Positions 1 to 53,239 of a DNA stretch of 53,239 nucleotides are shown here, piece after piece. Source of the stretch: Solirubrobacterales bacterium (lineage in GTDB: Bacteria; Actinomycetota; Thermoleophilia; Solirubrobacterales; 70-9); NCBI GenBank assembly GCA_035712505.1, contig DASTAR010000024.1, positions 1 to 53,239 of the forward strand, written 5' to 3'. The notes beneath the pieces are model-generated. The model worked only from the letters and a program-made list of their open reading frames with translations. It did not search any database and was not told the DNA's origin. Every line of letters starts with the position of its first letter. Within the stretch, counting starts at the first letter, position 1. Position numbers and translations under genes: made by a program.

Positions 1-94
1 CGCCATTGGCCCATACGTTGACGCCGCACCCCGACGTGTCTGACTTCCTGCCCTCCTATAGGGGGCTGTGCTCAGACACGCCCCGCCGGGATAG

Positions 95-285
95 ACTCGG
101 GGCGTACATATCGGTCGGTGGTCAAGGGAAGTCCGGTGTGAGTCCGGCGTGGTCCCGCCACTGTGACCGGGTGGAGGAGTTCGCGGGCGCCCTTGGGGCG
201 TCAGCCACTGGAGGCGACACCGAGCCTCCGGGAAGGCGCGTCCTCCCTGATCCCGGAAGCCAGGAGACCTGTCCCCGGCCCAGCC
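95..285 (+). promoter_or_regulatory. Cobalamin (AdoCbl) riboswitch; boundaries approximate
   Basis: Core read directly: ggtcaagggaagtccggtgtgagtccggcgtggtcccgccactgtgacc (120-168), B12-box-like gccactgg (204-211), gggaaggc (230-237), and the 3' signature ccggaagccaggagacctg (253-271). It lies just 5' of a transporter operon. Confidence 0.9.
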
Positions 286-315
286 AAATCAACCCTCGAG
301 GAAAGGGTGGCGTAA

Positions 316-1071
316 ATGCCAAGAATCACCCCGTCCCGGCTTGCCGCTGCGTGCGCGCTGGCCATCACTCTCTCCATGGCCCTGGCCGCGGGCGCTACGG
401 CCGCCGGCTTCAAGGCCGAGCTGCGCGTCGTCGGCAGCGGCGGCAAAGTGCTCGCCGAAAAGCCGGTCGCGACCGCGACCACCACGGTCAAGACCGACCC
501 CAAGGCCGAATGCTTCGGCAAGGGCTCCGGCGGCAGCGGCAACCCGGTCACGATCAAGGGCAACACCGCGATGGGCCTGCTCGCCCGCGCCTCCAAGTCG
601 ACCCCGGCGCTGAGCCCGCTCTCGATCAGCGACAGCTTCGACTTCGGCCTGGCGCTCTGCGGGGTCGGGCGGAGCGTCGCCAAGGGCAGCTCGTCCTGGT
701 ACCTGAAGGTCAACCACAGGTCGCTTTCGGTGGGCGGCGACGTCGCGAAGATCCACTCGGGCGACGAAGTGCTCTACGCGCTGGTCAAGACCGAAGCGCC
801 GAGCTACAAGTACCCCGAAGAGCTGGTGCTGAGCGGGCCGGGCACCGCCAGGGCCGGCGTGCCGTTCCCGGTGCGTGTCCTGTCCTACGACGAAAAGGGG
901 AAGAGCAAGCCGGCGGCCGGCGTGAAGGTCACGGGCGCGAGCGCGCCGACCGGCGCCGACGGCCGCACGATGGTGACGCTGAACAAGCCGGCGCAGCTGA
1001 TGGCGACCGGGGCGGGGGAGATCCCCTCGGCCCGCGAGCCGGTCTGCATCGGCCGCAAGTGCCCGAAGTGA
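316..1071 (+). CDS. Secreted DUF4430-like protein (transcobalamin beta-domain-like)
   Basis: N-terminal signal peptide (LAAACALAITLSMALAAGATAAG). DUF4430-like pattern (NTAMGLL...SSSWYLKVNHRSLSVGGDVAKIHSGDEVLY). First gene after the riboswitch. Confidence 0.75.
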   Translation: MPRITPSRLAAACALAITLSMALAAGATAAGFKAELRVVGSGGKVLAEKPVATATTTVKTDPKAECFGKGSGGSGNPVTIKGNTAMGLLARASKSTPALSPLSISDSFDFGLALCGVGRSVAKGSSSWYLKVNHRSLSVGGDVAKIHSGDEVLYALVKTEAPSYKYPEELVLSGPGTARAGVPFPVRVLSYDEKGKSKPAAGVKVTGASAPTGADGRTMVTLNKPAQLMATGAGEIPSAREPVCIGRKCPK

Positions 1072-1087
1072 CGGGGCGCGACCCGAG

Positions 1088-2050
1088 ATGACCCCTCGCC
1101 GTGGCACGGCGGCTGCGATCGCGCTGCTCGGAGCAGCGCTCGCGGCCGCCGGCTGCGGCCTCGGCCCCGGCGTCGACGTCGGCTCGGTCGAGCTGACGGT
1201 GACGCGTGAATTCGGTCGTGAGCCGGTGCTGCAGCGCTCGCTGCAGGCGAAGGAATCCGACACGGTGATGCGGGCGACCGAAGCGAACGCCGAGGTCGAG
1301 ACCCGCTACGGCGGCGGCTTCGTCCACTCGATCGACGGCACCGCCGAGGGCGAACACGGCGGCGATCCCTACGACTGGTTCTTCTTCGTCGACGGAGTCG
1401 AGTCCCCCGTCGGCGCCGCCGAAGTCGACCTGAAGGGCGGCGAGCGCGTCTGGTGGGACTACCGCGACTGGTCGGCGACGAACCACGTCCCCGCGGTGGT
1501 CGGCTCCTGGCCCGCGCCGTTCGTCGACGGGGTGGCGGGGAAGCACTACCCGGTCGTGGTCGATTGCGCGAACGCAAAGCGTGGTTCCTTTGTCCGGCTA
1601 TACCGGACAAAGGAACCACGAGCTGCTTGGGGTGCCGCTTGCGCCCAGGTGCTGGCGGCGCTGGAACGCGAAGGGGCGGCGCTTGCGCCGGGCTCGGCCA
1701 AGAGCGCGATCCGCGTTCTCGTCGGGCCTTGGGACCGCCTGCGGCAGGATCCGGCGGCACGGTTGGTGGAAGACGGCCCTGCGGAAAGCGGGATCTACGC
1801 GGACTTCAAGGGAAATGATCTCGTGGCGTTGGACGAAGCCGGGAACGAGGCGCGCACCCTCGGCCCACACGCAGGCCTCGTCGCAGCGACGAGCCGCTAC
1901 GGCGGGCCGCCGGTATGGCTGGTCACCGGCGGGACGGCGGCGGCGGTGCGAGCAGCCGCAGGCGCAATGGACGAGCAGCACCTGCGCGACCATTACGCGG
2001 TGGCGATCGAACACGGACACGAGATGCCGCTGCCGGAAGCGGGGCGATGA
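1088..2050 (+). CDS. DUF4430 lipoprotein carrying an in-frame Family A palindrome
   Basis: Lipobox LAAAGC. Clear DUF4430 signature (YGGGFVHSIDG...DWFFFVDGVESPVGAAEVDLKGGERVWWDY). Its stop overlaps the next start (ATGA at 2047-2050). Confidence 0.8.
   Translation: MTPRRGTAAAIALLGAALAAAGCGLGPGVDVGSVELTVTREFGREPVLQRSLQAKESDTVMRATEANAEVETRYGGGFVHSIDGTAEGEHGGDPYDWFFFVDGVESPVGAAEVDLKGGERVWWDYRDWSATNHVPAVVGSWPAPFVDGVAGKHYPVVVDCANAKRGSFVRLYRTKEPRAAWGAACAQVLAALEREGAALAPGSAKSAIRVLVGPWDRLRQDPAARLVEDGPAESGIYADFKGNDLVALDEAGNEARTLGPHAGLVAATSRYGGPPVWLVTGGTAAAVRAAAGAMDEQHLRDHYAVAIEHGHEMPLPEAGR
1581..1619. repeat. Family A palindromic element, copy A1 (perfect 17-bp arms, loop ctata)
   Basis: gtggttcctttgtccgg (1581-1597) and ccggacaaaggaaccac (1603-1619) are exact reverse complements. 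Sits inside CDS 1088..2050 and is translated as KRGSFVRLYRTKEP. Confidence 0.95.
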
Positions 2051-3006
2051 GGTCGTCGTTCGCTTACAAGCCGCAGCGGGGCCCGCTGCAGGATGCCTCG
2101 CCGGGTGCCGCCGTCGCCTACCTCGGCGCGATTGTCGCCGTCGCCTTCCTCTACCTCAACCCGCTGATCCTGCTTGCCGCCGGCGTCGCGGCGGCGCTGG
2201 CCGGTGCCCTCGCCGGCGCGAGCCTCGCCGTGCGGTCGGGATTGCGGATGGGGCTTTCGCTGTTCCTGCTCGTGACCGTGGTCAACGCCCTGGTCACGAG
2301 CCGGGGGGAGACCGTGGTGGCGCGGCTGGGCCACTGGCCGCTGCTGGGGCGGGTCGACGTCACCCTCGAGGCGGTCGTCGCCGGCGTCTCCTACGGCCTC
2401 ATCGCGGCGGCGACGATCGTCGCTTTCGCCGTCTACTCCGCCTGCGTGGACCCGGATCGCGTCCTGCGGGCAATGCGCCCGATCGCGGGGCGCTCGGCGC
2501 TCACCGCGACGCTGGTCTCGCGCCTGGTCCCGGTCGCCGCCGCCGACGCCGCCCGGCTGCGCGATGCGGCCACCCTGCGCGGCCCCGGCGCCGCCCCAGT
2601 CGGCAAGGGGCCGCTGGCGCGCCGCCTGCTCGCCGGGTCCCTCGACCGGGCCGTCGACGTCGCCGCCACCCTCGAGCTGCGCGGCTACAGCCTCGACGCT
2701 CCCCGCGCCCGCAACCGCCGCTCCCGTTCCCGCTACGACCGGCGCTTCTACGCCGCCGCCGCAGCCGTCCTCTTCACCGCGATCGCCGGCAAGCTCCTGG
2801 GGGCCGACGACTTCCAGGCCTACCCGGCGATCACGATCGGCCTCGGCCCCGCCACCTTTGCCGTTGCGGCAGTGGTCCTCCTCAGCGGCCTCGCACCCCT
2901 GAAGCGTTCGGCACGCCGCAAGAGGCCTGCCGACGGGACGAAAACGGGCCTATATAGATCGAAATCGTCCCGTCAGCGGATGAAGGAGGCGGCGGCGCGT
3001 GTCTAA
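2047..3006 (+). CDS. ECF transporter transmembrane (T) component, CbiQ/EcfT family
   Basis: Multi-TM protein with an Arg-rich cytoplasmic segment (AARLRDAATLRG...LDRAVDVAATLELRGY) typical of EcfT/CbiQ. Coupled to the upstream gene by ATGA. Its 3' tail runs through repeat B1. Confidence 0.75.
   Translation: MRSSFAYKPQRGPLQDASPGAAVAYLGAIVAVAFLYLNPLILLAAGVAAALAGALAGASLAVRSGLRMGLSLFLLVTVVNALVTSRGETVVARLGHWPLLGRVDVTLEAVVAGVSYGLIAAATIVAFAVYSACVDPDRVLRAMRPIAGRSALTATLVSRLVPVAAADAARLRDAATLRGPGAAPVGKGPLARRLLAGSLDRAVDVAATLELRGYSLDAPRARNRRSRSRYDRRFYAAAAAVLFTAIAGKLLGADDFQAYPAITIGLGPATFAVAAVVLLSGLAPLKRSARRKRPADGTKTGLYRSKSSRQRMKEAAARV
2927..2980 (+). repeat. Family B hairpin element, copy B1
   Basis: ccgacgggacga ... 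tcgtcccgtcagcgg inverted arms around the loop aaacgggcctatatagatcgaaa. Near-identical copies lie at 7571-7623 and 19538-19590. Confidence 0.9.
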
Positions 3007-4687
3007 GCTGGCGATCAGGCGGGGGGCGGCGCCAGCGCTTGTGGTAGGGGGTCTGAGTTACTCGTATCCGCAGGGACTGCAGGGCGAGGACGCGGCCCCG
3101 AAGCGGGCGCTGGAGGGCGTCTCGCTCGAGGTGGCGCCGGGGGAGTTCGTGCTCCTCGCCGGCCGCTCCGCCTCTGGGAAGTCGACGCTGCTGAAAGCCG
3201 CCTGCGGGCTGGTGCCCCACTTTCACGGGGGCGAGGTCGAAGGCGAGGTGCGCGTAGCCGGGATCGACGCGCTCGGGGCCGGCCCGGCCGATCTCGCCGC
3301 CGCCGTCGGATACCTCGCCCAGGATCCGGAGACGCAGGTCGTCTCGACCACCGTGGCCGCCGAGATCGAGCTGCCGCTGGAGATGCGCGGCGAAGCGCCT
3401 GCCGCCCGCGCCCGCGCCGTCGAGGAGGTGGCGCTGGCGCTGGCGATCCCGCACCTTCTGGACCGCGCCGTCGACACCCTCTCCGGAGGGGAGCTGCAGC
3501 GCGTCGCCCTCGCCGCCGCCCTCGTCACCCGCCCGCGCCTGATCCTCCTCGACGAGCCGACCTCCCAGCTCGACCCGGTCGCGGGCGACGAGCTGATCTG
3601 GCTGCTGCGGCGCCTCAACGAGGAGTGGGGGGTGGCGGTCCTGCTCGCCGAACACCGGCTGGAGCGGTGCCTGGCGGCGGCGGACCGGGTGGTGGCGATG
3701 GAGAAGGGCGGCGTTGCCTTTGACGGGTCGCCCGCGGATTTTTTGGCGTGGTCGCATGAGAGCGATGCTGCCCTCTCGACCCCCGCCGCGCGGCTCTTCT
3801 CGCTCGCCGAGATAGAGCCGCTGCCTGTGGGCGTCCGCGATGCACGACAGACGCTGCGGAGGACGGGGATCGCGCACCCTCCGACTCGCTTGGTGAGGAG
3901 GATGCGCGATCCCCGTCCTGCCGACGCGGTCTTGAAGTCGAACGACCTTTGGGTCGAGCTCGACCGCGGGGACGAGCAGCGCGACGTGCTGCGCGGCATC
4001 GACCTCGAGGTGAGGCCGGGCGAACGAGTCGCCTTGATGGGACGTAACGGCGCGGGTAAGTCGACGCTGTTGCGCGCCGCAGCGGGGTTGCATGAGCCGG
4101 TCGCGGGGAAGATCGAGGCCGAGTCGATCGCTCTCCTCACCCAGAATCCGAGTGACTACCTCGTCCGCGAGCGGGCCGGTGATGAGCTGCCCGGGGAGGA
4201 GGGGATGGCGGCGTTGCGAATGGTCGGCCTCGAGCACGCGGTCGACGCCGATCCACGCGACCTCTCGGGCGGCGAGCGACAGCGCTTGGCGCTGGCGATC
4301 GCGTTGGCGGGCCGAATGAGCGGCGAGCAGCTCCCGAGCCTCGTCGCTCTCGACGAGCCCACCCGTGGGATGGACCGCGCGCGCAAGGAGGAACTCGTCG
4401 CGCTGATTGGCGCCCTTGCGGAGGATGTCGACTTAGTTACCCATGAGGTAACTAAGTCGACAGGCCCCGCAGCGGTCGTCGTCGCAACCCATGACGTCGA
4501 GTTCGCCGCCGCCTGCGCCGAGCGCGTGGTCCTCTTGGGCGAAGGCGTCGTCATCGCCGACGGGCCGATGGAGGAGATCCTCTCGGGCGGCTGGTACTTC
4601 GCGACCGAGGTCGCGCGGGTGCTCGACCTGCCGGGGGTCGTCACGCCCGAGCAGGGCGCGGCTGTCCTGAAGGAGGCGCTGGGATGA
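2999..4687 (+). CDS. Fused double ABC ATPase of an ECF transporter (EcfA1-EcfA2/CbiO-like)
   Basis: Two ABC cassettes. Walker A GRSASGKST with signature LSGGELQR; Walker A GRNGAGKST with signature LSGGERQR. GTG start preceded by gaaggagg (2982-2989). Confidence 0.9.
   Translation: MSKLAIRRGAAPALVVGGLSYSYPQGLQGEDAAPKRALEGVSLEVAPGEFVLLAGRSASGKSTLLKAACGLVPHFHGGEVEGEVRVAGIDALGAGPADLAAAVGYLAQDPETQVVSTTVAAEIELPLEMRGEAPAARARAVEEVALALAIPHLLDRAVDTLSGGELQRVALAAALVTRPRLILLDEPTSQLDPVAGDELIWLLRRLNEEWGVAVLLAEHRLERCLAAADRVVAMEKGGVAFDGSPADFLAWSHESDAALSTPAARLFSLAEIEPLPVGVRDARQTLRRTGIAHPPTRLVRRMRDPRPADAVLKSNDLWVELDRGDEQRDVLRGIDLEVRPGERVALMGRNGAGKSTLLRAAAGLHEPVAGKIEAESIALLTQNPSDYLVRERAGDELPGEEGMAALRMVGLEHAVDADPRDLSGGERQRLALAIALAGRMSGEQLPSLVALDEPTRGMDRARKEELVALIGALAEDVDLVTHEVTKSTGPAAVVVATHDVEFAAACAERVVLLGEGVVIADGPMEEILSGGWYFATEVARVLDLPGVVTPEQGAAVLKEALG
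4427..4461. repeat. Unique 35-bp perfect palindrome (15-bp arms, loop catga) inside the ATPase CDS
   Basis: gtcgacttagttacc (4427-4441) and ggtaactaagtcgac (4447-4461) are exact reverse complements. AT-richer than its surroundings. Translated in frame as VDLVTHEVTKST. Confidence 0.95.
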
Positions 4688-6723
4688 GCTGGCAGCTGAC
4701 GAGCTTCGTCATCCTCGGCCTCGTCCTCCTCGGCGGCTTCGCCTGGTACGAGCGCTCGCGGCCGCCGTCCCAGGTGGTCGCCCTGGTGGCGGCCCTCGCG
4801 GCGCTGGCGATCGCCGGCCGCATCGCCTTCGCCGCCTTCCCCAACGTCAAGCCGACCACCGACATCGTCGTCTTCGCCGGTTACGCCCTCGGCGGCGCCC
4901 CGGGCTTCGCCGTCGGCGCCCTCGCCGCGCTGGTCTCCAACTTCTGGTTCGGCCAGGGACCGTGGACGCCGTGGCAGATGGCGGGATGGGGCCTCTGCGG
5001 GATCGTCGGGGCGCTGCTCGCCCTCGGCACGCGCAACGCGGGCCGCTTCGGCCTCGCCGCCATCTGCGGGTTTGCAGCCGTTTTGTACGGGGCTCTGCTG
5101 AACTTCTCTTTGATGGCGACCTACGGGGCAGACCTGTCGTGGAAGCAGTTCTGGCTGCTCGAGGGGCGCGCGGTGCCGTTCGAAGTCGCCCACTTCACCG
5201 GCAACGTCGTCTTCGCGCTGGTCGCCGGGCCGGCGATGGTGCGGATGCTCGTCCGCTTCCGGGAGCGTTTCGAATGGCAGCGGTGCTCCCCGACGGAGAC
5301 TCCGAGGGACCCCGGTCGCGGCTTCGGCGGCGCCCTGCGCAGCGGCGGCGTCGCGGCGCTGCTCCTCGTCCTCCTTGCCGGGGTCTCCGCGCCGACCGCC
5401 CACGCGGACGCGGCCGGAGAAGCCGCTTCCGTCGGTCGCGCCCTGCACTGGCTCGAAGCGCAGCAGCGCCCGAGCGGCGGCTTCGCCGCCGACAGCAGCC
5501 GCGAACCCGGCGCCGAAATCACCTCCTGGGTGATGCTGGCCCTCGCCGCCGCGGGACGTAATCCCCTCGACGTGGCAAAGGACGGCAAGACGCCCGTCGA
5601 TTTCCTCCGCTCCCACGCGGACGAAATCAAGGACGCCGGCGACGTCGCCCGCACGATCCTCGCCCTGGAGGTCGCCGGAGCCGACCCCCGCCAGTTCGCC
5701 GGCGAAAACCTCGTCGCCCGCCTGCTCGCGCAGCGGCGGCAGGACGGCTCCTACCAGGGCTGGCCGGCGACCAGCGCCTACGCGGTGCTGGCGCTGCGGG
5801 CGGCGGGTGCGAACGACGCGACTGCGGCGACCGTCGACTGGCTGCGCAAGGTGCAGGGCAAGGACGGCGGCTGGGGGAACGAACCCGGCGACCCCAGCAC
5901 CTCCGAGATCACCGGCGCCGCCCTGCAGGTGCTGGCGCCGGGGTCGGAGGCCAGCGAACGCGCGCTCGGCTACCTGCGCGAGGCGAAGCGGCGCAACGGC
6001 GGCTTCGCGCCCGGCAACAACCTCGAAGCCAACGCCCAGGCGACTGCCTGGGCCTGCGAGGGGCTGCTGGCGGCAGGCAAGGACCCGGCGGACTTCGGCT
6101 CGGGCAAGAGCTCGCTCGCCTACCTGCGCGACCTGCAGGCCAGCGACGGCCACTTCCTCCAGGCGCCGGGGCAGGAAGCCTCCCCGGTCTGGGTGACCGC
6201 CGACGTCCTCGTCCCCCTCGCCGGCGCCCACCTGCCGATCTCGGCGCCGCCGCGCCAGCCAAAACCGTCGAGTAACCCGGACAGCCACGGCACCCCCTCC
6301 GCGTCCAGCGGGGGGGTCCTGCCGTCGAGCGTCCCGCCGTCGAGCGTCCCGCCGTCGAGCGTTCCGTCCACCGGCACCCCGCCGCCGAGCTCCGGCCAGA
6401 CCCCGCTGGAATTCCTCGAACAGGTCGAAGAAGGTGGAAGCGGCGCGACGGGAGGTTCGGCGCCCTCCGGCGACGGAGGGCAGGGCGTGAAGCCCCCGGG
6501 CATAGCTGGCGGAGGTCAGCTCCCCCAGGAAGCCATCACCCCAGCTCCCGCCCCGGAAACCCCGCTGCCGAGCGAGGCATCCGGAGAACCGGCCTCCGAA
6601 CCGACCGAAGGGTCGAGCAGCACCGCCGGCGCGATCGTCCTCGGTCTCCTCGTCGGCTGCGTCCTCTTCGGCCTCGGCCTGGCGGCCCGCAGGGGCTGGA
6701 TGCACTGGCGCTACGGCCTGTAA
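4684..6723 (+). CDS. Fusion protein: ECF S-component-like membrane domain + prenyltransferase/terpene-cyclase-repeat (alpha/alpha toroid) domain + Pro/Ser linker + C-terminal TM anchor
   Basis: N-terminal ~200 aa has 5-6 TM helices (NVKPTTDIVVFAGYALG motif). The middle has repeated QxxDGG(F/W) motifs (QQRPSGGF, QRRQDGSY, QGKDGGWG, KRRNGGF, QASDGHF). The C-terminus has a TM helix (AIVLGLLVGCVLFGLGLAA). ATGA overlap with the ATPase gene. Confidence 0.75.
   Translation: MSWQLTSFVILGLVLLGGFAWYERSRPPSQVVALVAALAALAIAGRIAFAAFPNVKPTTDIVVFAGYALGGAPGFAVGALAALVSNFWFGQGPWTPWQMAGWGLCGIVGALLALGTRNAGRFGLAAICGFAAVLYGALLNFSLMATYGADLSWKQFWLLEGRAVPFEVAHFTGNVVFALVAGPAMVRMLVRFRERFEWQRCSPTETPRDPGRGFGGALRSGGVAALLLVLLAGVSAPTAHADAAGEAASVGRALHWLEAQQRPSGGFAADSSREPGAEITSWVMLALAAAGRNPLDVAKDGKTPVDFLRSHADEIKDAGDVARTILALEVAGADPRQFAGENLVARLLAQRRQDGSYQGWPATSAYAVLALRAAGANDATAATVDWLRKVQGKDGGWGNEPGDPSTSEITGAALQVLAPGSEASERALGYLREAKRRNGGFAPGNNLEANAQATAWACEGLLAAGKDPADFGSGKSSLAYLRDLQASDGHFLQAPGQEASPVWVTADVLVPLAGAHLPISAPPRQPKPSSNPDSHGTPSASSGGVLPSSVPPSSVPPSSVPSTGTPPPSSGQTPLEFLEQVEEGGSGATGGSAPSGDGGQGVKPPGIAGGGQLPQEAITPAPAPETPLPSEASGEPASEPTEGSSSTAGAIVLGLLVGCVLFGLGLAARRGWMHWRYGL
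6321..6365 (+). repeat. 3 x 15-bp tandem repeat encoding (L/V)PSSV units
   Basis: gccgtcgagcgtccc occurs twice, then gccgtcgagcgttcc. Encodes PSSVPPSSVPPSSVP in the linker of CDS 4684..6723. Confidence 0.9.
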
Positions 6724-6799
6724 GTCACTGAATCGGCACGAAGTTGGCACGCAAATTTTTCGTTCATCGCGTGTTTCGTGACAGACAATCAGTTACGCT

Positions 6800-7042
6800 A
6801 TGCTCGTGGTGGTGATGACCCCGAGAGAGACCTGGACCGACGAGCGCCTTGACGAGTTCAAAGCGAGCGTCAATCATCGCTTCGACGAAGTCGACAAGCG
6901 GTTTGACCAGGTCGACAAGCGTTTGGACAGGATGGACGTAGATATTCGGGACCTCCGCCAGACGATGATCCACGGATTCTTCGTCCTAGTCGGGATCAAC
7001 GCGACGAGCACGCTCACGCTCATCGGGTTGCACGTCTTCTAG
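6800..7042 (+). CDS. Small coiled-coil protein with C-terminal TM helix (XhlA/DUF1640-like architecture)
   Basis: Heptad-like repeat region RFDEVDKRFDQVDKRLDRMDVDIRDLRQ followed by the hydrophobic tail HGFFVLVGINATSTLTLIGLHVF. Lower-GC stretch. Alternative start at 6815. Confidence 0.45.
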   Translation: MLVVVMTPRETWTDERLDEFKASVNHRFDEVDKRFDQVDKRLDRMDVDIRDLRQTMIHGFFVLVGINATSTLTLIGLHVF

Positions 7043-7057
7043 CTATACCCTCGGCGC

Positions 7058-7567
7058 ATGGACGTCGAGACCGCGATCCGCACCCGGCGCACGCACAAGG
7101 CGTTCGCCCCGGAGGCGCTGTCGCGCGAGCGGATCGATGAGCTGCTGGAGCTCGCTTCCTGGGCGCCGAATCACAATCTCACTGTGCCCTGGCGCTTCCG
7201 GGTGATCGGGCGGGAGACGCTGGGGCGGCTGAAGGCGGTCGCCGGCCCGGAGGGGGCGGCCAAGCTCGACCGGGCGCCGACGCTGATCGTCGTCTCCTGC
7301 GTCCTCAGCGGCGACCCGGTCGAAGAGGAAGAGGACCTGCACGCCACCGTCGCCGCCTCCTACATCGTCCTGCTGGCCGCCCACGCCCGCGGCCTGGCCG
7401 GGTACTGGCGGACTCCGGGCATCCTCCGCAGCGCCGAGGGCCGCGCCGCCGTCGGCCTCGGCGAAGAGGAGCGCTTCGTCGGGCTCCTGCACCTCGGCCA
7501 TCCGCGCCAGGACAAGCCGGCCCCCGAGCGTCCCGGCGCCGACCAGACCACGACCTACCTCGACTGA
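7058..7567 (+). CDS. Nitroreductase-family protein
   Basis: N-terminus AIRTRRTHKAFAPEALSRERIDELLELASWAPNHNLTVPWRFRVI is typical of the nitroreductase fold. Confidence 0.8.
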   Translation: MDVETAIRTRRTHKAFAPEALSRERIDELLELASWAPNHNLTVPWRFRVIGRETLGRLKAVAGPEGAAKLDRAPTLIVVSCVLSGDPVEEEEDLHATVAASYIVLLAAHARGLAGYWRTPGILRSAEGRAAVGLGEEERFVGLLHLGHPRQDKPAPERPGADQTTTYLD

Positions 7568-7570
7568 TGA

Positions 7571-7623
7571 GTGCCGACGGGACGAAAAGGGGCCTATATA
7601 GACGGAAATCGTCCCGTCGGCGG
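7571..7623 (+). repeat. Family B hairpin element, copy B2
   Basis: gtgccgacgggacgaaaaggggcctatatagacggaaatcgtcccgtcggcgg. Lies between the nitroreductase stop (7567) and the glpD start (7629/7632). Confidence 0.9.
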
Positions 7624-7628
7624 GGTTC

Positions 7629-9326
7629 TTGATGCTGACCCGCGCCCGCGCCATCGAGGAGATCGCCGGCAGGCACTTCGAGGTGGTGGTGATCGGCGGC
7701 GGCATCACCGGCGCCGGGGTCGCCCTCGACGCCGCCTCGCGCGGCTATTCGGTCGCCCTGCTGGAGCGCGGCGACTACGCGGTCGGCACCTCCAGCCGCT
7801 CCTCGAAGATGGTCCACGGGGGCCTGCGCTACCTGCAGAACTTCGACCTCGGCCTCGTCCGCGAGGCCCTCCTCGAGCGGCAGCTGATGGTCCGGCTGGC
7901 GCCGCACCTCGTCTACCCGACCCCGTTCCTCGTTCCCGCCCTCGGCGAGGAGCGCCGCGACCGCAAACTCGGCCTCGGGCTGAACATGTACGACGTGATG
8001 GCGACCACGCGCGCCGGCCGCAGCCGTCGCGACCGCCGCGCCGCCCGCGAGCGCGACGAGGAGGACGACAGCTACTGGTCGCCCGACCGCCACCGCACGA
8101 TCGACGGCGACGAGGTGCTCGACCTGGTGCCGGCGCTGGCGCCGCGCGAGCCGAAGGACGCCTACCTCTTCTACGACTGCCAGACCGACGACGTCCGCCT
8201 CGTCCTCACCGTCCTCGGCGAGGCGGAGCGCTTCGGCGCGGTGGCGCTGAACGGCGCCGAGGTGACCGAGGTCCTCTCGGCGAACGGCAAGGCGAGCGGC
8301 GTCGCCTTCGTCGAGGAGGAGTCGGGCGAGCGGATGGAGGTCGGCGCCGGCCACGTCGTCAACGCCACCGGCGTCTTCGCCGACGGGATCCGCCCCGAGG
8401 AGCTGCTCGGGGAGGAGGACGTGCCGCGGATCGCCCCCAGCCGCGGCACCCACCTGCTGATCGACGGGGCCGACCTGCCGATGGGCAAGGCCGCCTGCAT
8501 CGTCCCGGCAGGCGAGGGGCGGATGATCTTCTCTCTGCCCTGGTACGGGCGCACCCTCGTCGGCACCACCGACAACGACTTCGACGGCGACACCGCCCAC
8601 CCGCGACCGGCGGCGGACGACATCGTCTACCTGCTCGACGCCGTGAACGAGTTCTTCGGCACCTCGATCGCCGAGTCCGACCTGGTCGGCGCATACGCGG
8701 GGGTGCGGCCGCTGATCTCCACCGGCGACCCGCGCAAGTCGGTCGACATCTCCCGCAAAGCCGAGCTCTACGAGACCAGCTCGGGAATGCTGACGATCAC
8801 CGGCGGCAAGCTCACGACCTGGCGGCGGATGGCGAAGCAGACGGTCGACCGCCTGGTCGAGCGCGGCGGCCGCGAGGCGCCCTGCCACACCGACGAGATC
8901 CCGCTGGGGATGCCGGCGCGCCCTGGGGACCTGGAGGCACCCGGTGGGGTGGGGGACGAGGCGACCGAGCAGCTGGCCTTCCGCTACGGCCACGCGGCTC
9001 GCAAGGTGCTCGCGCTAGCCCGCGAGAACCCGAAGCTGGCACGGCCGATCGTTCCCGGCCGCCCCGACCTGCTGGCCGAGGTCGTGCTGGCGGCGCGGGC
9101 CGAGCAGGCGCGCAGCGTCGCCGACGTGCTGCTGCGGCGCACCCGCCTGGGAATCCTGGCGGCGCCGGAGCTGCGCTCGGCGAAGGCGGTGCGGCCGGTC
9201 GCCGACGTGCTCGGGGCGGAGCTCGGCTGGTCGCGCCGGCGCCGCTCACGCGAGGCCGAGGCCTGGCTCGAGGTCGCGGCGCGGGAGGGAGTCGACCCCG
9301 CCGCCTCGGCCGGCCGGGTCGGCTGA
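7629..9326 (+). CDS. glpD: FAD-dependent glycerol-3-phosphate dehydrogenase
   Basis: N-terminal dinucleotide fold VVVIGGGITGAGVALDAASRGYSVALLE, then SSRSSKMVHGGLRYL. Length and C-terminal domain fit GlpD. Start is TTG 7629 or ATG 7632. Confidence 0.85.
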   Translation: MMLTRARAIEEIAGRHFEVVVIGGGITGAGVALDAASRGYSVALLERGDYAVGTSSRSSKMVHGGLRYLQNFDLGLVREALLERQLMVRLAPHLVYPTPFLVPALGEERRDRKLGLGLNMYDVMATTRAGRSRRDRRAARERDEEDDSYWSPDRHRTIDGDEVLDLVPALAPREPKDAYLFYDCQTDDVRLVLTVLGEAERFGAVALNGAEVTEVLSANGKASGVAFVEEESGERMEVGAGHVVNATGVFADGIRPEELLGEEDVPRIAPSRGTHLLIDGADLPMGKAACIVPAGEGRMIFSLPWYGRTLVGTTDNDFDGDTAHPRPAADDIVYLLDAVNEFFGTSIAESDLVGAYAGVRPLISTGDPRKSVDISRKAELYETSSGMLTITGGKLTTWRRMAKQTVDRLVERGGREAPCHTDEIPLGMPARPGDLEAPGGVGDEATEQLAFRYGHAARKVLALARENPKLARPIVPGRPDLLAEVVLAARAEQARSVADVLLRRTRLGILAAPELRSAKAVRPVADVLGAELGWSRRRRSREAEAWLEVAAREGVDPAASAGRVG

Positions 9327-9363
9327 CGCGGTCGAGCCCCCCGGTCGAATAACCTGCCGCGCG

Positions 9364-10194
9364 ATGACCAAGACCGAGCTCGAGAAGAAGCACCTGTCGG
9401 ACCTGCACCTGCTGGCCTCCGAAGCCGGCATCGAGAAATACCGGCTGCTGACCAAGGGCGAGCTGGTCGACCGGCTCGCCGAGGGCGGCGCCGACGGCGG
9501 CGAAGAGCGGACGGAGGAGCGCTCCGAGCGCCAGGAGCGCCCGCGCCGCCGCCGGAGCGGCGGGACGCGGGCGCCGCGCGAACGCTCCGAGCGTGAGCCT
9601 CGCGAGCGCCCGGAGAAAGCGCCGGAGCGTGAACCCGCGCCGGAACCCGCTGCGAAGGAGGGGCCCTCGGCCCCTGTCGCGGCCGCCGCAGCCGCCGAGG
9701 CGCCTCGGCCGCGGCGCCGTCGCCGTCGCCGCTTCGGCCGCCGCAAGCAGGGCGTGACCCTGCAGACCCTGCTGCTGCCGCCCGAGGCGGGACGCCAGGC
9801 GCTCGTCTTCGCCGAGACCCGCGAGGGCTGCACCGCGCTGCTGCGCAGCGTCGCCGCCGATCTCTCCGCCGAATCGAAGGGCCCGGACCCAGTCGCCCTG
9901 CTGATCGATCCTACCCCGGAGGAACTGGCCGACTGGAAGCGGGAGGCCCCGCAGGCGGAGATCGTCTCCGCCGGACAGCCGCGCCACGCCAGCGACGCTT
10001 TGGCCCAAGCCGCCGCCCGCGCCGGAAAAGGCGAAGACGTGATCCTCCTCGTCGACTCCCTCACCCGCCTCGGCGCGGCCTACGGCGACGCCGAGGCCGC
10101 CAAGGAGTTCTTCGACGCCGGCCGCACCCAAGGCTCGGCCGGTGGGGGATCGCTCACGGTAGTAGCCGCCTTGGAGCGTCCTGAGTCCGACTGA
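9364..10194 (+). CDS. Rho-derived protein: Rho_N domain + Arg/Glu/Pro-rich linker + degenerate, truncated RecA-like domain
   Basis: N-terminus ELEKKHLSDLHLLASEAGIEKYRLLTKGELVDRL matches the Rho N-terminal helical domain. The C-terminal half aligns to the Rho ATPase core (LLIDPTPEE, ILLVDSLTRLGAAY, GGGSLTVVAAL). The Walker A position reads ETREGCT instead of PKAGKT. Confidence 0.65.
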   Translation: MTKTELEKKHLSDLHLLASEAGIEKYRLLTKGELVDRLAEGGADGGEERTEERSERQERPRRRRSGGTRAPRERSEREPRERPEKAPEREPAPEPAAKEGPSAPVAAAAAAEAPRPRRRRRRRFGRRKQGVTLQTLLLPPEAGRQALVFAETREGCTALLRSVAADLSAESKGPDPVALLIDPTPEELADWKREAPQAEIVSAGQPRHASDALAQAAARAGKGEDVILLVDSLTRLGAAYGDAEAAKEFFDAGRTQGSAGGGSLTVVAALERPESD

Positions 10195-10233
10195 CTCCGA
10201 ACTTCGCCTCGCAATAGCGAGGTCAACGTCGGA
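10195..10233. repeat. Family D nested hairpin, copy D1
   Basis: ctccga-acttcg-cctcgc-aata-gcgagg-tcaacg-tcgga. Fills the convergent gap between stops at 10194 and 10239. A related copy lies at 11611-11650. Confidence 0.7.
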
Positions 10234-10238
10234 CGGGC

Positions 10239-10706
10239 TCAGCGTCTATACGCGATTCGCCGCCAGCTCGGCTCTTTGCTGAGCTCGATCAGCTCGTCGC
10301 TGCGGTCCGGCTGGACGTAGCCGAAAGTCTGTGTGCGCTCGTCGAAGACGACGTCGAGCTCGCCCTCCTTGACCCGCTGGTCGAGCCAGGCGCCGCGGAA
10401 GACGAGGCGGCGGATCCAGTGGACGAGGCTGCGGTTCGAGGGGCCGACCAGCTCCTCCCAGTTCTCGTTGATGTGCTCGCCGAGGGCGGAGGAGGGCTCG
10501 GCGATCTCGCCGCTGACCGCGAGGTCGAGGAGATCGTCGAGCTCCTCGGCGCTGAGCCCCTGGTTGACGAAGCGCAGCTTCACGGCCGCCTGCTCGACGC
10601 GCTGGGCGAAATCCTCCTCGTTGAACGCGAAGCGGAGCTCGCCGTACTCCAGCACGTAGTCGGAGCCAGACTCGTAATTCCCTCTGCGGGTCGTTTTCTT
10701 GTCCAT
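10239..10706 (-). CDS. Hypothetical protein (155 aa), no family recognised
   Basis: Start taken at the internal ATG (MDKKTTRRGNYESGSDYVLEYGELRF...) of the 10239..11525 ORF. The upstream part of that ORF overlaps the + strand phosphatase gene. Confidence 0.5.
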   Translation of the reverse strand: MDKKTTRRGNYESGSDYVLEYGELRFAFNEEDFAQRVEQAAVKLRFVNQGLSAEELDDLLDLAVSGEIAEPSSALGEHINENWEELVGPSNRSLVHWIRRLVFRGAWLDQRVKEGELDVVFDERTQTFGYVQPDRSDELIELSKEPSWRRIAYRR

Positions 10707-10874
10707 GAGTTGAAGCCGTCCCACCCGCGCAAGCCCGGCGCGAGCAGGGCCATGATCTTGCCGATCATCGTAGAGGCGTGCCCGCTCGGGCCTCTGCCTG
10801 AACGCACGGTTGCACCTTGAAGGGTCCGTTGCACTTCTGGAGATGCCGTACGGGTAGTTAGCCTGCCGGGCGAG

Positions 10875-11606
10875 GTGATCGACCTGCACTGCCACATCCT
10901 CGACGCGATCGACGACGGCGCCCGTGACGCCGACGACAGCGTCGGGATGGCGCGCCAGGCCGAGGAGGACGGGATCGAAGCCGTCTGCGCGACGCCCCAC
11001 ATCCGCCACGACCACGACGTGCGGATCGAGGAGCTGGCCGGGCGGGTGCGGGGGCTGAACGCGCGCCTGGAGCAGGAGCTGATGGCGGTCCGGATCCTCC
11101 AGGGCGGCGAGGTCGCCGAGACCGCGGTCGAGGGGCTGGGCGAGGAGGAGCTGGCGCGGGTCGCGCTCGGAGGCGGCAACTGGATCCTGCTCGAGCCGGC
11201 GCCGGGCCCGCTCGGCGACAGCCTCCTGCGGCGGCTTGCGTACCTGCACGAGCGCGGCTACCGCGCCCTGATCGCCCATCCCGAGCGCCACCTCTCGGCA
11301 GACATGTTCGAGCGGATGGCGGCGCTGGTCGCAGAGGGGGCGCTGATCCAGGCGACCGCCGACTTCTTCCTCCGCGAGCAGATGGCGGCGGGGATGCTGG
11401 CGATGGCTGAGCGCGGCCTCGTCCACGTTCTCAGCAGCGACGCCCACAGCGTCCGGGCCGGGCGCCCGGTGCGGCTCTCGCCGGCGCTGGAGAAACTGCG
11501 CGAGGTGGAGCTCCTGGCGCCCCACCTCGAATGGATCGCCGAGGTCGCCCCGAGGGCGATCGTCGGGGGCGACCAGCTCGAACTGCCGTACGGGCCGCAG
11601 ATCTGA
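10875..11606 (+). CDS. PHP-family protein-tyrosine phosphatase (CpsB/YwqE-like)
   Basis: N-terminus MIDLHCHILDAIDDGA, with later His motifs (ATPHIRH, IAHPERH, SSDAHS) characteristic of CpsB-type metal-dependent phosphatases. GTG start. Confidence 0.8.
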   Translation: MIDLHCHILDAIDDGARDADDSVGMARQAEEDGIEAVCATPHIRHDHDVRIEELAGRVRGLNARLEQELMAVRILQGGEVAETAVEGLGEEELARVALGGGNWILLEPAPGPLGDSLLRRLAYLHERGYRALIAHPERHLSADMFERMAALVAEGALIQATADFFLREQMAAGMLAMAERGLVHVLSSDAHSVRAGRPVRLSPALEKLREVELLAPHLEWIAEVAPRAIVGGDQLELPYGPQI

Positions 11607-11610
11607 AGCA

Positions 11611-11650
11611 ACTCCGAGCTTGACCCCGCCATAGCGAGGCGAATCTCGGA
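11611..11650. repeat. Family D hairpin, copy D2
   Basis: actccgagcttgaccccgccatagcgaggcgaatctcgga shares actccgaRctt, atagcgagg and tcgga blocks with D1. Also lies in a convergent stop-to-stop gap (11606/11655). Confidence 0.6.
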
Positions 11651-11654
11651 AGGT

Positions 11655-12587
11655 CTAATCCAGCTCGCGAAGCTGGACCCGGTGGGCAAGGTCTTCGACC
11701 ACCCTCCGCGAGCCGGTGCCGAGACCGTGGCGGAGGAAGTTGGTGGCACCCGCGGCGGCGCTCAGCCGCAGCACGTCCTCCCACTCGCGACCGGCGGCGA
11801 TCGTCGCCGCCAGCGCTCCCATCATCGAGTCGCCGCAGCCCTCGCGGGCACCCCGCTCGAACTTCGGCGGGGTCAGCTCCAGGAACCTGCCGTCGCGCAG
11901 CGCCAGGGCGGGCTCGCCGGCGCGAGTGACGATCACGCTCTCGGCGCCGGCCTCGCGCACCCGCTCCATCGCCGCCCGCATCCGCTTCGCGGTGTCGACG
12001 GCGCCGGAGACGAAGCCCGCTATCTGCCAGTCGTTGATCTTCACCAGGTCCGGCCTGCCCTCCAGGGCGCTGTCGAGCCGGGGGGAGGAGAGGTCGACGA
12101 CCGCCGGCACCCCGTTCGCCTTCACGTCGGCGACGAGGCTGCCGTAGATCTCCAGCGGCACGGTGTTGTCAGGGTAGGGACCGCAGACGGCCAGAAGGTC
12201 GCAGTCGAGGGCGGCCGCGACGGCGACCGAGAACAGCTCGTCGACCTCGTGGCGCGAGGCCGGCAGCGCCGCGCTCTGGGAGAGCGGCCGCCGCTCGCCC
12301 TCGCGGCGGTCGTGGATGTAGGCCCCGCTGGCCTCGACCGTCTCGACCAGGCGGAGCTCGATCGGCAGCTCCTCCAGCAGCGGCCGCAGGACCGTGCCGA
12401 CCTCGCCGCCGATGAACCCGCAGAGGACCGGCTCGGCCCCCAGCTCGGCGGCCATCCGCGCCACCCAGACGCCCTGGCCTGCGGGGTGGATGTGGATGTC
12501 GTCGCCGCCTTCGGCGCTGAAGCTCTCGATCGCGATCGAGACCATCGGGTTGGGGCTGAAGATCGCGACGCGCGGCTTGCGGTCCAT
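11655..12587 (-). CDS. PfkB-family carbohydrate kinase (1-phosphofructokinase-like)
   Basis: PfkB signatures: an N-terminal GG motif region (HPAGQGVWVAR) and a C-terminal GCGDSMMGALA motif. 310 aa. Confidence 0.8.
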   Translation of the reverse strand: MDRKPRVAIFSPNPMVSIAIESFSAEGGDDIHIHPAGQGVWVARMAAELGAEPVLCGFIGGEVGTVLRPLLEELPIELRLVETVEASGAYIHDRREGERRPLSQSAALPASRHEVDELFSVAVAAALDCDLLAVCGPYPDNTVPLEIYGSLVADVKANGVPAVVDLSSPRLDSALEGRPDLVKINDWQIAGFVSGAVDTAKRMRAAMERVREAGAESVIVTRAGEPALALRDGRFLELTPPKFERGAREGCGDSMMGALAATIAAGREWEDVLRLSAAAGATNFLRHGLGTGSRRVVEDLAHRVQLRELD

Positions 12588-12638
12588 CGCCAGAGCCTAG
12601 ACGGGGGAGGAGTTGCCCCGCTCGAGCCTTAGGCAGGG

Positions 12639-12962
12639 GTGAGCTCGTCCGCCGACCCCGCGATCCCGACCCCCGACCTCTCCCGCTATCCCGCGGCCGA
12701 GACCTTTCGCTCGCGCCTCCTCGGCCTCGCCTGGCGTCGGCGCGCCCGGGCGGGGACCGGCCTGCTGATCCCGCGCTGCTCGAGCGTTCACACCTTCGGG
12801 ATGCGCTTCGCGATCGACGTCTACTTCCTCGATCGCGACGGCCACGTCCTCGCGACGAGGCGCGCAGTGCCGTCCCGGCGCATCCTCTGGCACCGCGGCG
12901 CTGCCGCAGTTTTGGAGATTCCGTCCGGGGAGGGGGGAGAGTTTGCCGCGCAGTCGCCTTAA
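12639..12962 (+). CDS. DUF192 domain protein
   Basis: Motif LLIPRCSSVHTFGMRFAIDVYFLDRDGHV...AVLEIP matches DUF192 (COG1430). Start codon uncertain (GTG 12639). Confidence 0.7.
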   Translation: MSSSADPAIPTPDLSRYPAAETFRSRLLGLAWRRRARAGTGLLIPRCSSVHTFGMRFAIDVYFLDRDGHVLATRRAVPSRRILWHRGAAAVLEIPSGEGGEFAAQSP

Positions 12963-12968
12963 CGACCC

Positions 12969-13682
12969 ATGCTGCCTGAAAGAGAAGACATCGCCAGTCT
13001 CGTCGTCTGCGAGGACGACGAGGTAACCCTCGACATGCTCTGCGACCACCTCTCGGCGGATCGCTTCGGCGTGATGCCGGCGCCCAGCGCCTCCGACGCG
13101 CTGCGCCTCTGCCGCTACAACCATCCCGACCTGCTCCTCCTCGACCTCAGCCTGCCCGACGCATCCGGCCTGGACGTCCTGCGCGAGATCCGCGAAGCCG
13201 ACGGGATCGGGGGGCGCTTCGACCCGCGGCTGCCCGTGGTCGTCCTCACCGGTCGCAGCAGCGACCACGACCGCGTCCGCGGCCTCGACTCGGGAGCCGA
13301 CGACTACGTCGTCAAGCCCTTCAGGTACGGGGAGCTTCGGGCGCGGATCAACGCCGTGCTCCGCCGCGGCGCCCATGCCAACGAAGGGCCGAGCCGGGTC
13401 GGGGAGCTGACCATCGATCCGGGACGCCGGCGGGTCATGGTCGGCGATCGCTTCGTGTCCCTGTCGCAGAAAGAGTTCGGGCTCTTGCGGATCCTCGCCT
13501 CCGACCCCACCCGCGTCTTCACGAAGGACGAGCTGCTGACGGCTGTCTGGGCCTATCGCGGCCCTTCGAAAACCCGAACCCTGGACTCACATGCCAGCCG
13601 GCTGCGGCGCAAACTCGACCCCGAGCACGGCCGCTTCGTGATCAACTGCTGGGGGATCGGATACCGCCTGATCGCGGGGTGA
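12969..13682 (+). CDS. OmpR/PhoB-family response regulator
   Basis: Receiver domain (VVCEDDE acidic pocket, LLLLDLSLPD phospho-Asp context, VVKPF) plus a winged-helix Trans_reg_C domain (LSQKEFGLLRIL...GIGYRL). Confidence 0.9.
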   Translation: MLPEREDIASLVVCEDDEVTLDMLCDHLSADRFGVMPAPSASDALRLCRYNHPDLLLLDLSLPDASGLDVLREIREADGIGGRFDPRLPVVVLTGRSSDHDRVRGLDSGADDYVVKPFRYGELRARINAVLRRGAHANEGPSRVGELTIDPGRRRVMVGDRFVSLSQKEFGLLRILASDPTRVFTKDELLTAVWAYRGPSKTRTLDSHASRLRRKLDPEHGRFVINCWGIGYRLIAG

Positions 13683-13720
13683 CCGAGCTGCGGTCGTTGA
13701 GGTGGCGCGAGGCAGGCAAA

Positions 13721-13751
13721 AGCCCCTGGCCGAGCTGCTCGACCAGGGGCT
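13721..13751. terminator. Bidirectional hairpin terminator between convergent genes
   Basis: agcccctgg (13721-13729) pairs with ccaggggct (13743-13751). An A-run lies upstream, which reads as a U-run for the minus-strand arsR-like gene. Confidence 0.55.
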
Positions 13752-13775
13752 CGAATGCGAAGGTCGCGCGGCCGG

Positions 13776-14378
13776 CTACTTCTTTTTCTTGCCGCCTTTG
13801 GCGCTCGGCACCTCGAAGTGCATGATGGCCAGCTTGGTCTGCAGGGCTTTGCCTTTGTCTTTGCCCATCCGTTTGCCGGCTTCCTTCTGAATCGCGGTTG
13901 CCTTGTCGACCGCTTCCGCGAGGACCTTGTTGAGGTCCTTCCAGCCCTGTTTGTCGAGCTGGAGGGGCGTGTCGGAGAGGTGGGAGTCGCTGCGGGCGTC
14001 GAGGGTGCCGGCGGCCATCGCCTCCGTGGCGCTCTGGCCGATCGACTCGAGGATCGACCCGGAGATGCCCTTGCGGGCCGAGGCCGGGATCTTCGCCCAG
14101 TCGGAATCGCTGAGGAAGGCGCGATCGGTGGCGCGGTAGAAGTGCTCGACCGCTCCACGGCGCGGCTCGGTTTTCACCAGTTCGACGCAGTCGTATTCGA
14201 GCAGCGTTTTCACGTGGTAGCTGACGTTGCCGAGCGGCTCGCCGAGCTCTTGGGCCAACTGGTTGGGGCTCGAGATCCCTTTGTGCAGGGAGCTGAGGAT
14301 GCGGACGCGCAGCGGGTGGGCGAGCGCCTTCGCCAGTTGCTGGGTGATGCCCTCTGGTGAAGTGCGGGACTGTGGCAA
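13776..14378 (-). CDS. ArsR-family winged-helix transcriptional regulator with extended C-terminal domain
   Basis: AKALAHPLRVRILSSLHKGISSPNQLAQELGEPLGNVSYHVKTL is a canonical ArsR HTH. Lys-rich C-terminal tail. Confidence 0.85.
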   Translation of the reverse strand: MPQSRTSPEGITQQLAKALAHPLRVRILSSLHKGISSPNQLAQELGEPLGNVSYHVKTLLEYDCVELVKTEPRRGAVEHFYRATDRAFLSDSDWAKIPASARKGISGSILESIGQSATEAMAAGTLDARSDSHLSDTPLQLDKQGWKDLNKVLAEAVDKATAIQKEAGKRMGKDKGKALQTKLAIMHFEVPSAKGGKKKK

Positions 14379-14550
14379 GGAGGACCTCCTGGGGTTGGGG
14401 TCTCAGACGCTGATCAGGGGTGGCATAAGGACGTCCGAGTTACTAGACAAGTATTCCAAAACGCATGGAGGGTAACCGCGCCCGCGAAAAGATATGCACT
14501 AAAAAAGAGCAACCAATGTAACTACCTCCAGTTTTCTCACTTCTGTGAGT

Positions 14551-14579
14551 TTGGGAACTGAACTGTTATGAATTAGGGT
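14551..14579 (+). promoter_or_regulatory. Candidate promoter (TTGGGA-N17-TAGGGT)
   Basis: ttggga at 14551-14556, a 17-nt spacer, then tagggt at 14574-14579 (TANNNT class). In the AT-rich divergent region between the arsR-like gene and the kinase gene. Confidence 0.4.
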
Positions 14580-14589
14580 CTACTCTGTC

Positions 14590-14650
14590 GCACCCGTCCC
14601 GTCGTGGCGCCTGGCCGAGACCGCTTCGAGGGGCGGGTGCTTCTTTTTTC
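14590..14650 (+). terminator. Orphan intrinsic terminator-like hairpin with U-run
   Basis: gcacccgtccc (14590-14600) pairs with ggggcgggtgc (14630-14640), 11 bp including one G-U pair, followed by ttcttttttc (14641-14650). No + strand gene ends upstream of it. Confidence 0.6.
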
Positions 14651-14755
14651 CGCTCGGTCCGCGGTTCGTGTGGCGGGAATTGCTGATGCGGGGGGAGAAG
14701 GCCGACCGGCTCGCGCCTTACCGCTTTGATGCAAACGGAAAGCGGGGTGTAAGCG

Positions 14756-15463
14756 ATGGCCGTGGAGTTGGCGCAGGTCGCAGCCGGTTTACCGGTAGCG
14801 GCTTCTTTCGCTTTGGCAGGCGGGATAACGAGCTTCCGCGAGGGCCGCCGCCGGGCAGCGCTGAACGAGGCGATGCACGAGCTGCGCCGCCCCCTGCAGA
14901 TCCTCACCCTTGCTTTGCCCGACCGGCCGTACGAGGTTGCGCGGGTCGAATCCTCACTCGAATTGGCAACGGTGGCGCTGGAGCGTCTCGACCGCGAGAT
15001 CAACGGCGGCACCTTGGAGAAAAACGTGACCGAACTTTCGGTCGACGAACTGGTTGACGAAGCGGTGCAGAGGTGGAAAATCCCAGCGGCTGACAGTGGG
15101 AGCATCCTGCGGAGGGAGTGGAACGGGCCTGAGACCTTCGTCCAGGGCGACCGTTTCGAGCTGGCCCAAGCACTGGACAACCTGCTTAGCAACGCAATCG
15201 AGCACGGGGCCGGAGAGGTGAGGATCGGATGGCGTCGTGAGGGCGATCAGGTCTGCATCTCGATCACGAACGGCGACCCTCGGATGCTTGCGAAGGCCGG
15301 TCGGAGGCAACGCCGCGGTAGCCGGTGCCGCCGAGGCCATGGGCTGCGCGTGGTGGAGCGAGTTGCCGGTGGGCACGGCGGCATATTCAGCCTGCGGCCG
15401 GTCCGAAGCGGGGTCCAGGCGAGCCTGCGGCTGCCGCTCGGGCGACGGGTGGGCGCGGGATGA
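14756..15463 (+). CDS. Small histidine kinase (one TM, HisKA + HATPase_c, no sensor domain)
   Basis: H-box [10 protein letters not shown]-box [13 protein letters not shown]-box GHGLRVV. Its stop overlaps the next start (ATGA). Confidence 0.8.
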
Positions 15464-16113
15464 GCCGACGCGTCCGCGCCTTCGGGTTTCTCCTCGCGGC
15501 GATGTTCGCGGCGGCCGCTGCTGCCGCGATCGCCAACGGCTACGGCGACAGGGTGGTGAGCGGATATGGGGAGCTGCGCCCCGTCCTCGTCGCGAGCTCG
15601 GGCCTTCCGGCGGGCAAAGCGATCGACCCTGAGGTCGCGGGCGGGGACCTGGAGGTACGTCGCGTGCCGATCCGGTTCGTCCCACCCGGTGCGCTGTCTG
15701 CTCCGGCCGAAGCGGTCGGCCTGGCCCCTGCGGCACCGGTGCCCGCCGGGTCCTATCTGCTCGCGGCGCAGCTTCGTCCACCGCGGGCTGAGGCCCCGCT
15801 GGGCGCCTTGGGAGGTGGGCGCCGGCCGGTTGAGATCGCGGTCGGCGGAGCAGGCGCCCTCGAGGCGCTGGGCGGCCCGCCGCTCGGCTCGAAGGTCGAC
15901 GTGGTGGTGACCACCGAACCGAGCGCGGCCGGCGACGGACGCACCTATGTAGCTGCGCCCGGCGTCCCGCTCCTGGGCCTCGGGCCGGGTGGCGAAGGGG
16001 TCGAGGGAGAAACCGCCACGGCCACGCTCGGCCTAACCCGTCCACAGGCCCTGCGCCTGATCGAGGCCGAGAGCTTCGCCCGCCGCGTGACCGTGATCCC
16101 CCGCGGGCGATGA
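15460..16113 (+). CDS. cpaB: Flp pilus assembly protein CpaB-like (SAF domain)
   Basis: N-terminal TM helix ([17 protein letters not shown]). SAF-like segment ([11 protein letters not shown]...[14 protein letters not shown]...[13 protein letters not shown]). Sits immediately before cpaF. Confidence 0.7.
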
Positions 16114-17201
16114 GCCTGCGCGAGCGCCACATCGCCGAAGTCTCCGGGCGGCTGCGGCAGCGCCTGATCGAGCGGCGGCGGGAGGAAGCGGCCGCGGGCG
16201 TTCGGTCCGGGGAGGGCATCGAGCAGGCGGTCGATCGCCTCGTCGAGGAGCAGGCCGCCGTCCTGCCCGCCGCGGCGCGGGAGGAGCTGGCGGCGCGGAT
16301 CGTCCGCGACAGCGTCGGCCTCGGTCCGCTCGAGGTGCTGCTGGCCGATCCGGCGGTCGAGGAGGTGATGGTCAACGGTCCCGCCCGCGTGTATGTGGAG
16401 CGGAGGGGCCTGCTCGAGGAGACCGACGTGCGCTTCGAGAGCGAGGAGGACCTGCGCAACGCGATCGAGCGGATCCTTGCTCCGCTCGGACGCCGCATCG
16501 ACGAGCTGAGCCCGATGGTCGACGCCAGGCTGGCCGACGGCTCGCGGGTCAACGTCGTGATCCCGCCGCTGGCGCTCGACGGGCCGGCGCTCTCGATCCG
16601 CCGCTTCGGCGCCAACCGTCCCTGCCCCGAGCGGCTGGTCGAGCTCGGGACGCTGAGCGAGGAGCAGCGGCGCCTGCTCGAAGCGGCGGTCGCGGCGCGG
16701 CGCAGCGTCCTCGTCAGCGGCGGTACCGGCTCGGGCAAGACGACGCTCTTGAACGCGCTTTCGAGCTTCATCGCCCCGGGCGAGCGGGTGGTGACGATCG
16801 AGGACGCGGCCGAGCTGCGGCTGCAGCAACCGCACGTGGTGCGGCTGGAGAGCCGGCCGGCTGGGGTCGAGGGGCGGGGAGAGGTGACGATCCGCGATCT
16901 GCTGCGCAACGCCCTGCGGATGCGGCCGGACCGGATCGTGATCGGCGAGGTCCGGGGCATCGAGGCGCTCGACCTGCTCGCCGCTCTCAACACCGGCCAT
17001 GACGGCGCCCTCTCGACCGTCCACGCCAACTCGCCCCGCGATGCCCTCAGCCGGCTCGAGACCCTGGCGCTGATGGCGGGTGTGGGGTTGCCGCACGCGG
17101 CGGTCGCCGAGCAGGTGCGGCGCGGGATCGACCTCGTCGTCCACCTGCAGCGACAGCCGGACGGCAGCCGCCGCGTCACCGAGATCGCCGAGGTCGGATG
17201 A
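16110..17201 (+). CDS. cpaF: Tad/Flp secretion ATPase CpaF/TadA
   Basis: Walker [16 protein letters not shown], Asp-box [10 protein letters not shown], His-box [12 protein letters not shown]. Short form of 363 aa. Confidence 0.9.
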
Positions 17202-18040
17202 GGGCGGCCGTCGCGATCGGGGCTGTGGCCGGCGGTCTGCTGGCGCTGGCGGCACGCGAGGCGGCGGTCGCGAGCCCGGCCGTTGCGAGCTGGATCCGCC
17301 TTGCGGTCGAGCCGCTGCGTCGGGCGGCCGAGGAGGGGTATGCGCCTACGTCGATGGAGCGCCGGCGGCTGGCGGGGCTGGCGACGCTCGCGGCGATCCT
17401 CGCCGGCTGGTTCCTCGGCGGATTCATCCTGGCGCTGCCGCTCGCCGTCGCCGGCCCGGCGGCGATGGGGTGGGCGATCGCGGCTCGACGGCGCCGCTAC
17501 CGCCGCGCCGTCGAGCGCTCGCTGCCGGAAGTGGCGACGGCGATCGCCGACTCGCTCAGCGCGGGTCGCTCTCTACGCGCCTCGCTGCCCGCCGCCGTCG
17601 CCTCGCTCGACGGGCCGCCGGCGATCGAGCTCGCGAGGCTGTCGGCGGAGCTCGACCTCGGGGCGCCTACGGTTGCGGTCATCCAGGACTGGCGCCGGCG
17701 GATGCGCTCGGAGCGGATCGACGCCTTCGCCGCCGCGCTGCTCAGCCAGCGCCTGGCGGGCGGCGACCTCGCCGGGCTGCTGCGCCGCTTCGCCGCCGGG
17801 GCGGCCGAGCGCGAGCGGGTGGCCGAGGATGCCCGCTCGGCGACGGCGCAGGCGCGCTTCACCGGCCTCCTGGTGGTGGCGATGCCGACCGGCGGCGCGC
17901 TCTTCGCCGAGCTGCTGCAGCCGGGGTTCCTGGCGACGCTGCTCGCCTCGCCGCCCGCGACGGTCCTCCTGGCGCTCGCCGCGGCCCTGCAGGTCGCCGG
18001 CTTCTTCGCGATCCGGCGCTTCTCGCAGGTGGTCGAGTGA
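17198..18040 (+). CDS. tadB: Tad secretion platform protein TadB (T2SSF domain)
   Basis: Polytopic membrane protein with a T2SSF-type cytoplasmic domain ([22 protein letters not shown]). Overlaps cpaF and tadC by 4 nt each. Confidence 0.75.
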
Positions 18041-18756
18041 GCGGCAGCGGCCTGCTGGCGGCCCTGGCGGTCCTGCTCGCCGCGGCCGCTTCCCGCGACC
18101 TCTTTCGCGGGCACGGGATCCGCTTGCGGATGCCGAAGCTCTTGCTCGGCAAGCTGCTCGGCGCCGGCTGCGGAGCGCTGCTGGGTCTGGTCGCCTCCCC
18201 CGTGGCGCCGGGCCGGTTGTCTTTGCTCGTCCTCCTCGGACTTCCCACCGCCGGGTTCTTCCTCCCTAACGCGATTCTCGAGCGGCGGGCGCGGCAGCGG
18301 CAGCGGCGGCTGGTCGCGGCGCTGCCCGACGCCCTCGATCTGCTCGCCGTCAGCGCCGGCTCCGGCCGCGGCCCCGCCGCCGGGATCGAGCAGCTGGCGC
18401 GGGCGGGGGAGGGGCCGCTGGCGGAGGAGCTGCGGATCACCGTCGCCGAGCTCTCCTGCGGCCTGCCCCTGGGTGGCGCCCTCTCCTCGCTGCGCAGCCG
18501 GGTGCCCGGCAGCGAGCTGGCGACCCTCGTCGCCGCGATCGAACGCTCGCGCAGGTTCGGCTCCCCGCTGGCCGACCAGCTGCGGCGGCAGGCCACGGCC
18601 CTGCGCCGCGAAAGCCGCCGCACCGTCGAGGAGCGGGCGGCGCGAGCGGCGCCGAAGATCCAGCTCGTCGTCGCCCTCGTCCTCGTCCCCTCGGTCCTGC
18701 TGATGATCGCCGCCGGCCTGATCGCCAACGCCGGGACGCTGCTGGCCGGCTTCTGA
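18037..18756 (+). CDS. tadC: Tad secretion platform protein TadC (T2SSF domain)
   Basis: GTG start overlapping the tadB stop. LPDALDLLAVSAGSGRGPAAGIEQLA and a C-terminal TM pair are typical of TadC. Confidence 0.7.
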   Translation: MSGSGLLAALAVLLAAAASRDLFRGHGIRLRMPKLLLGKLLGAGCGALLGLVASPVAPGRLSLLVLLGLPTAGFFLPNAILERRARQRQRRLVAALPDALDLLAVSAGSGRGPAAGIEQLARAGEGPLAEELRITVAELSCGLPLGGALSSLRSRVPGSELATLVAAIERSRRFGSPLADQLRRQATALRRESRRTVEERAARAAPKIQLVVALVLVPSVLLMIAAGLIANAGTLLAGF

Positions 18757-18873
18757 GGGTCCCATCGCCGACTCGAAGGCCGCCGACGCCTTCTTTGAGA
18801 CTTATGCGTTTGCCGCCGCCGGGTGTGCGTCGGCCGCCTCAGGCACGGGCCGCAACCCACCCCGCCCTCGTCG

Positions 18874-18936
18874 ATGCAAATGGGGTTGCAAAGGGGGGTT
18901 GTGTTGCAAAGTGGGAGAGAGTGGGTTATTGTGGCG
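18874..18936 (+). promoter_or_regulatory. Candidate MraZ operator: direct repeats of (T)TGCAAAG(T/G)GGG / GTGGG
   Basis: gcaaatgggg, ttgcaaagggggg, ttgcaaagtggga, gagagtgggtt and attgtgg lie about 110-170 nt upstream of mraZ. MraZ is known to bind arrays of short G-rich direct repeats upstream of its own operon. Confidence 0.45.
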
Positions 18937-19042
18937 ATCGAGTTGAAGCCCAGGACCGGGGTGGTGAGGCTCCTCCCACCTCATCACTCCGGTCCATTTT
19001 CGTTTCGGTCTTTCGCCCCCCGTTGCAGAAAGGACTCGCGAG

Positions 19043-19486
19043 GTGGCCTTCCGGGGTCTCTACGAGCACAGCCTCGATTCCAAGGACCGGCTCACGGTCC
19101 CCTCTCGCTTCCGGGCTTCCCTCGCCGACGGCATCGTTCTCTCCAAGGGATTCGACCCCTGCGTCTGGGTGCACACGACCGGTGAGTTCGAGGAGCTGTC
19201 GGACCGCTTCCTCTCGCCGCACAGCCCCTTCGGGCGCGACGCCCGGGCCCTGCGCCGCCGCTTCCACGGCGGCTCCTTCGACGAGACGCTCGACTCCGCC
19301 GGGCGCATCCGCATCCCCAAGCCGCTGATCGACCACGCCGGCCTCGACGGCAATTGCGTGGTGATCGGGGCGGGGGAGTACCTGGAGATCTGGAACGCCG
19401 ACGCTTGGGCGAAGCAGGAGGAAGAGCTGGACGCCGCCGCCCCCGAGATCGCCGAGGGCCTGGCCGCCGCCGGCCCCGCCGCGTAA
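19043..19486 (+). CDS. mraZ: Transcriptional regulator MraZ
   Basis: Two SpoVT/AbrB-like DxxxR motifs (DSKDRLTVP, DSAGRIRIP). GTG start. First gene of the dcw cluster. Confidence 0.9.
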   Translation: MAFRGLYEHSLDSKDRLTVPSRFRASLADGIVLSKGFDPCVWVHTTGEFEELSDRFLSPHSPFGRDARALRRRFHGGSFDETLDSAGRIRIPKPLIDHAGLDGNCVVIGAGEYLEIWNADAWAKQEEELDAAAPEIAEGLAAAGPAA

Positions 19487-19537
19487 CCATGAGACTGCAT
19501 GCCGCCCTCAACCACCACGCCTACGCACCGCCACCAG

Positions 19538-19590
19538 TGCCGACGGGACGAAAACCGGTTACATGGACCGGTAATCGTCCCGTCAGCAGA
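19538..19590 (+). repeat. Family B hairpin element, copy B3 (variant loop)
   Basis: gtgccgacgggacgaaaaccggttacatggaccggtaatcgtcccgtcagcag. Same outer arms as B1/B2. The loop carries its own accggt...accggt stem. Located in the mraZ-rsmH spacer. Confidence 0.9.
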
Positions 19591-19623
19591 GATGGGCGGA
19601 CGCTCAGTCCTCTCGAGGTCGTC

Positions 19624-20574
19624 ATGAGCGAGCACGAGCCTGTGCTGGCGCCGGAGCTGGTGTCGCTCTTGGCGCCGGAGCCGGGGCAGATCGCCGTCGA
19701 TTGCACCTTCGGCGGCGGCGGGCACGCGCGGCTGATCGCCGAGCTGCTCGGGCCGGAGGGGACGCTGATCGGGATCGACCGCGACCCCGCCACCCAGGAC
19801 CGCTTCAACCGCTTCGCCGCCGAGGTCGCCTGCCGGACCCTGTTCATCAGCTCCGACTTCGCAGCAGGACTTCGCGCCTTGCAAGGCGAAGGAGTGCGCC
19901 CAGACATGGTTTATGTAGATCTGGGGATGTCCTCGATGCAGGTGGACGCGTTCGAGCGGGGTTTCTCCTATTCCTACGACGCGCCGCTCGACATGCGGAT
20001 GGACACGCGGCAGGAGTTCACCGCCGCCGATCTCGTCAACGAGTGGCCGGAGGCGCGGATCGCCCAGGTCCTGCGGCGCTTCGGCGAGGAGCGGTTCGCC
20101 GGCGGGATCGCCCGCGAGATCTGCAGGCGCCGCCCGCTCTCGACCACTTCCGAGCTGGTCGAGGCGATCAAAGCCGGGATGCCGGCTTCGGCCCGCTTCG
20201 GCGCCGGCCACCCGGCCAAGCGCAGCTTCCAGGCGATCCGGATCGCCGTCAACGGCGAGCTCGAGGCGCTGGAGGAAGCGCTGCCGCTCGCCTGGTCGCA
20301 GCTGAAGGTCGGCGGCCGCTTCGCGGCGATCTCCTTCCACTCGCTCGAGGACCGTCCGGTGAAGCAGTTCCTCGCCGCCAAGGCGCGCGGCTGCGTCTGC
20401 CCGCCGGAGCTTCCGGTCTGCGTCTGCGGCCACGAGCCCGAGGCCGAGCTGCTGACCCGGCGGGCGATCTCGCCGGGCCCGGAGGAGGCGGAGCGCAACC
20501 CGCGCTCACGCTCGGCCCACCTGCGCGCGGTGCTGAAGGTCGCCGAGACCCAGCCTGCGGGGGAGGCCGGCTGA
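19624..20574 (+). CDS. rsmH: 16S rRNA (cytosine1402-N4)-methyltransferase
   Basis: HEPVLAPELVSLL...AVDCTFGGGGHA and SFHSLEDRPVK motifs. Start taken at ATG 19624. Confidence 0.9.
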   Translation: MSEHEPVLAPELVSLLAPEPGQIAVDCTFGGGGHARLIAELLGPEGTLIGIDRDPATQDRFNRFAAEVACRTLFISSDFAAGLRALQGEGVRPDMVYVDLGMSSMQVDAFERGFSYSYDAPLDMRMDTRQEFTAADLVNEWPEARIAQVLRRFGEERFAGGIAREICRRRPLSTTSELVEAIKAGMPASARFGAGHPAKRSFQAIRIAVNGELEALEEALPLAWSQLKVGGRFAAISFHSLEDRPVKQFLAAKARGCVCPPELPVCVCGHEPEAELLTRRAISPGPEEAERNPRSRSAHLRAVLKVAETQPAGEAG

Positions 20575-21143
20575 TGGCCGTCGCCGTCCCCAGGGGCCGC
20601 ACGGCGCCGGCGCCGCGGCCGTCGCGCACGACGGCGCCCGCCGGCCCCAAGGGACCGGCGCGCAAACCAACCCGCTCGCGCAGCGTCGCCGCGCCGGCGA
20701 AGGCGCCTGTCCGCCGCGCGCCCGCCCGCAGGCCGGCGACGAAACGCGCCCCCGCCGCCCGTCCCAAGCTTGCCGTGGTCGCCGGCCGCACCGCTGGCGC
20801 CGTCCGCGGGCTGCCGGACTCGAGCCTGGTCGTGCGGATGACCCAGGGGCGGCTCTGGATCGGCGTCCTCGGCGTCCTCCTGGTCGGGATCGTCGCCCTG
20901 AACGTCGCCACCCTCAGCTTCGCCTCCGCCGCCGGCAAGGTCGACCAGCAGATAACGGCGCTGGAAAAGGAGAACTCGATGCTGGAAAGCCGCGAGGCCG
21001 AGCGCTTCAGCACCGCCCGCATCCGCGGCGAGGCCGGCGAACTCGGGCTGGCGATGTCGAACAGCGAAGAGCCGAGGCTGATCGAATACGAGCGGGGCGA
21101 TGTCGCCACCGCGGCCGCCCGCCTCGCCGCCGCCGGAGGTTGA
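20574..21143 (+). CDS. ftsL: FtsL-like septation protein (basic Pro-rich tail, one TM, coiled coil)
   Basis: Position between rsmH and ftsI. TM helix LWIGVLGVLLVGIVALNVATL followed by a coiled segment (QQITALEKENSMLESREAE). Confidence 0.6.
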   Translation: MAVAVPRGRTAPAPRPSRTTAPAGPKGPARKPTRSRSVAAPAKAPVRRAPARRPATKRAPAARPKLAVVAGRTAGAVRGLPDSSLVVRMTQGRLWIGVLGVLLVGIVALNVATLSFASAAGKVDQQITALEKENSMLESREAERFSTARIRGEAGELGLAMSNSEEPRLIEYERGDVATAAARLAAAGG

Positions 21144-21181
21144 CCTGGCCTCGTGTCCGACCATCTAGGGACGATTCGCTG

Positions 21182-22834
21182 ATGCGCTTGATCGAGCGGC
21201 GGATCGGGCTCCTCTTCGGCGGCTTCCTGCTCTGCTTCCTCGTCATCGTCGTCCGTGCCTTCTGGCTGCAGGGCGTGCAGGGGTCCCAGCTCGCCTCCGA
21301 GGCCGCCTACCAGCACTCCGAGGTCGTCACCGTCCCCGGCCTGCGCGGCGACCTGCTCGACCGGCGCGGCAACAAGCTCGCCGCCTCCGAAGACGCGGCG
21401 ACGATCTACGCCACGCCCTACCAGGTCGAAGACGCGCCGCAGGCGGCCGCCAAGCTGGCGCCGATCCTGAAGGAGAAGAAGGGGGAAGTCCTGGAAGCGC
21501 TGAGCGCCGAAGGCGGCTTCTCCTACGTCGCCCAGAAGGTCGACCTCAGCACGGCCGCGAAGGTCGAAGCGCTCGAACTGGAAGGGATCGGCGAGCTGCC
21601 CGACAGCCGCCGCACCTACCCGCAGGGGGAGATGGCGGGACAGGTGATCGGCGCCGTCGGCTCCGAAAACCAGGGCCTGACCGGCCTCGAGCAGGGTGAG
21701 GAAGCAGTGCTCGCGGGCAGCAACGGCGAACAGCGCCTCGTCAACGACGCCCTCGGCGAACCGATCCGCACGGAAACCGTGCACGAAGCCGAAGACGGCG
21801 AAGACGTCGAACTCACGCTCGATCCGGTGATCCAGCGCGAAACCGAACGGGTGCTCAACGGCGTCGGCGAAACGTACACGCCGACCGGGGCGACGGCGAT
21901 CGTCGTCGACCCCCGCAGCTCCCAGGTGCTGGCGATGGCGAACTGGCCGCCGGTCGACCCCGAAGACCTCTCCGAAGTCAGCAACGAAGACCTGCTCAAC
22001 AAGGCCACCGGGTTCACCTACGAGCCCGGCTCGACCTTCAAGGCGTTCACGGTCTCGGCGGCGCTGGAAGAAAAACTGGTGACGCCGCAGACGGAATTCA
22101 CGCTTGAACCGCAGCTCCACGTCGCCGACCGGACGATCGAAGACGCCGAGCCGCGCGGCACCGAAACGATGAGCGTGGAAACGATCCTCGCCCGTTCCTC
22201 CAATGTGGGGGCGGTGACGATCGGGCTTCTCGTCGGCGCCGAAAAATTCAGCGAATGGATCGCGCGCTTTGGTTTCGGCAAACCGACCGGGGTGCAGTTC
22301 CCCGCCGAGGAGCGGGGGATCGTCCCGGCGCTCGACGAATACTCGGGCTCGACGATGGGCAACCTGCCGATGGGGCAGGGGCTGTCGGTGACGCCGATGC
22401 AGATGGTCGCCGGCTACACGGCGATCGCCGACGGCGGCATCCTGAAGCCGCCGCAGCTGATCAAGCGGATCGGCGAAGAAAAGATCAACGAGCCGAGGGG
22501 CAAGCGGGTGATCAAGCCCGAAGTCGCCTCGGAGGTGCGGGAAATGCTCGAGGGCGTGCTGGCGGCAGGCGGCACCGCCTCGGAGGTCAGCGTCCCCGGC
22601 TACACCCTGGCGGGGAAGACCGGAACCGCCCAGGTCGCCGAAAACGGCACCTATTCGGAAACCAGGTACGTCGCTTCCTTCATCGGCTTCGCCCCGGCGC
22701 AGAACCCGCAGTTCCTCTGCGCGGTGATCGTCGACGAACCGCAGGGGGAAATCTACGGCGGCTCGGTGGCGGCGCCGGCCTTCGGGCAGATCGCCGAATT
22801 CGCCCTGCCGTACCTCGGGGTGCCGCAGGAATGA
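21182..22834 (+). CDS. ftsI: Peptidoglycan D,D-transpeptidase FtsI (class B PBP)
   Basis: STFK (GSTFKAF), SSN (RSSNVG) and KTGT (GKTGTAQ) motifs. N-terminal TM helix. Alternative TTG start at 21140. Confidence 0.9.
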   Translation: MRLIERRIGLLFGGFLLCFLVIVVRAFWLQGVQGSQLASEAAYQHSEVVTVPGLRGDLLDRRGNKLAASEDAATIYATPYQVEDAPQAAAKLAPILKEKKGEVLEALSAEGGFSYVAQKVDLSTAAKVEALELEGIGELPDSRRTYPQGEMAGQVIGAVGSENQGLTGLEQGEEAVLAGSNGEQRLVNDALGEPIRTETVHEAEDGEDVELTLDPVIQRETERVLNGVGETYTPTGATAIVVDPRSSQVLAMANWPPVDPEDLSEVSNEDLLNKATGFTYEPGSTFKAFTVSAALEEKLVTPQTEFTLEPQLHVADRTIEDAEPRGTETMSVETILARSSNVGAVTIGLLVGAEKFSEWIARFGFGKPTGVQFPAEERGIVPALDEYSGSTMGNLPMGQGLSVTPMQMVAGYTAIADGGILKPPQLIKRIGEEKINEPRGKRVIKPEVASEVREMLEGVLAAGGTASEVSVPGYTLAGKTGTAQVAENGTYSETRYVASFIGFAPAQNPQFLCAVIVDEPQGEIYGGSVAAPAFGQIAEFALPYLGVPQE

Positions 22835-22889
22835 CTTTGTCGGGGGATGGGGACGGGTACCCCTCCCCAGACCTAGACTCCCTTCGCGA

Positions 22890-24341
22890 ATGAGACTGGA
22901 AGAGCTTGTCTCAGAGCTTCCCGGGGCGCGGGTCGTTGGGGATGCCACCGTAGAGGTGGGGGGTCTCGAGTACGACAGTCGCAAGGTTGATCCGGGATCG
23001 CTGTTTTTCTGCGTGGTCGGGGAGAAGGTCGATGGGCACGAGTTCGGGCTGCGGGTGGTTGCGGAGGGGGCGGCGGCGCTTGTCGTTGAGCGGGAGCTGA
23101 CTGAATTGGCGGTGCCGCAGGTGGTGGTCGAGAGCTCGCGGGCGGCGATGGCGCCGCTGGCGGCGCGGTTCTGGGGCGATCCGACCGCGCAGCTGCGGGT
23201 CGTGGGGGTTACCGGGACCAACGGGAAGACGACCACCGCCTTCCTCGTCCGCGAGATCCTCCAGGCGGCCGATTTTCGCTGCGGGTTGCTGGGGACCGTG
23301 AAGCAGGTCGTCGGCGGCGTGGAGAAGGAAGTGGTGCGGACGACGCCGGAGGCGATCGAGCTGCAGCGGACCTTCCGCCAGATGCTCGAGGGAGGCGACG
23401 AAGCGTGCGCGATGGAGGTCTCCTCGCACGCGCTCTCGCTGCACCGGGCCGACGCGATCCACTTCGAGGTCGCCCTCTTCACCAACCTCACCCAGGACCA
23501 CCTCGATTTCCATGCCGACATGGAGGACTACTTCCTCGCCAAGCGCAAGCTCTTCGAGATGGGGCCGGGGACGCGGATCGTCAACGTCGACGACCCCTAC
23601 GGGCGCCGCCTGGCCGGGGAATTCGAGTGCGTCACCTTCTCGGCCGAGGGCGCCGAGGCCGACTACAGAGCCCGCGAGGTCGAGTTCGACGCTTCGGGGG
23701 CGAGCTTCAGCCTCGGCGGGATGCGGTTGCGGACGGCGCTGCCCGGCCACTTCAACGTCGCCAACGCCCTCGCTGCGTTCGCCGCCGCCGAGGCGCTCGG
23801 GGTCGGCGGCGACATCGCCGCCGCCGGCCTGGCCCGGGCGGCGCGGGTGCCGGGGCGGTTCGAGCCGATCGACGAGGGGCAGGGGTTCGGCGTCCTCGTC
23901 GACTACGCGCACACGCCGGACTCGCTGGAGAACGTGTTGCGGGCGGCGCGGCGCCTCACCGAGGGGAAGCTGATCTCGGTCTTCGGCGCCGGCGGCGACC
24001 GCGACCGCGACAAGCGCCCGAAGATGGGCCGCGCCGGCGCCGAGCTCTCGGACCTGACGGTGATCACCTCCGACAACCCGCGCTCCGAGGACCCGGAGGC
24101 GATCGTCGCCGAAGTCGCGGCCGGGGCCGAGGATGCCGGAGGCGCATCGGCCCTCGAGGTCGTCGTCGACCGGCGGACGGCGATCGCGCTGGCGCTGGGC
24201 CGGGCGCAGCCGGGCGACACCGTCGTCATCGCCGGCAAGGGACACGAGCAGGGGCAGGAGTTCGAGGACGGGCGGAAGGTTCCCTTCGACGACCGCGAGG
24301 TGGCACGCGAGGAGCTCTGGAAGCTGGGAACCCCGGCGTGA
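22890..24341 (+). CDS. murE: UDP-N-acetylmuramoyl-tripeptide synthetase MurE
   Basis: Mur ligase P-loop VTGTNGKTTTAFL. Position after ftsI. 483 aa. Confidence 0.9.
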   Translation: MRLEELVSELPGARVVGDATVEVGGLEYDSRKVDPGSLFFCVVGEKVDGHEFGLRVVAEGAAALVVERELTELAVPQVVVESSRAAMAPLAARFWGDPTAQLRVVGVTGTNGKTTTAFLVREILQAADFRCGLLGTVKQVVGGVEKEVVRTTPEAIELQRTFRQMLEGGDEACAMEVSSHALSLHRADAIHFEVALFTNLTQDHLDFHADMEDYFLAKRKLFEMGPGTRIVNVDDPYGRRLAGEFECVTFSAEGAEADYRAREVEFDASGASFSLGGMRLRTALPGHFNVANALAAFAAAEALGVGGDIAAAGLARAARVPGRFEPIDEGQGFGVLVDYAHTPDSLENVLRAARRLTEGKLISVFGAGGDRDRDKRPKMGRAGAELSDLTVITSDNPRSEDPEAIVAEVAAGAEDAGGASALEVVVDRRTAIALALGRAQPGDTVVIAGKGHEQGQEFEDGRKVPFDDREVAREELWKLGTPA

Positions 24342-25708
24342 ACCTCTCGCCGGGGCAGATCGCCGCCGCGCTGGGAGCGGAGGTGGCGGCCGAGGGGCCG
24401 GCCGAGTCCCCCCGCCGGGCGACGATCGACTCGGCCGAGGCGGGACCGGGCGACCTCTTCTTCGGCCTGCGCGGCGAGAAGCGCGACGGCGGCGAGTTCG
24501 CGGGCGTCGCGCTCGAGGCCGGCGCCTGGGGCGCCGTCGTCTCACCTGGCTGGCGTTCGTCTCTTCTCGCCCAGGGGGCGAAAAAGGACGAACGCCGCGC
24601 CTGGGCCTTCGTCGTCGAGGATCCGCTGGCGGCGATGCAGGCGCTGGCGCGGGCCTACCGGCGCGCGCTCGGGGCGCAGGTGGTCGGCGTCACCGGCTCG
24701 GTCGGCAAGACCTCGGTCAAGGACATCGCCAAGGCGCTGCTGCCGGGCAGGGTCCACGCCAACCCGCAGAACTTCAACACCGAGATCGGGCTGCCGCTGA
24801 CCATCCTCGCAGCCCCCGCGGACGCCGACGTCCTCGTGCTGGAGATGGCGATGCGGGGGAGGGGGCAGATCGCCGAGCTCGCCGCGATCGCCGAGCCAGG
24901 GGTCGCGGTGATCACCAACGTCGGCCCGGTCCACGTCGAGCTGCTCGGCTCGATCGAGGCGATCGCGGCGGCCAAGGCCGAGATCCTCGACGACCTGCCG
25001 CCGGATGGGACCGCGGTGGCGCCGGTCGAGGCAGGCGTGCTGGAGCCGCACCTGGAGCGGGCGCCGAGGCTGCTGCGCTTCGGCCGCGGCGGCGACGTCG
25101 AGGCGACCGAGGTGGGGATCGAAGACGGCGTTACCGCCGCTCTCGTCCGCACGCCCCTCGGCAGCCGGCGTTTCCACTTTCCCTTCACCGAGGCGCACAA
25201 CCTGACCAACGCGCTGGCAGCGATCGCCGCCGGCGTCGCCCTCGAGGCCGATCTCGCCGCAATGGCCGACCGCGCTGCGGACATAGGATTCTCCCGCTTC
25301 CGCGGGGAGCGACTGGAGCTACCCGGCGGCATCGTCCTCGTGAACGACTGCTACAACGCCAACCCGGTGTCGATGCGCGCGGCGCTCGACCATCTCGGCA
25401 CCCTCGGTGCCGAGCGCTCGGTCGCGGTGCTGGGCGAGATGGGCGAGCTGGGACCCGACTCGCCGCGCTACCACCGCGAGGTCGGCGAGCACGCCCGCGC
25501 CGCCGGGATCGACTTCATCGTCGGCGTCGGCCTGCCGGCCCGCGATTACGATCCTGACGAGCTCGTCGCCGACCCCGGCGAGGCCGCCGAGCTGCTGGCG
25601 GCGCGCCTGGAGCCCGGCGACGCCGTCCTCGTCAAGGGCTCGCGCTCGGCCGGGCTCGAGGCGGTCGCCGAGCAGCTGCCGGAGCTGGTGGAGGTCGGCG
25701 ATGGGTGA
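24338..25708 (+). CDS. murF: UDP-MurNAc-pentapeptide synthetase MurF
   Basis: GTG start overlapping the murE stop. P-loop VTGSVGKTSVKD. Position before mraY. Confidence 0.85.
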   Translation: MNLSPGQIAAALGAEVAAEGPAESPRRATIDSAEAGPGDLFFGLRGEKRDGGEFAGVALEAGAWGAVVSPGWRSSLLAQGAKKDERRAWAFVVEDPLAAMQALARAYRRALGAQVVGVTGSVGKTSVKDIAKALLPGRVHANPQNFNTEIGLPLTILAAPADADVLVLEMAMRGRGQIAELAAIAEPGVAVITNVGPVHVELLGSIEAIAAAKAEILDDLPPDGTAVAPVEAGVLEPHLERAPRLLRFGRGGDVEATEVGIEDGVTAALVRTPLGSRRFHFPFTEAHNLTNALAAIAAGVALEADLAAMADRAADIGFSRFRGERLELPGGIVLVNDCYNANPVSMRAALDHLGTLGAERSVAVLGEMGELGPDSPRYHREVGEHARAAGIDFIVGVGLPARDYDPDELVADPGEAAELLAARLEPGDAVLVKGSRSAGLEAVAEQLPELVEVGDG

Positions 25709-26675
25709 AGTCCTGATCGCCGGCATGGCGGCGATGCTGATCTGCATCTTCCTCGGCCCCAAGTTCATCGAGTTCCTCCGCGTCCGGGAGTTCGGCCAGC
25801 ACATCCGCGAGGACGGCCCGCAGGAGCACCACACCAAGGCCGGGACGCCGACGATGGGCGGGCTGATCGTCTTCGCCTCGATCTGCGTGCCGTTCCTCGT
25901 CCTCTCCGACCGCGACGCCCAGAGCCTCGCCGTCTTCGGCGTCGCGATGGGCTGCGCGGCGCTCGGCTTCGCCGACGACTACATCAAGATCGTCAAACGC
26001 CGCTCGCTCGGCCTCGCCGGTCGCTGGAAGCTGCTCGGCCAGCTGATCCTCGCCTTCGGCCTCTGGTGGGTGGCGCGGCACTCGGTCGGCCTGGAACCGA
26101 CGCTCTACTTCCGGATCGGCGAGGGCAGCCTCGACCTCGGCCCGGTCCTCTACTTCGTCCTCGTCTTCCTGGTCATCGCCGGTACCTCCAACGGCGTCAA
26201 CCTGACCGACGGCCTCGACGGCCTCGCCGCCGGGTCCTGCGCGATCGTCCTCCTCGCCTACACGGCGATCGCCTTCGTTGCCAACGAGCAGCAGAACCTG
26301 GCGCTCCTCTCCGCCTGCCTGGTCGGCGCCTGCATCGGCTTCCTCTGGTTCAACGCCTTCCCGGCCTCGATCTTCATGGGCGACACCGGCTCGCTCGGCC
26401 TCGGCGGCGCGATCGGGGCGCTGGCGGTGATGACCCAGACCGAGGTCCTGCTGATCATCATCGGCGGCATCTTCGTGATCGAGGCGCTCTCGGTCCTGCT
26501 CCAGGTCTTCGCCTTCAAGACCTTCCGCCGCCGCGTCCTGCTGATGGCACCCCTGCACCACCATTTCGAGATGATGGCCTGGTCGGAGACGAAGATCATG
26601 CTCCGCTTCTGGATCATCGCGGCGGTCTGCTCGGGGATCGGCTTCACGCTCTACCAGCAGAGCATCGGGCGCTAG
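25701..26675 (+). CDS. mraY: Phospho-N-acetylmuramoyl-pentapeptide transferase MraY
   Basis: KAGTPTMGG, NLTDGLDGLA and PASIFMGDTGSL motifs. 10-TM profile. Confidence 0.95.
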   Translation: MGEVLIAGMAAMLICIFLGPKFIEFLRVREFGQHIREDGPQEHHTKAGTPTMGGLIVFASICVPFLVLSDRDAQSLAVFGVAMGCAALGFADDYIKIVKRRSLGLAGRWKLLGQLILAFGLWWVARHSVGLEPTLYFRIGEGSLDLGPVLYFVLVFLVIAGTSNGVNLTDGLDGLAAGSCAIVLLAYTAIAFVANEQQNLALLSACLVGACIGFLWFNAFPASIFMGDTGSLGLGGAIGALAVMTQTEVLLIIIGGIFVIEALSVLLQVFAFKTFRRRVLLMAPLHHHFEMMAWSETKIMLRFWIIAAVCSGIGFTLYQQSIGR

Positions 26676-26679
26676 GGCC

Positions 26680-27516
26680 ATGCCGGAAGTCGAGCTGAGC
26701 GCCGGCCGGATCGACTATCAGGACACCGGTGGGGACGGGCCGGTCGTGGTGCTGGTCCCGGGGCTGATGATGGACTGGAGGCAGTGGCGCAAGGTGATCG
26801 ACGAGCTGAGGCCGGAGTTCCGCTGCGTCTCGCCTTCGCTGCCGATGGGGGCGCACTTGAAGCCGATGAGGCCCGACGCCGACCTGACCCTGGTCGGGAT
26901 GGGGCGAATCGTCACCGAGTTCCTCGCGGCGGCCGACCTGCGCGACGTCACCCTCTGCTTCAACGACTGGTGCGGAGCCCAGGTGATGATCGCCGACGGC
27001 GGGATGGACCGGGTCGGCAAGCTCGTCCTCGTCTCCTGCGAGACCGCAGGCAACTATCCGCCTGGCCTCGCCGGCTTCGCAGCCTGGCTCTCGGCCAAGC
27101 TGCCCGGCGGCTACCTCGCCGCGCGGGCGCTGCTGCTGCAGCCGCGCCTGCGCCGGCTGCCCTTCGTCTTCGGCCAGATGACCAAGCGCGGCGTCCCCGA
27201 CGAGCTGATGCGCGACTGGATGGAGCCGCTGCGCAGACGCGAGATCCGCCGAGACCTGCGCCGCTACGCCGGCGACGCGATGCGCGGCAGGCACGACCTC
27301 GCCCGGGCCACCGCGGCGCTCCCCTCCTTTGAGAGGCCCGTCCTCGTCGTCTGGGACGAGGAGGGGAAGATGATGCCAAACGAGGCGGGCCGCGCCCTCG
27401 CCGACTCCTTCCCGAACTCCCGCTACGTCGAGCTATCCGACTGCTTCACCCTGATCCCCGAGGACCAGCCCGAGGCGCTGGCCGAGGAGATCAGGGGGTT
27501 CGCTTCGCGAACGTGA
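26680..27516 (+). CDS. Alpha/beta-fold hydrolase
   Basis: N-terminus IDYQDTGGDGPVVVLVPGLMMDWRQW and overall length fit alpha/beta hydrolases. The nucleophile elbow is atypical (CFNDWCG). Located between mraY and murD. Confidence 0.7.
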   Translation: MPEVELSAGRIDYQDTGGDGPVVVLVPGLMMDWRQWRKVIDELRPEFRCVSPSLPMGAHLKPMRPDADLTLVGMGRIVTEFLAAADLRDVTLCFNDWCGAQVMIADGGMDRVGKLVLVSCETAGNYPPGLAGFAAWLSAKLPGGYLAARALLLQPRLRRLPFVFGQMTKRGVPDELMRDWMEPLRRREIRRDLRRYAGDAMRGRHDLARATAALPSFERPVLVVWDEEGKMMPNEAGRALADSFPNSRYVELSDCFTLIPEDQPEALAEEIRGFASRT

Positions 27517-27603
27517 CTAGTGTGTGTTACGCACACCAGATCTAATTCGAATAGTAAGGGTTCGAAACTAAGGATTTCGCATGAGTCGGGAACTTCCAGT
27601 TCC

Positions 27604-27633
27604 TTGACAAAGCCGCCGCACTTCCTTTACTTT
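27604..27633 (+). promoter_or_regulatory. Candidate strong promoter TTGACA-N18-TACTTT
   Basis: Perfect -35 ttgaca (27604-27609), an 18-nt spacer, then tacttt (27628-27633). In an AT-rich spacer of a very GC-rich genome. Confidence 0.5.
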
Positions 27634-27639
27634 CGGCTG

Positions 27640-27907
27640 GGCGGAGGAAGCTGGCGCGGCAACGGCAGCAGGCGGGCCTCCGAAGCCCTGGATACCCGAC
27701 TGACGAACGCATCGTGAGCTCTAGTGGTCGCCGGGATACCCCAAGGACCTACCCAAGAAGCGATGCTTCTACTTAGAAAAACCTGTGTAATTAAAAGGAG
27801 CCCTACGAAAGCGTTGAAAGCCAGGCTTGCGCGACCCCCAGTGTGGCCTGATTAGGCAGCGCTGACCAGAGCCTGCTCTGCGTCAGCGTGGTGATGCCCG
27901 GGCTTTT
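27640..27907 (+). ncRNA. Candidate ~270-nt structured RNA or long leader (family not recognised)
   Basis: Bounded by the promoter above and by a compound terminator: hairpin cgctgaccagag/ctctgcgtcagcg (27860-27888), then gcccgggc+tttt (27896-27907). Internal hairpins include gaagc-gat-gcttc (27757-27769). No convincing ORF. Confidence 0.35.
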
Positions 27908-27928
27908 GAATGCCACGAGCGAGACGTC

Positions 27929-28489
27929 ATGAGCGGTTCCGAGTCGAGAAAAGGCAAGTCGGGTCCGGGTGCAGAGAAGTTTCCGCGGCCGGTCCCGGCT
28001 GCCGCATCCCCGGTCTCCCACCCGGAGGTGCCACCGCAGTGGGTGAATCCGGTCAATCCGATCGACCTCGACACCCCCGAGTCGATCTCGAGGTTCGTCG
28101 CCACCGAGGAAGCCCTCGAACGTCAGGCCAGGCGCGAAGCACGCGAAGAGCACGCCGATGCACGCACCGAGGTGGTACGAGCGGAAGGGGAGTTGATCCA
28201 GGCGCGGGCGAACAGCCTCAACCGATCGGCCGAGAAGCGAGGCGCTGAAGCGGACCTGCTTCGGTTCGAGCGGGTCGAACGGATCTTCCTGATGGTCGTG
28301 AATGCGATCTTCGCGATCCTCTTGGTTACCGGCGTGTTGGTCGGCGCCGAGTTCTTGGGAAGGGTCGTTGCGGCTGCAGCTGCATTCAACGGGTTGATGG
28401 GAGCCCTGCGCCTGATCCGGACGTATCGCTCCGATCGCGGTGGCGACTCGCCGCTTAAGGCCACCGGCGGGCAAGTTCCGCCTCCGTAG
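27929..28489 (+). CDS. Hypothetical membrane protein: disordered N-terminus, coiled coil, two C-terminal TM helices
   Basis: EEALERQARREAREEHADARTEVVRAEGELIQARANSL coiled segment, then IFLMVVNAIFAILLVTGVLVGA and VVAAAAAFNGLMGAL. No family recognised. Confidence 0.5.
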   Translation: MSGSESRKGKSGPGAEKFPRPVPAAASPVSHPEVPPQWVNPVNPIDLDTPESISRFVATEEALERQARREAREEHADARTEVVRAEGELIQARANSLNRSAEKRGAEADLLRFERVERIFLMVVNAIFAILLVTGVLVGAEFLGRVVAAAAAFNGLMGALRLIRTYRSDRGGDSPLKATGGQVPPP

Positions 28490-28505
28490 CCGCGAAGCTG
28501 TCGGG

Positions 28506-29879
28506 GTGCCCTCGATCGTCTTTGGCGAGAAGACGCGTCCCCCTCTGCCGCGGGGGCCGTTCCTCGTGGTGGGGCTTGCCCGCTCGGGGCAGGCGGCCGC
28601 CCGGATGCTGGCGGCGCGGGGGGAGGCGGTGCGGGCTGTCGATTCCGGGCATCCTGAGGGGGCGGCAGGGCTCGAGGGGGTCGGCGTCGAAGTCTTTCTG
28701 GATACGGATGGAGTGGCACTGCTCGAGGGGACGCGGACCGTCGTCAAGAGCCCGGGAGTTCCCCGGGAGGCCCCGGTGATCGCGGCTGCGCTGGAGCGGG
28801 AAATCGAGGTGATGGGGGAGCTCGAGCTCGCCTGGCGGGCGCTGCCGAACCGCTTCGTCGCCGTCACCGGCACCAACGGCAAGACGACCACGGTCGAGCT
28901 GCTCGGTCACCTCTACCGCACCGCGGGTGAGCCGGTGGCGGTGGCCGGAAACGTCGGCACCGCCCTCTCCGAGCTGGTCGGCGAGGCGCCGGTCGAGGAG
29001 ACGGTCGTCTGCGAGTGCTCGAGCTTCCAGCTCGAGGACACGGTCGCCTTCGCGCCGGAGTGCGCGGTCTTCCTCAACCTCGCGCCCGACCACCTCGACC
29101 GCCACCGCGACCTCGAGTCCTACCTGGCCGCGAAGCTGCGGATCTTCGCCAACCAGGGCAACGGCGACCTCGCCGTCTACAACGCCGACGACCCCTTCCT
29201 CGCCGACGTCGACCTCGGTGGCTGCGCCCGCCGGATCGCCTTCTGCCGCGGCGCCGCCCCCGACTGCGAGGTCGCCGTCGCCGAGGGGGCGATCTTCTAC
29301 GACGGCGAGCCTTTGATCGCCGTCGACGAGCTCGGCCTCTTCGGCGAGCACAACGTCGCCAATGCGATGGCGGCCGCGGCGGCGGCGCTGGCGATGGGGA
29401 TCGACCGCGAAGACGTGCGCGACGGGCTGCGCAGCTTCGCCGGGGTCCCGCATCGCCTCGAGCAGGTCGCCGAGATCGGCGGCATACGCTTCGTAAACGA
29501 CTCGAAGGCCACCAACGTCGCCTCGGCGACCGTCGGGATCCGCGCCTTCGCGGGCGGGGTCCACGCGATCCTCGGCGGCAGCGAGAAGGACGAGCCCTTC
29601 ACGCCGCTGATCGACCCGGTCCGCGAACGGGTCCGCGCCTGCTACCTGGTCGGCGCCACCGCCGAGCGGATGGCGCGCGAGCTGGCGCCGGTGCTCGAGG
29701 CGGGGGTCGAGCTGCACCGCTGCGAGGACCTGGAGGAAGCGGTGCGCCGGGCGGCTGCCGCCGCCGGACCGGGCGAGATCGTCCTGCTCTCGCCGGCCTG
29801 CGCCAGCTTCGACGCCTTCGCCGACTTCGAGCAGCGCGGCGACCGCTTCCGCGAGCTCGTCGGGGAGCTGGAGCGGTGA
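28506..29879 (+). CDS. murD: UDP-N-acetylmuramoylalanine--D-glutamate ligase MurD
   Basis: N-terminal Rossmann VVGLARSGQAAARML. P-loop VTGTNGKTTTVELL. Start uncertain (GTG 28506 or ATG 28440). Confidence 0.9.
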   Translation: MPSIVFGEKTRPPLPRGPFLVVGLARSGQAAARMLAARGEAVRAVDSGHPEGAAGLEGVGVEVFLDTDGVALLEGTRTVVKSPGVPREAPVIAAALEREIEVMGELELAWRALPNRFVAVTGTNGKTTTVELLGHLYRTAGEPVAVAGNVGTALSELVGEAPVEETVVCECSSFQLEDTVAFAPECAVFLNLAPDHLDRHRDLESYLAAKLRIFANQGNGDLAVYNADDPFLADVDLGGCARRIAFCRGAAPDCEVAVAEGAIFYDGEPLIAVDELGLFGEHNVANAMAAAAAALAMGIDREDVRDGLRSFAGVPHRLEQVAEIGGIRFVNDSKATNVASATVGIRAFAGGVHAILGGSEKDEPFTPLIDPVRERVRACYLVGATAERMARELAPVLEAGVELHRCEDLEEAVRRAAAAAGPGEIVLLSPACASFDAFADFEQRGDRFRELVGELER

Positions 29880-31231
29880 GCGCGAAACCGGCTTCGCTCC
29901 GCCGCGGCAAAGCGGTGCGGAAGAGGAAGGCAGCGAAGAAGCGCCCGCGCGCCCGCGTCTCACCCGAGTACAACATGCTGCTGACGGCGACCCTCTGCCT
30001 GCTGGCGCTCGGCGTGGTGATGGTCTTCTCCGCCAGCTCGACGACGAAAGTGCTGCAGGAAGGCGGCCTCTCTAGCAGCGCCTACTACCTGAAGCGCACG
30101 CTGATCTTCGGCGCGGTTGCGCTGGTGATCATGCGGGTCGCCTCGCACGTCGGGCTGCAGAAGGTCCGCAGCCTGACGCCGGTCCTGCTCGGCGGCTCGA
30201 TCTTCCTCCTCGTCGCCGTCCTCGGCGCCGGCAGCGAAGTCAACGGCGCCACCCGCTGGATCGGCGGCGGCTCGCTGCAGATCCAGCCCTCCGAGCTCGC
30301 CAAGGTGGCGCTGATCCTCTACGGCGCCGACCTGCTGGCGCGCAAGCCGAAGCGGGCCCGCTCGCTGGAAGGGATCATGCCCTTCCTCCTCGTCACCGCC
30401 GCCTCGTGCCTGCTGATCATGCTCGAGCCCGACATGGGGACGACGATGGTGATCGTCTTCGCCGTCGCCGCGACGCTGATCGCCTCCGGCGCCAGGGCGG
30501 CCGACCTCGGCAAGATCGCCCTGGTGATCGGCGGCCTGATGCTGCTGATGGCGGTCGTCGAGCCCTACCGGATGGCCCGCCTCACCTCCTTCCTCAACCC
30601 CAGCGCCTCGGCCGAAGGCGCCGGCTTCCAGGCCGCCCAGGCGAAGATCGCCCTCGGCTCCGGCGGCTTCTTCGGCGTCGGCATCGGCAACGGCGTCTCC
30701 AAGGCCTTCTATCTGCCCGAGGCCCACACCGACATGATCACCGCGGTGATCGGCGAAGAGCTGGGAATGGCCGGGATCACCGCGCTGGTCGGCCTCTTCG
30801 GGATCTTCGGCTACGCGGGCCTCAAAACCGCCCAGAAGGCGAAGGACAACTACTCGAAGCTGCTGGTCGCCGGGCTGACCTCGTTGGTCCTGGTGCAGGC
30901 GACGATCAACCTCTTCGCAGTGATGGGGCTGGCGCCGCTGACGGGGGTGCCGCTGCCCTTCGTCTCCTACGGCAACAGCTCGCTGATGGCGACCCTGTTC
31001 GCCGTCGGCCTGATCCTCAACGTCGCCCGTGGCGGCTCGGCGAAGGCAGCGCGCAATTCGACGCCGACCGGCGCTGGCAAACTGCGCGTCGTCCAGGGCG
31101 GGCGTTCGCCCGCAAGGAGTCAAAGGAGTGGAACCAGCGGTGCCAGGAAAGCCAAAGGTGGTCGTAGCAGCGGGGGGAACGGCGGGGCACGTCGTACCCG
31201 CCATGGCGGTCGCCGACGAGCTTCGGGCTAG
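29876..31231 (+). CDS. ftsW: Peptidoglycan glycosyltransferase FtsW (SEDS family)
   Basis: SEDS motifs (GATRWIGGGSLQIQPSELAK, PEAHTDMI, PLPFVSYGNSS). Basic N- and C-terminal tails. GTG start overlaps the murD stop. Confidence 0.9.
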   Translation: MSAKPASLRRGKAVRKRKAAKKRPRARVSPEYNMLLTATLCLLALGVVMVFSASSTTKVLQEGGLSSSAYYLKRTLIFGAVALVIMRVASHVGLQKVRSLTPVLLGGSIFLLVAVLGAGSEVNGATRWIGGGSLQIQPSELAKVALILYGADLLARKPKRARSLEGIMPFLLVTAASCLLIMLEPDMGTTMVIVFAVAATLIASGARAADLGKIALVIGGLMLLMAVVEPYRMARLTSFLNPSASAEGAGFQAAQAKIALGSGGFFGVGIGNGVSKAFYLPEAHTDMITAVIGEELGMAGITALVGLFGIFGYAGLKTAQKAKDNYSKLLVAGLTSLVLVQATINLFAVMGLAPLTGVPLPFVSYGNSSLMATLFAVGLILNVARGGSAKAARNSTPTGAGKLRVVQGGRSPARSQRSGTSGARKAKGGRSSGGNGGARRTRHGGRRRASG

Positions 31232-32264
31232 TGGGGCCGAGGTCAGCTTCCTCGGCACCCGCGACCGGATGGAGGCGGAGCTGGTGCCGGCCGCCGGCTA
31301 CGAGATCGACTTCGTCAAGGTGCGCGGGATCGACCGGCGCAACCCGCTGAAGGCGGCGCGCGCCGGGGCCGAGGCGGTCGCGGCGGTCGCGGCTGCGCGC
31401 AAGGTGCTGCGGCGACGCAGCGCCGACGTGGTGATGGGCGGCGGCGGCTTCGTCGCCGGTCCGGCGGGCCTGGCGGCGGCGCTGACGCGGACGCCGCTGG
31501 TCCTGACCGAGGCCGACAGCCACCTCGGCTTGGCGAACCGCTTGCTGGCGGGAAGGGCGCGGCGGGTCTGCCTGGCGTTCCCGATCGCGGGACGGGAGGG
31601 CGAGCCGTACCTGGTCACCGGGCGCCCGGTCCCGAAGGCCGTGCTGGAGGGCGATCGGGCCAAGGCGCGCGAGCGCTTCGGCATCGCCGCCGACGCCCGC
31701 TGTCTCCTCGTCTTCGGCGGCAGCCAGGGCGCCCGCACGGTCAACTTCGCCGCGCTCGAGGCCTTTGCCGAGAATGTGAACGAAGTCGTCCCCGGCATGC
31801 GGGGAGATGTCGGTTCACGCAATTTCCACGTCCTCCATATCGCCGGCAAGCGCGACTACCCCGAGATCGCGAAGCGGCTCGTGGTCGCGCCCGGCAACGA
31901 GCGCTACACGCTGCTCGAGTACGAGCCGAACCTCGGCGGCGCCCTCGCCGCCGCCGACCTCGTCCTCGCCCGCTCGGGTGGGTCTATCTTCGAGCTGGTC
32001 GCCGCCGGCCGCCCGGCGATCCTCGTCCCTTTCCCGTTCGCCACGGCCGATCACCAGAGCGCGAACGCCGAGTGGATGCGGAGCGGCGGCGCCGCGACCG
32101 TGGTCGTGGACGCCGAGCTGACGCCCGAGCGCCTGCGCACGGAGGTGGAGGCGGTGCTGGGTGACGAGGAGCGCCTGACCGAGATGGCCGCCGCCGCGCG
32201 GAAGCTCGCCAGGCCCGACGCCGCCCGCCGCATCGCCGACGAGGTCCTGAGGGCGGCCGCATGA
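31128..32264 (+). CDS. murG: UDP-GlcNAc--lipid I transferase MurG
   Basis: VVVAAGGTAGHVVPAMAVADEL N-terminal G-loop. C-terminal HQSANA-type motif (ATADHQSANAEWM). AAGGAG at 31114-31119 precedes GTG 31128. Confidence 0.9.
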   Translation: MEPAVPGKPKVVVAAGGTAGHVVPAMAVADELRASGAEVSFLGTRDRMEAELVPAAGYEIDFVKVRGIDRRNPLKAARAGAEAVAAVAAARKVLRRRSADVVMGGGGFVAGPAGLAAALTRTPLVLTEADSHLGLANRLLAGRARRVCLAFPIAGREGEPYLVTGRPVPKAVLEGDRAKARERFGIAADARCLLVFGGSQGARTVNFAALEAFAENVNEVVPGMRGDVGSRNFHVLHIAGKRDYPEIAKRLVVAPGNERYTLLEYEPNLGGALAAADLVLARSGGSIFELVAAGRPAILVPFPFATADHQSANAEWMRSGGAATVVVDAELTPERLRTEVEAVLGDEERLTEMAAAARKLARPDAARRIADEVLRAAA

Positions 32265-32275
32265 CGGACGGACTC

Positions 32276-32324
32276 CGCGAGACCGCAAAAAACCCGAATA
32301 TGTCCGGTCCCCTGCGGTTTCGCG
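32276..32324 (+). other. Intercistronic hairpin with A-rich 25-nt loop (Family B-like architecture)
   Basis: cgcgagaccgca (32276-32287) pairs with tgcggtttcgcg (32313-32324), 12 bp with one G-U pair. The loop is aaaaacccgaatatgtccggtcccc. It ends just before the murC ribosome-binding region. Confidence 0.6.
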
Positions 32325-32337
32325 AAGGGAGATCCGC

Positions 32338-33675
32338 ATGAGCGACTGGTCCGGACGGCGGCTGCATTTCATCGGCATCGGCGGGGCGGGGATGAGCGGG
32401 CTCGCTCTGGTCTGCGCCCGGCTCGGTGCCACGGTGACCGGCAGCGACCGCAGCGACTCCTCTTATCTGGAGCGTTTGCGCGAGGCGGGGCTGGAGCCGG
32501 TCGTCGGGCACGACTCCGCCAACCTGCCGGAAGGGGCGGAGGTGGTCGTCTCCACTGCGATCGGCGCGGATAACCCGGAGCTCGTGCTGGCCCGCGAGCG
32601 CGGGGTGGAGCCGATCCACCGCGGCGCCCTGCTGGCCGAGCTCTGCGCCGAGAAGCGTCTGATCGCGATCGCCGGCACCCACGGCAAGACGACCACGACC
32701 GCGATGACCGTCTGGGGGCTGCGGGCGACTGGCGCCGATCCCGCCTTCTTCGTCGGCGGCGAGGTGGCGGGGCTCGGTCCCGACGGGGGCACTTCCAACG
32801 CCGGCTGGGGCGAAGGCGAGTGGGTGGTCGCCGAGGCCGACGAGAGCGACGCCAGCTTCCTGCGGCTGCGGCCGGAGGTCGCCGTCGTCACCAACGTCGA
32901 GATGGACCACCACACCCGCTGGGGATCCTTGGCCGAGCTGCACGAGGCTTTCCGCAGCTTCGTCGGCCCCGCCCGCGGCCTGGTCGTCCCGGCCGACGAG
33001 GAGATGGGCTGGCTGGGTAAGCGCAGCGAGGCGGTTCGCTTCGACGCGACCGCGCCCGGCCCCCTGGACCTGCGGCTGGCAGTCCCGGGCCAGCACAACC
33101 TCCGCAACGCCCGTGCCGCCCTCGGCGCGATCGAGCTCGCCGGGCTCGACGTCGCTGCCGCGGCTGCGGCGCTCGCCGGCTTCGCCGGCGTTCACCGCCG
33201 CCTGCAGCTGAAGGGCTTCCGCGGCGGAGTCCGTATCTATGACGACTACGCCCACCACCCGACCGAGGTGCGGGCGGCGCTCTCCGCCCTGCGGGAACTC
33301 GATCCGAGCTACCTGATCGCCGTCTTCCAGCCGCACCTCTACTCGCGGACGAGGGCGCTGGCGACCGAGTTCGGGGCCGCGCTTGCGCTCGCCGACGAGG
33401 TCGTCGTCCTCGACGTCTACCCCGCCCGCGAGGAGCCAGTTGGCGAGCTCGCCGGGGTCAGCGGCCTGCAGGTCGCTCAGGCTGTGGCCGAGAAGATCGG
33501 GGGAAAACCCGTCTGGTGGCTGCCGGAGGAGGAGACGGCCCAGCGCGCTCTGGGCGAGTGTCTCGGTCGAGCACCGGAGGGCACTGCGCTGGTGACGATC
33601 GGAGCGGGGGACGTCTTCAAGCTCGGCGAGGCGCTGGTCACCGAGCCCGTCGCAGCCAGTGAGGCGCCCGGATGA
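32338..33675 (+). CDS. murC: UDP-N-acetylmuramate--L-alanine ligase MurC
   Basis: HFIGIGGAGMSGLA N-terminus and P-loop IAGTHGKTTTTAM. Confidence 0.95.
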   Translation: MSDWSGRRLHFIGIGGAGMSGLALVCARLGATVTGSDRSDSSYLERLREAGLEPVVGHDSANLPEGAEVVVSTAIGADNPELVLARERGVEPIHRGALLAELCAEKRLIAIAGTHGKTTTTAMTVWGLRATGADPAFFVGGEVAGLGPDGGTSNAGWGEGEWVVAEADESDASFLRLRPEVAVVTNVEMDHHTRWGSLAELHEAFRSFVGPARGLVVPADEEMGWLGKRSEAVRFDATAPGPLDLRLAVPGQHNLRNARAALGAIELAGLDVAAAAAALAGFAGVHRRLQLKGFRGGVRIYDDYAHHPTEVRAALSALRELDPSYLIAVFQPHLYSRTRALATEFGAALALADEVVVLDVYPAREEPVGELAGVSGLQVAQAVAEKIGGKPVWWLPEEETAQRALGECLGRAPEGTALVTIGAGDVFKLGEALVTEPVAASEAPG

Positions 33676-34586
33676 GCGCGCCGCCCGAGGGGGTGCAGCG
33701 GGACTTTCCGCTGGCGCGGCTGACGACCGTCCGTACCGGCGGCTCGGCCGACTGGTTCGTGCGGCCCGCCGACGAGGAGGCCCTGGCGGCAGCGCTCCGC
33801 TGGGCGGATTCCGAAGGGCTGCCGGTGGACGTGGTCGGCTCCGGCTCCAACCTCCTCGTCGCCGACGCCGGCTTCCACGGCCTCGCGATCAAGCTGGACG
33901 GAGATCTGGCGGAGATCGAGCGCGACGGCGAGCGGGTCGTCTGCGGCGGCGGCTACCGCTTCCCCTCGGCCGCGGCGAAAACCGCCGGTTGGGGCCTCTC
34001 CGGGCTCGAGTTCGGGGTGAACATCCCGGGTACCGCCGGGGGTGCGGTGCGGATGAACGCCAACGCCTACGGCGGGCAGCTGGCGCGGGTGCTCGAATGG
34101 GTCGATATCTGCACGGTGGCCGGGACCGATCGTCGCGGTCCGGACCAGCTCGGCTTCGAGTACCGGCGCTCCAACCTGAAGCCGGGGGAGATCGTCGCGC
34201 GCGCTTCGTTCCACCTCCAGCCCGGCGATCCCGAGGAGATCAAGGCCACCCTCGCCGAGATGCGCGATCGCCGCCGCCTGGCCCAGCCTTCGGGGATCAA
34301 GACGTTCGGTTCGACCTTCAAGAACCCGGACGACGAGGGAGCGATGGGGCGGTCGTCGGGACAGCTGCTGGAGGCGGCCGGCTGCCTGGGGCTCCGCCAC
34401 GGGGGAGTTCGCTTCTCCCGGAAGCACGCCAACTTCGTGGAGAACGACCGCGGCGGGACGACGGCCGACGTACTCGAGCTGATGGCGGAGGGGCGGCGGC
34501 GCGTGCACGAGCGCTTCGGGGTCGTCCTGGAGCCCGAGGTACAGATCCTGGGGGAGGTCGAGTGGCCGCGCGGCTGGGATCTGTAA
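33672..34586 (+). CDS. murB: UDP-N-acetylenolpyruvoylglucosamine reductase MurB
   Basis: FAD-binding PCMH-type N-terminal domain (TTVRTGGSADWF, VVGSGSNLLV). C-terminal MurB motifs (GSTFKNP, GGVRFSRKHANF). Confidence 0.9.
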   Translation: MSAPPEGVQRDFPLARLTTVRTGGSADWFVRPADEEALAAALRWADSEGLPVDVVGSGSNLLVADAGFHGLAIKLDGDLAEIERDGERVVCGGGYRFPSAAAKTAGWGLSGLEFGVNIPGTAGGAVRMNANAYGGQLARVLEWVDICTVAGTDRRGPDQLGFEYRRSNLKPGEIVARASFHLQPGDPEEIKATLAEMRDRRRLAQPSGIKTFGSTFKNPDDEGAMGRSSGQLLEAAGCLGLRHGGVRFSRKHANFVENDRGGTTADVLELMAEGRRRVHERFGVVLEPEVQILGEVEWPRGWDL

Positions 34587-35119
34587 GGGCCCGAGTCATT
34601 GCCGGGGTGGCGGTTGCCGCCCTCCTCGCGGTCCTGGCCTACTGGTTCCTGATCCGGCAGGACGCCGCGGAGCCTCACGTGCTGGTGCCGCGGCTGGCGG
34701 CGACGATCGGCGAGGGCGAAGGCGCGATCGGGGTGGCATCGGATGGCAGCCTCGTGCGCTGGCTGCCGCTGCCCGAAGAACCGCCGCTGCCGCGGCTGTC
34801 GCTCGAAGGGCCGCCGAAGAGAGGGGGGAAGGTGAAGGGACCCGCACTGGAACAGGTCCGCGTGCTCGCCGCCGTGCCCGAAGAGCTTCGTCCCTACATC
34901 GAAAGCAGCAGCTATGGAGAAGAAAGCGGGGTCGTCGTCACCTCGACCACGGGCATCGAATTGATCTTCGGGGACGATTCCCAGGCGGCGAAGAAGTGGC
35001 GTGCCGCTGTCGCCGTGCTTGCCAACCCGGAAGTGACCGCGCTTGATTATGTGAACCTGCAATCGCCGAGCCGTCCTTCTTACGGAGGCTCGGAACACGA
35101 ACTGCCATCCGCGCCTTGA
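34562..35119 (+). CDS. ftsQ: Short FtsQ/DivIB-like protein (one TM + small extracytoplasmic domain)
   Basis: Assigned mainly by position between murB and ftsZ and by the TM helix VIAGVAVAALLAVLAYWFLI. At 185 aa it is shorter than typical FtsQ. Start uncertain. Confidence 0.5.
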   Translation: MAARLGSVRARVIAGVAVAALLAVLAYWFLIRQDAAEPHVLVPRLAATIGEGEGAIGVASDGSLVRWLPLPEEPPLPRLSLEGPPKRGGKVKGPALEQVRVLAAVPEELRPYIESSSYGEESGVVVTSTTGIELIFGDDSQAAKKWRAAVAVLANPEVTALDYVNLQSPSRPSYGGSEHELPSAP

Positions 35120-35163
35120 GCCCTGGATGACCCTCTGAAACCGCGCTGCCATGCGACTTTGTA

Positions 35164-35213
35164 AACCCTCAAGTATAAGTTGAGCCTCGGGCAACCCTCG
35201 AGTAAGGGTTGAG
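35164..35213 (+). repeat. Duplicated hairpin-forming motif AACCCTC(A/G)AGTA..AG.GTTGAG in the ftsQ-ftsZ spacer
   Basis: Unit 1 is aaccctcaagtataagttgag (35164-35184). Unit 2 is aaccctcgagtaagggttgag (35193-35213). ctcaactcaac recurs at 35346-35356. Confidence 0.6.
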
Positions 35214-35410
35214 GAATGAAGCTGCACATCCGCCTGCGGCCGTTTGACAGAGGGGCGAGAATGCCCTACGTTCAAGCGCAATTTCCGCTCTTCCTCCGGC
35301 GACTCGAACACTCGATCATCGCTGAAGGCTCGGACGGAACCAAGGCTCAACTCAACTGAAAGCTTTCAATAGCGCCAAGGGAAACCGGGCGCGCTGGAGA
35401 AAATCGGGAG

Positions 35411-36490
35411 ATGGAATCCACTTACCTCGCGGTCATCAAGGTCGTCGGCGCCGGCGGCGGTGGCACCAATGCGGTCAGTCGCATGATCGACGCCGGCATT
35501 CGCGGCGTCGAGTTCGTCGCCGTCAACACCGACGCGCAGGCGCTTCAGGCCTGCGACGCCGACATCAAGCTCTCGATCGGACAGGAGCTGACCCGCGGCC
35601 TCGGCGCCGGCGGCAACCCGGAGGTCGGCGCGGGCGCGGCGGCGGAGAGCCGCGACGAGATCAAGGAGGCGCTGAAGGGGGCCGACATGGTCTTCGTCAC
35701 CGCCGGCGAGGGCGGCGGCACCGGGACCGGCTCGGCGCCGGTCATCGCCGAGATCGCCAAGGAGGAGATCGGTGCGCTCACCGTCGGCGCCGTGACCAAA
35801 CCGTTCGAGTTCGAGGGCAAACGGCGGATGCAGCAGGCGCTCGAGGGCATCGAGAAGCTGCGCAACAAAGTCGACACCCTGATCATCGTTCCGAACGAGA
35901 AGCTGCTGCAGGCGGTCGAGCGGCGGACCAGCGTCCTCGAGGCGTTCCGCCAGGCCGACGACATCCTCCGCCAGGGCGTCCAGGGCATCACCGACCTGAT
36001 CACGATCCCCGGCCTGATCAACCTCGACTTCGCCGACGTGCGGACGATCATGCGCGACGCCGGCTCGGCCCTGATGGGCGTCGGCTCGGCGACGGGCGAG
36101 GCCCGCGCGCTCGACGCCGCCAAGGCGGCGATCACCTCTCCGCTGATCGAGGAGTCGATCAAAGGCGCGACCGGGATGCTGCTGAACATCACCGGCCCCG
36201 AGGACCTCGGCCTCTTCGAGGTCAACGAGGCCGCCCAGCTCGTCCAGGCCGAGGCCGACGACAACGCCAACATCATCTTCGGCTCCGTCGTCGACCAGTC
36301 GATGAAGGACGAGGTCCGGGTGACGGTGATCGCCACCGGGTTCGAAGGCTTCGAGCTGCTGGCACGCTCCCCTCAGCGGGTGCGGCGCCGTTACGAGAGC
36401 CGCCCGCGCGTCTCCGCCGAGGACACGGACATTCGGAAACTCCGGGTCAGCGACGACGACATCGACGTCCCTGGGTTTCTCAAGGAGTAA
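35411..36490 (+). CDS. ftsZ: Cell division GTPase FtsZ
   Basis: Tubulin signature [20 protein letters not shown], and a C-terminal conserved peptide (DIDVPGFLK). Confidence 0.97.
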
Positions 36491-36552
36491 GTGGTTGGGG
36501 AGGGGCACCCGGCCCCTCCGGCCACGTTCGTCAGTCAATAGCCTGGGAGTCG

Positions 36553-37617
36553 ATGCGTACTCCTCTTTATGAGCAGCATGTCGCCCTTGGGGCGAAGATG
36601 GTGTCGTTTGCCGGTTGGGAGATGCCGGTCCAGTACGAGGGGATCCGGGAGGAGCACTCGGCGGTGCGGTTGCATGCGGGGATGTTCGACGTGTCGCATA
36701 TGGGACAGGTCGAGGTCGAGGGCCCTGGCGCGCTGAGCTTCCTTCAGCGGGTGCTCTCCAACGACGTCGCCAAGGTGCACATCGGTGGGGCGCAGTACTC
36801 GGTGCTCTGCAACGAGGACGGCGGCGTCATCGACGACCTCTTCGCCTACCGGCTCGGGGGCGACCGGTTCCTGGTCGTCACCAACGCCGCCAACCACGAG
36901 ACCGACCTCGAGTGGCTGGGTCGCCAGAGCCGAGCCTTCGACGCGATCGTCCGCGACGTCGCCGACCGCTATGCGATGCTCGCGATTCAGGGTCCACACG
37001 CTCGCGGCGTCGTCAGCCGCGCCCTGGGGATCGAGCTGCCGCCGCGCTTCCACGTCTCCCACGTCCAGATCGGCCGCCGCCCGGCGCTCGCCTGCGGCAC
37101 CGGCTACACCGGCGAGGACGGGGTGGAGCTGCTGCTCGACCCGGAGGTGGCGACGCCGATTTGGTGCGAGCTGCTCGACGCCGGCGTCGTCGCCTGCGGA
37201 CTCGGCGCCCGCGACACCCTGCGCTTGGAGGTCTGCTACCCGCTGCACGGCAACGAGCTGACCCCGGAGCGAAACCCGATCGAAGCCGGTCTCGGCTGGT
37301 GCTGCAAGGAGGAGACGGGCTTCATCGGCTCCGAGGCGATCGCCCGCGCCCGCGCCGAGGGCGCCGCGGAGACGCTCGTCGCCTTCAGGATCGGGGGCCA
37401 GGGGATCCCGCGCGAAGGCAACCCGGTGATGATCGGCGACGAGCAGGTCGGCGCGGTCACCAGCGGTACCTTCTCGCCCTCGCTCGAGATCGGCGCCGGG
37501 ATGGCCTATGTGCGCAGCGACCTCGCCGAGGTCGGGACCGAGATCGAGATCGACGTGCGCGGCAAGCGCCGCCCCGCCCGGATAGCTTCCAAGCCTCTCT
37601 ACGCGAAAAGGAGCTGA
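36553..37617 (+). CDS. gcvT: Glycine cleavage system aminomethyltransferase (T protein)
   Basis: TPLYEQHVALGAKMVSFAGWEMPVQY, and GMFDVSHMGQVEVEG. Confidence 0.95.
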   Translation: MRTPLYEQHVALGAKMVSFAGWEMPVQYEGIREEHSAVRLHAGMFDVSHMGQVEVEGPGALSFLQRVLSNDVAKVHIGGAQYSVLCNEDGGVIDDLFAYRLGGDRFLVVTNAANHETDLEWLGRQSRAFDAIVRDVADRYAMLAIQGPHARGVVSRALGIELPPRFHVSHVQIGRRPALACGTGYTGEDGVELLLDPEVATPIWCELLDAGVVACGLGARDTLRLEVCYPLHGNELTPERNPIEAGLGWCCKEETGFIGSEAIARARAEGAAETLVAFRIGGQGIPREGNPVMIGDEQVGAVTSGTFSPSLEIGAGMAYVRSDLAEVGTEIEIDVRGKRRPARIASKPLYAKRS

Positions 37618-37620
37618 GCC

Positions 37621-38010
37621 TTGTCCGACCCGACCTATCCCGACGACCTTCGCTACCACGAGGAACACGACTGGGCCCGGATCGAGGGGGAGCAGGCGAC
37701 CTTCGGGATCACCTGGTACGCGCAGGACTCGCTCGGCGAGGTCGTCTTCTTCGACCCGCCCGAGGTCGGGGCAATGATCCAGAAAGACTCCTCCTACGCC
37801 GAGGTGGAGTCGGTGAAGGCGGTCAGCGATGTGATCGCGCCGATGTCGGGCGAGGTGGTCGAGGTCAACGAGGCGCTCGTGGACGCACCGGAAAGGGTCA
37901 ACGAGGACCCTTATGGAGACGGCTGGCTGGTCAAGGTGCGGCTGACCCACCCGGAGGAGTCCGAGGCGCTCCTCGGCGTCGAGGAATACCGCAAGTTGCT
38001 GGACTCCTAG
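37621..38010 (+). CDS. gcvH: Glycine cleavage system H protein
   Basis: Lipoyl-lysine motif AEVESVKAVSDVIAPMSG. TTG start. 129 aa. Confidence 0.9.
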   Translation: MSDPTYPDDLRYHEEHDWARIEGEQATFGITWYAQDSLGEVVFFDPPEVGAMIQKDSSYAEVESVKAVSDVIAPMSGEVVEVNEALVDAPERVNEDPYGDGWLVKVRLTHPEESEALLGVEEYRKLLDS

Positions 38011-38049
38011 GCGCGAAGCCGATCCTCCCGCTTCCCTAGCCTTGGTGGG

Positions 38050-39459
38050 GTGACCCGCTACACCTCCGCGACCCCCGACGACCGGGAGGAGATGCTCGAT
38101 GCGATCGGCGTCTCCGCGGTCGACGAGCTCTTCGAGCAGATCCCCGAGCCGCTGCGGTTGGGGCGGCCGCTGGCGCTGCCGGAGGGGATGGGCGAGGCCG
38201 AGGTCTACGAGCGGCTGGCGGGGCTGGCGGCGCGGAACGCGGACGCCGAGGAGCAGGTGTGCTTCGTCGGCGCCGGGATGTACGACCACTACGTGCCGGC
38301 GATCGTCGACGCGATCACCTCGCGCAGCGAGTTCCTGACGCCCTACACGCCATACCAGCCGGAGATCTCGCAGGGCGGCCTGCAGGTGATGTTCGAGTTC
38401 CAGACGGCGATGTCGGAGCTGACCGGGCTGCCCGTCTCGAACGCCGGGTTGTACGAGGGGCCGTCGTCCGTGGCTTCGGCCGGCTACCTGGCGATGGGCG
38501 CGACCAAGCGCAAGCGCTTCGTCGTCTCCCGCGGCGTCCACCCGCACAGCCGCGAGACGCTGCGGACCTACTCGGTCGGCTACGGCGCCGAGGTGGTCGA
38601 AGTAGGGCTCGCGGGCGGGTCGACCGATGCGGCAGCGCTGGCCGGGGCGGTCGACGACGAGACCGCCGCGGTCTTCCTGCAGAGCCCCAACTTCCTCGGC
38701 GCGGTCGAGGACGTCGCCGCGCTCGGCGCGGCGGCGAAGGAGCACGGGGCGCTGCTGGTCGTCGCCTGCGACCCGATGACCTTGGGGATCCTCAAGCCGC
38801 CGGGCGAGTGCGGCGCCGACATCGCCCTTGGCGAGGGGCAGCCGCTGGGCAACCGCCTGGACTTCGGCGGCCCTTCGTTCGGCTTCTTCTGCGCAACCGA
38901 GGCGGAGATTCGGCGCATGCCGGGACGGATCGCCGGCGAAACCGAGGACGTCGACGGGCGCCGCGGCTTCGTGCTGGCGCTACAGACGCGCGAGCAGCAC
39001 ATCCGCCGCGAGAAAGCAACTAACAACATCTGCACCGCCCAGGCGCTGAACGCGCTCGGGGCGATGGTCCACCTGGCCTGGCTCGGGCGCCAGGGCTTCC
39101 GCGAGCTCGGCGAGCTGCTGATCCAGCGGACCGCGTACGCGCGCGAGCGGCTGGCTGCGGTCGACGGGGTCGAGCTGCTGCACGAGGAGCCGGTCGCCCG
39201 CGAGTTCGCGGTCCGGCTCGACGCTCCCGTCGGCGACGTCCTCGACCGCGTAGCCGAGCGCGGGATCGCCGCCGGCTACCCGCTCGGCCGCGACTACCCG
39301 GAGTTCGAGGACGGCCTCCTGGTCGCGATCACCGAGCGCAGGACGAAGGCGCAGATCGACGAGCTGGCCGAGGCGCTGGAGGCGGCGATCGGCGCAAAGC
39401 GTGGTTCCTTTGTCCGGGATGGCAGGACTAAGGAACCACAAGTCGGGGGGGCGGCCTGA
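38050..39459 (+). CDS. gcvPA: Glycine dehydrogenase (decarboxylating) subunit 1; C-terminus extended through Family A copy A2
   Basis: YTPYQPEISQGGLQVMFEFQT motif. The last ~20 codons (AKRGSFVRDGRTKEPQVGGAA) are encoded by the palindromic element and its flank. Confidence 0.9.
   Translation: MTRYTSATPDDREEMLDAIGVSAVDELFEQIPEPLRLGRPLALPEGMGEAEVYERLAGLAARNADAEEQVCFVGAGMYDHYVPAIVDAITSRSEFLTPYTPYQPEISQGGLQVMFEFQTAMSELTGLPVSNAGLYEGPSSVASAGYLAMGATKRKRFVVSRGVHPHSRETLRTYSVGYGAEVVEVGLAGGSTDAAALAGAVDDETAAVFLQSPNFLGAVEDVAALGAAAKEHGALLVVACDPMTLGILKPPGECGADIALGEGQPLGNRLDFGGPSFGFFCATEAEIRRMPGRIAGETEDVDGRRGFVLALQTREQHIRREKATNNICTAQALNALGAMVHLAWLGRQGFRELGELLIQRTAYARERLAAVDGVELLHEEPVAREFAVRLDAPVGDVLDRVAERGIAAGYPLGRDYPEFEDGLLVAITERRTKAQIDELAEALEAAIGAKRGSFVRDGRTKEPQVGGAA
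39401..39439. repeat. Family A palindromic element, copy A2 (imperfect right arm)
   Basis: Left arm gtggttcctttgtccgg (39401-39417), loop gatgg, right arm caggactaaggaaccac (39423-39439). Shares the 5' flank gcaaagc with A1. Confidence 0.9.
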
Positions 39460-40982
39460 TGGCGCTGACCGAGACGCCGATGCAGGCCGAAAAGGCGCGG
39501 ACGATCTTCGAGAAGTCGAAGCCGGGCCGTCGGGCGGCGGCGCTGCCGGATATCGAAGTCCCCGAGAAGTCGCTGGCCGAGCTGATCCCCGAGAACCTGC
39601 TGCGCGCCGAGCCGCCGCGGCTGCCGGAGATCGCCGAGCCGGAGATCGTCCGCCACTACAACCGGCTCTCGCGGCGCAACTTCGACCTCGACACCGGCTT
39701 CTATCCGCTCGGCTCCTGCACGATGAAGCACAACCCGCGCCTCAACGAGCGGGTCGCGGCGCTGCCCGGTCACTCCCGCCTGCACCCGGCGCAGGATCCG
39801 CGTCGCGCCCAGGGCGCGCTGGAGTTGATGTGGCTGCTGCAGGAGAGCCTCAGCGAGATCTGCGGGCTGCCGCACGTCAGCCTGCAGCCGAGTGCAGGCT
39901 CCCATGGCGAGCTCGCCGGCCTGCTGCTGACCCGCGCCTACCACGCCGATCGCGGCGAAGAGCGGAGCAAGGTGCTGGCGCCGGACACCTCGCACGGGAC
40001 CAACCCGGCCTCGGTGACGATGGCCGGCTACAGCGTGGTCAAGGTCGCGACCGACGAGCGCGGCGGCGTCGAGATGGCCGACCTGCGGGCGAAGCTCGCC
40101 GAGAACGAGGGCGAGGTCGCCTGCCTGATGCTGACCAACCCGAACACGCTCGGCGTCTTCGACGAGAACATCGCCGAAATCGCCTCGCTGATCCACGAGG
40201 CCGGCGGCACCCTCTACTACGACGGCGCCAACCTCAACGCGGTAATGGGCCACTCGCGGCCCGGCGACATGGGCTTCGACATCGTCCACGTCAACCTCCA
40301 CAAGTCGTTCAGCCAGCCTCACGGCGGCGGCGGTCCAGGCGCCGGTCCGATCGCCGTCTCCGACCGAATCGAGCCGTATCTGCCGAAGCCGCAGGTGGTC
40401 CGCCGCGCGGCGAGGAACGGCCATGGCCCGAGCTTCGACCTCGACTTCGAGCGGCCGAAGTCGATCGGTCGCCTGCGCGGGTTCCAGGGCAACTTCGGCG
40501 TCTTCGTCCGCTCCTACGCCTACATCCACAGCCTCGGCGGCGACGGCCTCGCCGAGGCCAGCGAGACGGCGGTCCTCAACGCCAACTACCTGAAGGCGCT
40601 GCTGGCCAGGGGTCGCGCCGGCGAGCGCCTGCCGATCGCCTTCGACCGGCATTGCATGCACGAGTTCGTGCTCTCCGGCAAGCCGATGAAGCGCGATCTC
40701 GGCCTGGCCACCCTCGACCTGGCCAAGCGCCTCCTCGACTTCGGCTTCCACCCGCCGACCGTCTACTTCCCGCTCTTGGTCGACGAGGCCCTGATGGTCG
40801 AGCCGACCGAGACCGAGACCAAGGAGTCGCTTGACGCCTTCGCCGAAGCGATAGAGAAGATCCTCACCGAGGCCGAGGACAACCCCGAGGTGGCGAAGAG
40901 CGCCCCGTACACCACGCCGGTCCGCCGCCTCGACGAGGTCAAGGCGACCCGGCAGCCGGTCGTGCGGCAGGCGCTTGGGTAG
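39459..40982 (+). CDS. gcvPB: Glycine dehydrogenase (decarboxylating) subunit 2
   Basis: PLGSCTMKHNP, and the PLP-lysine context NLHKSFSQPHGGGGPG. Its ATG overlaps the gcvPA TGA. Confidence 0.95.
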   Translation: MALTETPMQAEKARTIFEKSKPGRRAAALPDIEVPEKSLAELIPENLLRAEPPRLPEIAEPEIVRHYNRLSRRNFDLDTGFYPLGSCTMKHNPRLNERVAALPGHSRLHPAQDPRRAQGALELMWLLQESLSEICGLPHVSLQPSAGSHGELAGLLLTRAYHADRGEERSKVLAPDTSHGTNPASVTMAGYSVVKVATDERGGVEMADLRAKLAENEGEVACLMLTNPNTLGVFDENIAEIASLIHEAGGTLYYDGANLNAVMGHSRPGDMGFDIVHVNLHKSFSQPHGGGGPGAGPIAVSDRIEPYLPKPQVVRRAARNGHGPSFDLDFERPKSIGRLRGFQGNFGVFVRSYAYIHSLGGDGLAEASETAVLNANYLKALLARGRAGERLPIAFDRHCMHEFVLSGKPMKRDLGLATLDLAKRLLDFGFHPPTVYFPLLVDEALMVEPTETETKESLDAFAEAIEKILTEAEDNPEVAKSAPYTTPVRRLDEVKATRQPVVRQALG

Positions 40983-41062
40983 GGGGCCGGGAGACCGTCC
41001 CCAGACACCACTCGCCAATGGCTCGTGGTTGAGTGTCTGGGGACGGTCTTCCGGCCCCCTAC
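40979..41062. repeat. Family E palindrome H1 (28-bp arms with one mismatch); probable bidirectional terminator
   Basis: agggggccgggagaccgtccccagacac (40981-41008) pairs with gtgtctggggacggtcttccggccccct (41033-41060). The TAG of gcvPB and the CTA (TAG on the minus strand) of the ligD-pol gene lie inside the stem. Confidence 0.9.
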
Positions 41063-41976
41063 AGTTGCGGCAAGTTCTGCTCCAGGTGGAGGACCGGGTC
41101 GAAGAGGTCGCCGTGCTTCTCGATGCGCTCCAGCACGTCGTCAGTCTCGAAGACGAGGTGGCCGCCCTTGCCTGAGTCGGCAGCCTGTTCGACCTCTTCC
41201 CAGGTGATCGGGGTCGAGCAGGTGGGGCGTTCGCGCGCTCTCAGGGAGTAGACGGAGATCGTCGTTTTGCGTTCGTTGTTCTGGTACCAGTCGATGAACA
41301 CCTTGCCGCTGCGGTCGGTTTTCTTGCCCATTTTCGCGAGGGTGTTCTCCGGGTCCTGATTGGCGACGATCTGGGCGAGCGCCTGGCCGAAGGGGCGGGT
41401 CTCCTCGTAGGAGGTCTTGGAGTTGAGGGGGACGTAGAGCTGCATGCCCTTCGAGCCCGAGGTCTTGGCAAAGCACTGGAGGTCGAGCTGGCCGAGGACC
41501 TCGCGCAGACGCAGCGCCACCCGCGCGCAGTCGACTACGTCGGCGGGCGGGCCCGGGTCGAGGTCGAAGACGAGCGAGGTCGGCCGTTTCGGCGCCCTGC
41601 TCTTCGAGAGCGAGGGGTGCAGCTCGATCGCCGCCAGCTGCGCCATCCAGATCAGCGTCGGCAGGCTGTCGCAGACGCAGAACTCGATCACGCCGGCCCG
41701 CGGCCCCGCCTGCACTTTCGCCGTCTTCACCCACTTGGGCCGGTGTTTCGGGCAGCGCTTCTCGTAGAAGGCGGCGTCGAGGTCCTCGACCCCTTCCGGG
41801 AACCGCCGCAAAGTGACCGCCCGCCCGCTCAGGTGGGGAACCAGCGCCGGCGCCACCTTGGCGTAGTAGTCGACCATCTCGCCCTTGGTGAACCCGGTCT
41901 TCGGGTACAGGACCTTGTCGAGGTTGGAGAGCTTCAGCTCCTTGCCGTCGACCTCGACCTGCTGGGTCTCGCCCAC
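41059..41976 (-). CDS. Stand-alone LigD polymerase/primase domain protein (NHEJ)
   Basis: LKLSNLDKVLYPKTGFTKGEMVDYY, RFPEG and FDLDP motifs are typical of LigD-Pol. No ligase or phosphoesterase domain is attached. Confidence 0.85.
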   Translation of the reverse strand: MGETQQVEVDGKELKLSNLDKVLYPKTGFTKGEMVDYYAKVAPALVPHLSGRAVTLRRFPEGVEDLDAAFYEKRCPKHRPKWVKTAKVQAGPRAGVIEFCVCDSLPTLIWMAQLAAIELHPSLSKSRAPKRPTSLVFDLDPGPPADVVDCARVALRLREVLGQLDLQCFAKTSGSKGMQLYVPLNSKTSYEETRPFGQALAQIVANQDPENTLAKMGKKTDRSGKVFIDWYQNNERKTTISVYSLRARERPTCSTPITWEEVEQAADSGKGGHLVFETDDVLERIEKHGDLFDPVLHLEQNLPQL

Positions 41977-41986
41977 GTGCTAGAGC

Positions 41987-42892
41987 CTATTTGGCGGTTT
42001 TGGCTTTGGAGCGCGAAGAGCTTTTCGATCTCGATTTCGAGCCCGATTTGCGCTTCGCCTTGGAGGCTTTCGATTTCGGGGCTTTCTGCGCCCCGTCGCC
42101 GCTGCCCTTCTCTTTTACTGCGGCGATCGATTCCTCCAGCGCCGCCATCAGGTCGGGGGCTTTGGTCGCCTTCGGCGCCTCGGCCTCCGGCGCGACGATC
42201 TCCTTGCCTTCGGCCTTCTGTTCGATCAGCGCCAGCAGCTGTTCGCGGTACTCGTCCTTGTAGGCCTCCGGTTCGAATTCGGTCGAGAGCGAATCGATCA
42301 GCTGCTCGGCCATCTCCTGCTCGCGCTTGGCGACTTTCGGCTTCTCGTCCGGCAGCGCGTCGTCGAGTTCGGAGGGCGGGACCACCTCGTCGTGGAAGCG
42401 CATCGTCGTCAGCGTCAGGACGCCGTCGGAGGCGCGGATCGCCGCCAGGTGCTCTTTGTTGCGGAAGACGAAGCGGGAGATCGCCGCCTTGCCCGAGCCT
42501 TCCATCGCCGCCGCCAGCAGCGAGTAGGCCTTCTCGGCGCCCTCGGCCGGGCCGAGGTAGTAGGGGCTGTCGAAGTACATGGGGTCGATTTCCTCGATGT
42601 CGACGAAGTCCTGGACGTCGATCGCCCGCGTCTTCTCCGGCGCCAGCGCCGCCATCTCGTCTTTGCTCAGCGGCACGTACTGGCCGGGCGTCAGCTCGTA
42701 GGCCCTGACGATGTTCTCGTAGGGGACCTCCTCGTCGGTTCCCTCGGCGACCCGGCGGTGTTTGATCCGGGCGCTGTCGGACTCGCGGATCTCGCGCAGG
42801 GCGATGTTGCGCCGGGCCACGGCGCTATAGAGGCGCACGGGCACGTTCAGCAGCCCGAAGCTAATGGTGCCACTCCAAATCGCTCTAGCCAT
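41987..42892 (-). CDS. ku: NHEJ DNA end-binding protein Ku
   Basis: N-terminus MARAIWSGTISFGLLNVPVRLYSA. Lys/Ser-rich basic C-terminal tail. Confidence 0.95.
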   Translation of the reverse strand: MARAIWSGTISFGLLNVPVRLYSAVARRNIALREIRESDSARIKHRRVAEGTDEEVPYENIVRAYELTPGQYVPLSKDEMAALAPEKTRAIDVQDFVDIEEIDPMYFDSPYYLGPAEGAEKAYSLLAAAMEGSGKAAISRFVFRNKEHLAAIRASDGVLTLTTMRFHDEVVPPSELDDALPDEKPKVAKREQEMAEQLIDSLSTEFEPEAYKDEYREQLLALIEQKAEGKEIVAPEAEAPKATKAPDLMAALEESIAAVKEKGSGDGAQKAPKSKASKAKRKSGSKSRSKSSSRSKAKTAK

Positions 42893-43003
42893 TGCGTGCG
42901 TTCCTTACCTGGGGAAGTCCTCTTACCCGGATTCTTTCAACCAAACGCTGCCGCAGGCCATAGAGGTGACCAGACGGGAGCGCTCTTGCGCAGCGCCGAA
43001 GTC

Positions 43004-43042
43004 GTGGTTCCTTTGTCCGGCCATGCCGGACAAAGGAACCAC
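43004..43042. repeat. Family A palindromic element, copy A3 (perfect 17-bp arms, loop ccatg)
   Basis: gtggttcctttgtccgg (43004-43020) and ccggacaaaggaaccac (43026-43042). Ends 3 nt before the fetA-like ATG (43046). Confidence 0.95.
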
Positions 43043-43045
43043 GCG

Positions 43046-43720
43046 ATGGGGGATGATCCGCCGGTGCTCTTCGAGCTTCGGGACGTGGGGCTGGACCGCG
43101 GCGGCAAGACCGTCCTCGACTCGCTCAGCGCCGGGATCCCGGAGGGCGCGGCGGCGATCGTCGGCCCCTCCGGCGCCGGCAAGTCGACGCTGCTGCGGCT
43201 GCTGAACCGGCTCGCCGATCCCGATCGCGGCGAGATCGCCTACCGCGGCCGGCCGCTGCGCTCCTACGGACCGCTGGCGCTCCGGCGCGAGGTCGCCCTG
43301 GTCCCGCAGCTGCCGGCACTCTTGGAGGGGACGGTCGAGTCGAACCTGCGCTACGCGGCCGAGCTGGCCGGCGAGCCGCTCGAGCTGGAGCGGACGCTCG
43401 CACGCGCCGGGCTCGACTCCTCCTTCGCCGAGCGCGACGTCGAGAAGCTCTCGGTCGGCGAGCAGCAGCGGGCGATGCTTGCCCGCGCGCTGGCGCAGCG
43501 TCCCCGGGTCCTCCTGCTCGACGAGCCGACCTCGGCCCTCGACCACGCCGCCCGCGACACGATCGAGGCGGCGCTGACCGAGCTGCGGCGGGAGCTCGAG
43601 ATCTCGACCGTGCTCGTCAGTCACGCCCCCGAGCAGGCGCGCCGCCTCGGCGACTGGGTGCTGCGGCTCGAGGGCGGACGGCTCGCCGGCTGCGGCCCCC
43701 TGGCGGAGGTGCTGGCGTGA
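43046..43720 (+). CDS. ABC transporter ATP-binding protein, FetA/YbbL-like
   Basis: Walker A GPSGAGKSTLLRLL, signature LSVGEQQR, Walker B LLLDEPTSALD. Paired with a UPF0014 permease. Confidence 0.8.
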   Translation: MGDDPPVLFELRDVGLDRGGKTVLDSLSAGIPEGAAAIVGPSGAGKSTLLRLLNRLADPDRGEIAYRGRPLRSYGPLALRREVALVPQLPALLEGTVESNLRYAAELAGEPLELERTLARAGLDSSFAERDVEKLSVGEQQRAMLARALAQRPRVLLLDEPTSALDHAARDTIEAALTELRRELEISTVLVSHAPEQARRLGDWVLRLEGGRLAGCGPLAEVLA

Positions 43721-43732
43721 CCGCCTCCGCCA

Positions 43733-43769
43733 ATGGTTCCTTTCGTTCGCTCTGCGGCCATAAGGAACA
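43733..43769. repeat. Degenerate Family A-like hairpin, copy A4
   Basis: tggttccttt (43734-43743) and aaggaac (43762-43768) recall the A arms. Outer ccgcc/ggcgg pairing. Lies between the fetA-like stop and the fetB-like GTG (43776). Confidence 0.5.
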
Positions 43770-43775
43770 GGCGGC

Positions 43776-44567
43776 GTGAACACCTCGATCCACATCGCCC
43801 TCTGGCAGGTCGCCGCTTCGCTGGCGCTCGTCGCCCTCGCGGCGGCGATCTCCTTCTGGCAGAAGGCCGACCTCGAGCGCGACATCGGCGTCGCCACCGC
43901 CCGCTCGATCGTCCAGCTGACCCTGGTCGGCTACGCGATCAAGCTGATCTTCGAGGCCGACACGATCTGGCTGGTCCTGGTCCTGCTGGCGGTGATGGTC
44001 CTCTTCGGCGCGATCACCGCCCGCAGCCGCGCCAGGAAGGTCCCGGAATCCTTCCAGCCGCTGCTGATCGCCCTCGCCCTCGCCGGCGGCACCACCCTCG
44101 GCCTCGTCGTCGTCCTCGGCATCTTCGAACCGACTCCGCGCTACCTGGTGCCGGTCGGCGGCATGGTGATCGGCAACGCGATGACCGCCTCCGCCGTCGC
44201 CCTCAACCGCCTCGGCGACGAGATGGGCGACGCCCGGGCCCGCATCGAGGCCACCCTCGCGCTCGGCGCCACCGCCCGCGAAGCCGCCGCCCCGACCGTC
44301 CGCCGCTCCCTGCGCTCGGGGATGATCACCCTCGTCGACTCGACCAAGACCACCGGCCTGATCTTCTTCCCGGGCACGATGGTCGGGATGCTCCTCGCCG
44401 GCGCAAGCCCCACCGACGCCGTCCGCCTGCAGCTGATCCTCCTCTACACGCTCCTCGGAAGCGTCTCGATCTCGGCCCTCACCGCGACGGTCCTGGCGTA
44501 CCGAAACTTCTTCACCCCGGCCGCGCAGCTACGCGAACTGGAGGAGCCGGAGACCGCCGCTGCCTAG
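43776..44567 (+). CDS. ABC transporter permease, FetB/YbbM (UPF0014) family
   Basis: Polytopic membrane protein with LVPVGGMVIGNAMT and GMITLVDSTKTTGLIFFPGTMVGM motifs typical of UPF0014. Confidence 0.8.
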   Translation: MNTSIHIALWQVAASLALVALAAAISFWQKADLERDIGVATARSIVQLTLVGYAIKLIFEADTIWLVLVLLAVMVLFGAITARSRARKVPESFQPLLIALALAGGTTLGLVVVLGIFEPTPRYLVPVGGMVIGNAMTASAVALNRLGDEMGDARARIEATLALGATAREAAAPTVRRSLRSGMITLVDSTKTTGLIFFPGTMVGMLLAGASPTDAVRLQLILLYTLLGSVSISALTATVLAYRNFFTPAAQLRELEEPETAAA

Positions 44568-44576
44568 ACTCGTCCG

Positions 44577-46109
44577 GTGTCCCGCCGGCAACTGCTGACG
44601 CTGGTCGCGACGATCCTCGGTTCGACGGTCGTCTTCCTCGACAGCACCGTGGTCAACGTCGCCCTGCCGGCGATCAGCGAAGGGCTCGGCGCCGGCCTCT
44701 CCGGCCAGCAGTGGGTGGTCGAGGCCTACATGCTCACCTTGGTCTCGCTGCTGCTGGTCGGCGGCTCGCTCGGCGATCAGTTCGGGCGCAGGCGGATGTT
44801 CGTCATGGGGCTGGTCGGCTTCGGTGTCACCTCGGCGCTCTGTGCGATCGCGCCGACGACTGAGTTCCTGATCGCGGCGCGGGCGCTGCAGGGGATCGCC
44901 GGGGCGCTGCTGGTGCCGGGGTCGCTGGCGATCGTCGCCGCCACCTTCGAGGGCGAAGCGCGCGGCCAGGCGGTCGGCACCTGGACGGCCTGGACCGGGA
45001 TCGCGACGGTGATCGGGCCGGCCGGCGGCGGCGCCCTCGTCGGGCTCACGTCCTGGCGGGCGATCTTCTGGGTCAACCTGCCGCTGATCGCGGCGACGGT
45101 GGCGCTGACCATGCACTCGGTGCAGGAGAGCCGCGACCCCGACGCCTTCCACGGCGTCGACTGGGGCGGGATAGCCCTCTCGGCGGCCGGCCTCGCCGGC
45201 CCCGTCTTCGCCCTGGTCGAGCAGCCGAAGTACGGCTGGGGCGACCCGCTGGTCTGGGTGCCGCTCCTCGGCGGCATCGCCTGCTTCGCCCTCTTCGTCG
45301 CGCACGAGGCGCGGGCGCGCCACCCGATGATGGACCTCGGCCTCTTCCGCATCCGCAACTTCGCGATCGCCAACCTGACCACGCTCTCGGCCTACGCGGG
45401 GCTGATCGGCGGCCTCTTCTTCGTCGGCCTCTTCCTCCAGCAGGTGGCGGGCTACTCTCCGCTGGAGGCCGGACTGGCGACGACGCCGATCTCGGTGATC
45501 CTCTTCGTCCTCTCGCCCCGCTGGGGCAAGCTCGCCTCCGGCACCGGGCCGCGGCTGCCGATGACCGTGGGCCCGATCATCGGCGGCCTCGGCCTGCTCC
45601 TGATGCTGCGAATCGGCCCCGGCGCCGACTACGCCACCGACGTCCTGCCCGCGGTCCTCGTCTTCGGCCTCGGCCTCTCGGCGACGGTGGCCCCCCTGAC
45701 CGCCACCGTGCTCGACTCCGTCCCCGAGCACCGGGTGGGCATCGCCTCGGGAATCAACAACGGCGTCTCCCGAGTAGCGGGCCTGCTCGCGATCGCCATC
45801 CTGGGAGCCGTGATCAGCGCCCGCTTCGCCGCGGTAGCCGGACCCGGCGTCTCCGGCGGCCCCCTGATGGCGAACGCCCCCGCCGCCTCAACCTCGGCCT
45901 TCCACCTAGGTGTAGCCATAGCCGGCGTCCTGATGGTCCTCGGCGGCATCGCTTCCGGCTTCGGCATCGAAAACCCAAGGCGAAGCACCAAAGCCGTCCC
46001 GGCAGGAGGCAACGCAGCGGCAGGCGAGTGCGGCCACAGCAGCGACTGCGACTCTTCGCGCGACCAGCAAGAAAAGGCAGGGGTAGCTGCCGACCCCGCT
46101 AAAGCTTGA
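44577..46109 (+). CDS. MFS transporter, DHA2 (EmrB/QacA-like, 14-TM) family
   Basis: STVVNVALPAI, and GGSLGDQFGRRRMF (motif A-like). 510 aa with about 14 hydrophobic segments. Confidence 0.85.
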   Translation: MSRRQLLTLVATILGSTVVFLDSTVVNVALPAISEGLGAGLSGQQWVVEAYMLTLVSLLLVGGSLGDQFGRRRMFVMGLVGFGVTSALCAIAPTTEFLIAARALQGIAGALLVPGSLAIVAATFEGEARGQAVGTWTAWTGIATVIGPAGGGALVGLTSWRAIFWVNLPLIAATVALTMHSVQESRDPDAFHGVDWGGIALSAAGLAGPVFALVEQPKYGWGDPLVWVPLLGGIACFALFVAHEARARHPMMDLGLFRIRNFAIANLTTLSAYAGLIGGLFFVGLFLQQVAGYSPLEAGLATTPISVILFVLSPRWGKLASGTGPRLPMTVGPIIGGLGLLLMLRIGPGADYATDVLPAVLVFGLGLSATVAPLTATVLDSVPEHRVGIASGINNGVSRVAGLLAIAILGAVISARFAAVAGPGVSGGPLMANAPAASTSAFHLGVAIAGVLMVLGGIASGFGIENPRRSTKAVPAGGNAAAGECGHSSDCDSSRDQQEKAGVAADPAKA

Positions 46110-46131
46110 GGGGCAGCCGCTGCGGCTCGTC

Positions 46132-46267
46132 GGGCCGGGATGGGTGTCACTCGATGCGGCCCCTCGGCCGGGATGGGTGCCCACCAAAGCGCTCGATAGC
46201 CGGGACCGGTGACCCCTCGAGCCGGCGGATACTCAAAACGGCGACCTAATTGAGGGGTTGGCGAAAC
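46132..46267. repeat. Left inverted repeat of the cassette
   Basis: Three blocks: gggccgggatgggtgtcactcga (46132-46154), a 22-nt core agccgggaccggtgacccctcg (46198-46219), and cctaattgaggggttggcgaaac (46245-46267). A second gggatgggtg copy lies at 46166-46184. Confidence 0.85.
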
Positions 46268-46387
46268 GATTGGCGAAAGTCTTGATCTGCATCGGTAGTC
46301 CCTCCTAGGTTCGCCCGGTCCTAATCAACAAGTGGCCGGGCGACTGCGCAAACAGCCCCCGGCCGTGGCACAGGAGGGTGAACTCCC

Positions 46388-46657
46388 ATGCACCACAAGG
46401 CTACGTTAGGCCCGGCTGAAGAAGACCACGTATACGAGCAGGCGGTCCTGACCCACGTCCTCTTTTCGCAGCCGACCATCCTCCGGCTCTGCGATCTCAA
46501 GCGCGAAGTCAGGCCGGGAATAGGCAACTCAGACCCCGCAGACGCCGTTGAAAGGGCGGTGCGGGAACTCGTCAAGGTCAACCTGCTCCACCGCCACGGC
46601 GATTGCGTCCTGCCGACCTCTACGGCGGTCTACGTCTCGGAGATGGACCTCGGATGA
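46388..46657 (+). CDS. Hypothetical 89-aa protein, translationally coupled to the XRE gene
   Basis: aggagggtg precedes ATG 46388. Its stop overlaps the next start (ATGA at 46654-46657). No family recognised. Confidence 0.45.
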   Translation: MHHKATLGPAEEDHVYEQAVLTHVLFSQPTILRLCDLKREVRPGIGNSDPADAVERAVRELVKVNLLHRHGDCVLPTSTAVYVSEMDLG

Positions 46658-46875
46658 GTCCCGAGCGGATCAAAGCGCAGTTCGGCCGCAACCTTGCCGA
46701 GGCGCGCGGTTGGGCGGGACTGACCCAGGCCGAGCTTGCCGAGCAGACCTCGGTCAGGCGGATCGAGATCGGGCGTTACGAGACCGGGATGCGTTGCCCG
46801 CCTCTGGATCGGGTCGTCAGGCTCGCAGAGGTCTTGGGCTTGCAGGTCCGCGACCTGCTGTTTGAAATCGAGTAG
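46654..46875 (+). CDS. XRE-family helix-turn-helix regulator (73 aa)
   Basis: GRNLAEARGWAGLTQAELAEQTSVRRIEIGRYETGMRCPPLDRVVRLAEVLG is a canonical Cro/C1 HTH. Confidence 0.8.
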   Translation: MSPERIKAQFGRNLAEARGWAGLTQAELAEQTSVRRIEIGRYETGMRCPPLDRVVRLAEVLGLQVRDLLFEIE

Positions 46876-47983
46876 AGCGGGCGCGCGAAAGCGCGCAGGC
46901 CAGCTTGGTCAACACCGTCAGGTCGGTGTGGAGTCGGACGCGCTCAAGGCCACGGACTCGCAGGGGCTTCAACCCCCATTCGTGCTTGAGCCGTCCGAAC
47001 TCCCGCTCGACCGCCACCCGCTTGCGGTAGGCGCTGTTCCAGCGCTTCGACTTGTAGGGGATCAGCGGGTGCAGGCGGTCGGCCTTGATCCAGGTCGAGG
47101 CCGGTTTGCACTTCCCCTTCGGGCAACGCCACTTCGAGGCGCCGCGCTTTCGGTCTGACCCGGCGAACTTCCAAGTGCCGTGCTCGCACTCCGGCGGCAG
47201 GTGGTCGCCGCGCTTGACGCCGGTCGTCTGTTTGAGGGGAATGATCGGCAGGCAGTCGCGCTCGGCGCATTCCTCATGAATCGGACCGGAGTCATAGCCC
47301 TTGTCCATCGCTGCCGTGTCAGCCATGCACCCGCGCCGCCTGGCTTCGTCGATCAGCATCGCGGCGAACCGGCCTTCGTTCTCCCTCGCGCCTTCGACCC
47401 TCCACGCAACCGGAAGACCCGTCGCCACGCAGGCGGCAAGGTGCAGGCGGTAGCCGTAGAACGAACCGCCCTTGCGGGTGGAGATAGCCGAGCGGCGCCC
47501 CCAGCTTGCGTCGGGGTCGGAGAAGCGCCGTGGCACCTTGACCTCGCCGATGTCGCGCTGGCCGTTCGCGTAGGCCGGCATGTCGCTCGCGTCGATGGCG
47601 AGGTCCGTGCCGTAGGTCGGCAGCTGCGCCTTCAGCCCTTCGACCACGGAGTCGATGCAGCGCTCGACTTTCTCGCCGTTGTCGCGCAGCTTGTCGGCGA
47701 AGCGGTACGCGGCCCACTTGCTCGGCGGTTCGCCCTCGCAGCCAAGGACGCGCTGCAAGCGCCAGTGGTCGGCGACCAGGGCGACCACCCGCGTCCACGT
47801 CGGCAGGGCGTAGAGGGACTTCGCCAGCGCCAGCCCGATCATCGTCCGGATCGGGTAGCCGGGACGCCCCGTCCAGCGGGTAGCTTCAAGCTCCCCGATC
47901 AGGCGCCCAATCTCGGGCGAATCGAGGAGTTGTTCAAGCGCGGCAGTGGATGCCGTGCCCCCTGCTAAGTTCGGCGGTGCCAA
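46817..47983 (-). CDS. IS5/IS4-superfamily DDE transposase (DUF772 N-domain + DDE_Tnp_1), possibly 3'-truncated IS
   Basis: N-terminus GRPGYPIRTMIGLALAKSLYALPTWTRVV (DUF772-like). C-terminal Y-x2-R-x3-E-x6-K signature (YRKRVAVEREFGRLK). The ORF tail reads 59 nt into the XRE gene. No clear terminal IRs found. Confidence 0.8.
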   Translation of the reverse strand: MAPPNLAGGTASTAALEQLLDSPEIGRLIGELEATRWTGRPGYPIRTMIGLALAKSLYALPTWTRVVALVADHWRLQRVLGCEGEPPSKWAAYRFADKLRDNGEKVERCIDSVVEGLKAQLPTYGTDLAIDASDMPAYANGQRDIGEVKVPRRFSDPDASWGRRSAISTRKGGSFYGYRLHLAACVATGLPVAWRVEGARENEGRFAAMLIDEARRRGCMADTAAMDKGYDSGPIHEECAERDCLPIIPLKQTTGVKRGDHLPPECEHGTWKFAGSDRKRGASKWRCPKGKCKPASTWIKADRLHPLIPYKSKRWNSAYRKRVAVEREFGRLKHEWGLKPLRVRGLERVRLHTDLTVLTKLACALSRARSTRFQTAGRGPASPRPLRA

Positions 47984-48114
47984 TCGAGCTATACCTCGTT
48001 TGGTCTGCCCCTCGGACGCGCCAACGTCGCGGGGGGCTTCTTCTTGAGTCTTGCCCGCTCAGGCTATACGTCGGATCGGACGGAACACCGCTCTGGAATG
48101 CGGAAAAACTGGGA

Positions 48115-48381
48115 TTAGGGGCGCTTCAAAATCTCATGGTTGCAGTGATTGCGAAGCACGATGATGCCGTCCTCCCAATGCCACGTAACCCGGTTCTTCA
48201 TGTCCACGTAAGCCTCAAAGACCTTTGGTTTCTTCGTTCCGCGCACGACGTGCGTCTGAAGCGACGGGTGCCGAGGGTTTTCGCCGAGGCGCTGAACAGT
48301 CTCAGCGATTGCTGCCTGAAGGTCAGGTTCCTTCTTCTGGAAACGCTTCTTGAACGAAGCGCCATACCGAAGGGGAGGCAT
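48115..48381 (-). CDS. RelE/ParE-superfamily toxin
   Basis: 88 aa. FKKRFQKK...KVFEAYVDMKNRVTWHWEDGIIVLRNHCNH fits the RelE/ParE/YafQ-type fold pattern. Starts immediately after the stop of the upstream small gene. Confidence 0.65.
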   Translation of the reverse strand: MPPLRYGASFKKRFQKKEPDLQAAIAETVQRLGENPRHPSLQTHVVRGTKKPKVFEAYVDMKNRVTWHWEDGIIVLRNHCNHEILKRP

Positions 48382-48645
48382 TCAGTCGCTGAACAGGTCC
48401 CGAACCGCGTCTGCCGGATCGTTAAAGGTCCGGGCGTGTCCGGCCTTCAAATCGGCTAGGGACGCCGCCTCATCACGCTGCCACTGGCTCGACCAGTAGT
48501 AGACCTGATCAGCGGGGATGAAGAGGGGAACGTGCCGGTTGGCCATCGCCTTATTGGTCGCCATATGCGACCCGCCCAGCAGACGGTTGCGAGAGCTACG
48601 CCCCGACAGAATCGCTTCTTGGCTGGTGGCTACCTTGGTCGTCAC
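48382..48645 (-). CDS. Putative antitoxin
   Basis: Assigned by position directly upstream of and abutting the toxin gene, and by a C-terminal motif (YYWSSQWQRDEAASLADLKAGHARTF) resembling tails of AbrB/MazE-type antitoxins. The start may be the internal ATG (MATNKAM). Confidence 0.45.
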   Translation of the reverse strand: MTTKVATSQEAILSGRSSRNRLLGGSHMATNKAMANRHVPLFIPADQVYYWSSQWQRDEAASLADLKAGHARTFNDPADAVRDLFSD

Positions 48646-48651
48646 AGTTTC

Positions 48652-48942
48652 TCAGTCCTCATCGGTATCGCCACGGATAGTTTCGAGCACCCGGATGAGA
48701 TCGTCAAGACCCTGGGGCGAGAGCGCGATACGGGCGATTGGTTTTACAGGGATGTAGCCGCGCGTCTTAAGTCGCTCAAAATCGTCCTCGGTTGAAATTT
48801 CCGGAGGTAGCTGGGAGCCAAGGTTGACGAAGTATGCGTTCGGGCCAGCAATAGCGACGAACGCATTCGCGAACTGCACGGGCAACTCGTCAGCGCCGAT
48901 CCAGGCCTGATCCAGTTCGATCTCTTCAGGAGCTTTGGGCAT
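48652..48942 (-). CDS. DUF3467-like small protein
   Basis: FANAFVAIAGPNAYFVNLGSQLPP...KPIARIALSPQGLDDLIRVLETI follows the DUF3467 pattern as I recall it. First gene of the three-gene minus-strand operon. Confidence 0.4.
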   Translation of the reverse strand: MPKAPEEIELDQAWIGADELPVQFANAFVAIAGPNAYFVNLGSQLPPEISTEDDFERLKTRGYIPVKPIARIALSPQGLDDLIRVLETIRGDTDED

Positions 48943-49142
48943 TGCAGTGTCTACTCGGCAGGAAAGGACTCAGGCGTTAGGCCCAGAGCCAGTCAGGCAG
49001 GATACGAAAGTCCAGGCGCCGGCGCTGCGAAAAGTTTTGAGCGGGATCAGTTGTGCTCGCATCTTGGGGTAGCTTTCGCCCTAAGGCGAGGTATCTGGAA
49101 TTCAGCTAGCGCCGCAACCCCGCATGGCTACTGGGCCTGCGA

Positions 49143-49240
49143 GTTTCGCCAATCCCTCAATTAGGCCGTCGTTTGTCGGAGCGAGGGGTCACCGGTCCCG
49201 GCTTCCACCCCCCGAGTGAGGGGACGCCCATCCCGGCCCC
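49143..49240. repeat. Right inverted repeat of the cassette
   Basis: gtttcgccaatccctcaattagg (49143-49165; 22/23 complementary to 46245-46267). cgaggggtcaccggtcccggct (49182-49203; exact complement of 46198-46219). cccgagtgaggggacgcccatcccggcccc (49211-49240). Confidence 0.85.
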
Positions 49241-49263
49241 CTCACCACTAGGCTCCGTCCCTC

Positions 49264-50268
49264 ATGTCCAAGCCGATCATCTTCAGCGGCATCCAGCCGA
49301 CCGGCCGCAAGCACCTGGGCAACTACATAGGCGCAATCCGCCAGTACGTCGAGGGCCAGGAGCGGGGCGAGCCGGCGATCTTCTGCATCGTCGACCTGCA
49401 CGCGATCTCTGTCCCCTACGACCCGGTCGAACTGCGCGAGCGCGTCTACGACACCGCCGCGATCCTGCTCGCCGCCGGGCTCGACCCCGAGCGCTGCATC
49501 CTCTTCCGCCAGTCCGACGTCGCCGAGCACGCCGAGCTGACTTGGCTGCTCTCCTCGGTCACCTCGCACGGCGACCTCAACCGCATGCACCAGTTCAAGG
49601 AAAAGGTCGGCAAGGACCGCGAGCTCGCCTCCGCGGCGCTCTTCTACTACCCGGTGCTGATGGCCGCCGACGTCCTCGCCTACCGCGCCACCGAGGTGCC
49701 GGTCGGCGACGACCAGCGCCAGCACGTCGAGCTGATGCGGGAGATCGCCCGCCGCTTCAACGCGCGCTTCGGCGAGGCCCTGGTCGTCCCGGAGCTGGTC
49801 GTCCCGGAGGTCGGCGCCCGGATCATGGACCTGCAGGAGCCCGAGCGGAAGATGTCGACGACGGGCGGGACGCCGCAGGGGACCGTGCTGGTCCTCGACG
49901 AGCCGGACGCGATCCGCAAGAAGTTCCGCTCGGCGGTCACCGACTCAGGCCGGGAGATCACCCGCGCGACGAACAAGCCGGGGGTGACCAATCTGATCGA
50001 CATCTTCTCGGTCGCCTGCGAGCGGGACCAGGCGGAGGTCGAAAGGGAATTCGAGGGCTCCGGCTACGGCGACTTCAAGCAGGCGGTCGGCGACGCGGTC
50101 GTCGAGTACCTGGAACCGGTCCAGCAGCGCTACGCGCGGCTGCGCCCGGACGAGGCAGAGCTCGACCGCATCCTCGGCCTCGGCGCCGAGAAGGCACAGG
50201 CGATGGCGGCGCCGGTCGTCGCCGGCGTGCGCGAGCGCATGGGCTTCGGCTCCGCCCAAGAAGGCTGA
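49264..50268 (+). CDS. trpS: Tryptophan--tRNA ligase
   Basis: HIGH-type motif (GRKHLGNY), KMSKS-type motif (KMSTT), and FSGIQPTG N-terminus. Confidence 0.95.
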   Translation: MSKPIIFSGIQPTGRKHLGNYIGAIRQYVEGQERGEPAIFCIVDLHAISVPYDPVELRERVYDTAAILLAAGLDPERCILFRQSDVAEHAELTWLLSSVTSHGDLNRMHQFKEKVGKDRELASAALFYYPVLMAADVLAYRATEVPVGDDQRQHVELMREIARRFNARFGEALVVPELVVPEVGARIMDLQEPERKMSTTGGTPQGTVLVLDEPDAIRKKFRSAVTDSGREITRATNKPGVTNLIDIFSVACERDQAEVEREFEGSGYGDFKQAVGDAVVEYLEPVQQRYARLRPDEAELDRILGLGAEKAQAMAAPVVAGVRERMGFGSAQEG

Positions 50269-50352
50269 GCGAACGTACTTCTCCCCGCATACGGGGAACA
50301 ACTGCCTTCGGCTGGAAACGGGTTGTCCCGCTGCGCCTCTAGTCTGCCCTCT

Positions 50353-51108
50353 GTGGCCGTTGCCGACCTCGACCTCGATCTAGACCTCGACGTCTTCGCC
50401 GGGCCGTTCGACCTGCTGATGGCGGTCGTCCTACGCGAGGAGGTCAGCCTGCTCGACCTGCAGCTGGGCGAGGTCGTCGTCGCCTACGTCGAGCACCTCG
50501 AGCGCGAAGGCGAGCTGGAGCTGGAGGTGGCGACGGAGTTCCTCGTCCTCATCGCCGCCCTGCTGGAGCTGAAGTCGCGGCTGATGCTCCCCGGCCCCGA
50601 CGAAGAGCTGGAGGAGATGAAGCCCGAGGAGGCGCTGGAGGAGCTGCTGGCGCGGATGCTCGAGTACCGGCGCTACCGCGATGCCGCAGCCGAGCTCTCC
50701 GGGCGCTTCGAGGCCCAGCGCGGCTACCTCTACCGCTCGGCGCCGCTGCCGCCGGAGCTGCGACGGGTGGCGGTCGAGGCCGCGACCGCCGTCTACGACC
50801 CCGACCAGCTCGGCGCCGCCCTCGGCGACCTGCTGACCGAGCCGCCCGACCTCGACGTCAGCCACATCCGCCCGACGGTCTCGCTGGAACGGCGGCTGCG
50901 GGCGGTCCGCGACGCGTTGCTGCGGCGCCAGGACTTCGACTTCGACGAGGAGTTCGGCCAGGAGGACCGGCTGACCCAGGCCGTCACCGTCTTCGCGATG
51001 CTCGAGCTCTACCGCAAGGGAGAGGTGACCTGGGAGCAGGGCGAGTGCTTCGGGCCGATCCGGGTGAAGAAGGTCATGCCGACCGCGAACGTGTCGAAGA
51101 GCGGATGA
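50353..51108 (+). CDS. scpA: Segregation and condensation protein A
   Basis: FAGPFDLLMAVVLREEVSLLDLQLGEVV N-terminal motif. Followed by scpB with a 4-nt overlap. Start uncertain (GTG 50353 or upstream 50323). Confidence 0.85.
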   Translation: MAVADLDLDLDLDVFAGPFDLLMAVVLREEVSLLDLQLGEVVVAYVEHLEREGELELEVATEFLVLIAALLELKSRLMLPGPDEELEEMKPEEALEELLARMLEYRRYRDAAAELSGRFEAQRGYLYRSAPLPPELRRVAVEAATAVYDPDQLGAALGDLLTEPPDLDVSHIRPTVSLERRLRAVRDALLRRQDFDFDEEFGQEDRLTQAVTVFAMLELYRKGEVTWEQGECFGPIRVKKVMPTANVSKSG

Positions 51109-51674
51109 GCGACCTCTCCCGCACCGTCGAGGCGCTGCTCTTCCTCTCGCCGCAGCCGGTCGCCGTCAAGGACCTGGCCGAGGCGACGCAGGCGACCGAG
51201 GGGCAGGTCGAAGAGGCGATCGGGCTGCTGCGCGAGGACCTCGCCGAGGGTAAGCGGGGGGTGGTGCTGCGCGAGGTCTCCGGAGGCTTCGCCCTCGCCT
51301 CCGATCCCGCCAGCGAGGAGGCGGCGCGGCGCCTGCTGGCGAAGCCGCGGACCCCGCCGCTGACCCAGGCGCAGGCCGAGACGCTGGCGATCGTCGCCTA
51401 CCTGCAGCCGGTGACGCGGCCGGAGATCGCCCGCATCCGCGGCGTCACCTCCGAGTCGGCGGTCACCAGTCTCGCCGAGCGCGGCCTGATCGAGGAGGCG
51501 GGCCGCTCCCAGTTCGGCGCCGCGATCTTCAAGACCTCCGAGCTCTTCGAGCGACTCTTCGGCCTCTCCGGCCTCGACCAGCTGCCCGACCCCTCGAAGT
51601 TCGACCCCACCCCCGAGGACGAGCGGGACTTGAGAGAGCGACTCTTGAAGGCCGGCGAACAGCGAGCCGAGTGA
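51105..51674 (+). CDS. scpB: Segregation and condensation protein B
   Basis: [41 protein letters not shown]-type winged-helix repeats. Confidence 0.9.
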   Translation: [189 protein letters not shown]

Positions 51675-51684
51675 GCGGGGTGGG

Positions 51685-51752
51685 GGAGGGTCCGGGGAGG
51701 GTCCTCCAGACAACAGCTGGGGAGCGTCTGGAGGACCCTCCCCGGACCCTCC
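51685..51752. repeat. Family E-like palindrome H2 (perfect 27-bp arms, 14-nt loop)
   Basis: ggagggtccggggagggtcctccagac (51685-51711) is the exact reverse complement of gtctggaggaccctccccggaccctcc (51726-51752). No U-run. Ends 5 nt before the rluB GTG. Confidence 0.9.
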
Positions 51753-51756
51753 GGCC

Positions 51757-52449
51757 GTGAGGCTCGCCAAGTTCCTCGCCCATGGGGGAGTTGCCTCTCG
51801 GCGAAAAGCTGAGGAGATCATTGCCAAGGGGTTGGTGACTGTCGGTGGCGAGGTGGTGAGAGATCCGGCTCGTGATGTCGAGCCCGACGAGGCCGTGCGG
51901 GTCAACGGGGCGCTTGTGGCGGCGGAGGCGCGTGAGGTCTGGTTGGTGAACAAGCCGGTGGGGGTTGTCTCCACGGCGCGGGAGCCGGGGAGCCGGACGC
52001 CGGTGGTGGATTTGGTCGAGACGGAGGCGCGGCTGTACCCGGTGGGGCGGCTCGACGCGGATTCGAGCGGCTTGTTGCTGCTGACGAACGACGGCGAGCT
52101 GGCGAACCGCCTGACCCACCCGCGGTACGAAGTGCCGAAGACCTACGAGGCGCGGCTGAAGAAGGCGATTGCTGCTGGTGACCTGGAACGCCTGGGACGC
52201 GGGGTGGAGTTGGAGGATGGACCGACGGCGCCGACGCAGGTGAAGCGCAAGGGGGATCGCGCGATCGAGATCGTCCTGCGCGAAGGGCGGAACCGCCAGG
52301 TGCGGCGGATGCTGGAGGCGGTCGGGAACCAGGTGGTGGCACTGCGGCGGGTGGCGTTTGGGCCGCTCCGGCTGGGTGGTCTGAAGGAGGGTTCTTCAAG
52401 GCGTCTTTCGGAGGACGAGATCGCTCAGTTGCGCGAGGCGTCCGAGTAG
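51757..52449 (+). CDS. rluB: 23S rRNA pseudouridine synthase, RsuA/RluB family
   Basis: S4 domain (MRLAKFLAHGGVASRRKAEEII) and catalytic motif GRLDADSSGLLLLTNDG. Confidence 0.85.
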   Translation: MRLAKFLAHGGVASRRKAEEIIAKGLVTVGGEVVRDPARDVEPDEAVRVNGALVAAEAREVWLVNKPVGVVSTAREPGSRTPVVDLVETEARLYPVGRLDADSSGLLLLTNDGELANRLTHPRYEVPKTYEARLKKAIAAGDLERLGRGVELEDGPTAPTQVKRKGDRAIEIVLREGRNRQVRRMLEAVGNQVVALRRVAFGPLRLGGLKEGSSRRLSEDEIAQLREASE

Positions 52450-52469
52450 AAGTTCCAGCCGCTTTGGGG

Positions 52470-52519
52470 GGCGGCCAAATCCCCCTCCTACAAGCTTGTG
52501 CGAGGGGGATTTGGCCGCC
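52470..52519. terminator. Bidirectional hairpin between convergent genes (18-bp perfect arms)
   Basis: ggcggccaaatccccctc (52470-52487) pairs with gagggggatttggccgcc (52502-52519). The loop contains the palindrome acaagcttgt. Confidence 0.7.
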
Positions 52520-52566
52520 AGGAGCGGTTAGGAACTACGGGAGATGGCGCCAGGAGGGGGTTTGTC

Positions 52567-53226
52567 TCACGGCTGAGATGACGGAGCGGCTGTGGCGGAG
52601 AGGCGAGCAACGACGGTGGCGGCGATCGCCTCGGCTTCTCGCTCCGCCTGGCGGCTCGTGACACGGAGGACCGAGTAGCCGGCGCGCATCAGTTCGCGGT
52701 CACGCCAGCGGTCGCGCTCGAAGGCAACAGCGGCGCCGTGGAAGTCACGGCTGTCGGCCTCCAGGGCGAAGCGGTGGTCGGGCCAGAGGAAGTCGACCTC
52801 GATGCGGCCGCTGGCGAGCTGCACAGGTGCGTTGAAGAGCGGCGGCGGGAGGTCGCGGCGGACGATCAGCGGCAGCACCTTTGCCTCCAGCGGACTCTTG
52901 AGCTTCCCGCGCTTGCCGAGGAGCGGCGCCGCCCCGCGCCACTCGTCGATCAGCTTCAGCAGGGCCTTCATCCCACGGCGCCTCGGATCGATTGAGGCTT
53001 CAATCGCCGCGAGGTCGAGCATTTCCAGCCGAGCCGCTCGCTCGAAGGCGCTCCGCAGCGTCCATTCGCCCACGACGCCCGCGAGGTCAACCTGCGTCCG
53101 CGCCGGGCTGGTGCAGGGGATGTCGTCGAACGTCCCGGTCTCCTCGAGCCGCGGCGGGCGCACGCGGTGCAAGCGGATGCCGTCGATCTTCCGCCCACGT
53201 GAGCGGGGAGCGATCAGGTCGATCAC
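52567..53226 (-). CDS. DUF559 (Vsr-like endonuclease fold) domain protein, probably 5'-truncated by the window edge
   Basis: C-terminal EVDFLWPDHRFALEADSRDFHG...DRWRDRELMRAGYSVLRV matches DUF559. The reading frame stays open to the window end. Confidence 0.7.
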   Translation of the reverse strand: MIDLIAPRSRGRKIDGIRLHRVRPPRLEETGTFDDIPCTSPARTQVDLAGVVGEWTLRSAFERAARLEMLDLAAIEASIDPRRRGMKALLKLIDEWRGAAPLLGKRGKLKSPLEAKVLPLIVRRDLPPPLFNAPVQLASGRIEVDFLWPDHRFALEADSRDFHGAAVAFERDRWRDRELMRAGYSVLRVTSRQAEREAEAIAATVVARLSATAAPSSQP

Positions 53227-53239
53227 AACCGGTCCCTCA

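Follow-up and report, generated by a model that had tools for sequence, protein, structure and literature searches.

Family A, a 39-nt palindromic element, is very probably a dispersed repeat of the REP/MITE kind, some copies of which are inserted in frame in protein-coding genes. It is undescribed, yet belongs to a familiar class, the small bacterial palindromic repeats, and represents no new type of system. As far as seen, it is confined to the order Solirubrobacterales. The fuller account that we favor, and which we regard as probable as a whole, is that of a dispersed, non-autonomous REP/MITE-type palindromic repeat that spreads through insertion and is in places co-opted.

Four copies in the window

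The window, that is, the whole stretch of 53,239 nucleotides that was analyzed, originates from a soil metagenome and is represented in DNA sequencing runs only. Family A has four copies in these 53 kb (Table 1). The arm GTGGTTCCTTTGTCCGG is matched six times at up to three mismatches, against 0.05 matches expected from shuffled sequences (0 of 100 shuffles reached six). These six matches form three palindromes, of which those at 1581–1619 and 43004–43042 are perfect and that at 39401–39439 has an imperfect right arm, exactly as an earlier note on this DNA had described them. The degenerate fourth copy that the note reported is also real: it departs from the outer arms at 5 of 22 positions while keeping the exact 17-nt spacing, and matches of this grade arose 0.00 times per window in Markov-1 random sequences of window length (100 trials). 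Its span, however, is 43733–43771 and not 43733–43769. It is situated between the stop codon of an ABC ATPase gene (43720) and the start of a UPF0014 permease gene (GTG 43776).

Table 1. Family A copies in the window and the coding features that contain them
Feature	Position	Strand	Description
Copy A1	1581..1619	.	Perfect 39-nt palindrome, 17-bp arms, 5-nt loop CTATA
A1 54-nt segment	1575..1628	+	18 codons, AKRGSFVRLYRTKEPRAAW; missing from element-free orthologues
A1 host ORF	1088..2050	+	Lipoprotein with DUF4430 domain (aa 58–125)
Copy A2	39401..39439	.	Left arm perfect; right arm with 2 mismatches
A2 host ORF, gcvPA	38050..39459	+	GDC-P domain ends at aa 442
Copy A3	43004..43042	.	Perfect palindrome, intergenic, divergent ku/ABC-ATPase region
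Copy A4	43733..43771	.	Decayed copy, ATGGTTCCTTT-N17-TAAGGAACAGG

The coding placement ascribed to the perfect copies holds for A1, which is translated in frame as RGSFVRLYRTKEP within the DUF4430 lipoprotein ORF. The host gene is a member of an ECF transporter operon headed by a cobalamin riboswitch, the sole Rfam match in the window at gathering score. The 54-nt segment around A1 extends beyond the core by 6 nt to its left and 9 nt to its right, and the insert is located between the invariant Cys160 and Cys185. The same placement fails for A3, which is flanked by ku (41987–42892, minus strand) and the ABC ATPase gene. The ATG of the latter, at 43046, follows 3 nt past the end of A3, and the right arm AAAGGAACCAC together with the flank GCGATG provides both a Shine-Dalgarno-like motif and this start codon.

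Copy A2 had been taken to be internal to its gene and turns out to be terminal: with the next 17 nt it specifies the 20 C-terminal residues of GcvPA, KRGSFVRDGRTKEPQVGGAA, ahead of the junction at which the gcvPA TGA overlaps the gcvPB ATG (start 39459). An orthologous copy at another locus (L103) carries identical right-arm changes. Sequence and translation bear out the proposed kinship of A1 and A2, which have a common 5′ flank, CGCAAAGC, and share one reading frame of the element, with AKRGSFVRLYRTKEP and AKRGSFVRDGRTKEP as the resulting peptides.

A constant outer stem and a covarying inner stem

The core measures exactly 39 nt in 112 of 113 copies, and the unit extends to ~49 nt with semi-conserved 5-nt flanks (RTYSC/GSRAY; information spanning −5 to −1). 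Sequence-invariant outer arms of 11 bp (GTGGTTCCTTT/AAAGGAACCAC) enclose an inner stem of 5–6 bp whose sequence is free while its complementarity is kept, such that a single strand folds into a hairpin of 16–22 bp. Its loop is AT-rich and TATAG-like (58% A+T vs. 26% in the inner stem). The core starts with an invariant GTGG paired to CCAC at the opposite end; both ends therefore carry GTGG, and there is no one-sided tail. The predicted RNA hairpins reach −35.1 kcal/mol for A1 (z −9.8; −24 kcal/mol as DNA) and −37.4 kcal/mol for A3.

Among 126 copies selected regardless of their inner 17 nt, 86.6% of cells are paired, where shuffling gives 77.6 ± 0.5%. Covariation scores 0.234, a value that 0 of 500 shuffles attain (0.105 ± 0.006) and to which slid registers compare at 0.087 or less, and every inner pair occurs as two to four Watson–Crick pair types. 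The stem thus covaries, which indicates that intrastrand pairing matters. Unlike inner stems even co-occur on a single contig (L110, L185), so that what is conserved there is structure and not half-site sequence. Inner stems are also found exchanged or compensated at one same site, an observation that points to a hairpin-DNA system of the sort considered further below.

The pairing fits DNA rather than sense RNA on two counted points, the AT-rich loop and the mismatch classes in the stems: sense-strand G.U enrichment, a sign of RNA structure, is absent (26 G.U vs. 40 C.A). At the element itself, Rfam returns only spurious microRNA-hairpin matches, at 32 bits versus a gathering score of 100. 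An intrinsic terminator was among the candidates rejected, as there is no T enrichment after the hairpin; no T-run follows, and the GSRAY flanks give way to G/C-rich sequence.

Both 11-bp half-sites are invariant, as they might be in an operator bound as duplex DNA by a dimeric global regulator or nucleoid protein, and the spacers of paired copies, quantized at 21 nt or 31–33 nt and hence about one helical turn apart, would suit such an operator. Binding to the duplex, however, gives the covariation of the inner stem no role. The half-site centers are 28 bp apart, the copies occur in ORFs and after the stops of unrelated housekeeping genes, and tens of copies per Mb is a high number for a regulator. 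We therefore hold this explanation to be very unlikely.

Distribution of family A

The matches listed place copies with both arms at ~80 loci, from no fewer than 29 MAG species of the Solirubrobacterales, with up to nine loci in a single MAG on the same basis, and at least 120 soil metagenome contigs carry the family. The copies elsewhere that a mobile element should have left are thus readily found. Unrelated taxa yielded 23 matches, each to one arm only, as chance predicts. In the source soil metagenome (X1), read depth rises ~50-fold, from 6–8 on the flanks to ~270–410 over the element, and contigs of the source assembly terminate within A1. Neither solitary arms or half-sites nor a longer parent element were present in 1.6 Mb of copy-bearing Solirubrobacterales loci. 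A literature search found no bacterial occurrence of the arm sequence, no link of Solirubrobacterales or Conexibacter to REP elements, and no published REP family in the host order.

Insertion into protein-coding genes

Roughly 16% of the copies lie inside ORFs, and these are read almost only in the frame that yields a hydrophilic, loop-like peptide: 32 copies encode RGSF..KEP, six encode VVPL..RNH, and none encodes WFLC. This bias of 32:6:0 supports the tolerance of translation. The proposal in the earlier note of a mobile or formerly mobile mini-element that tolerates translation consequently gains support from three sides, namely the further copies, the frame bias, and the insertion polymorphism described next.

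Orthologous sites can be filled, empty, or decayed. In DUF4430, the 120 closest orthologues divide into 73 that have (K/S)RGSF..KEPRVAW between two invariant cysteines and 47 that are missing precisely these 18 residues. DNA alignment of filled (the window, L109, L024) with empty alleles (L107, L108) gives a difference of 54 nt, and an intergenic site that is filled or empty in L109 and L108 differs by 56 nt. GcvPA tails are either short or long (+13 aa) and partly decayed. In both proteins, then, the suspected peptide is an insertion. No clear target-site duplication is present; two filled sites have ambiguous 4-nt repeats (GGGA, GGCG) and nothing more.

The boundaries of the 54-nt segment are identical in all filled DUF4430 alleles, which is more in line with a single old insertion, later lost or recombined, than with recurrent insertion. 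A neighbor-joining tree of the DUF4430 protein requires at least 21 state changes, which, given the poor resolution of this single-protein tree, serve only as a sign of patchiness. In orthologues at 70–80% protein identity, the outer arms retain the rare codons GGT, TTT, GAA, and CCA; this sequence pattern suggests that they may be kept up through selection or gene conversion and are not neutral junk. That the outer stems stay constant in diverged orthologues, synonymous positions included, is an observation pointing, as above, to a hairpin-DNA system. For the A1 host lipoprotein, AlphaFold2 with an alignment of 20 sequences yielded a model too poor to use (mean pLDDT 34.6), and the placement of the insert in a surface loop is therefore read only from where residues are present or missing and from the invariant cysteines on either side.

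Genomic neighborhood and paired copies

Although ~90% of the DNA is coding, 85 of 109 copies (~80%) are intergenic. Many are found 3–20 nt past stop codons (34 of 87 distances are at most 21 nt), convergent intergenic regions are ~2-fold enriched, and 14 copies occupy divergent promoter regions. Six copies end 3–4 nt ahead of a start codon. Gene contexts were assigned with a purpose-made codon-usage gene caller that favors starts behind AAGG/AGGA, so that the cases lying 3 nt before a start are partly circular.

This arrangement raises the question of whether the palindrome mainly acts in cis for the host, as an RNA or DNA signal maintained by selection, its spread being secondary. It could act as a gene-end hairpin, in the form of a U-tract-independent terminator or a 3′ mRNA stabilizer, or as a translation block that hides the AAGGAA ribosome-binding site. 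The positions close to stops and starts, the convergent enrichment, the very stable predicted RNA hairpins (−35 to −37 kcal/mol), and the rare codons kept at orthologous sites all speak for such a signal. Set against them are the copies in divergent promoter regions and within ORFs, the finding of one site filled, empty, and decayed, the lack of G.U excess, of a T-run, and of an Rfam family beyond microRNA hairpins far under threshold, and the consideration that a mere hairpin needs no invariance over 11 bp of sequence. On balance, a primary role of this kind appears quite unlikely.

About one quarter of the copies form dimers, which are also present on soil metagenome contigs. Of 31 dimers, 28 have spacers of 31–33 nt and three of 21 nt, with neither shared sequence nor a conserved spacer. 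These distances are helically phased, a further observation in the direction of a hairpin-DNA system. Spacer self-complementarity (0.36 vs. 0.37 in the control) indicates that the dimers are not REPIN-type long hairpins. A palindromic repeat of ~39 nt with unrelated spacers of 31–33 nt does have CRISPR-like geometry, as degenerate or mini CRISPR arrays would. However, singletons predominate and never more than two units are adjacent, copies reside in coding regions and core operons, the window offers no cas context, and one unit is common to the 29 or more species. The distribution of the family effectively refutes this reading.

Relation to known repeats

REP, BIME, and REPIN elements are GTAG- or CGTC-tagged palindromic repeats of Escherichia coli, Pseudomonas, Stenotrophomonas, and others (PMC3733652; PMC3116915). 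Published families comprise singletons and dimers 20–100 bp apart with spacers alike in length and unlike in sequence, insert into palindromic targets, and have some copies within ORFs (PMC3733652). Family A shares much of this design: both are short (20–40 bp) hairpin repeats in tens to hundreds of copies, mainly extragenic and near gene ends with some copies in ORFs, arranged as singletons and as dimers in the same distance range with spacer length but not sequence in common, starting with GT[AG]G (GTGG in family A), and persisting at orthologous sites. Yet the REP tag is one-sided and unpaired, whereas family A is a fully symmetrical palindrome with its GTGG paired, and it couples an invariant outer stem to a free inner one. 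A REPIN doublet forms one long hairpin, a fold that family A dimers lack. REP elements are further tied to a RAYT gene (the REPtron), and no RAYT was present in the 1.6 Mb of family A loci, sampled as ~8-kb pieces.

The Rickettsia palindromic elements to which the earlier note likened the palindrome are 100–150 bp long, restricted to Rickettsia, and inserted in frame in ORFs. Both kinds of element are palindromic and translated as tolerated peptides. Family A is shorter (39–54 nt), unrelated in sequence, found in another lineage, and within genes in only ~16% of copies. The likeness in in-frame insertion stands, as an analogy only; in design family A appears closer to REP elements.

Bacterial MITEs such as Correia/NEMIS, Nezha, and ERIC usually measure 100–400 bp and have defined target-site duplications and a recognizable parent IS, none of which was found for family A. 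Like MITEs, family A is multicopy and non-autonomous, has inverted repeats at its ends, and can supply promoters, ribosome-binding sites, or peptide segments. Integron attC sites (R″/R′ core consensus RYYYAAC/GTTRRRY), recognized as folded single strands, offer a functional analogy only, in folded-strand recognition, a conserved outer core, a variable yet structured inner stem, and frequent location directly after stop codons. Family A lacks the R″/R′ consensus, cassette arrays, and integrase context, and is scattered in core operons.

Proposed origin of the copies

Copies of family A would arise through the insertion of hairpin-bearing DNA, with a trans-acting enzyme recognizing the constant outer stem as well as the fold. 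Insertion could occur anywhere, and copies would survive only at harmless places, that is, in intergenic DNA, or in protein surface loops and tails where the length is a multiple of three and the frame benign. Some copies may later have been co-opted, as hairpins right after stops or, at 43004–43048, as a ribosome-binding site with its start codon. On this model A1 would have added 18 tolerated residues to a loop and A2 a tail of 13 residues to a C terminus; A3 would be a copy in a 5′ leader, and A4 a copy in decay. We infer that the family may still be mobile.

The most likely candidate for the enzyme would be a single-strand-DNA HUH/Y1 (RAYT-like) transposase, although mobilization of this type is a tentative proposal that falls somewhat short of probable. 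Two regular-expression scans found no ORF with a Y1/HUH motif (HUH...Y..NP) among the 10,662 ORFs of the 1.6 Mb of copy-bearing loci, and E. coli RayT, as a phmmer --max query, matched none of the ORFs of at least 80 aa in the same loci (E ≤ 10); this search space consists of ~8-kb samples round the copies, and a single-copy gene elsewhere in the genomes would escape it.

That null result would also be expected if family A were a conventional MITE consisting of two collapsed TIRs of a DDE-type IS, moved in trans by the IS transposase and not by a hairpin-specific HUH enzyme. The whole unit is indeed an inverted repeat of ~22 nt per side including the flanks, and the filled sites have possible 4-nt direct repeats. 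These putative duplications, however, differ in sequence and are inconsistently present, and neither a full-length element nor a solitary arm was found in the 1.6 Mb. The inner half of each TIR would be free in sequence but complementary, which a transposase binding double-stranded TIRs does not need, and the AT-rich center and fixed 39-nt length better suit a hairpin substrate. We accordingly judge a DDE-type origin to be improbable.

A more far-reaching reading, in our estimation rather unlikely, would unite family A and sister families with long GC-rich arms and a TATA-like center in a long-lived, vertically inherited hairpin-DNA system of Actinomycetota served by one host enzyme. If true, family A would be an actinobacterial counterpart to REPIN–RAYT, or a co-opted cruciform site, and not just a decaying MITE.

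Implications

Units of 39–54 nt, family A copies break metagenome assemblies, lengthen ORFs, and create apparent N- and C-terminal extensions, and they account for 13- and 18-aa length classes among otherwise conserved proteins. They also amount to a clean experiment of nature on where in a protein, and in which reading frame (32:6:0), an insertion is tolerated, with a disulfide-bracketed loop (A1) and a C-terminal tail (A2) as the tolerated sites in the window. With family A, REP-type repeats reach into an order of soil actinobacteria that has been little studied and is for the most part uncultured, and, should a dedicated enzyme be found, REPIN–RAYT-like systems would become testable beyond Proteobacteria.

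Copies in the window and their spread across the order

Family A is repeated in many copies across the order, its hairpin is constrained, and filled, empty and decayed sites (orthologous sites with, without or with a degraded palindromic insert) exist. The 17-nt arm GTGGTTCCTTTGTCCGG is matched six times in the window at three or fewer mismatches, compared with 0.05 expected, and the six matches pair into three 39-nt palindromes. This arm scan bears out the two perfect palindromes (A1 and A3) and the imperfect right arm of A2 described in the earlier note. The degenerate copy A4, which that note placed at 43733–43769, is also real, as a match of its kind never arose in Markov-1 random sequences (0.00 per window); its span, however, is 43733–43771.

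Coordinates of family A copies and dimers and of sister palindromic elements (L-numbers, other copy-bearing or orthologous loci; P-numbers, proteins)
Feature	Location	Description
A1	window 1581–1619	Perfect; 17-bp arms, 5-nt centre
A2	window 39401–39439	Right arm with 2 mismatches
A3	window 43004–43042	Perfect; 17-bp arms, 5-nt centre
A4	window 43733–43771	ATGGTTCCTTT-N17-TAAGGAACAGG; 5 mismatches over 22 outer-arm positions, exact spacing
Family A dimers	L003–L229, e.g. L019:2819–2928, L038:7250–7348	Spacer classes about one helical turn apart
Second family	window 2928–2979, 7572–7623, 19538–19589	TGCCGACGGGACGAAAA..CCTATATAG..AATCGTCCCGTC; about 50 nt, 71–92% alike
Third family	window 34–79; L107:8950–8993; L020:388–431	GTGTCTGA..CCTCCTATAGGGGG..TCAGACAC
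38-nt palindrome pair	window 10196–10233, 11613–11650	TCCGAACTTCGCCTCGCAATAGCGAGGTCAACGTCGGA; 82% complementary to each other
Second DUF4430 hot spot	L231:1001–2017; also L230 and L232 proteins, P0032, P0043, P0069, P0088, P0089	

A1 lies within an ORF (1088–2050) for a lipoprotein whose residues 58–125 form a DUF4430 domain, and A2 forms the final 20 codons of gcvPA (38050–39459), immediately 5′ of the TGA/ATG overlap with gcvPB. As had been read from the sequence, both are read in one element frame (AKRGSFVR..RTKEP) within their ORFs and have the left flank CGCAAAGC in common. A3 is located outside genes, between divergent ku and an ABC ATPase gene whose ATG (43046) is 3 nt past the element, and A4 between this ATPase and the UPF0014 permease of the same pair. 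A3 shares the reading frame of the ATPase ORF and would be translated as VVPLSGHAGQRNHA from a start at an upstream GTG. In this neighbourhood, NHEJ genes (LigD primase-polymerase domain, Ku; 41059–42892) adjoin a FetA/FetB-like ABC exporter pair (43046–44567). The A1 host belongs to an operon (316–6723) headed by a cobalamin riboswitch (102–290, 72 bits) and comprising two lipoproteins (one with DUF4430), CbiQ, a double ABC ATPase and a 679-aa ORF (4684–6723), the counterparts of which in L107–L109 give faint prenyltransferase/squalene-cyclase Pfam matches. The operon probably encodes an ECF-type B12 uptake system.

Further copies, the search for which the earlier note had proposed, are plentiful. 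A 17-mer scan of one genome per species (596 Gb) returned at least 106 stretches. Among the matches listed, about 80 belong to at least 29 MAGs of Solirubrobacterales, Conexibacteraceae or "uncultured Actinomycetes", each with the second arm 5–11 nt away, and 23 belong to unrelated taxa, each with a single arm only; the latter number is at chance level, since by our arithmetic about 70 random 17-mer matches are expected in 596 Gb. With the outer 11 + 11 bases fixed and the inner 17 unconstrained, at least 120 metagenome contigs were found to carry family A. In the source soil metagenome, summed contig depth is 270–410 over the element versus 6–8 on its flanks, and the assembly's own contigs break off inside A1.

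Anatomy and covariation of the hairpin

The core is constant in length, with 112 of 113 copies having an 11-nt centre between 14-nt arms (39 nt). Information content reaches 5 nt past either end, in the pattern RTYSC / GSRAY (main classes GTTCC, ATCGC, ATCCC, AAGTC and GTTGC), and within a copy the left flank complements the right one better than in shuffled pairs (2.06 mismatches versus 2.42 ± 0.11). Flank classes are alike in in-gene and intergenic copies, so the 5-nt flanks move as part of the element.

Among 124 copies collected without bias in the inner 17 nt, positions 12–16 pair with 24–28 through varied Watson–Crick combinations, such as GTCCG/CGGAC, CGGTC/GACCG, TGCAC/GTGCA and TTGAC/GTCAA. 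A formal count over 126 sequences and a 22-pair hairpin gave 86.6% paired cells (77.6 ± 0.5% in shuffled controls), 303 cells altered on both sides (164 ± 10) and a covariation score of 0.234 (0.105 ± 0.006), a value reached by 0 of 500 shuffles; registers slid by 1–3 columns scored at most 0.087. Single contigs (L110, L185) carry neighbouring copies with differing inner stems, and thus the inner part is constrained as structure and the outer 11 bp as sequence.

The loop, most commonly TATAG, is 58% A+T, compared with 26% for the inner stem and about 30% for the genome. The predicted hairpins are highly stable, with energies of −35 (A1) and −37 kcal/mol (A3) as RNA, and −24 and −25 kcal/mol, respectively, as DNA. 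Structure in a sense transcript should favour G.U over C.A; when 139 copies were oriented by local transcription direction and their non-Watson–Crick cells tallied, the sense strand had 26 G.U and 40 C.A, which is evidence against RNA-level selection. These counts, together with a perfectly two-fold symmetric unit and its AT-rich centre, point to pairing within DNA, as a single-stranded hairpin or cruciform, with which RNA effects are still compatible.

Filled, empty and decayed sites

Among the 120 closest DUF4430 homologues (69–87% identity), 73 contain (K/S)RGSF-x6-(T/Q/R)KEP(R/Q)VAW and 47 lack exactly that segment, joining CxGG directly to GxAC between two invariant cysteines. At the DNA level, filled (window, L109) and empty (L107, L108) alleles differ by 54 nt, and L108 and L109 are nearly alike apart from this insert. 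Filled and empty states are intermixed on the protein tree, with at least 21 changes on a weakly resolved topology, a sign of patchy distribution. The coding copy in the DUF4430 gene is thus an insertion. GcvPA orthologues end in a short tail (..AAEREGVAA) or one 13 residues longer, and the longer tails span near-intact (ERGDFLSDSESKAP, RGAFVRDTETKAP) to unrecognisable; L103 carries the A2 orthologous copy at the identical position with identical right-arm changes. A third filled/empty pair is found immediately upstream of the B12 riboswitch. The L109 insert there is 56 nt long and includes a family A copy, and L108 has no insert; the window and L107 have a different palindromic element at exactly that spot. 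Putative 4-nt direct repeats (GGCG, GGGA) flank two inserts in ambiguous alignments.

Reading frame and maintenance of coding copies

Under a strict test, which demands that the ORF stay open and score as coding in its codons over 180 nt or more on either side, 38 of 240 unique copies are gene-internal. Their frames are strongly skewed: 32 read (S/F)RGSF..KEPR(D/N), 6 read VVPL..(Q/E)RNH, and none uses the third stop-free frame, WFLCP..DKGTT. G, S, K, E, P, R and T abound in the favoured peptide, a composition that would suit a surface loop, and the unused frame is hydrophobic. The 32:6:0 ratio and the filled, empty and decayed sites support the original view that this is a mini-element, mobile now or formerly, and that it tolerates translation.

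We compared the DNA of seven filled DUF4430 orthologues. Four, with protein identity of only 70–80%, have identical outer arms, including CGT, GGT, TTT, GAA and CCA, rare codons in these genomes (about 90% GC3). The outer arms are slightly altered in two of the seven, and in L233 now read CGC, GGC and CCG through drift. Inner stems vary between orthologues, but each is self-complementary (GTCCGG/CCGGAC, CGCACG/GTGCA, CGG/CCG, GTCG/CGAC); L109 has the same variant inner stem in its in-gene copy and in an intergenic copy 1.5 kb away. Copies can therefore decay, yet many are kept or refreshed, and their maintenance may reflect selection, gene conversion from other copies, or re-insertion.

Genomic distribution and dimers

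Gene contexts were assigned with our own codon-usage caller, trained on long ORFs of the copy-bearing loci. Among 109 copies, in DNA that is about 90% coding, 85 are intergenic, 20 lie within genes and 4 cross a gene end. All intergenic types are occupied, convergent regions at about twice their share of intergenic length, and the distance to a stop codon is 21 nt or less in 34 of 87 measurements. Six copies stop 3–4 nt short of a predicted start codon, a partly circular count as the caller rewards such motifs; here the right arm AAAGGAAC and the GSGATG flank resemble a ribosome-binding site with ATG. In two species, a copy lies directly 3′ of a putative tRNA gene end (..GGTTCGAATCCCACCTCCGGCA; L027 about 1990–2054, L084 about 1635–1699), such that the repeat would also adjoin RNA genes.

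Roughly one copy in four belongs to a dimer. The spacer is 31–33 nt in 28 of 31 pairs and 21 nt in 3; spacer sequences are mutually unrelated, and no self-complementarity was found in them. This quantised spacing hints at a distance rule on duplex DNA. In four soil metagenomes, the same dimers show up as "goes back" joints.

Candidate mechanism

A trans-acting enzyme might recognise the invariant outer stem once a strand has folded. The nearest precedent would be the REP/RAYT system, RAYT being its Y1/HUH transposase; in a broader sense, it would be the HUH enzymes of IS200/IS605, whose substrates are single-stranded hairpins and whose action creates no duplication. Neither an HUH..Y..NP ORF nor a phmmer match to E. 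coli RayT (E ≤ 10) emerged from the 10,662 ORFs in 1.6 Mb of copy-bearing loci. Were a RAYT with canonical copies on its flanks present in each genome, a few matches would be expected, and their absence from these ORFs lowers this reading. A collapsed-TIR MITE of a DDE transposon is possible, but it leaves the inner-stem covariation unexplained, and neither a parent element nor a solitary arm was seen in the Solirubrobacterales loci.

Sister families

The second family follows the design of family A, with GC-rich arms and a TATA-like centre, and its first copy lies within the final 80 nt of the ORF for CbiQ. The third family occupies, in the window and L107, the exact riboswitch-upstream site that holds family A in L109 and nothing in L108; the site serves different families as an insertion hot spot. 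The 38-nt palindrome pair is probably a fourth family. The DUF4430 protein has a second hot spot for in-frame, 18-aa insertions some 60 residues downstream of that of A1; in L231 it is filled by another 39-nt palindrome, GTTCGTCCTTTCCGCG-ATATA-CCGCAGGAAAAGACGAAC, translated VRPFRDIPQEKTN; the window allele has no insert there.

Relationship to known repeats

Family A did not qualify as a CRISPR array (two adjacent units at most, never more), an intrinsic terminator (no T-run 3′ of the hairpin in the flanks of the copies), an integron attC site or, by covariance-model search, an Rfam family. A survey of REP families describes singletons and dimers 20–100 bp apart, spacers alike in length but not in sequence, and occasional copies within ORFs (PMC3733652), and family A likewise shows each of these, its dimers falling within that range; its unit begins with GTGG, a REP head tetranucleotide. 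Unlike REPs, however, its GTGG is paired with CCAC and hence present at both ends, the unit is fully symmetrical, the dimers are not REPIN-type long hairpins, and the 1.6 Mb of copy-bearing loci yielded no RAYT. With the Rickettsia palindromic elements invoked in the earlier note, family A shares only the habit of in-frame insertion; that part of the analogy holds, but the closest kind is REP-like repeats. Our literature search found neither the arm sequence in a bacterial context nor a link between Solirubrobacterales or Conexibacter and REP elements. Family A is an undescribed family of a known kind, with REP-like repeats nearest. What makes it of real interest is that the outer stem is invariant but the inner stem covaries, that dimers are phased, that the frame bias is extreme, that copies appear to be maintained at synonymous sites, and that one genome contains several TATA-centred sister families.

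Follow-up and report, generated by a model that had tools for sequence, protein, structure and literature searches.

Between an MFS gene and trpS, the window (the whole stretch of DNA analysed here, 53,239 nucleotides from a Solirubrobacterales bacterium) holds a region of low GC content whose two flanks are imperfect inverted repeats of each other. The question is whether these repeats are the ends of a mobile element or the remains of something that was there before it. A sequence-only reading had proposed two options: a 3.1-kb transposon ending in long terminal inverted repeats (TIRs), with the Family E palindromes as its miniature, MITE-like derivatives, or mobile DNA integrated inside the loop of an older palindrome. 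The second proved essentially correct. In the explanation that we prefer, to which we give a probability of about 90%, a 2.9-kb cargo-carrying insertion sequence (IS) was inserted at the apex of a conserved host hairpin and split it into the two flanking halves.

The repeat blocks were found as described in most respects. The core (46198-46219 and 49182-49203) is an exact 22-mer, with 93% identity when taken at 27 nt, and the inner block (46245-46267 and 49143-49165) has the single mismatch reported for it, although it is longer than was noted (32 nt at 91%, 46236-46267 and 49143-49174). The outer block is also present, but its limits had to be redrawn, the best fit being 46132-46148 with 49223-49239 (17 nt, 94%), and an additional left-side copy was detected at 46166-46182. 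The blocks are not chance background, given that shuffled sequences are expected to yield 0.00-0.11 occurrences per pattern. The lower GC content of the interior was borne out by calculation: it is 63.2% in 46252-49158 and 70.5% in the remaining window, where stretches of the same size have a standard deviation of 2.0 and a minimum of 66.1%.

The core arm was scanned as a 20-mer and was present in about 15 Solirubrobacterales genome records, in all of them in the MFS-trpS spacer; 5 further matches in unrelated taxa were seemingly due to chance. In 6 of the 15 (L002, L003, L008, L012, L016, and L017) the exact 20-mer occurs twice, inverted and 44-53 nt apart, and the hairpin is uninterrupted. 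It is also uninterrupted in L004, L011, L018, and L020, whose second arm departs slightly from the 20-mer. These are the empty sites that the sequence-only reading had suggested looking for at this junction. The hairpin of the empty sites is compact (~95 nt) and has the apex CTAATTAG, and after removal of 46252-49162 the window aligns with it gap-free. The left half of the window's hairpin, with three arm units of ~33 nt that begin at 46132, 46166, and 46198, matches without gaps the left half of the intact hairpins of L002, L008, L011, L012, L016, L017, L018, and L020. On the right, the arm unit 49220-49240 is the H1-like outer block, and the right side of L023 likewise has two units. The site of L011 is empty, and this genome is 90-94% identical to the window across trpS and the downstream DNA; that of L023 is filled, with 90% identity in trpS. 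The site is thus polymorphic among close relatives.

The element itself is 2,907 bp long (46252-49158) and lies within the hairpin apex. Its TIRs are 16 bp with 15 of 16 positions matching, and a perfect 4-bp duplication, AATT, borders it on both sides, with CCTAATT / element / AATTAGG at the filled site and CCTAATTAGG at the empty ones. The limits 46132-49240 first given to the cassette were too wide, since each flank belongs to the element by its innermost 16 bp and the rest is the split host hairpin. The features are collected in Table 1.

Table 1: Features of the element, the host hairpin, and the trpS start region (positions in the window).
Position	Strand	Feature	Basis or remark
46132-46251		Left (MFS-side) hairpin half: arm units, bulge, apical stem to apex	Gap-free alignment to intact hairpins
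46227-46238		Conserved unpaired bulge GGATACTCAAAA	Left hairpin half
46248-46251		Left target duplication AATT	Centre of apex CTAATTAG
46252-46267	+	TIR, regulator side, GAGGGGTTGGCGAAAC	Same 16-mer bounds transposase relatives in >30 loci
46388-46657	+	Gene of winged-helix 89-aa protein	Predicted fold; constant module
46654-46875	+	XRE-family HTH gene	HTH_31 and HTH_3
46817-47983	-	DDE transposase, 388 aa, IS5/IS1182-like	Pfam domains
47984-48110	-	Presumed transposase promoter/leader, ~125 nt, inner edge of cargo slot	Block-wise conservation, 30 elements
48115-48381	-	Cargo gene 3, predicted 88-aa RelE/YoeB/YafQ-fold toxin	Predicted structure
48382-48645	-	Cargo gene 2, ORF of at most 87 aa, putative antitoxin	Position alone
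48652-48942	-	Cargo gene 1, 96 aa, no assigned function	Homologue in L038
49059-49142		Conserved subterminal region, outer edge of cargo slot	Block-wise conservation
49143-49158	-	TIR, cargo side; reverse complement GAGGGATTGGCGAAAC	Pairs with GAGGGGTTGGCGAAAC
49159-49162		Right target duplication AATT	Filled versus empty sites
49163-49240		Right (trpS-side) hairpin half	Apical stem, core arm 49182-49203, arm unit 49220-49240
49249-49254	+	TAGGCT within conserved motif CCCTCAMTAGGCTCC	9 nt before trpS ATG (49264)

A transposon with ends of 100-135 bp would agree with the long inverted repeats that the flanks do form, with the likeness of the outer arm to the arm of palindrome H1 (40979-41062), which had been noted and exceeds chance (1 match within 3 edits versus 0.017 expected), and with the fact that hairpin variants loosely follow the transposase subclades (L027, L031, and L040 share GGTCTAATTAGACC). 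We nevertheless regard this reading as refuted. About 10 genomes without the element keep both arms at the same locus, joined as a hairpin. The target duplication looked for at the outer limits (46131/49241) does not exist (GCTCGTC versus TCACCAC), while a perfect one lies inside the arms. Arms of this kind are missing from about 25 relatives that share the 16-bp TIRs, and relatives with these TIRs occupy unrelated, non-palindromic sites with 4-bp duplications. At MFS-trpS both orientations of the element occur within a hairpin of fixed polarity, the element being reversed in L027 with respect to the window and the bulged half of the hairpin being on the MFS side in both. Finally, true miniatures of the family are 161 bp long with 16-bp TIRs; two of them, with CTAG duplications, were found in L095.

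In the preferred explanation, the course of events was the following. The MFS-trpS spacer originally contained a single, very stable GC-rich hairpin with a core of ~95 nt, which in this lineage is lengthened by extra tandem arm units. The autonomous IS transposed into the centre of the CTAATTAG apex, its DDE transposase recognising the 16-bp TIRs, cutting AATT with a 4-bp stagger, and joining the element, after which gap repair would have produced the duplication. This cut-and-paste step is deduced from the anatomy of the element and from the IS5/IS1182 families. The flanks resemble 100-135-bp imperfect inverted repeats because the insertion moved the hairpin halves 2.9 kb apart.

The element is part of a large soil-actinobacterial family of fixed layout, of which at least 35 complete relatives were collected (2.4-4.4 kb, with the same 16-bp TIR, a perfect 4-bp duplication, and otherwise unrelated flanks). 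From the cargo side, the order is TIR, conserved end of ~100 nt, cargo slot, leader of ~125 nt, and transposase gene, followed on the far side of the latter by a convergent pair of winged-helix and XRE genes and the other TIR. Ends and layout are shared, and the cargo varies; family-wide, conservation at the cargo-side end spans the first ~100 nt of the elements and then drops sharply. The 53-kb window has one copy of the element, in which a second copy of TTGGCGAAA is found at 46270-46278, just after the regulator-side TIR. Could the interior instead be a mosaic, in which an IS, a toxin-antitoxin cassette, and an XRE pair arrived independently and gathered in a recombination-prone palindrome? 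The GC content of the cargo part (58.4%) is distinctly below that of the transposase gene (67.6%), and in L021 and L023 the cargo differs despite transposase genes that are 90-94% identical. This possibility seems to us very slight, considering that the transposase gene has no second TIR pair around it, that the XRE pair is a constant component of the family, that the conserved end and leader segments always bracket the cargo, and that the target duplication is borne by the whole 2.4-4.4-kb unit in ~35 loci.

Regarding the choice of target, the duplication in most relatives is CTAG, CTAA, or TTAG, chiefly CTAG, and it is AATT in the clade of the window copy; in the transposase tree the duplication type (CTAG, ATAT, or AATT) tracks the clade. 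The AATT clade comprises 13 loci in the tree, 8 at a hairpin apex, 3 elsewhere, and 2 without a readable end. L070 and L071 are outside the tree, and when they are added the hairpin-apex loci come to 10. Three host loci are known: MFS-trpS, the region upstream of an acnA-like gene, and a sulfatase / acyl-CoA carboxylase gene interval. In the 619 kb searched, CTAATTAG was present at the hairpin apex only, and plain AATT occurred 0.55 times per kb. Two members of the clade, L029 and L037 (apparently one site), are at an AATT outside the hairpin, which shows that insertion does not require it. The comparison of sites shows a strong preference of the AATT clade for the CTAATTAG apex, extending beyond AATT itself, and the cue might be the 8-bp palindromic sequence, an extruded structure, or both.

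Part of this preference could be due to the survival of neutral insertions. In its complete form, that the clade inserts at any AATT and that insertions persist only in neutral sites, a hairpin loop for example, this explanation is consistent with the sites of L029 and L037 and with that of L033 at AACT, with a trpS start region undamaged by the insertion, and with the CTAG-clade, which has no palindrome preference (mean symmetry 5.0 versus 4.5 in controls; a score of 10 or more at 1 of 29 sites, p = 0.24). We think it unlikely. With ~0.55 AATT per kb, a genome would offer on the order of at least 1000 such sites, many of them intergenic, and yet all 8 loci of the clade that lie in the hairpin have the insertion at exactly the same point of one rare 8-bp palindrome. 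The same apex was struck independently and in both orientations, and even the sites outside hairpins resemble its flank (GGATCT/AACT and GGATCG/AATT versus GGTCT/AATT).

The hairpin itself, present once in the 53-kb window, has a minimum free energy of -88.6 kcal/mol per 100 nt, and of the 38 pairs predicted by RNAalifold, 19 show compensatory changes. Being GC-rich and at the 3' end of a gene, it is a candidate for a terminator; its stem has no following T-run, and the terminator scan makes no call. U-tracts are often missing from actinobacterial terminators. The motif CCCTCAMTAGGCTCC, on the trpS side, is conserved at all MFS-trpS loci and was left untouched by the insertion, and the TAGGCT within it may be the -10 element of a near-leaderless trpS promoter.

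A further proposal, compatible with the main explanation and differing from it on the nature of the target only, is that the hairpin is a REPIN- or MITE-like repeat, dispersed and possibly mobile, which serves the AATT clade as a landing pad. Its inner sequence, beginning CGGCGGATACTCAAAAYGSCGGYCTAATTAG, is found at the three host loci with outer arms that are related and not identical, and L027 and L031, both from one metagenome, do not differ over a 36-nt inner part. The 9-nt bulge is invariant in 15 of 15 aligned copies, and the window has other palindromes, H1 among them, with arms similar to those of the hairpin. L025 and L040, both at the acnA-like locus, carry the bulge with different polarity, which indicates that the hairpin is not always fixed relative to the host genes; it may itself be mobile or invertible. 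On the other hand, the scan with the 20-mer core places the hairpin at MFS-trpS only in each genome, and no unoccupied copy was seen in the ~400 kb that flank the other transposase loci. At MFS-trpS, many species have the hairpin at the same position and with the same polarity, the hairpins are terminator-like in lying at gene 3' ends, and no Rfam family was matched. We hold this proposal as tentative, with the odds somewhat against it.

IS with passenger genes are catalogued by ISfinder as transporter IS (tIS). The element of the window is similar to them in having one transposase, one short TIR pair, one duplication, and genes inside that are unrelated to transposition, and it differs by the constant small DNA-binding pair and the defined slot of changing content in its family. 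Outside ISfinder, we know of no description of an IS5/IS1182-like family with such a constant pair and variable slot. IS5 elements are ~1.2 kb long and have the transposase gene only, whereas members of the present family measure 2.4-4.4 kb and have a cargo slot as well as two further constant genes. The likeness to IS5 lies in the DDE_Tnp_1 transposase and the 16-bp TIRs starting with G. The target duplication of the IS5 group is 4 bp long and typically CTAG/YTAR (CTAG: PMC10379815); most relatives of the element agree with this, and the clade of the window has AATT instead.

The closest known case is IS1272/TnSha1 of staphylococci, from the IS1182 family, some members of which target palindromes (PMC4923244). 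It is ~3 kb long with a single transposase and the passenger sh-fabI, and inserts in hairpins, several of which have been confirmed as transcription terminators, using the same hairpin repeatedly and in both orientations (PMC4923244; PMC5678879). Our element is likewise passenger-bearing, hairpin-targeting, and served by a single transposase for which IS1182 is the best sub-threshold model, and the AATT clade has in common with that family the taste for hairpin or palindromic targets. IS1272, however, cuts the stem, with partial deletion of the hairpin, no target duplication, and no primary sequence specificity (PMC4923244), whereas the element of the window is exactly at the apex of a defined 8-bp palindrome, with nothing deleted and a clean 4-bp AATT duplication. 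REP-specific IS (IS1397, ISKpn1, IS621, ISPpu9/10, ISRm22, and ISNm1106) belong to five families, including IS5 (PMC1525189); their targets are the high-copy REP/BIME of proteobacteria, in contrast to an apparently low-copy hairpin in a high-GC actinobacterium. The event, insertion of an IS into a hairpin with separation of its halves, is therefore of a known type, and the remark of the sequence-only reading that neither option was recognised as a described element was too strong, hairpin-targeting IS and passenger-gene IS being both described (PMC1525189; PMC4923244).

Of the gene content first noted, the transposase of DDE type, the XRE protein, and a RelE-fold protein were borne out, and a DUF3467-like protein was not confirmed. 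In the transposase, the domains DDE_Tnp_1 (PF01609), DUF772 (PF05598), and DDE_Tnp_1_6 (PF13751) were all above the Pfam cutoffs. The best NCBIfam model, IS1182 (NF033551), gave 122.4 bits against a cutoff of 270 and over its C-terminal half only, and no NCBIfam IS5 model reached its cutoff (best 51 bits versus 140); as every curated NCBIfam IS cutoff is missed, the family placement goes by resemblance alone. Over 3,800 homologues of the protein were found, the best of them with 70-87% identity over the full length, whereas its identity to plasmid-borne transposases annotated as IS1182 is only about 25-30%.

The cargo of the window copy is a three-gene operon with the gene of the predicted RelE-fold toxin last. 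The 88-aa model of this protein (pLDDT 84) was compared with the PDB by Foldseek, and the top 30 matches were all of the RelE superfamily (RelE, YoeB, YafQ, or HigB toxins), with TM up to 0.77; its invariant residues are H38, E56, D60, R64, and H82, and sequence-family searches (Pfam, NCBIfam) gave no match. The stop of cargo gene 2 adjoins the start of the toxin gene (TGAATG); family searches including Pfam and NCBIfam found nothing for its product, which has a homologue at the equivalent position in L038. Cargo gene 1 retrieved nothing from Pfam at E up to 10, is unlike the DUF3467 protein borne by a related element, and has a homologue with 66% identity in L038. The lower GC content suggests that the cargo is foreign in origin, and we infer that, being toxin-antitoxin-like, it might aid the retention of the element.

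The genes of the 89-aa protein and of the XRE protein are each found in 26 of 31 complete elements. The AlphaFold model of the former (pLDDT 83) gave Foldseek matches nearly all of the winged-helix type among the best (IclR, MarR, PadR, cullin WHB), with weak scores (TM 0.6-0.66, E 0.008-0.1), and Pfam, NCBIfam, and PADLOC had no match for it; going by this model, it is probably a DNA-binding protein. The XRE protein matches HTH_31 and HTH_3 with E about 1e-12. We infer that both proteins may regulate the transposase or the cargo. The XRE gene likely starts at the ATG at position 46654, where start and preceding stop codon overlap (ATGA); in the list of open reading frames it begins at TTG 46603.

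The sequence-only reading had described a lower-GC accessory cassette between the MFS and trpS genes, flanked by long imperfect inverted repeats, and had offered two explanations: (a) a transposon with long terminal inverted repeats (TIRs), whose miniature derivatives would be the palindromes grouped as Family E, or (b) mobile DNA integrated into the loop of a pre-existing palindrome. The inverted flanks were present, and shuffled sequence is not expected to yield such patterns by chance. The 22-nt core (block one, 46198-46219 against 49182-49203) was exact, and the inner block (block two) carried a single mismatch and could be extended to 32 nt at 91%. The outer repeat (block three) is real as well, although its best placement, 46132-46148 against 49223-49239, differs from the one first proposed. 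This outer block has a second left-hand copy at 46166-46182, so that the left flank contains three units of ~33 nt starting with (G/A)GCCGGGAnnGGTG and the right flank two. The interior was indeed lower in GC, with 63.2% against 70.5% in the remainder of the window (same-size windows elsewhere had a standard deviation of 2.0 and a minimum of 66.1%); the GC of the cargo part was 58.4%.

The two explanations were separated by comparison with empty sites. A 20-mer from the core arm was scanned against one genome per species and gave 20 hits, about 15 of them Solirubrobacterales genome records with the match in the same MFS-trpS spacer; the remaining 5, in unrelated taxa, look like chance. The exact 20-mer was found twice, inverted and 44-53 nt apart, in 6 of the 15 (L002, L003, L008, L012, L016, and L017; L-numbers designate compared loci, those from L002 to L020 being related genomes with this spacer and the others quoted here metagenomic loci with relatives of the transposase). 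In L004, L011, L018, and L020, an unbroken hairpin is present too, with small differences in its second arm. The empty-site genomes carry a single compact hairpin of ~95 nt with the apex ...GGCGGCCTAATTAGGCCGCC..., and the filled site of the window reads CCTAATT / GAGGGGTTGGCGAAAC ... GTTTCGCCAATCCCTC / AATTAGG. After removal of 46252-49162, the window aligned without gaps to the intact hairpins, so the inserted unit is the 2,907 bp at 46252-49158, bounded by 16-bp TIRs (15/16 matching) and a 4-bp AATT duplication. Blocks one and three are hairpin arms, and block two spans the junction, with 16 nt of TIR, the duplication, and the apex. Explanation (b) was therefore right and explanation (a) wrong, and the boundaries had to be corrected; a target-site duplication was sought at the outer limits of the long repeats and none exists there. 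A Tn7- or Mu-like reading, with the GCCGGGAnnGGTG units as multiple transposase-binding sites, was dropped because the empty sites show these units to be hairpin arms. The MFS-trpS site is polymorphic among close relatives, since it is empty in L011, whose trpS and downstream DNA are 90-94% identical to the window, and filled in L023, whose trpS is 90% identical. Exact-protein look-ups with the trpS and transposase products of the window returned nothing on record. For annotation, this means that the halves of a split host hairpin can look like transposon ends when they flank an accessory cassette as long imperfect inverted repeats, and that comparison with empty sites resolves the matter quickly.

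The hairpin of the MFS-trpS spacer is extremely stable (-88.6 kcal/mol per 100 nt) and has the inner motif GGATACTCAAAAYGSCGGYCTAATTAG. Among 15 copies, compensatory changes were found in 19 of the 38 predicted pairs, and the 9-nt bulge (GATACTCAA) and the apex were nearly invariant. It is located at gene 3′ ends, with its right arm coming within ~10 nt of a conserved TAGGCT that lies just upstream of the trpS ATG. There is no U-tract at the hairpin, a consensus scan for promoters and terminators was uninformative, and Rfam has no family for it; the only matches, to microRNA precursors, were judged spurious because any long hairpin is expected to give them. We read the hairpin as terminator-type or REPIN-like. 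We also keep alive the alternative of a dispersed repeat, because the bulge differs in polarity between L025 and L040 and because the arms are similar to other palindromes. One of these is H1, an 84-nt hairpin at 40979-41062, whose likeness had been noticed from the sequence and holds: its arms (GTAGGGGGCCGGGAGACCGTCCCC) are within 3 edits of the trpS-side outer arm unit (0.017 expected). Considering this likeness, the MFS-trpS arms may be part of a larger GC-rich palindrome family of the source genome. Variants of the hairpin were also seen, fully symmetric and without the GGATACTCAAAA bulge in L003 (92-175) and reduced to a 10-bp stem (AGCCGGGACC...GGTCCCGGCT) in L009 (~1400-1460) and L013 (~3100-3150); the inner part is thus dispensable in some species.

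Inside the inserted unit, the DDE transposase that had been proposed was borne out by the domains of the central ORF, listed in the table together with the other located features.

Features located in the window
Feature	Position	Strand	Details
Cobalamin riboswitch aptamer	102-290	+	RF00174, 72 bits, E 6.5e-16
DDE transposase, central ORF	46817-47983	-	domains DUF772, DDE_Tnp_1, DDE_Tnp_1_6
Transposase leader	47984-48110		
Cargo slot	about 48110-49058		three-gene operon

More than 3,800 homologues of the transposase were found, the best of them 70-87% identical and coming chiefly from soil metagenomes and Solirubrobacterales; the element family is abundant in soil Actinomycetota. The best curated model for the transposase was IS1182, scoring 122 bits (cutoff 270), the IS5 models also stayed under their cutoffs, and the plasmid collection held distant relatives only (25-30%). 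One homologue was listed in 67 index blocks, which correspond to a single locus in many samples and not to many genomic copies, so this listing gave no evidence of recent bursts. A sample of 80 metagenomic loci encoding transposase relatives contained ~35 complete elements of 2.4-4.4 kb, all far longer than the transposase gene, with the same 16-bp TIR, a perfect 4-bp duplication each, and unrelated flanks. In 26 of 31 complete elements, a gene pair encoding an 89-aa protein and an XRE protein is convergent with the transposase gene. The family also conserves ~100 nt at the element end opposite this gene pair and a stretch of ~125 nt just ahead of the transposase gene on its 5′ side, with the variable cargo slot between them. 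Two 161-bp non-coding elements with the family TIRs and CTAG duplications lie 2 kb apart in opposite orientations in L095 (2565-2725 and 4784-4944) and are genuine MITE derivatives of the element family. In L053 (4793-4828), a complete element and its CTAG duplication are followed immediately by a second TIR (...CCCTC CTAG GAGGGATTGACGAAAC...); these are two family members back to back with one CTAG in common. The convergent XRE and transposase genes of the window have a small GCGCGC-GAAA-GCGCGC hairpin right between them, at 46881-46896. As listed, the ORF of the transposase extends ~60 nt beyond it into the XRE gene on the opposite strand, so the C-terminal tail of the transposase may be non-native.

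The 89-, 87-, and 96-aa ORFs matched nothing in Pfam, NCBIfam, or PADLOC, and PDB sequence searches with the 88- and 89-aa proteins were empty; for these last two, fold comparison was the sole informative approach. The fold of the 88-aa product is that of RelE/YoeB/YafQ (pLDDT 84), its top 30 PDB matches all being RelE-superfamily toxins with TM up to 0.77. The cargo operon had been called DUF3467-like/antitoxin/RelE, and of this the RelE fold stands; the 87-aa ORF abutting the toxin gene is an antitoxin candidate by position only, and a DUF3467-like nature of the 96-aa ORF, for which no family was detectable, was supported neither by Pfam nor by comparison with a genuine DUF3467 gene from a related element. 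A winged helix is predicted for the constant 89-aa protein (pLDDT 83), nearly all its top matches being IclR, MarR, PadR, and cullin-WHB winged-helix domains at TM 0.6-0.66 with weak E-values. The three-gene operon of the window is common only to L038. Elsewhere, the cargo included a fusion of an N6/N4 methyltransferase with an Mrr-type nuclease domain (L028, L031, L042, and L084; Pfam and PADLOC scans made on the L042 copy), a protein of ~330 aa (L030, L044, and L092), and P63C, DUF3800, DUF6731, and DUF433 proteins. In PADLOC, the L092 copy of the ~330-aa protein matched PDC-S42, a candidate defence family, along its entire length (E 4e-60); those of L030 and L044 visibly resemble it. L021 and L023 have the same hairpin and transposase genes 90-94% identical to that of the window, with cargo unrelated to window 47984-49158 and a far more diverged winged-helix/XRE segment (72-77%), which suggests modular exchange inside the element.

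In a neighbour-joining tree built from the transposases, the type of duplicated tetranucleotide tracks the clade, with several CTAG clades, one ATAT, and one AATT that includes the copy of the window. A palindrome preference of the whole family was ruled out, as the CTAG sites were no more symmetric than control CTAG, AATT, and ATAT sites; a cruder measure (MFE and stem span) did not discriminate. Within the AATT clade, 8 of 13 tree loci are in an apex of the same hairpin family (window, L021, L023, L025/26, L027, L031/32, and L040), three are outside one (L029, L037, and L033), and two have no readable end. L070 and L071, outside the tree, are also in an apex, giving 10 apex loci. These apex insertions occupy three host loci: MFS-trpS, upstream of an acnA-like gene, and between sulfatase and acyl-CoA carboxylase genes. 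At MFS-trpS, the element has opposite orientations in the window and L027 while the bulged half of the hairpin is on the MFS side in both; the two insertions are independent hits on one spot. In 619 kb of sequence, CTAATTAG was confined to the hairpin apex, against a frequency of 0.55 per kb for AATT, so the preference extends well beyond AATT. The AATT-clade transposase may recognise the 8-bp palindrome or an extruded structure, or the two together; the insertions in L029 and L037 show that a hairpin is not required.

Among described elements, the closest is IS1272/TnSha1 (IS1182 family), which is ~3 kb long, has a single transposase and a passenger gene, and inserts repeatedly into terminator hairpins in both orientations (PMC4923244, PMC5678879). 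It differs from the element described here, with its 4-bp AATT duplication, in that the stem is cut and part of the hairpin deleted without duplication (PMC4923244, PMC5678879). REP targeting is established for insertion sequences of five families, including IS5 (PMC1525189), and the CTAG duplication is the hallmark of IS5 (PMC10379815). Given these precedents, the finding is explained by known processes, and current understanding is not overturned by any of these results. The family itself looks undescribed. It combines a transposase under every curated cutoff, a constant regulator-like pair of small, putatively DNA-binding proteins, a cargo slot whose contents are exchanged (RelE-type modules, fusions of methyltransferase and nuclease, and the candidate defence gene PDC-S42), and clade-dependent switching among CTAG, ATAT, and AATT targets with one clade homing to the apex. 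We give a probability of roughly one in four to the broader reading that this undescribed IS5/IS1182-like family would be a miniature shuttle of defence and toxin-antitoxin genes, with a dedicated fast-exchanging cargo slot, its own winged-helix and XRE control module, and one clade that would have evolved to home specifically, by structure or by 8-bp palindrome, to the apex of a conserved hairpin repeat, a safe harbour sparing host genes. The family is a tractable system for how DDE transposases switch target choice and how very small elements carry defence genes.

Elsewhere in the window, the cobalamin riboswitch aptamer was the only Rfam match above gathering score. A perfect palindrome, CGTGGTTCCTTTGTCCGG(C)...(G)CCGGACAAAGGAACCACG, is present at 1580-1620 and again 41 kb away at 43003-43043, and is a second, unrelated repeated-hairpin family. 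It was also possible to see a perfect hairpin with a 27-bp stem at 51685-51752, ~2.4 kb downstream of the trpS start. Counterparts with the loop motif GACAA...TGGGGAG.GTC in common are present at the equivalent position in L012 (4876-4987) and L002 (6293-6374); this is another conserved intergenic hairpin.
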